From Candidatus Latescibacterota bacterium (GTDB taxonomy: Bacteria > Latescibacterota > UBA2968 > UBA8231), in assembly GCA_965205655.1 (NCBI GenBank), contig CBDBIJ010000044.1, forward strand, positions 1 through 28,971: 28,971 nucleotides of DNA, written 5' to 3'. Made by a program: the position numbers and the translations under genes. Below the pieces are notes generated by a model. The model saw only the letters and a program-made list of their open reading frames with translations. It had not been told where the DNA came from and made no database searches. Of the stretch, positions 1 to 28,971 are shown in pieces. Numbering within the stretch: the first letter of the stretch is position 1; every line of letters starts with the position of its first letter.

Positions 1-12
1 CCAGCCCTTCTG

Positions 13-933
13 ATGAACTTCCAGCATCTCCGCTACTTCCTCGCCGTCGCCCAAACCGGCGGCTTCACCCAGGCAGCGCGCCAGCTGCACGTGACCCAGC
101 CGACGGTCAGCAGCGGCGTCGCCGAGCTGGAAACAGATGTCGGGGCGAGGCTGTTCAACCGCGATAGTCGGCACGTTGAATTGACGCTGGAGGGCCGCAC
201 TCTCATGGTCTACGCCCTCCAGATAGAGGACCTCGTAGAGGAAGCGACTGAACGCCTGGGAGAAGGTCACACCCACCGTGATGAAGGGGCCTTCCAGTTC
301 GGTGCGATCGACGCAGCTGTCATCTACCTGTTGCCGCAGATCCTCAAGGCGTATCTGAACGCCTATCCGCTTATGGAGCTATCGATTCAGGTCGCCCCAT
401 CCCGGTATCTTGTCGACGATCTGCTCTCGAACCGGTCCGAGTTCGCCATCATCACATTGCCCTTCGACGATGAGAAGATCCAAACCATGGCCATGCTCAC
501 CGACGATATGCCCCTCGTCGTCGGGAACGGCCACCGATTCGCCAGGCGTTCGTCGATCACTCCCCGCGAAGTGGCGGCCGAGACTCTCATCCTGTTCCAC
601 GCCGATTCAGTGTCGCGCAAACTCGTCGACGGTGGCTTTGCCGAGGCCGGCGTCTCCCCTCGGGTCGTGATGGAAATGCGCTCTCCCGAAGCGATGCGGA
701 AACTGGTGGAGTCGGGTGTGGGCATCTCCTTCCTGCCCGGAATGTCAGTCGGCGAGTCGCTCGCGGTGGGAGTGCTACGGGTAGTGAATGTCGAGGGGAT
801 GTCCTTCAGCCGCAGGATCGGCTTGGCCTGGCGCCGCGGCCGTTACTTCGGCCCCGCAATTCGCTACCTCGTGGAGTCGATCCTCGAACCAAACGGTGTG
901 CTCGAAGAGTGGCGCGCGCTCACGTCGAGCTGA
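13..933 (+). CDS. LysR-family transcriptional regulator
   Basis: 306 aa. N-terminal LysR HTH (LRYFLAVAQTGGFTQAARQLHVTQPTVSSGVAELE...LFNR) and a C-terminal substrate-binding domain ending in the typical VESGVGISFLP. Confidence 0.95.
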   Translation: MNFQHLRYFLAVAQTGGFTQAARQLHVTQPTVSSGVAELETDVGARLFNRDSRHVELTLEGRTLMVYALQIEDLVEEATERLGEGHTHRDEGAFQFGAIDAAVIYLLPQILKAYLNAYPLMELSIQVAPSRYLVDDLLSNRSEFAIITLPFDDEKIQTMAMLTDDMPLVVGNGHRFARRSSITPREVAAETLILFHADSVSRKLVDGGFAEAGVSPRVVMEMRSPEAMRKLVESGVGISFLPGMSVGESLAVGVLRVVNVEGMSFSRRIGLAWRRGRYFGPAIRYLVESILEPNGVLEEWRALTSS

Positions 934-939
934 CAACAC

Positions 940-1515
940 TCACCCGGTGGCGGATGAGCCAGCTGGATTGTGGAGTCGTAGCATCGGCATTGCCGCCGGA
1001 TCGGCGCTTGGGCCCAATGCGTTCGACCCGCGTGGATAGGCCCGGAAGAAGCTGTTGAGCGTTTCGATGAAATCGCTGACGCCGACGCCCATGTAGGGTT
1101 CGTTCACGGGGACCTGCGCCAGGTTCGAGTGCGCCCTCTCGAACAGATTCGAAAGACCGCGATCGTTGTCCTGCCACCACTTGATAAATGCAGCCGATAC
1201 CTGGATCAGGCCCCTCAGGAAAAATCCGCAAGCACCATTTCGTTTTTCCAACGCCCATAGCACCTCCCACTGTTCGTGCGCCTCCCACCAGTAGGCGTAG
1301 TTGTAGAGATCGACTCCGTAGAGGTAGGTGTCGTTCTGGCGCCAGGTCTTCAGATCGAGGGGCCGCGCATCGCGGTTCGATGACGTTCCATAGCTGTGAC
1401 CGAGGGGGTCGGTGTGGGGGTGAGGTGTCTCCCCGGGGACGTGTCGATACGGTGGGAAGGGGGTTGACGGTGCGTAGCGTGGAAACGCCGGATCGAAGGG
1501 ACTGGGCTCGCCCAT
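940..1515 (-). CDS. DUF309 domain-containing protein
   Basis: Motif GVDLYNYAYWWEAHEQWEVLW...GLIQVSAA matches DUF309 (F/Y-N...EAHE.LE..W). Start set at ATG 1515 (MGEPSPF), which overlaps the dusB stop (TGATG). The longer ORF-track start at 1821 lies inside dusB. Confidence 0.85.
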   Translation of the reverse strand: MGEPSPFDPAFPRYAPSTPFPPYRHVPGETPHPHTDPLGHSYGTSSNRDARPLDLKTWRQNDTYLYGVDLYNYAYWWEAHEQWEVLWALEKRNGACGFFLRGLIQVSAAFIKWWQDNDRGLSNLFERAHSNLAQVPVNEPYMGVGVSDFIETLNSFFRAYPRGSNALGPSADPAAMPMLRLHNPAGSSATG

Positions 1516-2543
1516 CAAGCGGCGGCAGCCGGACTCGCCACGCCCGCTGCGCCGGGCGACGCCTCGAGTTGCATGAGTCGCGCCTCGACATCGCGTGCGG
1601 TCTTGAGCTGAGCCAGTTCCGCCCTGAGTCTGGCCGCATCGCGCAACCCCCGGAAATACCCGGAGTAGTGGCGCCGTATTCCCACCACTCCCTGTCGTTC
1701 CCCCTTGTGCTCGACTGAGAGTCGCAGGTGCTCGAGGCAGAGTCCGATCCGCTCCTCGATCGCAGGTGGTGGTAACGTCTTCCCCGATTCCAGGAAGTGG
1801 CGCGCCTCGCGAAAGATCCACGGGTGGCGGATGGCGCCGCGGCCGATCATGACGCCGTCACAGCCGGTGGAGTCGAAGGCGTCTTTCACGTCTTCGGCCG
1901 ACATGAGGTCTCCGTTGATGATGACGGGAATCGACACCGCGTCCTTGATCCTGGGAATCCAGCTGTAATCGACGTCGCCCTTATGTCCCTGCGCCCGGGT
2001 GCGGCAGTGGACGGTGAGAGCGCGCACACCGATGTCTTCCAGCATTCTGGCCACCTCGACGATGCGGATGCTGGAGCCGTCCCATCCCAGTCGCGTCTTC
2101 ACGGTGACGGGGCAATCGGTCGCGGCAATCACGCTCGCCACCACCTCGCGCATGCGCTGCGGCTCCTTCAGAAGTCCGGCGCCGGCGCCCCGCAAGGCGA
2201 CATTGCTCACCCAGCAGCCACAGTTGATGTCGATGATGTCCGGTTCGCACGCGGCGGCGATGCGCGTCGCCTTTTCCATCGACAACTCGGCGGCGCCGTA
2301 GATCTGGATGCCGATGGGACGCTCCTCCGCGTGGAAGGCCAACTTGCGCCGCGCCCGGCTCAAAACCTGCGAGTCGCTGCGGATCAACCCCTCCGCATTG
2401 ATGAACTCGGTGTATACAATATTCGCTCCCATTTGCTTGCAGATGACGCGAAACGGCAAGTCGGACACGTCTTCCATGGGAGCGAGCAGCAGTCCGGGCG
2501 CTACCGAAACTGGTCCTATGATCAGCGGTGCATCAATCGACAC
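1515..2543 (-). CDS. dusB: tRNA-dihydrouridine synthase B
   Basis: Motifs LAPMEDVSDLPFR, IDINCGC, GAGAGLLK, PVTVKTRLGWD, VHCRTR, NGD, DGVMIGRGAI. GGAGG Shine-Dalgarno (SD) upstream of the GTG start. Confidence 0.93.
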   Translation of the reverse strand: MSIDAPLIIGPVSVAPGLLLAPMEDVSDLPFRVICKQMGANIVYTEFINAEGLIRSDSQVLSRARRKLAFHAEERPIGIQIYGAAELSMEKATRIAAACEPDIIDINCGCWVSNVALRGAGAGLLKEPQRMREVVASVIAATDCPVTVKTRLGWDGSSIRIVEVARMLEDIGVRALTVHCRTRAQGHKGDVDYSWIPRIKDAVSIPVIINGDLMSAEDVKDAFDSTGCDGVMIGRGAIRHPWIFREARHFLESGKTLPPPAIEERIGLCLEHLRLSVEHKGERQGVVGIRRHYSGYFRGLRDAARLRAELAQLKTARDVEARLMQLEASPGAAGVASPAAAA

Positions 2544-2601
2544 TTCGTCCTCCGGTCACCGATGTAGTCGACGGAAATTGACCATTGGTGCGCTTCCGTG
2601 A

Positions 2602-2630
2602 ATTGTACTGGTGGCCCTTCACATCGGCAA
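2602..2630 (-). promoter_or_regulatory. Putative sigma70 promoter of dusB-DUF309
   Basis: Minus strand TTGCCG (2630-2625), 17 nt, TACAAT (2607-2602), about 60 nt upstream of the dusB start. Confidence 0.6.
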
Positions 2631-2645
2631 CTGGCAATCACTCGC

Positions 2646-2861
2646 TCAAGCGACTTTGTTCATCAGTTTCACGTCCCGACGCGTGATCTTGGGCTTGATG
2701 AGATTGACGATCTTCAGCCATTCCGGGCTGCTGTAGTAGGCCTTGAGCACCCGGTCGCGCGTTTTGGCACTCGGAAACGATCGGATCCAGATGAATTCAT
2801 CCTTTTCCGCGCTCTCCCATGCTGCCACGAAGGTGACGCCGTACTTCTTCATGAAACGCTT
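2646..2861 (-). pseudogene. NIPSNAP-family protein, 3' part (split by IS30)
   Basis: Reads RFMKKYGVTFVAAWES...FIWIRSFPS...RDRVLKAYYSSPEW. Joins in frame to 4186-4109 once the IS and one CTT copy are removed. Confidence 0.88.
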
Positions 2862-4108
2862 GGTATATTCAATCGGTCAATGCAACATTCTCCCCACTAA
2901 TCTAATCATAGGAGATGTTGCACATGGCTCAAATGGGACGACCAGGATTGTCCGCGTCACAGAAGTCGGAGGTATGGCGTCGATGGAAGAGCGGCCAGTC
3001 GCATAGCGATATTGGTCGGGCGCTCGGGAAGCATCCGGCGTCGATTCATGGTGTCATCACCGCCAATGGGGGCATCGTACCAATGCCGCGTCGACGCTCT
3101 CGATGGGCTCTTGCCTGGGAAGAGCGTGAAGAGATCTCTCGAGGTATCGCTGCGGGAAAATCGATACGAATAATTGCGGCCGCTGTTGAGCGTGCACCCT
3201 CGACGGTTAGCCGAGAGATTGCCCGCAATGGCGGGCGGCAAAGGTACCGAGCAAACGTCGCCGACCAAGCAGCCTGGACGCGCGCCAGCCGGCCGAAATG
3301 CTGCCGACTCGCATCCAATCTTCGTTTGCGGCGAGTCGTGGCGGACAAGCTACGCCTGAAGTGGTCACCTGAGCAGATATCGGGATGGCTGAAGCGGGAG
3401 TATGCGCTTTTAGGAAATATGCAGATATCCCACGAAACGATCTATCGAACTCTCTTCATCCAGGCACGCGGGGCACTCAACAAGGACCTCATTGCGCATC
3501 TGCGGACGCGAAGGATGATGCGGCGATCCAAGAAGGCAAGCACACGCGATCAGCCGAGAGGCCGGATCGTCGACGCCGTATCCATCAGCGAGCGGCCTGC
3601 CGAGATCGAGGACCGCGCCGTTCCCGGCCACTGGGAGGGAGACTTGATCTCGGGGTCGAACAACACGCACATCGCCACGTTGGTGGAGCGGCAGTCTCGG
3701 TTCACGATGCTCGTGAAGCTCAACGGCAAAGACACCGAGACCGTTGTCAGAGCGCTGATCAGCCAGGTGAAACGACTCCCCTCCGCGGTGCGGTTGTCCC
3801 TTACCTGGGATCGAGGAATGGAGCTAGCTCGGCACAAGGAGTTCTCGATCGCAACTGACGTCGAGGTGTATTTCTGTGATCCTCAGAGTCCCTGGCAACG
3901 AGGCACAAATGAGAACACGAATCGCCTTCTTCGACAGTACTTCCCGAGGAAGACCGATCTGTCGCCATTCTCCCAAGCCGACCTGAACAGAGTCGCTCTT
4001 CAACTGAACCAGCGCCCGCGGAAGACGTTGGGGTTCGTTTCACCCGCAGAACGCTTCAATGAAGGTGTTGCGTTGACGAAGATGTTGCGTTGACTGGTTG
4101 AACTCGCG
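2862..4108 (+). mobile_element. IS30-family insertion sequence, copy A1 (complete, 1247 bp)
   Basis: Ends defined by identity with the copy at 11452-14207. Imperfect 26-bp IRs: GGTATATTCAATCGGTCAATGCAACA and CGCGAGTTCAACCAGTCAACGCAACA. 3-bp TSD CTT at 2859-2861 and 4109-4111. Confidence 0.95.
2924..4093 (+). CDS. IS30-family transposase
   Basis: Motifs WSPEQIS, ISHETIY, GHWEGDL, LTWDRGME, PWQRGTNENTNRLLRQYFP, LNQRPRKTL. ATG 2924 preferred over 2915 for spacing from the GGAG SD. Confidence 0.95.
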   Translation: MAQMGRPGLSASQKSEVWRRWKSGQSHSDIGRALGKHPASIHGVITANGGIVPMPRRRSRWALAWEEREEISRGIAAGKSIRIIAAAVERAPSTVSREIARNGGRQRYRANVADQAAWTRASRPKCCRLASNLRLRRVVADKLRLKWSPEQISGWLKREYALLGNMQISHETIYRTLFIQARGALNKDLIAHLRTRRMMRRSKKASTRDQPRGRIVDAVSISERPAEIEDRAVPGHWEGDLISGSNNTHIATLVERQSRFTMLVKLNGKDTETVVRALISQVKRLPSAVRLSLTWDRGMELARHKEFSIATDVEVYFCDPQSPWQRGTNENTNRLLRQYFPRKTDLSPFSQADLNRVALQLNQRPRKTLGFVSPAERFNEGVALTKMLR

Positions 4109-4186
4109 CTTCGCTTTCTTGAACTCCCGCGTAAACGCCTTCTTCTTCCCTCGCTTGAGTCGATAGATCCTCAATTCGTGAATCAC
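4109..4186 (-). pseudogene. NIPSNAP-family protein, 5' part (split by IS30)
   Basis: AGGAGG SD, then GTG 4186 giving MIHELRIYRLKRGKKKAFTREFKKAK, a typical NIPSNAP start (MIxELRxY). Too short for the ORF track. Confidence 0.88.
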
Positions 4187-4207
4187 GTCCGCAACCTCCT
4201 TGTTTTA

Positions 4208-4798
4208 CTAACTGTGGCAGTGGTAGGTGTTCGCTTCCGTTATGATTATGTCCATGCGCTCGTCGTGTTCCTCTTCGGGCACCTCTTCGACGAGGAGCTC
4301 CTCGTAAGTCAGACCGATTCTCGGCGCCTCGATACCGGCCAGAAACCCATCGTAGAACCCCCGTCCCAGACCGAGCCGTCCGCCACGCCTGTCGAATGCG
4401 ATTCCGGGCACGAGCACCAGATCGACGCCTGAGACGTCCTGCATTGCGGCCTCGTCATCGGCTGGTTGGAGCAAGCCCCATGGTCCGGGCGCGAGCTCCT
4501 CGAGACTGCGGATTTCCGCATGGTGCAGAGGAGGTTGGCGGCTCGCTGCGACGATGGGAACGACCATTCGTTTTCCATGCTCGAGGCTCAGTCGAATCAG
4601 TTCCCGCGTCTCCACCTCATTCGGTTTGGAATCGACATACGTGTGCACCAGATCGGCGCCTTTCCATTCGGGCGTGGCGAAAAGTCGCTCTCGAATCGCC
4701 GCACTCGAACTGCTGACTATGTCGTCGCTCATTCGCTCCCGCGTTTCGAGGCAAACAGCGCGAAGTTCAGCCTTTGCATTGCTGGTTTCAGCGGGCAT
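4208..4798 (-). CDS. 5-formyltetrahydrofolate cyclo-ligase
   Basis: Motifs KAELR, NEVET, DLVLVPGIAFDRRGGRLGLGRGFYD, EEHDERMDIIITE. Start set at ATG 4798, directly after a consensus promoter. Confidence 0.93.
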   Translation of the reverse strand: MPAETSNAKAELRAVCLETRERMSDDIVSSSSAAIRERLFATPEWKGADLVHTYVDSKPNEVETRELIRLSLEHGKRMVVPIVAASRQPPLHHAEIRSLEELAPGPWGLLQPADDEAAMQDVSGVDLVLVPGIAFDRRGGRLGLGRGFYDGFLAGIEAPRIGLTYEELLVEEVPEEEHDERMDIIITEANTYHCHS

Positions 4799-4804
4799 GG
4801 GCGC

Positions 4805-4833
4805 AGTATATCGGCGCCTCTTCGGAGTGTCAA
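4805..4833 (-). promoter_or_regulatory. sigma70 promoter of the cyclo-ligase gene (likely leaderless transcript)
   Basis: Minus strand TTGACA (4833-4828), 17 nt, TATACT (4810-4805), 6 nt, ATG (4798). Confidence 0.8.
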
Positions 4834-4857
4834 GCAACTTCCTGTCGCGCCCATGCG

Positions 4858-4886
4858 TTGACTATCCAATCACCTGCCGGTAGATT
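4858..4886 (+). promoter_or_regulatory. Putative sigma70 promoter of the uppS-cdsA-rseP-queG operon
   Basis: TTGACT (4858-4863), 17 nt, TAGATT (4881-4886), about 60 nt upstream of uppS and back to back with the cyclo-ligase promoter. Confidence 0.65.
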
Positions 4887-4945
4887 GAGGTCGCTCCGAA
4901 GAATCGGACCCGATTCGGGTCTGAAATCACTCTCCGAAGGACGAC

Positions 4946-5731
4946 ATGGCACGCAGCTCTTCTCCCGCTGAGGTGGTCAGCGAGGATCCCCAACACGACG
5001 AACGAGACATCAAAATTCAGCGGGAGCTCGACGACGGCGGCCTGCCCCGGCACATCGCCATCATCATGGATGGCGACCGACGCTGGGCCAAAGAGCGCGG
5101 CCTGGGTGTTTCCGAGGGCCATCGACATGGCCGCGAATCGGTTCGAGACATGGTGAGAGCCTGTGGGCAATTGGGCATCGAGGTCCTCACCCTCTATACG
5201 TTTTCGACTGAGAACTGGAATCGGCCGCGTCACGAAGTTTCGACACTCATGCGCTGGTTTCGGGAGTCGCTGCGCGATGAGACGCCGGAGCTGCACGCCA
5301 ACAATGTTCGCCTCAACGCCATCGGTCGCATCGACGGCCTGCCGAAGGCGGTTCAGAAGGCGCTGCACAAAGCACTCGAGGAGACCGCTGGCAACACTGG
5401 CCTGGTGCTGAACCTGGCCATCAATTACGGCGGTCGCAGCGAGCTCGTAGATGCGTTCCGGTCCCTTGCCGAGGAGGTCGTGGCGGGCCGCCTCTCTCCC
5501 GACGAAATTGACGAGCGCCGTCTCGGTGAATCGCTCTACACCGACATGATGCCGGACCCCGACCTGCTCATCCGCTGTAGCGGTGAGATGCGCCTGAGTA
5601 ACTTCCTGCCCTGGCAAATCGTCTACTCGGAGATTTGGTTCACCCCCGTTTATTGGCCCGACTTCCGCCGCCACCATCTGTACGAAGCGATCAGGGACTA
5701 TCAGCAGCGCCATCGACGGCTGGGGACCTGA
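4946..5731 (+). CDS. uppS: Undecaprenyl diphosphate synthase (cis-isoprenyl transferase)
   Basis: Motifs PRHIAIIMDGDRRWA, LYTFSTENWNRP, LAINYGGRSE, PDPDLLIRCSGEMRLSNFLPWQ, WPDF. Confidence 0.97.
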   Translation: MARSSSPAEVVSEDPQHDERDIKIQRELDDGGLPRHIAIIMDGDRRWAKERGLGVSEGHRHGRESVRDMVRACGQLGIEVLTLYTFSTENWNRPRHEVSTLMRWFRESLRDETPELHANNVRLNAIGRIDGLPKAVQKALHKALEETAGNTGLVLNLAINYGGRSELVDAFRSLAEEVVAGRLSPDEIDERRLGESLYTDMMPDPDLLIRCSGEMRLSNFLPWQIVYSEIWFTPVYWPDFRRHHLYEAIRDYQQRHRRLGT

Positions 5732-5739
5732 ACCTCGAC

Positions 5740-6564
5740 ATGGCAGTCGGGGCACCCGATTTGGGGCGGCGCGCCCTCTCGGCCTGCCTTTTCGTCCCTC
5801 TTGTTCTCGTCCTCACCTGGCTCGGTGGCTGGACCCTCTTCGCCCTCGTCGTCCTCATCGTCGGTCGGGGATGCTGGGAATTCTATCGCTTCGCCGAAGC
5901 CGCCGGCCATCGACCCGCCGCGAAAATCGGCGTCGTGGTGAGTGTCGCTTGGTGCGCCCACCTGCAGTGTGGCGGCGCCGAGAGCTCGCTGCTTCCCCTG
6001 CTCGTCATCATCACCCTCGTCGCAGCGACGGTCACACTGCGCACTGGCGTAGAGGGCTACGCTTCTAATGCACTTGTCACAGTTGGTGGGTTCGTCTACG
6101 TCGGCGTACTCGGCAGCACGCCGTTGCTGATTGCCGCGCACACCTCACAGCTCGGGTGGTCCCATCCGTCTTCCATCCTCGTCATTCTCTTTCTGGCTAT
6201 CTGGATTACGGACACCGCCGCCTATTTCTTCGGCCACTACTTCGGTGAGCGAAAACTGGTCCCATCCATCAGCCCGGCAAAGACGGTGGTCGGTTTCGGC
6301 GCCGGGGTTGCCGCCGGTTTCGTCCCCCTCGTCGTTCACCAGCTCGTTCCCCTGTCACTGGCTCAACTCGCCGGACTGCTGCTGCTGGTTGCCATCGGCG
6401 GCCAGATCGGTGACATCGTCGAATCCGCCATCAAACGCGACGCCGGAGTCAAGGACGCGCCCGCGTTCATTCCCGGCCACGGTGGGCTGCTCGATCGTTT
6501 TGACTCGTATCTCTTCGCGTTTCCCTTATGTTATCTTTACCTGTTGGTAATGACCTATGTCTGA
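5740..6564 (+). CDS. cdsA: Phosphatidate cytidylyltransferase
   Basis: Hydrophobic protein with WITDTAAYFFG, ISPAKTVVG and GDIVESAIKRDAGVKD..FIPGHGGLLDRFDS. Start set at ATG 5740, just after the uppS stop. Confidence 0.95.
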   Translation: MAVGAPDLGRRALSACLFVPLVLVLTWLGGWTLFALVVLIVGRGCWEFYRFAEAAGHRPAAKIGVVVSVAWCAHLQCGGAESSLLPLLVIITLVAATVTLRTGVEGYASNALVTVGGFVYVGVLGSTPLLIAAHTSQLGWSHPSSILVILFLAIWITDTAAYFFGHYFGERKLVPSISPAKTVVGFGAGVAAGFVPLVVHQLVPLSLAQLAGLLLLVAIGGQIGDIVESAIKRDAGVKDAPAFIPGHGGLLDRFDSYLFAFPLCYLYLLVMTYV

Positions 6565-7867
6565 GATCGTTTCGTCCATCCTCTATTTCCTCGTCGCTCT
6601 CGGCGTTCTCGTCTTCGTACACGAGCTCGGCCACTTCCTCGTGGCCAAGTGGTCGGGCATCCGAGTCGAGCGCTTCTCTCTCGGCTATCCTCCCAAGATG
6701 ATCGGCATTCAGTATGGAGAGACCGAGTACTGCATCTCCTGGATACCGTTCGGCGGCTATGTGAAGGTGGCGGGTATGGCCGACGTCGGCAGCGAGGAAT
6801 CGTCGGGAGCGCCCTGGGAATTCCCTTCGAAATCCATCGGCATCCGCATGGCCGTCATCGCTGCCGGACCGGCGATGAACTTCGCCTTTGCGTTCGTCGC
6901 CTTCCTCGCGCTCTTCTTCGCCTACGGAGTAGACACCATCGGCAGCACGATCGTGGCGCCCGCGGAGAGCTCGGCGAGCGCTCACGCCGGTATCCGTCGC
7001 GGCGACATCGTCCTGAGCGTCGATGGACAGGCGGTGAGCAACGAGCGTCAGCTCGCCGAAGCTCTCGATGGCACGGAGGGGCGTGGGGTGGTCCTCGACG
7101 TCGACCGTGGCGGACGCACCTACAGCTTCGAGCTCCCCGCCTCAGAGGAGCTGGCCTACGGCCTGCAGATCCTCATCCCCACCACTGTCGGTAGGGTTTC
7201 GCAGGACATGCCGGCGGCGCAGGTCGGCTTGCTGGAAGGCGACCGCATCACCGCCGTCGCCGGCATCACCGTTCACAGCTGGGGTGACATGAAGACAGAG
7301 ATCAGCGGCCACCCCGAGGAGACGATAACCCTCACGTGGATCCGCGACGGCGGCGTGATGGAAGGAGACGTAACCCCGGAGGCGCACACTGAAGGGGATA
7401 CCGTCGTCGGTCTCATCGGCATAATGCCCTACACCGCCAGGTCTCCCGTCGGATTCGTCAAGGCCGCCGAGCTCGGAATCGCGACTGTCTACAATGCGTC
7501 GACCCTCATTCTCGATTTCATCGGCCAGATTTTTTCGGACGATCGCTACAAAGAGCTGGGCGGGCCGATCCGTATCGCCAAGATGGCTGGCGACACGGCT
7601 GATCGCGGGTTCAGTTATTTCCTCTACTTCCTCGGGCTCCTCAGTGTCAATCTGGCGATCCTCAATCTGCTCCCGATACCGGTTCTGGATGGGGGCCACC
7701 TCACTTTCCTCGCACTCGAAGCCCTCATGCGACGACCCCTGTCGGTGCGCCAAAGGGAATTCTTCCAGCAGGTAGGCCTCGTCATCATTCTCGGCATCAT
7801 GGTGCTCGTTACCTTCAACGACCTCAATCAGCTCGTCTTCCACCGTATCGTCGAACTTTTCCAATAG
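6557..7867 (+). CDS. rseP: RIP metalloprotease RseP (site-2 protease, two PDZ domains)
   Basis: HELGH zinc motif, IPFGGYVK, AGPAMN, two PDZ-like segments and NLLPIPVLDGGH. Confidence 0.96.
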   Translation: MSEIVSSILYFLVALGVLVFVHELGHFLVAKWSGIRVERFSLGYPPKMIGIQYGETEYCISWIPFGGYVKVAGMADVGSEESSGAPWEFPSKSIGIRMAVIAAGPAMNFAFAFVAFLALFFAYGVDTIGSTIVAPAESSASAHAGIRRGDIVLSVDGQAVSNERQLAEALDGTEGRGVVLDVDRGGRTYSFELPASEELAYGLQILIPTTVGRVSQDMPAAQVGLLEGDRITAVAGITVHSWGDMKTEISGHPEETITLTWIRDGGVMEGDVTPEAHTEGDTVVGLIGIMPYTARSPVGFVKAAELGIATVYNASTLILDFIGQIFSDDRYKELGGPIRIAKMAGDTADRGFSYFLYFLGLLSVNLAILNLLPIPVLDGGHLTFLALEALMRRPLSVRQREFFQQVGLVIILGIMVLVTFNDLNQLVFHRIVELFQ

Positions 7868-7913
7868 CGGCACGAGGGCGCGGCTCAAGCCCCCGGGCAC
7901 TGTCAACTCGCGC

Positions 7914-9053
7914 ATGAACGGCAGGAACGCCCTCACAGCTGAGATCCGCAGCGCGGCGAAGGCGATCGGCTTCGACCTTGTCGGCATCGCTCCGGCAGAT
8001 CCCCTCGAAGGTGCCGAATACTACGCACGATGGCTCGCCCTCGGCTACGCCGGTGAGATGGACTATCTCGTGCGCAATCGGGACAGGAGGACGGACCCGT
8101 CGCAGATCGTACCGGGCGCCAGAAGTGTCATTTGCGTCGGCCTGCACTACATCGGCGCCAATGGTCACAAAAATGCTCCGGCGGAGGACCCTCCTACAGG
8201 TCGCATCGCCGCCTACGCCAGGGGAGACGACTATCACGATGTGATGAAAGAAAAACTCGCCGCCTTGTGGAAAGGCATCTGCGAGATTGCCGGGCCCGCA
8301 GTACGAGGTCGCTACTCCGTCGACACCGCTCCCGTTCTCGAACGCGAGCTGGCTGCCAGAGCCGGCCTCGGATGGTGGGGCAAGAATACCTGTCTCATCG
8401 ACAGACGCGACGGTTCCTACTTCTTTCTGGGCCAGATCATCACCGATCTGGAGCTGGAGTACGACGAGCCCGCCGTCGATCATTGCGGCAGCTGTACCCG
8501 CTGCCTCGAGGCCTGCCCGACCGACGCCTTCCCCGAGCCCTACGTGCTGGATTCCCGCCGCTGCATTTCCTACCTCACCATCGAGCTCAAAGGCGCCATT
8601 CCCGTCGACCTGCGCCACGACATGGGCAGCTGGATCTTCGGCTGCGACATCTGCCAGGACGTCTGTCCCTGGAACAAACAGCCAACCCCGACACGCGAGC
8701 CAGCCCTCGAGCCACGCGACGGCTTGGACAACCCGTCGCTGACGCGGATCCTCGGCATGGATCGCGACGCCTTCAACGCTCAGTTCCGCCACAACCCCGT
8801 CAAACGCGCCAAACGCCGCGGACTCCTCCGCAACACCGCCGTCGCCCTCGGGAATTCCGGATCTCCCGCCGCCATCCCAGCCTTGATCGACGCGCTGAAT
8901 GACGATGAGCCCCTCATCCGCGGCCACGCCGCCTGGGCTTTGGGAAAACTCGGCGGGACCGAAGCCGAGACGGCCCTCAAAAACGCACTGGACTCAGAGG
9001 CCGACGCCGAAGTAATCGCCGAAATCGAACGCGCAATCGAGATGCTGAGCTGA
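7914..9053 (+). CDS. queG: tRNA epoxyqueuosine(34) reductase QueG with C-terminal HEAT-like repeats
   Basis: Motifs YARGDDYH, VDTAPVLER, AGLGWWGKNT, CGSCTRCLEACPT, RRCISYLTIE, FGCDICQDVCPWN, RNTAVALGN, IRGHAAWALG. Confidence 0.96.
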   Translation: MNGRNALTAEIRSAAKAIGFDLVGIAPADPLEGAEYYARWLALGYAGEMDYLVRNRDRRTDPSQIVPGARSVICVGLHYIGANGHKNAPAEDPPTGRIAAYARGDDYHDVMKEKLAALWKGICEIAGPAVRGRYSVDTAPVLERELAARAGLGWWGKNTCLIDRRDGSYFFLGQIITDLELEYDEPAVDHCGSCTRCLEACPTDAFPEPYVLDSRRCISYLTIELKGAIPVDLRHDMGSWIFGCDICQDVCPWNKQPTPTREPALEPRDGLDNPSLTRILGMDRDAFNAQFRHNPVKRAKRRGLLRNTAVALGNSGSPAAIPALIDALNDDEPLIRGHAAWALGKLGGTEAETALKNALDSEADAEVIAEIERAIEMLS

Positions 9054-9208
9054 GAGACGGCGCGACGCGCCTGGAGGCTTCCCCCGGTGGACGGCAAGAC
9101 CTCGCCCGACCTGCGCATCCAAAAAGGTGACACGATCCGAAGACACCTCCAATCGGTGCCCTCTTTTTCTTTTTTTTGTGGTGGTGGGGAAAAATGCGGA
9201 CCTGCAGT

Positions 9209-9384
9209 AGGGTGGACTGGCATGCCGTTCGAACGGATTGAGAGCTCGCAGTCTGGCCGTCAGGATGACGGCCTGCGGGCGAAAACCTCGGAGCGCGCCA
9301 GGGATGGCGCGTGAGCACAGGGATGTGGCCGAATCGGACGAGGCGATTCGGTTAATGAGTGAGAATGGCATGCCAGTCCGCCCT
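9209..9384 (+). ncRNA. Candidate structured RNA or MITE-like element with CsrA/RsmA-type GGA-loop hairpins
   Basis: 22-bp closing stem 9209-9230/9363-9384 whose two mismatches are G-U wobbles on the + strand. Internal hairpins: GGCCGTCA-GGA-TGACGGCC, GCGCGCCA-GGGA-TGGCGCGT, CACA-GGGA-TGTG and CCGAATCG-7nt-CGATTCGG. Confidence 0.55.
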
Positions 9385-9400
9385 CTCACGGGGCCCCACC

Positions 9401-10327
9401 CTATCTATCCATCAACGCCCTAACGAACGCCCCTCCATCAAACGCCTGCAGATCATCAATCTCTTCTCCGAAACCAACCAGCTTGATCGGAACCTCCAAT
9501 TCCTGACACAACGCCAACGCGATCCCCCCTTTTGCAGTACCATCCAGCTTCGTCAGCACCAACCCAGTCACCCCCGTTGCCTCGTGAAACTGCCGCGCCT
9601 GCGAGAGCGCATTCTGACCCGTCGTCGCGTCGAGCACGAGCAGCGTCTCGTGAGGTGCCCCGCCACCTTGCTTCCCGAGAGACCGTCGCACCTTCTTCAG
9701 CTCTTCCATCAGGTTGACCTTCGTGTGCAAGCGGCCGGCCGTGTCGACGATAAGAACATCCGCATCCCTTGACGTCGCAGCCGACACCGCATCGAAGGCC
9801 ACGGCCGCCGGATCGGCGCCGCTCTGGGAGCGCACGATATCGGCGCCGGCGCGCTCGGACCACACCTCCAGCTGGTCGAGTGCGGCGGCGCGAAACGTGT
9901 CGCATGCCGCCACCATCACCCGCTTGCCACACACCCCGTAGCGATGGGCCAGCTTTCCGACCGTCGTCGTCTTGCCGACACCGTTCACCCCGACGACGAG
10001 AATGACATGCGGCTTGTGGGCCAGCGGGGCCGCCGGATCGAAGGCCTCCCGATCCGATTCCACCAGAATCTGCAGCTCGGCTTCGAGGAGGGCGAACACA
10101 TCCTCGAGGCCGGCGCTGTCCGCCTGCTGAAGGCGCTCGCGCATCGCCTCCACGACCTGCATCGATGTATCGACACCGACGTCGGCCCGAATGAGTGCGA
10201 TCTCGATTTCTTCGAGAGCTTCTTCATCGACGACGGCGGAGCTCGAGACAGTCGCCAATCCCTCCATCATGGCCGCGCGGGTCCTGGCCAATCCGGAGCG
10301 GATCCTTTCGATGAAACCGACCGACAC
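9401..10327 (-). CDS. ftsY: Signal recognition particle-docking protein FtsY (NG domain, no long acidic region)
   Basis: Motifs GVNGVGKTTTVGKLA, DTFRAAA, DTAGRL, DATTGQN, TKLDGTAKGG. Confidence 0.97.
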   Translation of the reverse strand: MSVGFIERIRSGLARTRAAMMEGLATVSSSAVVDEEALEEIEIALIRADVGVDTSMQVVEAMRERLQQADSAGLEDVFALLEAELQILVESDREAFDPAAPLAHKPHVILVVGVNGVGKTTTVGKLAHRYGVCGKRVMVAACDTFRAAALDQLEVWSERAGADIVRSQSGADPAAVAFDAVSAATSRDADVLIVDTAGRLHTKVNLMEELKKVRRSLGKQGGGAPHETLLVLDATTGQNALSQARQFHEATGVTGLVLTKLDGTAKGGIALALCQELEVPIKLVGFGEEIDDLQAFDGGAFVRALMDR

Positions 10328-10333
10328 TATAAG

Positions 10334-10382
10334 ATTTGCTTCGCTAGGGGATTTGCTTCGCTAGGGGGAGTGCTTCGCTAGG
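10334..10382. repeat. Three tandem 17-bp units with core TGCTTCGCTAGG
   Basis: Core at 10337-10348, 10354-10365 and 10371-10382, an exact period of 17. The third unit contains the HD-GYP stop codon. Confidence 0.9.
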
Positions 10383-11451
10383 AACGCCCCTTGACCAGGA
10401 CGCGCTCTTCGATGGCGGGATCGACGATGTAGAGCATGGGCTCCTCCTCGAGATGTAAGTGACGCGGTTCCTCGAGGCGCTTGCCCTGCTGATCCATGAG
10501 GATATCTACGCTCGGTCTGGTCGGATGCGTCCGGCTCGTGCCCACGACGCGACCAATCTCGGAGTTGTTGAGCTTCACGAGGCTGCCCAGGGGGAAGATG
10601 GACACGATATTGATGAGAGCCTTGATCAGTCGCCGTTCGAACAGAGAGTTTCGCAGATTGATGATTTCTTTCAGGGCGTTGTAGATGACTCGGGCCTTGC
10701 GGTCGGCTCGCGGTTGCGCCATCGCCTCGTAGGTATCGACCAGGCCGATGACGCGGGCGAATTCGTGAATCTGTTCGCCGCGCAGCCCCTTTGGATAGCC
10801 AGTTGCGTCCTGCCGCTCATGGACCTGGACGACGATTTTCCCGATCCATTGAAACGCCTCGCCAAAAGACTGGACCATTTTCTGCGATTCCATCGGGTGG
10901 CGGTGCAGCAGCTCCACCTGTCTGCTGTTGAGGTGCTGCGATGCCAGCACCTTGTCGGGAATCGTCAGCATCCCGACGTCGTGCATAAGGCCGCATAGCC
11001 CCACAGCGGAACCGCGGCGCTCGTCATAGTCCAGCTCCATACCGACTCGCATCGCCAGAATGGCGACGTTGGTGCTGCGTTCGGCCAGGGAGTGTACCTC
11101 GCTGCGGCGCCGCACGGTCACAGACAGGAGGAAATCACCGGACCCGAGTTCGTTCAGAGCGGCTCGCACTGCGGCTACCGTCGAGGGGCCGTCCGGCGAA
11201 GAGTGTGCTTCTGCTGCGGCGAACACATCCTCCGCTGCCGCGACCAGATCGTCATACACGCCCTCGGCGCGACTGCGGTCGTCGACGACGGCTTTCTCCT
11301 CCGCGACCGGTCCAGCGGCGGCATCGACGACGGCCTCTTCGGTCGGCGTCGCTTCTTCGAAGAGAGGCTCGAGATCGGTGTGGGGGTCCTCCAACTCGGT
11401 GGCGATCTGTGCGGATCCGGTGTTGCGCGTCGGCTCTCGAGATGGAGCGCC
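10378..11451 (-). pseudogene. HD-GYP domain protein, 5'-truncated by IS30 copy A2
   Basis: Motifs LMHDVGM, HP, VHERQDATGYPKGL, ARVIGLVDTYEAM, FPLGSLVKLN. The frame stays open for 19 codons upstream of TTG 11394 to the IS end, with no SD, so the native start appears lost. Confidence 0.8.
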
Positions 11452-11736
11452 CGCGAGTTCAACCAGTCAACGCAACACCTTCGTCAACGCAACACCTTCA
11501 TTGAAGCGTTCTGCGGGTGAAACGAACCCCAACGTCTTCCGCGGGCGCTGGTTCAGTTGAAGAGCGACTCTGTTCAGGTCGGCTTGGGAGAATAGCGACA
11601 GATCGGTCTTCCTCGGGAAGTACTGTCGAAGAAGGCGATTCGTGTTCTCATTTGTGCCTCGTTGCCAGGGACTCTGAGGATCACAGAAATACACCTCGAC
11701 GTCAGTTGCGATCGAGAACTCCTTGTGCCGAGCTAG

Positions 11737-13242
11737 CAGCATGTGGTGAAAGTCGGTGATTTTCTTGCGGCGCGGATGAGGAGCCTCTCCTTACCTTTGA
11801 GCATCAACCTTGCAGGGGAGATGCTGTCATGGCGTTGGGAAAACGGAAGCGCGCGAGCCAAGCTCAGCTGTGGGTGGCGACGCAGCACCTGAGGGCTCCG
11901 GGACATCCTTTTTACAAGAGATTGAATGAGGTGCTGGACAAGCACGGATTCGACGAGTTTGTGGAAGAGCGGTGCACGACGTTTTACGCCGAGGGCGTCG
12001 GTCGGCCCGGCATCCCGCCCGGGGTCTATTTCCGCCTGCTCATGATCGGCTATTTCGAGGGCATCGACTCGGAGCGTGAGATCGCCTGGCGCGTCGCCGA
12101 TTCGCTGTCGTTGCGGGCATTCCTCGGCTACGAGCTCGACAAGGCTACGCCCGATCATTCGACGGTGTCTCGCACGCGCCGGCTGATCGACTTCCAGACG
12201 CATCATGAGGTCTTCGAGTGGGTGTTGAAGGTGCTGGCCACATCGAACCTGCTGAAGGGGAAGACGCTGGGCGTCGACGCCACGACGCTGGATGCCAACG
12301 CCGCCATGCGCAGCATCGTGCGCCGGGACACGGGCGAAAGTTACGAGGAGTTTCTCACGAAGTTGGCCAAGGCCTCGGGCATCGAGACGCCAACGCGAGA
12401 GGATCTGGCCAGAATCGACAAGAAGCGCCCGAAGAAAGCGTCCAATAAGGACTGGGAACACCCGCACGATCCGGATGCCCGCATTACCAAAACGAAGGAT
12501 CGTCGCACCCATCTGGCGCACAAGGTGGAGACGGCGGTGGACATGGACACCCAGGCGATCGTCGCCGTGAGTCTGCCGAGTGCCGATGAAGGCGACACCG
12601 AATCGCTGCCGTGGATGCTGGTGCGAACCGAATTGAACTTGGAGGCCGTGTCGCAGGATCCCGAGGCCAGGAAGCATCTGCATCCCAAACCGTTGTCGGA
12701 AGTCGTCACCGACAAGGGGTATCACAGCAACGAGGTGCTGGTCGATCTCAAAGCCAGTGCCATTCGCAGCTACATTTCCGAACCGGATCGCGGGCGTCGA
12801 GATTGGAAGGACAAAGCGGAAGCACAACAGGCGGTGTATGCCAATCGCCGACGCATTCGCGGCAACCGCGGGCAGGCGCTGCGGCGTAAGCGCGGCGAGC
12901 TGCTCGAACGCCCGTATGCTCATCTGTTCGAAACCGGCGGTATGCGACGGCTGTTTCTTCGGGGCCGACAAAACATCCTCAAACGCCTCGTCATTCACGT
13001 GTGCGGCTGCAATTTCGGCCTCCTCATGCGCACCCTCTTCGGTGCGGGCACTCCGAGGGGTATGAGGAAGGCGTTTTCCCTCATTTCGTCTCTCATCACT
13101 CAGGTTTTCGCGCCTTGGCGCGCTTTGTCGCCGCCCGTGGTTCAACTCTCGGGCACTGCTCGATTTTCGTCGCCATTGGCGGCAACTCGCACCACGAATC
13201 TCAGGCCACCCCAAATCTTCCCAAACGAGGCGCCACGGGCTG
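11737..13242 (+). mobile_element. IS5/IS1182-like insertion sequence (1506 bp) nested in IS30 copy A2
   Basis: 4-bp TSD CTAG at 11733-11736 and 13243-13246; the matching site in copy A1 has a single CTAG. Terminal IRs CAGCATGTGGTG and CAGCCCGTGGCG. Confidence 0.92.
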
Positions 13243-13268
13243 CTAGCTCCATTCCCGATCCCAGGTAA
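11829..13268 (+). CDS. DDE transposase (DUF772/InsH-like N-terminus; IS5/IS1182-like)
   Basis: Motifs GRPGIPPGVYFRLL, PDHSTVSRTR, GVDATTLDANA, VVTDKGY, LERPYAH. The reading frame runs 26 nt past the element's right end. Confidence 0.88.
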   Translation: MALGKRKRASQAQLWVATQHLRAPGHPFYKRLNEVLDKHGFDEFVEERCTTFYAEGVGRPGIPPGVYFRLLMIGYFEGIDSEREIAWRVADSLSLRAFLGYELDKATPDHSTVSRTRRLIDFQTHHEVFEWVLKVLATSNLLKGKTLGVDATTLDANAAMRSIVRRDTGESYEEFLTKLAKASGIETPTREDLARIDKKRPKKASNKDWEHPHDPDARITKTKDRRTHLAHKVETAVDMDTQAIVAVSLPSADEGDTESLPWMLVRTELNLEAVSQDPEARKHLHPKPLSEVVTDKGYHSNEVLVDLKASAIRSYISEPDRGRRDWKDKAEAQQAVYANRRRIRGNRGQALRRKRGELLERPYAHLFETGGMRRLFLRGRQNILKRLVIHVCGCNFGLLMRTLFGAGTPRGMRKAFSLISSLITQVFAPWRALSPPVVQLSGTARFSSPLAATRTTNLRPPQIFPNEAPRAASSIPDPR

Positions 13269-14207
13269 GGGACAACCGCACCGCGGAGGGGAGTCGTTTC
13301 ACCTGGCTGATCAGCGCTCTGACAACGGTCTCGGTGTCTTTGCCGTTGAGCTTCACGAGCATCGTGAACCGAGACTGCCGCTCCACCAACGTGGCGATGT
13401 GCGTGTTGTTCGACCCCGAGATCAAGTCTCCCTCCCAGTGGCCGGGAACGGCGCGGTCCTCGATCTCGGCAGGCCGCTCGCTGATGGATACGGCGTCGAC
13501 GATCCGGCCTCTCGGCTGATCGCGTGTGCTTGCCTTCTTGGATCGCCGCATCATCCTTCGCGTCCGCAGATGCGCAATGAGGTCCTTGTTGAGTGCCCCG
13601 CGTGCCTGGATGAAGAGAGTTCGATAGATCGTTTCGTGGGATATCTGCATATTTCCTAAAAGCGCATACTCCCGCTTCAGCCATCCCGATATCTGCTCAG
13701 GTGACCACTTCAGGCGTAGCTTGTCCGCCACGACTCGCCGCAAACGAAGATTGGATGCGAGTCGGCAGCATTTCGGCCGGCTGGCGCGCGTCCAGGCTGC
13801 TTGGTCAGCGACGTTTGCTCGGTACTTCTGCCGCCCGCCATTGCGGGCAATCTCTCGGCTAACCGTCGAGGGTGCACGCTCAACAGCGGCCGCAATTATT
13901 CGTATCGATTTTCCCGCAGCGATACCTCGAGAGATCTCTTCACGCTCTTCCCAGCCAAGAGCCCATCGAGAGCGTCGACGCGGCATTGGTACGATACCCC
14001 CATTGGCGGCGATGACACCATGAATCGACGCCGGATGCTTCCCGAGCGCCCGACCAATATCGCTATGCGACTGGCCGCTCTTCCATCGACGCCATACCTC
14101 CAACTTCTGTGACGCGGACAATCCTGGTCGTCCCATTTGAGCCATGTGCAACATCTCCTATGATTAGATTAGTGGGGAGAATGTTGCATTGACCGATTGA
14201 ATATACC

Positions 14208-14338
14208 GTTGCCAATTCCAGCCGTCACGACTTACACCCAGGCCCGGTGAGATGACAGGCGTATGGACCGTGCGATCCTTTGATTTCTCCCACACAATCC
14301 ACGGCGTACCGATATAGATCCCCTCATAGGGGGTCACC
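14208..14338 (-). pseudogene. Continuation of the beta-propeller glycoside hydrolase-like gene after IS256, cut again by IS30 A2
   Basis: Translates as VTPYEGIYIGTPWIVWEKSKDRTVHTPVISPGLGVSRDGWNWQ, continuing ...FQYYSMGVT from 15715. Confidence 0.85.
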
Positions 14339-15714
14339 GAGCTATAATCAGAAGGTGTGGAAATAGACAGACGGCGATCCTACCCTTCCTTTGTAATTAG
14401 CCATCACAAACGCCGGGGCTATCCCGGCAGGAAGAGGAGAATCGCCATGGCACAACCTAAGCCGAGCACGACGGAAATGTCCATGCCCACGTTCGAAACG
14501 CTGGAAGAGTGGACACGCTCGCAGATTCAGTCGCTGATGCAGTCGGTTCTGGATGAAGAAGTCACCCATGCGCTGGGACGGTCACGGTACGAGCGACAGG
14601 CACCGTTGGACGCAGCCGGCGGCTACCGCAATGGGTACGGGAAGCGGCGGCGACTGTCCTTGACCTCGGGCACGATCGAGGTGAAACGCCCTCGGGTGCG
14701 GGGTCTGGAAGAGCGATTTGAGAGTGCGGTACTGCCGCTGTTCGCCCGGCGCACCCAAGAAATAGGTCAGCTGCTGCCAGAGCTTTACCTGCACGGTTTG
14801 TCTCAGGGCGACTTCGAGCTGGCGCTGCGCGGCCTGCTGGGCAAGGGAGCGCCTTTGTCGGCGTCCTCGATCGCTCGTTTGCGTGAGAAGTGGATCGTCG
14901 AATACAACGCCTGGCGCAGCCGACGACTGGATGACCGCGAGCTCGTCTACGCCTGGGCGGACGGGATCTACGTCAAAGCCGGTCTCGAGAAGCAAAAAGC
15001 CGCTCTCCTGGTGGTCATCGGCGCGATGAGCGATGGGCGCAAAGAAGTCCTGACGATTGTCCCGGGCTATCGCGAATCGACAGAGTCGTGGGCGGGCGTA
15101 CTGCGCGATCTGCGTGACCGCGGACTGAGCGTGGCGAAGTTGTTGGTGGCGGATGGGCACCTGGGTATCTGGGCGGCCCTGGCAGAGGTCTGGCCGGAGA
15201 CGGCTGAACAGCGATGCTGGAATCACCGCATCCTGAACGTGCTGGATAAGCTGCCAAAACGCGTGCAGGTCGAAGGGCGGCACCTGCTGACACAGATCCC
15301 GTACGCGCCGACCCGTCAGGAAGCGACGAAACGTCGCGATCAATTCGCCAAACGGTTTCGCCGCGAGTGTCCAGACGCCGTCGATATCCTTGAGCGCGAT
15401 TGGGACCGTATGGTGACATTCTACGACTTTCCCGAGGCCCACTGGCAACACCTGCGCACCACCAACGTCGTCGAAAGTCCCTTCGCTTCGGTACGGTTGC
15501 GAACCAATGCGGCCAAACGATACAGGAAGGTGGCCAATGCCACCGCCCTCATTTGGCGGGTACTGATGGTGGCCGGGAAACGATTCCGGCGACTCAATGC
15601 ACCGCATCTCATGGCTGACGTCTACGCCGGGGAGTGCTACGAAAACGGATCACCCATCGCGCAAAGGAAGAAGATCGCCGCCTGAGTCGTTTACACACCA
15701 TTTGAGCCAAGCTC
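14339..15714 (+). mobile_element. IS256-family insertion sequence (complete, about 1376 bp)
   Basis: 25-bp imperfect IRs GAGCTATAATCAGAAGGTGTGGAAA and GAGCTTGGCTCAAATGGTGTGTAAA. Flanking repeats GGGTCACC (14331-14338) and GGGTCACG (15715-15722) match at 7 of 8 positions. Confidence 0.92.
14447..15685 (+). CDS. IS256-family (Mutator-like) transposase
   Basis: Motifs YRNGY, LYLHGLS, WADGIYVK, LVADG, QRCWNH, LRTTNVVES. GAGGAG SD before ATG 14447. Confidence 0.94.
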   Translation: MAQPKPSTTEMSMPTFETLEEWTRSQIQSLMQSVLDEEVTHALGRSRYERQAPLDAAGGYRNGYGKRRRLSLTSGTIEVKRPRVRGLEERFESAVLPLFARRTQEIGQLLPELYLHGLSQGDFELALRGLLGKGAPLSASSIARLREKWIVEYNAWRSRRLDDRELVYAWADGIYVKAGLEKQKAALLVVIGAMSDGRKEVLTIVPGYRESTESWAGVLRDLRDRGLSVAKLLVADGHLGIWAALAEVWPETAEQRCWNHRILNVLDKLPKRVQVEGRHLLTQIPYAPTRQEATKRRDQFAKRFRRECPDAVDILERDWDRMVTFYDFPEAHWQHLRTTNVVESPFASVRLRTNAAKRYRKVANATALIWRVLMVAGKRFRRLNAPHLMADVYAGECYENGSPIAQRKKIAA

Positions 15715-17155
15715 GGGTCACGCCCATGCTGTAGTATTGAAACACCGGCGGGGGGAAGCAGATCTCCGGCTGTGTCCAGTGCTCGAAATCCTCGCTTTCG
15801 ATACGAGCCACACACCGCCGCCAATTCTCAAGCTTGGCTCTCACATAGGCCACATACCTGTTGATCTGGGGATCCCAGAAAGCGCACTGGCCCGTATCGC
15901 TGGCAAACTTCGCCACCGGGTTGAGCCTCGAGCCCTTCCAGTGGATGCCGTCCGCTGAGAACGCCACATGGATCCCCTTCGTCTCCGCGTGATCGGGGTC
16001 GTACCCATAATCCCCGGTAAACAGCTTGTACCGACGTGCCGGGTCGGCGTCGTGCCCATCATAGAACACGCACGGCCCGGCCAGCGCCTGGCCCATCGGG
16101 AGCCAGACGAGGTTAGTTCGCTCGTGATCCTGGAAAGGAAACAGGTCGAGTTCTGGCTTGACCCACGTGCGTCCGCCATCGGTTGATTCGGCATAGGCGA
16201 GCTTGTCGTCTGGTTCATCGGGATTACCCTTGGCCTCGTAATAGAGGCGAAGCTTCTTTTTCTGCGGGTCCCACAAAGCGCTGCCGTACAAGTCGCATTG
16301 CACTGCCTCCCACGGCTTTTCACGCTTGAGAACTGGGTTTTCCGGGTGCTTCACCGGATGACCCAGGCGACGCTCAAGTCCTTCGGATTGCTCAATGATC
16401 CAATCATCCAGGAACAGCTGCCGCTGTTGACCAATATGACGGGCGGTGTCGGCCACACGAATCGGGTCGATCGTAGTGCCGATCGTCAACCGCTGCCAAA
16501 CAGCCGTGCCGCGCCCGTGGATCACCGGATGGCCGAACAGGACGCCCGGCAATGCGGGTCGACTCCTGAGCTCAGCCAGAGGGACCTCCATGGGCTCGAG
16601 GCCCGCGTCCTGGACCGAAAGACGAACCACGGGGTTCCCTTCCCTCCCGCGTCCAAGGAGTTCCAGCACGTAGGTTCGCGTCACGTCGAGCGGGATCTCG
16701 TAGCTGCCCAGCACCACCGGTTTGAGCAGCCAGTCGGGCCAGTTATACTCGCCGAAGCCCTCTAACGCTTCACCACCATCAGCGAAAAAGACGACCTGAC
16801 CGGGCTTGAGCGAGACGAGCTCCTCGAGAAATCCGACGCCGAAGGTCTTGCCGTCGATCGTGGTAACGGCCACACACGTGGCCGCCGGGCTACCGATGCT
16901 CTGCAGCACCCGCAATGTTGCTTCGATCCGCAGATCGGTACCCTGGCCGAACTCCTCCGGAGTAAGTCGTTGACGGTAGTACCGCCCTCGCCCCCCGCGG
17001 TGGTCGTCGGTCGACGTATCAGACGTAATGAGCTCACCCCCAGAAATACGGGCTTTGCCAAGCTCTGCCGACCAAATTCCAAGGTTCAGCGATGGATGAT
17101 GCGGCTCAAGTGAGCAAGCGGCGATGTAGTCGCTCAGCACTTCGCTCATCTCCAT
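15715..17155 (-). pseudogene. Beta-propeller glycoside hydrolase-like protein (GH32/43/130-like fold), 5' part, interrupted by IS256
   Basis: Motifs RQLFLDDWII, PVKHPENPVL, YAESTDGGRTWVKPEL, AFSADGIHW, WDPQINRYVAYVR, ESEDFEHW. An alternative ATG at 17149 overlaps the upstream stop (ATGA). Confidence 0.75.
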
Positions 17156-18586
17156 GCCTCCAGAAGAAGAGTGCTAGGCCTTGCCCGCAGGCGCACGAGT
17201 TTGCCGCCGCCGGGCATCAGGCTCACGGTCGCCCGCGACCGGTCCGAGGCCTTGTTCCACTTCCGCTCCTCGGCGTCGAACACCTCCAGTGGCCCCGGAC
17301 CGACTACGGTCGTGGTCACGTCCCTGGTGTAGTCCAGGTTCACCACCAGCACATGGGAGGGGTCGTCGGTGGTACCGAAGTAGCCCAGAAGAATACCACT
17401 CGCCTTGTCCGCAGCCACCGCGGGGTCCACGGTAAAGCCGGCGTCGGCAGGCAGTTCCACCCCGCCCTCGGGAACGGTGCCCAGATGATACACCGCCAGG
17501 GAAGTCAGCGGCTGCAGCTTCTCGCCGATGGCAACAAACTCGGGGTGGATCTGCCGCACGGCCTTGCCCAGCGGGGTCAGCGTACGATCCGGATTCTCAA
17601 TCCCGCCCCAATGCTCTGCCCCCTCATAGGCGTTGTAGACGAACTGGCAGATGCCCTGGCCGCCGTAGGCCAGCGTAGTGGTGGCCAGGAATCTTCCCTC
17701 GTCGCCGTTGGGCGTACGCCAGCCCGGACCCATCGCGGCAGCCTGGATGACGTTGAGAAAGGGCAGGCCGTTCTTCACCGCCGCCTCCCGGACGAGGGCC
17801 AGGTTCAGGAAGTAGTCACTGCCATCGTATGGTCTGTCCGTGTGTCGCATGTGGTAGTGGTCATAGCTGATCAAGTCGGGTTTCACGACCTCTATGAACC
17901 GGCGGAGGTACTCCCGGTAGGCGGACACCTTATCGCCCGAGGTGCCCTGCGCCGCGGCGCTGGCGTAGGTGGGAAACAGATTGATGTGGACCATGTGCTC
18001 AGGATCACGCTCGCGAACGTAGGCCACCATCCTGCCCAACGCCGGAAACTCCTTGGCGCCCGGCTCATCGTAGATAGTGTAAGCGTACATCGCCGGATGG
18101 TCCTTGACCCTTTTCCAAGAGCGCATCGAGTTTCGCGAGCCACTCCGGGTCGTCCAGCGCACTCGTGTCAAACACATTCCGCCACGGTGGCTCCCCCTCA
18201 TGAACATCCAGCATCCCACGCAGCCCGTGAGCGTGAGCACTGTCCAGGTCCTCAACATTCCGGCAGAACATCAGGTTGAAACCGCCCTCAGCCAGCTTCC
18301 TGGCGACCGCCGGCGATATTTTCTCGAATCGAGGAGGCCCGGATTCCTCCGTCTCTTGTTTCGGCGGTGAAGATCCTTCGATCCAGATGCTTTCCTCGCC
18401 GCCCGCCCCAGGGCCCTGCATGTACCAGACGATGGGGGTACCGATCTTCCACAGGCTGTTCTCCGGTCGCCCTGGCGCGGGAGTTCCCGCGAACTTGGTC
18501 GACGCTCTGCATCCCGCCCCCAGCAGCACAAAGCCCAGGACCACGCACAACCATCTCATGCCGATATCCGAAAGCCTGTCATTCAT
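17146..18586 (-). pseudogene. Putative lipoprotein glycoside hydrolase-like (TIM-barrel type) protein, one frameshift near 18110
   Basis: Signal peptide with lipobox (MRWLCVVLGFVLLGAGC). ...LDALLE(K) continues as VKDHPAMYAYTIYDEP...HINLFP...SYDHY only after removing one base from GAAAAGGGTC. Confidence 0.7.
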
Positions 18587-18684
18587 TTGAGAGCCCTGAA
18601 ACCGGCTAATTCGTACCCGTTGACCCCGGTGCGGGATACAGGTAGGCCCCAAATGCGTTGATGTTCGGTCCATACACCCCGTCG

Positions 18685-18867
18685 CTATCGGTTCATTTCG
18701 CTCTTGAATGCTTCGTATAGCTCTGGCACGCCCGCTTCCTTCGCATCGCCGTCGTGGGCGAGGATTCGAATCCCCAGGTCAAGTTCGCCGCCCCGGTTCA
18801 GATCTCCACGCTTTTTTGAGAACGGGTTCACGTTTATCGTCCCCCAGTCGGAACAGTACCATGGCCG
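18685..18867 (-). pseudogene. C-terminal remnant of a PmoA/DUF6807-like protein
   Basis: Translates as RPWYCSDWGTINVNPFSKK...LDLGIRILAHDGDAKEAGVPELYEAFKSEMNR*, resembling the W..RDYG...NPF...YR..VH.GD end of that family. The 5' part is replaced by IS256 sequence. Confidence 0.6.
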
Positions 18868-20089
18868 GATCGAGGCGATCCAATGGCTGATTCCCTTGGG
18901 GCTGCAGGCGGTCGCGGAGGAGCTGCAAAGAGCGGTCGTTGAGTTGGCTGGGCCGCGGTATCAGCGCAAGGGGTCGGATCAGCCGTTACGCCGCTGGGGG
19001 TCTCAGCTCGGGTCGGTGTACCTGGCCGACCAGAAACTACCCGTCGATGTGCCGCGGGTGCGCAACGTGGCCAACCATACCGAGGTCCCGCTGGATGTTT
19101 ACCAGGCACTGCAGACGCCTCGACAGATGGACGAAGGTCTGCTGTTGCGGATGCTGAAGGGCATCGCCACGCGCAACTACGAGGCCTGCGCTGAGGCCGT
19201 ACCCGAGGCCTTTGGTCTGTCATCCTCATCGGTGTCCCGTCGTTACGTGAAAGGCACGGCTCGAAAGCTGGCTGAATTCCAGGAGCGATCCCTGGAAGGA
19301 TATGATCTGGTGGCGCTATTCCTCGACGGCAAGAGCTTCGCGGACGAGGAGATCATCATCGCCCTGGGCGTCACCCTCGACGGACAGAAGATTCCTCTTG
19401 GCTTCGTGCAGGCGGCCACGGAAAACGAGCGCGTCTGCCGTCGCTTCCTGTCCGATCTGGTCGAACGCGGTATGCAGTACGAAGCCGGACTGTTGGTCGT
19501 CATCGACGGCGCCAAGGGGCTTTACAAGGCGGTGATGTCGGTGCTCAAAGGACATGCCTGCGTGCAGCGCTGCCAGTATCACAAGCGCCAGAACGTCGTG
19601 TCGTATCTGTCCAAAAGCGAGCAGTCCGGTATGGGTCGCAAGATGGAGGCGGCCTACGGCAAACCGAGATACGAGGCGGCCAAGGCGGCACTGGACGCGC
19701 TCAAACCGGGCTTGAAGTTGATGAATCAGTCCGCCCTACACAGCCTCGAGGAAGGCATGGAAGAGACCCTCACACTCCATCGGTTGGGACTGACGCCGAT
19801 GCTCAAGGATTCCTTCCGCACCACCAACTGCATCGAGAACGTCAACAGTCTCCTGGAGCAGCTCACACACAACGTGCGACGCTGGACCAACTCATCACAG
19901 CGTCACCGTTGGGTAGCCACGGCACTGCTCGACATCGAACCACGTCTGCGCAGGGTCAAGGGCTATCGCCATCTGCCGATGCTCCGGCAAGCCATACAAG
20001 CCGAACTCGGCATCAAACAGCTCGCGATGATGGGCTGACACACTCACCCGAGCCTGTGATTTGTTTCAACTGAAACTGGACCTTGACCC
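18866..20089 (+). mobile_element. IS256-family element, left end deleted; transposase remnant 18866-20038
   Basis: Motifs LIPLGLQAV, VPRVRN, LFLDGKSF, VIDGAKGL, QRCQYHK, FRTTNCIENVN. Right end TTTCAACTGAAACTGGACCTTGACCC is present; no matching left IR was found. The first ~54 aa of the ORF-track protein are antisense to the PmoA-like remnant. Confidence 0.85.
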
Positions 20090-20331
20090 AGATTTCCCTG
20101 ATGATAGTACCCACGGCTGGCCAAAAGTCCCTGGATCATTTCGAACTCACCGTCTCCGATCACCAGGTCCAGGTCTATGACCGGTTTGGCGGTCATTCCA
20201 GGCACAGCGGTACTGCCAACGTGATCAATCCGTAGACAAGCGTCGTTTATCTCTTGACCGAGATGCGCCAGGATGGTCTCGAACCACTTGGGCCACGCAG
20301 GATTGTATCTCTCTACAAGTGTGACAGGCAT
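20090..20331 (-). pseudogene. GrpB/UPF0157-family nucleotidyltransferase-like protein, 3'-truncated by IS256
   Basis: Motifs YNPAWP..F, IDHVGSTAVPGMTAKPVIDLD, GYYHQGNL, after which the frame runs into the IS end. Confidence 0.88.
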
Positions 20332-20425
20332 TCTCGAGTCCCGCGCGTGATTGTCTGTCTGCGCAACGACGGTGATCTAAGCGCCAACCAGTCTCAGGAC
20401 GTCAGGCAAGGCAAGTATTTGGGTT

Positions 20426-21483
20426 CGCGAATTCACATACTAAGTGCGATAAGAGGCGATCTGGGATACTGTAGTCTCCTAACCCGGCTAAAGGAAGGGA
20501 GGCTACGTTAGCGTATCACCAGATCACCTGTGAAGAACGATACATCATTTGGGCACTGAGACGAAAAGAGGTAACCGTGGCTGAGATCGCACGGACCCTT
20601 GGACGGCATCCAAGTTCGATCTATCGAGAGGTCCAACGCAACCGCGGGCGAGCGGATGGATTCTACCGGCCTTTGCAGGCGCACGGCTACGCGCGCACCA
20701 GGCGGTCGCACTCGCGGCGGAACTTCCGCCTCTCCACCGCTGACTGGGATCTCGTCCAGGAACTGCTCAAGAACGACTGGAGCCCCGAGCAGATCGCTGG
20801 ATGGCTCCGTCGCTACCGAATCCTCGAGATCAGCCACGAGACCATTTATCGTCACGTCTGGGCTGACAAACGACGCGGTGGCTCCCTCTACCAGCACCTG
20901 CGCGGCGCCACCAAACTACGACGTACAGCGACACGGCACCTACGACTCTCGAGGACGACTGGCCGGAAAGAGGCCGATCGAGGACCGACCCGCCGCGGCC
21001 GACAACCGCTCCCGCGTCGGACACTGGGAGGCCGACACAATGCTCGGCGACGGCAGGCCGTGCGTCGTCACCCTCGTGGAACGAAAGACCGGGTACGTCG
21101 AGATCGGAAAGCTCAACGCGCGAACGGCCGACGAGCTCAGCCGACGGACTCTCCAGCTCATCCACCGCCAACCCCGCCCCGTACACACCATCACCGCAGA
21201 CAACGGAACCGAATTCCACAGCTACGCCGACATCGAGCGCGTCACCGATACCCGCTTCTACTTCGCCAATCCCCATCACGCCTGGGAACGAGGCACCAAC
21301 GAGAACACCAATGGCCTCATTCGACAGTACTTGTCCAAGAAAAAAAGCATGGCCGACCTCACCCAGTACGACTGCAACGCCATCGCACGAAAACTCAACC
21401 GAAGACCACGAAAACGACTCGGATATCTAACCCCAGAGGAGTACTACAATCCCTGAGTGTCGCACTTCAAAGTTGATGCTACG
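20426..21483 (+). mobile_element. Second type of IS30-family element (B, about 1058 bp)
   Basis: 26-bp imperfect IRs CGCGAATTCACATACTAAGTGCGATA and CGTAGCATCAACTTTGAAGTGCGACA. 3-bp TSD GTT at 20423-20425 and 21484-21486. Confidence 0.88.
20508..21456 (+). pseudogene. IS30-family transposase B, mutated start codon and frameshift
   Basis: After a GGAGG SD the frame begins TTA-GCG-TAT-CAC-CAG-ATC-ACC (xAYHQITCEERY). One extra base near 20925 separates WSPEQIA/ISHETIY from GHWEADT/ITADNGTEF/WERGTNENTNGLIRQY. Confidence 0.88.
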
Positions 21484-21697
21484 GTTTTCCCGACCATTCC
21501 TCGGCCTCGGGTCTGAACACATCCATCTCTTCCGGGCGGAAGAGCACGGCCTTCATGCCTACGGCGGAGGCGCCAGACAGCTCATTGCTGCCACCATCTC
21601 CGACAAAGAGCGTCTCAGCCGCGGAGACACCTAGCCGACGTAGCGCCTCGTCGTAGATCGATGCCGCAGGTTTCTTGGCCGCATGTGCGGTCTCCAT
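21484..21697 (-). pseudogene. HAD-family hydrolase C-terminal fragment
   Basis: KKPAASIY and LFVGDGGSNELSGASAVGM (HAD motifs III/IV). The DxD motif I half is absent. The C-terminus is cut by IS30-B and a short tail remains at about 20377-20425. Confidence 0.8.
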
Positions 21698-21713
21698 TGG
21701 GCTATCGAGCCGA

Positions 21714-22328
21714 TCAGGCCCCCTCGGGTGCCGGGTTGGGATGAAACAGCTCTCCCCGGTCCTCAGCCTGCGAGTAGTCAGGGTTCTTTATCTTGATCCA
21801 TGGACTCCTGCCCTTCAATTCCCGATACGGACTCGCCCTGGGTTTCGCAACGATGCCCTCCATATCCCGCTCGCAGATCAGGTCGAACAGCTGCTTGCCC
21901 TCGCCGTCAACATAGTCCACGTAGTGCAGCCGCTGAGGGCCCTTCTCGACGAGGTCCTTCAGCACCTGCTTCCGCTCGACACAGGGCTTGTCTCGCAGGT
22001 CCTGGCCGTCGACCATGAGAATGTCGAAGGCGTAGAAGTGTGCGGGCGCACGTCCGAACATCAGGTCGTAGAATTGAGGCCGGCCCTCGTCGTCAACGCA
22101 GACCAGTTCGCCGTCGAGGATCGTCCCGCTCTCTACCGCTGTCAAAGCTCGCGATAGGTCCTTGAACCGCTGGTAGGTGTTACCCTTGCGAGACACCAGC
22201 CGGCACGTACCGTCTTCTATGTATGCCAGGCTGCGGAATCCATCATACTTGACTTCGAAGAGCCAGTCGGGATCGCTGAAGGGTGCAGACTGCTGAATCA
22301 GGGGGAGCGGAGTGATGTTCGGTCGCAT
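21714..22328 (-). CDS. ATP-dependent DNA ligase, adenylation domain only (LigD/LigC-like)
   Basis: Motifs FEVKYDGFR (KxDG), LVSRKG, ILDGELV, YAFDIL, MEGIVAK, WIKIK. The ORF ends shortly after motif V with no OB fold. Confidence 0.88.
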   Translation of the reverse strand: MRPNITPLPLIQQSAPFSDPDWLFEVKYDGFRSLAYIEDGTCRLVSRKGNTYQRFKDLSRALTAVESGTILDGELVCVDDEGRPQFYDLMFGRAPAHFYAFDILMVDGQDLRDKPCVERKQVLKDLVEKGPQRLHYVDYVDGEGKQLFDLICERDMEGIVAKPRASPYRELKGRSPWIKIKNPDYSQAEDRGELFHPNPAPEGA

Positions 22329-22353
22329 TCTGCTGATTCCGATGCCAATGCAG

Positions 22354-22798
22354 TCAAAGATCCAGGACCATCAGCTCGTTGCCGAAGACGACTTCGCCGT
22401 CGTATATGTCGGCAATCGCCCGTCGCGCGCGCTCGAGGGACTCCGGCTGGGTGAAGCCTTCGCAGAAGTGCGTCAGCACGAGACGGCTGACGCCCGCCTC
22501 AGCGGCGATTTCGGCGACGTCGCGGGTGCCGCTCATCGCTTTCGCCACATCGTCGCGATCGACGATCTCCTGGTGATCCCAGCAGGTGATGACGAGCACA
22601 TCCGCGCCGCAAGTGAGCTCGATCGGCGGCGGACACGGTTTTGTGTCGGTGGCAAAGACGATGCTGAGCCCGTCACAGACAACGCGGTAAACGAGCAACT
22701 TCAACCAGGGCTCCATGTGGCTGCCGAGAGCGGAACTCAGTTGCCAGCTCCGCGGTCGGCGTCGGATTGCCGGCGCACAAGATGTGGAGTCGTCTCAT
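22354..22798 (-). pseudogene. RNase Z-like MBL-fold metallo-hydrolase with a large internal deletion
   Basis: ATG 22798 gives MRRLHILCAGNPTPTAE, a typical N-terminus. It is joined out of frame near 22748 to SWQLSSALGSHMEPWL...FATDT...ADVLV...AAEAGVSRLVLTHF. The HxHxDH motif is missing. Confidence 0.78.
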
Positions 22799-22962
22799 TA
22801 GTCACTCGAATAGGGCTCAGGGCCAGTCGGTTTCCAGGCACAGTATATTGAGACAGCCGGACGAATCGGACAAACGATCGGTCGACGGGTTACTGTTGTC
22901 TGGTTACTATTGAGACGGTCACCGATGATCAATTCAGCGCTCACCCTTTACGGGAGAAACCC

Positions 22963-24270
22963 ATGAGCAACCGGCCCAACATCCTGCTGATCTTTACCGA
23001 CGAACAGTCGGCCGATGCCATGAGCTGCGCCGGCAACGTCGAGATCTCGACGCCGGCGATGGATCGCCTCGCCGCTGACAGCATCCGCTTCGAGCGCGCC
23101 TACTGTGCAGCGCCGTCCTGCGCTCCCGCGCGCAACAGTCTCCACACAGGCAGGATGCCCCATCAGGTCGAATTCAACGACGACAACCGAATCGCCAATC
23201 CGGAAGAAACCCTCGGCCGCATCCTCTCCAAGGCTGGTTACGATTGTTATTACGCCGGAAATCGCGCGTTCGCCGTGACTGAGGACCCTGATATCTGCGG
23301 CTATCAACCCCTCTCCCCCAAAGGCGATGACATCACTGCCCAGCGTTCGGCGGAGTTCCTGGAGGAGCGCGGACGCAGCCAAAGCGAAAATCCGTTCTTT
23401 CTGGTGTCTTCCTTCATCAACCCGCACAATATCTACCAGTGGGCTCGGGACCAGGACACCTATCTCGGCGGCGTCGAAGAACGCCCCATCCACGACTGTC
23501 CGATCCTGCCGCCAAACCACCACATGGCGCCCTTTACGCCCCAGTGCGTCAAGGCTTACCTCGGCGGCCACTCGCCGGCCTACGCGGCGCCCCAACCGAT
23601 CGACGATCCCAATTGGTGGCGACGATACCGCAACGCCTACTTCCGCATGATCGAGATGGCGGACGCGCAGATCGGAATCGTGCTCGACGCCCTGCGTGAC
23701 TCAGGACAGTACGACGACACCCTCGTTCTCTTCATCAGCGACCACGGCGACTGCGCCGGCGCCCATCAATGGCTGTGGAAGAACGTGCTTTACGAGGAAG
23801 CGCTAAAAGTGCCGTTCGTCCTCAAACCGCCATCCGGAAGCGAAGCTGGCCTGTCCAATCTTTTCGTCTCCACCGGGCTCGATATCTTGCCGACCTTCTG
23901 CGACTATGCCGAGACTGATCCACCAGCAGGGCTACAGGGCCGCTCTCTTCGACCGCTGGTGGAAGGATCGAAGGAAGCCGAGGATTCCTGGCGCCAGCAG
24001 CTCGTGGTCGTCACCGACCGCCATGATTACGGCATGGTGGGCCGTGCGGCTTTCGAAGACAATATGAAGTACGTGATCTACGAATGGGGTCGGTATCGCG
24101 AGCAGCTGTTTGATCTGCAAACCGACCCAGGTGAGATGGTGAACCTCGCTTCGAGCTCTCGTTTTACTCCGGACCTGGTGAGGATGCGATCTTTTCTACG
24201 CGAGTGGTGCACCGAGACCGGGGACTACTTCAAACACGTTCCCAAAGGCAACGACCCCGCTCTCTACTAA
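22963..24270 (+). CDS. Formylglycine-dependent (Cys-type) sulfatase-like hydrolase
   Basis: Motifs RPNILLIFTDEQ, CAPARNSLHTGR (CxPxR), NPH, FISDHGD, KNVLYEE..KVP, QLFDLQTDPGEMVNLA. Confidence 0.92.
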   Translation: MSNRPNILLIFTDEQSADAMSCAGNVEISTPAMDRLAADSIRFERAYCAAPSCAPARNSLHTGRMPHQVEFNDDNRIANPEETLGRILSKAGYDCYYAGNRAFAVTEDPDICGYQPLSPKGDDITAQRSAEFLEERGRSQSENPFFLVSSFINPHNIYQWARDQDTYLGGVEERPIHDCPILPPNHHMAPFTPQCVKAYLGGHSPAYAAPQPIDDPNWWRRYRNAYFRMIEMADAQIGIVLDALRDSGQYDDTLVLFISDHGDCAGAHQWLWKNVLYEEALKVPFVLKPPSGSEAGLSNLFVSTGLDILPTFCDYAETDPPAGLQGRSLRPLVEGSKEAEDSWRQQLVVVTDRHDYGMVGRAAFEDNMKYVIYEWGRYREQLFDLQTDPGEMVNLASSSRFTPDLVRMRSFLREWCTETGDYFKHVPKGNDPALY

Positions 24271-24299
24271 GGACGACGTCAGCTGACTCTCTCGCTTTC

Positions 24300-25517
24300 T
24301 TACTGGAGGCGAAACACGCTGCCCGCGATATGGCGGGTGCCGCCGAAGTTGTTGCCGTCGTCTTCCATATAGTAGTACGCGGTGAAGATGCGCCCATCAT
24401 CCAACTCGGTAGCCACTGCGTACGCCAGGTCTGCGTCGCTGGCATCGGCGCGAATGACCGCCTCGGCCGACCACGTGGCGCCATCGTCTTCGCTGACGAT
24501 CAGGCCCATCCCAAACGGCGCGTGGCGCCGGCCGAAGACCACCACAATCCGGCCATCGCGCAGGCGTAGCGGCCACGGCGAGCGGTAGAGCACTCCCCGC
24601 CGCACCGCCCCTGACCAGGCGTGGTCCCGCGTTAGGGATGCCCAGGGGGACTGGCCCCAGACAACGAGGGGCTGTGGCTGGCTCCAGCTATAGCCGCCGT
24701 CGTCGGAGTAGGTCATCGCCAGGGCATGGCGGATGCCGCCGATCTGGTTGATGTAGCACTGCAACCGGCCACTGGGCAACAGCACGAGGTTTGCGTAACC
24801 CGGCCGGCCGCGGAGGGTAGGATCGTTAGCTACCTCGGCCAGGTACTGCCAGGACAGGCCGTTGTCATCGGAGCCATAGAGACCGATGACCGCCCCCACA
24901 TAGTCGCTGTCTCCGCCGGTGTTGCGATTGTCCAGCCACGCCGGCATTACTGCCGTGCCGTCGGCCAGCACGGTGAGCGGCGCACTGTCAAAAGAGGCGA
25001 AGTTGAAGCCCGGTGGTGGTGACACCCGCGTAGGCACGGATTCCCAGCTGTGGCCCCGGTCGCTGGAGCGGAACGCGAAGCACTCTAGCGTTGGTTCCCT
25101 ATCGCCGGTAGGACTGATCGCGTGCCGGCCGAAGTAGACAAGCGTATCGGGGCTGGTGAGATCAAAAGCCTCCCGGTCCACGTCTTGCGCATCAGTACTA
25201 TGCAGGACCTCCAGCCGCTCAGTCAAAGGCAGCGAGTGGTCCCAGACAACCACATCGTTCTCCGGCAGCCACGTCTCCCCCGAGTCATACGAACGCTGGA
25301 GCAATACGCTGGCGCGGTCCATATAGTGACCGAAACCGTGGGAGATGTCATCGCGAGTCTGGTACTTCGCCGGGGCGTGGAAGTGGGCCACAACTAGCTC
25401 ACCGGCGCCGAAGTTGCGGAAAGGCAACTGGCGCGGATGTCCGCAGTAACGATCCTGGCCATAGCACAGCTTGCTGTGGTGCACATCTGTCAGGGATGGC
25501 GCGCTGCGTGTTCTCAT
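24300..25517 (-). CDS. Sialidase-like BNR/Asp-box beta-propeller protein
   Basis: Five Asp-boxes: SYDSGETW, SSDRGHSW, SDDNGLSW, SDDGGYSW, SEDDGATW. AGGAGG SD before ATG 25517. Confidence 0.85.
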   Translation of the reverse strand: MRTRSAPSLTDVHHSKLCYGQDRYCGHPRQLPFRNFGAGELVVAHFHAPAKYQTRDDISHGFGHYMDRASVLLQRSYDSGETWLPENDVVVWDHSLPLTERLEVLHSTDAQDVDREAFDLTSPDTLVYFGRHAISPTGDREPTLECFAFRSSDRGHSWESVPTRVSPPPGFNFASFDSAPLTVLADGTAVMPAWLDNRNTGGDSDYVGAVIGLYGSDDNGLSWQYLAEVANDPTLRGRPGYANLVLLPSGRLQCYINQIGGIRHALAMTYSDDGGYSWSQPQPLVVWGQSPWASLTRDHAWSGAVRRGVLYRSPWPLRLRDGRIVVVFGRRHAPFGMGLIVSEDDGATWSAEAVIRADASDADLAYAVATELDDGRIFTAYYYMEDDGNNFGGTRHIAGSVFRLQ

Positions 25518-25551
25518 CCAGCCTCCTTTTAAGAGCCGTGCCTGTCCAACT

Positions 25552-26170
25552 TCATTGCTTCGTTGCAAAAAAGACACCGACAAAGTAGTGCTTGTACACG
25601 CAATCAACGTTCACAAATCCAACATCCTTTAGCCATTGAAGTTGATCCACGAGCAGGGCATCCTGATCTAGTTCCTGGCGCCTCTTAATGCTTTTTTGGA
25701 TCTGCTCTCCATCTCCTCCGGCTTGCCGGACTTCATCTAACCAAGTCGACCAATACAGATCCTCGATCGCCTGTGTTTCACCTTTAATCTGATCGATATT
25801 GATGAAGGCGCCGGACGACTTCAAAGATTCATAGATCAGCCCGAAGAGCTTCCTCTTGTCAGGATGGTTCAGGTGATGAACTGATAGGCTCGAAATAACT
25901 AGATCGAAGGCGTCGAACTCTCTGATGTTCAGAAAATCGTCCACGATAGCCGACACGTTGTGGTGAGAATCGCGGAATCGATTCTGAGCTAAATCAAGCA
26001 TCGCGGACGCGACATCATAGAGAACGAACTCAGCCTTTGGATACTTCTGAGAAACCTGCCAGGAGAACAGGCCGGTTCCCGCGCCCAAATCTAAGAACCC
26101 GGATTTTCTTGCCGGACGGGAAGGGAATCAACTCGAGAGCAGTTGGGAAGGCCTCCTCGTAGCAAGGAAG
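25552..26170 (-). pseudogene. Class I SAM-dependent methyltransferase, 3' part (split by IS3, extra frameshift near 26092)
   Basis: PCYEEAFPTALELIPFPSGKKIRVL, then after removing one base DLGAGTG...FDLVISSLSVHHL...LKSSGAFINID. Confidence 0.88.
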
Positions 26171-26210
26171 TGTAAAGCCCTGGGTTTCTGGACACTGATT
26201 TGGCGGATGG

Positions 26211-27119
26211 TCAGGCCGCCTTGGACAACTCCTGCTGGAAGCTCCGGCGCACCTGGTTTGGCGTCTGATAGTTGTGTCGCTCGAGGAGCCACTTCTCGTT
26301 GTAGACTCTCTTGAATTCGAGCAGGGCAAGACGGAGCTCTTCGACCGTGGCAAAGTATCGGACCCACAGGAGATTCTCCTTGAGGGTGCGGATGAATCGC
26401 TCGGAGCAGCCATTGCCCTCCGGGGCACGCACGAAGCTGGGCGACGACTCGATGCCCAGGAAGTCGATCTGTTTCTGGAAGTGGTCGGACATGTACGCAG
26501 AGCCATGATCGTGGCGCAGCTGCAGCCCCCCGGCGATACCCTTGTCGCCGCCGCCGAAGTGTTCGCGGACTCCCTGGTGGATCGGCTCCAGGGCCTCGAA
26601 ACGGTCGCCTGTGGCCGCTGCATGAATGCCGATGCACTCCGAGCTGCAGTGGTCGACAGCCACGAAGACCGTAGCTGTGCCTTCGCCGGTGGTCACGGTG
26701 GTGGTCAAGTCGGTTCCCCACATCTGGTCTGGTCGCTCGGTGGTGATCGTCCCGTCGTGTGCTTGCGGGCCCCTTGGCTGGCCAGCGCGTTGCGGCACCT
26801 GCAGGCCGTGCTCGCGCATCACACGGCGTACGCGTTCCTTCGAGGTGCGGATGTCCTGCGCCCGCAGCTGGGCCCACATCTTGCGGTAGCCTTCCCCGTG
26901 AAAGGGGGACGCCTTCAGCAACTCGCGAATCTTCTCAGCTAGCTCATCGTCGGTACACGGCCCTTGGGGACCTCGTTTCTTCCGCTCAAGACGCTCCTCC
27001 GGACGCAGAGCCGCCCGACGCCGATGCTCGTGGACGGTGGAGCGAGGAAACTGCCAGACCCGACACACACGCTGCAGCCTGTACGGCCGCTTCCTGGAGG
27101 GCGACTGGGTCTGGCTCAT
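26211..27119 (-). CDS. IS3-family transposase OrfB (rve/DDE integrase core)
   Basis: Motifs GYRKMW, MWGTDLT, VAVDHCS, LRHDHGSAY, PEGNGCSERFIRTLKE. Start overlaps the orfA stop (ATGA). Confidence 0.93.
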   Translation of the reverse strand: MSQTQSPSRKRPYRLQRVCRVWQFPRSTVHEHRRRAALRPEERLERKKRGPQGPCTDDELAEKIRELLKASPFHGEGYRKMWAQLRAQDIRTSKERVRRVMREHGLQVPQRAGQPRGPQAHDGTITTERPDQMWGTDLTTTVTTGEGTATVFVAVDHCSSECIGIHAAATGDRFEALEPIHQGVREHFGGGDKGIAGGLQLRHDHGSAYMSDHFQKQIDFLGIESSPSFVRAPEGNGCSERFIRTLKENLLWVRYFATVEELRLALLEFKRVYNEKWLLERHNYQTPNQVRRSFQQELSKAA

Positions 27120-27445
27120 CGCTTCGACCTCCGGGATGCCAAAGGGAGTCCATCCTCCAGGCGATGGATCTTGGACTCCAGCAACTCGTTGTCCATCGTC
27201 AGATCCCCCACCTTCGCTTTCAGGCGGGCGATCTGTTCATCCCGCTCATCACGGGTACGGCTGTGCAGAGCTGACTCACCCCCACCCAGGAACTGCTCGC
27301 GCCACTCACTCAGCGTGGCTGCCATCACACCCAACTCCCGGGACAGGACCTCCAGGTCCTCCCCACGCAGCAGGCGCAACACCGCCTCCTGCTTTCGACG
27401 AGCGGAGAATCGGCCGACCCGAACACCCTTCTTCTGCTTAGTCAT
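27116..27445 (-). CDS. IS3-family OrfA (HTH protein)
   Basis: RFSARRKQEAVLRLLRGEDLEVLSRELGV..ATLSEWR plus a coiled coil (LKAKVGDLTMDNELL). AAGGAG SD before ATG 27445. Confidence 0.9.
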   Translation of the reverse strand: MTKQKKGVRVGRFSARRKQEAVLRLLRGEDLEVLSRELGVMAATLSEWREQFLGGGESALHSRTRDERDEQIARLKAKVGDLTMDNELLESKIHRLEDGLPLASRRSKR

Positions 27446-27511
27446 CTCAAACACTCCTTTCAGGTCCATGTGGACCCTCTAATGTGTCCAAGAAAACCCT
27501 GGGGCGCTGGA

Positions 27512-27578
27512 GAAGTCCCTTCTTCACCCAGTCATCGTAATACTCCGATGACTGATTGAACGCCTTATCAATTGCCAC
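27512..27578 (-). pseudogene. Class I SAM-dependent methyltransferase, 5' part
   Basis: GTG 27578 gives MAIDKAFNQSSEYYDDWVKKGL. Removing the IS and one CTTC copy restores GGA CTT CCT TGC (GLPC) in frame. Confidence 0.85.
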
Positions 27579-27588
27579 GGGGACGTTC

Positions 27589-28437
27589 TTACTTGGCAAA
27601 GACCTTGTCTTCGAGGAGCCTCTGGAGTTCAAAGATGCCGCGGCCGGATCGGGGGTCGGCGGAGTTGCGCATACGAACGGTGATCGATTCAAGACGGACG
27701 TTTTGCGTGGGTTCCCCACGGAGGATGTTGGCGTTCAAGTCGTTGGAGAGGGGCCAGGCGTCTGCGGCGGCATACTCGTAAATAAGGAGCCGGCGGGAGT
27801 TGCTCGAGGTGTTGGCGGCCGAACCGTGGAGGGTGAGGGTGTGATGGATGGAGATGTCGCCGGCGTTAAGTTGGAGGGAGACCGCGGTGGAAAGGTCAAT
27901 GCCGTCGCGTTGAGGACTGATGCCGCCGATGAAAAAACCGTTCTGGTGATGGTCGAAAACGGGACCGGTGTGGGAACCGGGGATGACCATCATACAGCCG
28001 CTTTCCAGGGTGTTGTCTTCGAGGGCAATGCCGACGGCGCAGAGATCACCGTTGGTGTGAGGATGATGAGCAAAGTCCTGGTGCCATTCCACAGCGGTGC
28101 CGCCGTTGCCGGGTTTGATGTTGATCTTGTTGCCCAGGGCACGGATGTCGGGGCCGATGAGTGGGACAAGGCGGTCCAGAATGCGGTCGGAACGCATCAG
28201 GGCATCGAAGAGGGGATGGTAGGCAGTCGGGTGGCCGAGGCGACGGACCTTGGGATGTTCAGGGGTATGGTCGGGTTCAAGGTCGTAATGTCCAGAGCTC
28301 TCCATGACCGTGCGGGATTTTTCGATGAAGTCGTCAATGATGCCATTGGCTTCAGCCACCTCGTCAGGGGTGAGGATATTCGGGAGGGTGAGGTAGCCGT
28401 TTTCCCGGTAGAAGTTGATTTGATCTTGGGTGAGCAT
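27589..28437 (-). CDS. Phytanoyl-CoA dioxygenase (PhyH)-family Fe(II)/2OG dioxygenase
   Basis: Motifs LTQDQINFYRENGYL, WHQD, GCMMVIPGSH, AGDISIHHTLTLHGSAANTSSNSRR. Confidence 0.93.
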   Translation of the reverse strand: MLTQDQINFYRENGYLTLPNILTPDEVAEANGIIDDFIEKSRTVMESSGHYDLEPDHTPEHPKVRRLGHPTAYHPLFDALMRSDRILDRLVPLIGPDIRALGNKINIKPGNGGTAVEWHQDFAHHPHTNGDLCAVGIALEDNTLESGCMMVIPGSHTGPVFDHHQNGFFIGGISPQRDGIDLSTAVSLQLNAGDISIHHTLTLHGSAANTSSNSRRLLIYEYAAADAWPLSNDLNANILRGEPTQNVRLESITVRMRNSADPRSGRGIFELQRLLEDKVFAK

Positions 28438-28537
28438 AAAAGACTCCTAGGTGATGGAGTTTGACCCTGAAGTAGCCCAATACCTCAGCACAAACTCGGA
28501 CTATGAGTGAACAGCCACAAGAGTGTTGTGAGCCGTG

Positions 28538-28894
28538 CTATGCGCTCACGCGTTGCCGGAGCTCAAATCCATTCCCTTCAGGATCCTTAAAGCAACACAC
28601 CCTCGGTATGTGACCGCGTGCTTCGCGTAGTTCAACTAGATGCCCGCCAAGACTTTCTATGTCCGTCAGGACCTCTTCTATGTTTTCGACCTCAAGACAC
28701 AGCCCCGCGTTTGGCAAGACACCATCTGAACCTGCGGGCAGAATGTGTAACGCCAACACGATTGAATCGAGATCCAACGTCGTCCAACCATCTGACTCCA
28801 TTAGAGGACTCACTTGAAAAGACTTCACATAAAACTCCTTGGCGCGATCCATATCGTGGACATAGTGGATTACCATCGGATTCTTGCACCTCAT
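28538..28894 (-). CDS. VOC/glyoxalase-family protein
   Basis: 118 aa with YVHDMDRAKEFY, LCLEVENI and FKDPEGNGFEL. Confidence 0.9.
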   Translation of the reverse strand: MRCKNPMVIHYVHDMDRAKEFYVKSFQVSPLMESDGWTTLDLDSIVLALHILPAGSDGVLPNAGLCLEVENIEEVLTDIESLGGHLVELREARGHIPRVCCFKDPEGNGFELRQRVSA

Positions 28895-28971
28895 TGTGCC
28901 TCTCCCTGGTTGAAGTTGAGCTTCATAGGGGTGGGGTCAGGGTTGCTTAAGCACTCAAGGATCGCGCCACT

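Follow-up and report, generated by a model that had tools for sequence, protein, structure and literature searches.

A dispersed intergenic repeat with GGA-loop hairpins in Candidatus Latescibacterota and its likeness to TwoAYGGAY/YPAL-like elements

The 176-base structured element located between queG and ftsY in a genome of Candidatus Latescibacterota bacterium is a real, selectively maintained repeat, and its dispersed nature is virtually certain. It forms a new subfamily of TwoAYGGAY/YPAL-like repeats. The model that we somewhat favour is a non-autonomous mobile element, with CsrA as the likely binding partner of the RNA made from its GGA strand. In the following, the window denotes the whole stretch of DNA that was analysed, 28,971 nucleotides of contig CBDBIJ010000044.1 (assembly GCA_965205655.1).

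A previous sequence-only reading had described a closing stem, four inner hairpins and an additional ACGGA, and all coordinates given for them match the sequence: the stem (9209-9230/9363-9384) comprises 22 bp with two G-U pairs and zero mismatches, the hairpins occupy 9244-9280, 9293-9312, 9316-9327 and 9329-9351, and the ACGGA is located at 9233-9237. The GGA motifs it listed are present, but a fifth GGA, a three-base bulge at 9290-9292, had been missed. The placement between convergent queG and ftsY was confirmed, and folding of both strands, as had been proposed, returned the structure described, with -114.9 kcal/mol for the + strand (z -9.6; 0 of 200 shuffles as good) and a weaker -92 kcal/mol for the - strand (z -6.4). 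The window copy is the long variant, in which an optional cassette supplies a third GGA hairpin. Its parts and its neighbours are the following:

7914-9053, + strand: queG, upstream neighbour, outside the element (TIGR00276, 394.9 bits)
9162-9177, + strand: T-rich tract between queG and the element (seen in the sequence; not called by the terminator search)
9209-9230, + strand: 5' arm of the basal stem, pairing kept while the sequence varies (68.5% pairwise identity, seven copies of the source genome)
9231-9239, + strand: conserved GA(A/G)CGGATT segment, 5' side of a purine-rich internal loop, containing a GGA (copy comparison)
9244-9280, + strand: hairpin H1 with CAGGAUG loop (fold; GGA in 57 of 63 aligned H1 loops)
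9287-9315, + strand: hairpin H2 with CAGGGAUG loop, on a CUC/GAG helix with the three-base GGA bulge (9290-9292) (fold and copies)
9316-9353, + strand: optional 38-base cassette composed of H3 (CACAGGGAUGUG) and H4 (in four of the seven copies of the source genome)
9354-9362, + strand: conserved AATGAG(C/T)G(A), 3' side of the internal loop (copy comparison)
9363-9384, + strand: 3' arm of the basal stem (66.9% identity, same copies)
9401-10327, - strand: ftsY, convergent neighbour, outside the element (TIGR00064, 340.1 bits)

H4 is without a conserved GGA, and the purine-rich internal loop likely consists of tandem G-A pairs. The 3' arm ends 16 bases from the stop codon of ftsY on the opposite strand. 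The T-rich tract may possibly mark the end of the queG transcript, and a similar tract precedes the copy on contig C109. A short alternative ORF on the minus strand (8994-9389) spans the element. Elsewhere in the window, two 99% identical IS30-family copies lie in opposite orientation at 2862-4108 and 11452-14207, the latter interrupted by an IS1182-family element (ORF 11829-13268), and the IS-rich segment 14357-27119 contains two IS256, one IS30 fragment, one IS3, a short ligase-D-like ORF and a sulfatase.

The sequence-only reading had wavered between a Csr-type sponge RNA and a MITE/REPIN-like repeat, to be told apart by copy number. BLAST and nhmmer recovered seven full copies in the source genome (G000), on contigs C44, C133, C131 (two copies), C17, C56 and C109, besides a partial match on C18, which identifies the element as a dispersed repeat and not as a unique sRNA gene. 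All copies are intergenic, and their neighbours are unrelated (polA, dnaE, a citrate synthase, a NUDIX gene and an oxidoreductase among the 20 of 64 neighbouring ORFs scanned against Pfam); within the same 20 of 64 ORFs of this IS-rich genome, one IS256 and one DDE transposase were found near copies. Pairwise identity amounts to 95% in the H1 core and 93% in the cassette and falls to 68.5% and 66.9% in the two stem arms, and despite these divergent arms every copy retains a closing stem of 17-22 bp. The H3-H4 cassette is cleanly absent from the three copies that do not carry it. At loci L031, L046, L059 and L064, a different two-hairpin insert is located between H2 and ATGAGCG, in the slot of the cassette, and the site after H2 therefore looks like an expansion slot.

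The source genome also harbours a second dispersed family of long-stem repeats (L123-L127; C135:20361-20462, C122:20633-20694, C109:5208-5255, C92:3997-4111 and C18:34762-34863), and the H3-H4 GGA cassette occurs within this second scaffold as well, in its C18 copy and in several copies of genome G020. The C18 element is adjoined (near 34715-34760) by a repeat of 43-51 bases that is present at about 15 other places of the source genome; it likely represents the end of an insertion sequence, with a DDE transposase next to it.

Covariation in the element is strong. In 63 model-aligned copies, 89.2% of the cells pair, compared to 37-47% in slid-partner controls, and double-sided changes occur at 39 of 48 pairs, counts that are inflated because this alignment (A3) was fitted to the model. 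On the GGA strand, G-U and A-C pairs stand at 48:14 in 38 of 42 scored copies, which are related to one another; for this count the pairing register was chosen on Watson-Crick pairs only, and of 62 loci, 20 were skipped for want of anchors and a further four did not reach the stem threshold. A point against the favoured explanation is that single-stranded DNA tolerates G-T pairs as well. Conservation of the GGA loops in homologues, put forward earlier as a check, was indeed found. H1 lay outside the search pattern and kept its GGA in 57 of the 63 copies. The majority of the loops have the sequence CAGGAY or CAGGGAUG, and 14 of 63 H2 loops read AUGGAU or ACGGAU. Among 28 model-selected copies, GGA was present in H1 of 24 and in H2 of 21, and the A/G/G/A columns of the H1 loop were 93-100% conserved, whereas most stem columns were variable. 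The counts for H1 and H2 were 19/23 and 21/23 in genome G116 and 12/14 and 13/14 in genome G004. Selection very probably acts on the fold of the GGA strand.

Conservation is not confined to the hairpin loops: the GGA bulge (window 9290-9292) is 96% conserved in the 28 model-selected copies from relatives, and in the same copies the conservation of the hairpin loops is equalled by that of the CUC-GGA bulge helix and of the GAGCG/AATGAGCG loop. This equal conservation of non-loop motifs speaks for a reading in which loops, bulge and internal loop are marks for the mobilising enzyme or for another protein, recognised in single-stranded DNA or in RNA, so that the likeness to CsrA sites would be incidental and the repeat selfish. 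We consider this reading rather unlikely; further evidence on it is given below with mobility and with csrA.

When species-representative genomes were scanned with the H2 pattern, 55 stretches emerged, from genomes that bear the labels Latescibacterota/Handelsmanbacteria, Gemmatimonadetes, Nitrospirota and Planctomycetota; the pattern gave zero matches in viral contigs; a BLAST search of plasmids likewise gave zero matches. With a covariance model built from 38 short-form copies, the element was detected in 14 of 36 genomes of the family and in none of 24 from other families in a first sample, and in 17 of 63 and none of 77, respectively, in a larger one. Carrier genomes contain from one to at least 52 elements, the upper figure being the limit set on scored candidates, the range within the family is 0 to at least 52, and two divergent doublets were encountered (L021, L040).

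The genomes G012 and G024, which are about 95% identical, were compared at eight assessable orthologous sites (leaving out G024:C169:21132, at contig ends; locus L090 was not compared to G012). Five sites are shared, two show partial deletions and one is a clean filled/empty pair, in which the filled copy carries the 5-base direct repeat GGCGG at both ends. This pair, compared without an outgroup, can equally have arisen by deletion between short repeats. Copying of the stem arms from the target is ruled out at this one clean empty site, from which the arms are absent, and the arms therefore travel with the element. Flanking direct repeats are not in excess in 28 copies (4.86 bases versus 4.99 with shuffled pairing), and no recurrent transposase family or neighbour was found among the 268 ORFs flanking 62 loci; both results count against our best explanation. 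A retron or a transposon end was rejected, since no reverse transcriptase was present among 24 window proteins scanned and the IS256 and DDE transposases are not recurrent. Run contig X2 carries the element at the same site as the window copy, and a joint skipping the whole element was seen neither among the joints listed for run contigs X2-X5 at the window locus (15 of 83) nor among those listed for X1-X4 at the two C131 copies. In G012 and G024, a structured repeat of about 190 bases often lies just upstream of the element (for example L101:735-945, on G012:C58); it has at least ten matches in each of these genomes and none in the source genome.

The element shares with REP/REPIN sequences that it is a palindromic intergenic repeat, but here the centre is conserved and not the arms. 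The GTAG said to precede it in the manner of REP elements (9207-9210) in fact reaches into the stem, and of the seven full copies the window copy alone has it; a Y1/RAYT transposase (PF01797) was not found in the incomplete assemblies of the source genome and of three high-copy relatives (G004, G012, G024). The REP/REPIN-like alternative is therefore not supported. This missing Y1/RAYT enzyme also stands against loops that serve as enzyme marks, a reading with which the decay and deletion of copies agree. The other half of the earlier proposal, a MITE-like repeat with CsrA-type sites, fits the seven copies in the source genome, the at least 52 in relatives and the presence or absence at orthologous sites. 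From such comparisons of genome sequences we infer that the element is mobile.

The absence of a clear promoter, as had been remarked, was borne out by zero promoters and zero terminators in 8950-9600, and no fixed -10 box lies upstream across 28 copies, in both cases judged by the sigma-70 consensus only. The search of Rfam that had been suggested for CsrB, RsmY/Z/X, 6S and SRP gave no hit at gathering score in the window, and the element is therefore not 6S, SRP or CsrB. The best weak match was PrrB/RsmZ (22.6 bits against a cut-off of 44, E 0.0027); in addition, an 18-base exact stretch is common to the - strand and Ysr224 of Yersinia in Rfam. A single Csr-sponge gene, the first possibility raised by the sequence-only reading, is not supported, in view of the RsmZ score and of the lack of promoter and terminator. 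A related proposal treats every copy as a Csr-sponge sRNA gene with transcription of its own, the copies being paralogues and equivalents of CsrB/RsmZ. It could account for the long form with up to five GGA motifs, the weak RsmZ match, the wobble bias towards the GGA strand and the five of eight sites common to two genomes, and it is at odds with an RsmZ score of half the cut-off, the missing promoters and terminators, copy numbers from 0 to more than 50 with partial deletions, and ten csrA-positive genomes without the element; we judge it improbable. Like CsrB, RsmY and RsmZ (Rfam clan CL00106), the element has several GGA motifs in hairpin loops, but it scores below their cut-off, has a long closing stem in place of the terminator and is dispersed and polymorphic. 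The setting also differs, as csrA of the family belongs to a flgL-fliW-csrA cluster of the protein-antagonist type.

The upstream gene has the direction of the GGA strand at only 16 of 42 loci, as assigned by a rough gene caller, which at the C109 copy gave the upstream gene the wrong orientation; of the 42 loci, 21 lie between opposite-strand genes and 9 between GGA-strand genes, and the flanking genes are convergent at 7 and divergent at 5. Given this orientation and the lack of a fixed -10 box, the source of a GGA-strand transcript is the main difficulty for the favoured model. Alternatively, the element could act mainly in the mRNA of a neighbour, where its hairpin, on either strand, would serve the stability or processing of the 3' end, the role proposed for YPAL. 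Both strands fold well, the end of the element is often located 4-25 bases from an opposite-strand stop codon (16 in the case of ftsY), and YPAL is co-transcribed with upstream genes (PMC2229807). This function leaves the wobble bias to the GGA strand and the conservation of the loops without explanation, and it appears very improbable.

For the model of a mobile element with CsrA-binding RNA, the distribution of csrA is of importance. In the source assembly, which is 84% complete, csrA was not found. In relatives, csrA follows flgL and a gene that is FliW-like by position and by eye; the source genome has fliE, and its flgL is cut off by the end of contig C25, reaching base 14614 of 14615, so that the absence of csrA likely reflects an assembly gap. 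In the larger sample, csrA was found in 12 of 17 element-bearing and in 10 of 46 element-free genomes of the family (p 0.0007, with kin that are not independent), and in genus g13 in 3 of 5 carriers and 0 of 23 non-carriers; the smaller first sample showed no significant association (10/14 versus 11/22, p 0.30). Against a strict link, genomes G027, G143 and G135 retain intact GGA loops, and none of csrA, fliW and fliE was found in them; in G116, which has fliE and at least 23 copies of the element, neither csrA nor fliW was found. Ten csrA-positive genomes of the family are without the element.

The resemblance of H3 to the CsrA consensus, pointed out in the sequence-only reading, holds: CACAGGGAUGUG with a flanking base agrees with 11 of 12 positions of the SELEX consensus RUACARGGAUGU (PMC4347634). 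This agreement and the co-occurrence with csrA argue against marks for an enzyme, and loops persisting in genomes in which no csrA was found argue in favour of them. As the GGA loops are conserved and the missing csrA likely reflects an assembly gap, binding by CsrA stays plausible, and the balance tips slightly towards it.

Among known repeats, the closest in design is TwoAYGGAY (Rfam RF01731), for which CsrA binding and a mobile-like expansion were proposed (PMC2864571; PMC4333381; bioRxiv 10.64898/2026.09.22.753630). Both share two GGA-loop hairpins, one after the other, on a long basal stem of low conservation, a tandem-GA internal loop (which the present element would have by its predicted pairing), many intergenic copies with a wide range of copy numbers, divergent doublets (here L021 and L040) and variants with additional GGA hairpins. 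When the RF01731 model, with a gathering cut-off of 43 bits, was run on 401 bases, nothing matched at E<=10; 11 homologous loci gave no match, and two genome searches gave 0 of 1 and 0 of 5, no control genome matching in these two either. The strict AYGGAY loop is replaced here by mostly AGGAY/AGGGAU, and the GAGCG...GAGCG loop closes both hairpins, whereas in the TwoAYGGAY seed rows, compared by eye, it lies within the second hairpin. In addition, the phyla are different, and the GGA bulge and the optional cassette are not among the TwoAYGGAY features described in the accessible text. The element thus works like TwoAYGGAY but is not filed as a member, because it fails the RF01731 score.

With YPAL/RU-2 of Yersinia, as portrayed in the reports on it (PMC2229807, PMC2759123, PMC2267715), it shares a length of about 170 bases, internal inverted repeats, ends without TA and dozens of intergenic copies, and the published RU-2 sequence contains a GCGCCA-GGATGGCGC hairpin and, behind it, another short hairpin with a GGA, an arrangement that resembles H2-H3 (PMC2759123). 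Filled and empty orthologous sites, a trait of MITEs of the YPAL/RU-2 type, were found here as one clean case in eight, which may be a gain or a loss. YPAL is credited in those accounts with target duplications of 3-26 bases, whereas here none are in excess and a single 5-base case was observed. No prior description of the subfamily was found in the literature on TwoAYGGAY or on Latescibacter CsrA; preprint supplements may cover these lineages.

The explanation that we somewhat favour starts from what is observed, a dispersed, gene-less repeat in which a long stem and GGA-loop hairpins are maintained by compensating changes. A transposase acting in trans would move the element, often to just behind stop codons, and selection would act on the GGA strand in its single-stranded form. 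For the stem, variable as it is, the role would be that of a scaffold that presents two GGA hairpins, or three in the long variant, to the CsrA dimer once the GGA strand is transcribed. Jointly, the copies might constitute a low-level CsrA decoy, or CsrA might protect the RNA. Physiological sponging of CsrA is doubtful, though a real possibility. A broader proposal, which we hold to be unlikely, is a CsrA sponge, both mobile and modular, of uncultured bacteria that have flagella and the FliW type of CsrA control; it would spread only with CsrA, its copy number tuning free CsrA and its valency changing as a GGA cassette, swapped between two unrelated scaffolds of one genome, is gained or lost.

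The TwoAYGGAY/YPAL-like class is already published, and the subfamily itself answers neither what moves such repeats nor whether they bind CsrA. It extends the class to uncultured lineages outside Proteobacteria and Bacillota, and because two- and three-loop versions occur in one genome and carriers and csrA largely coincide in one genus, it offers convenient material for a binding test.
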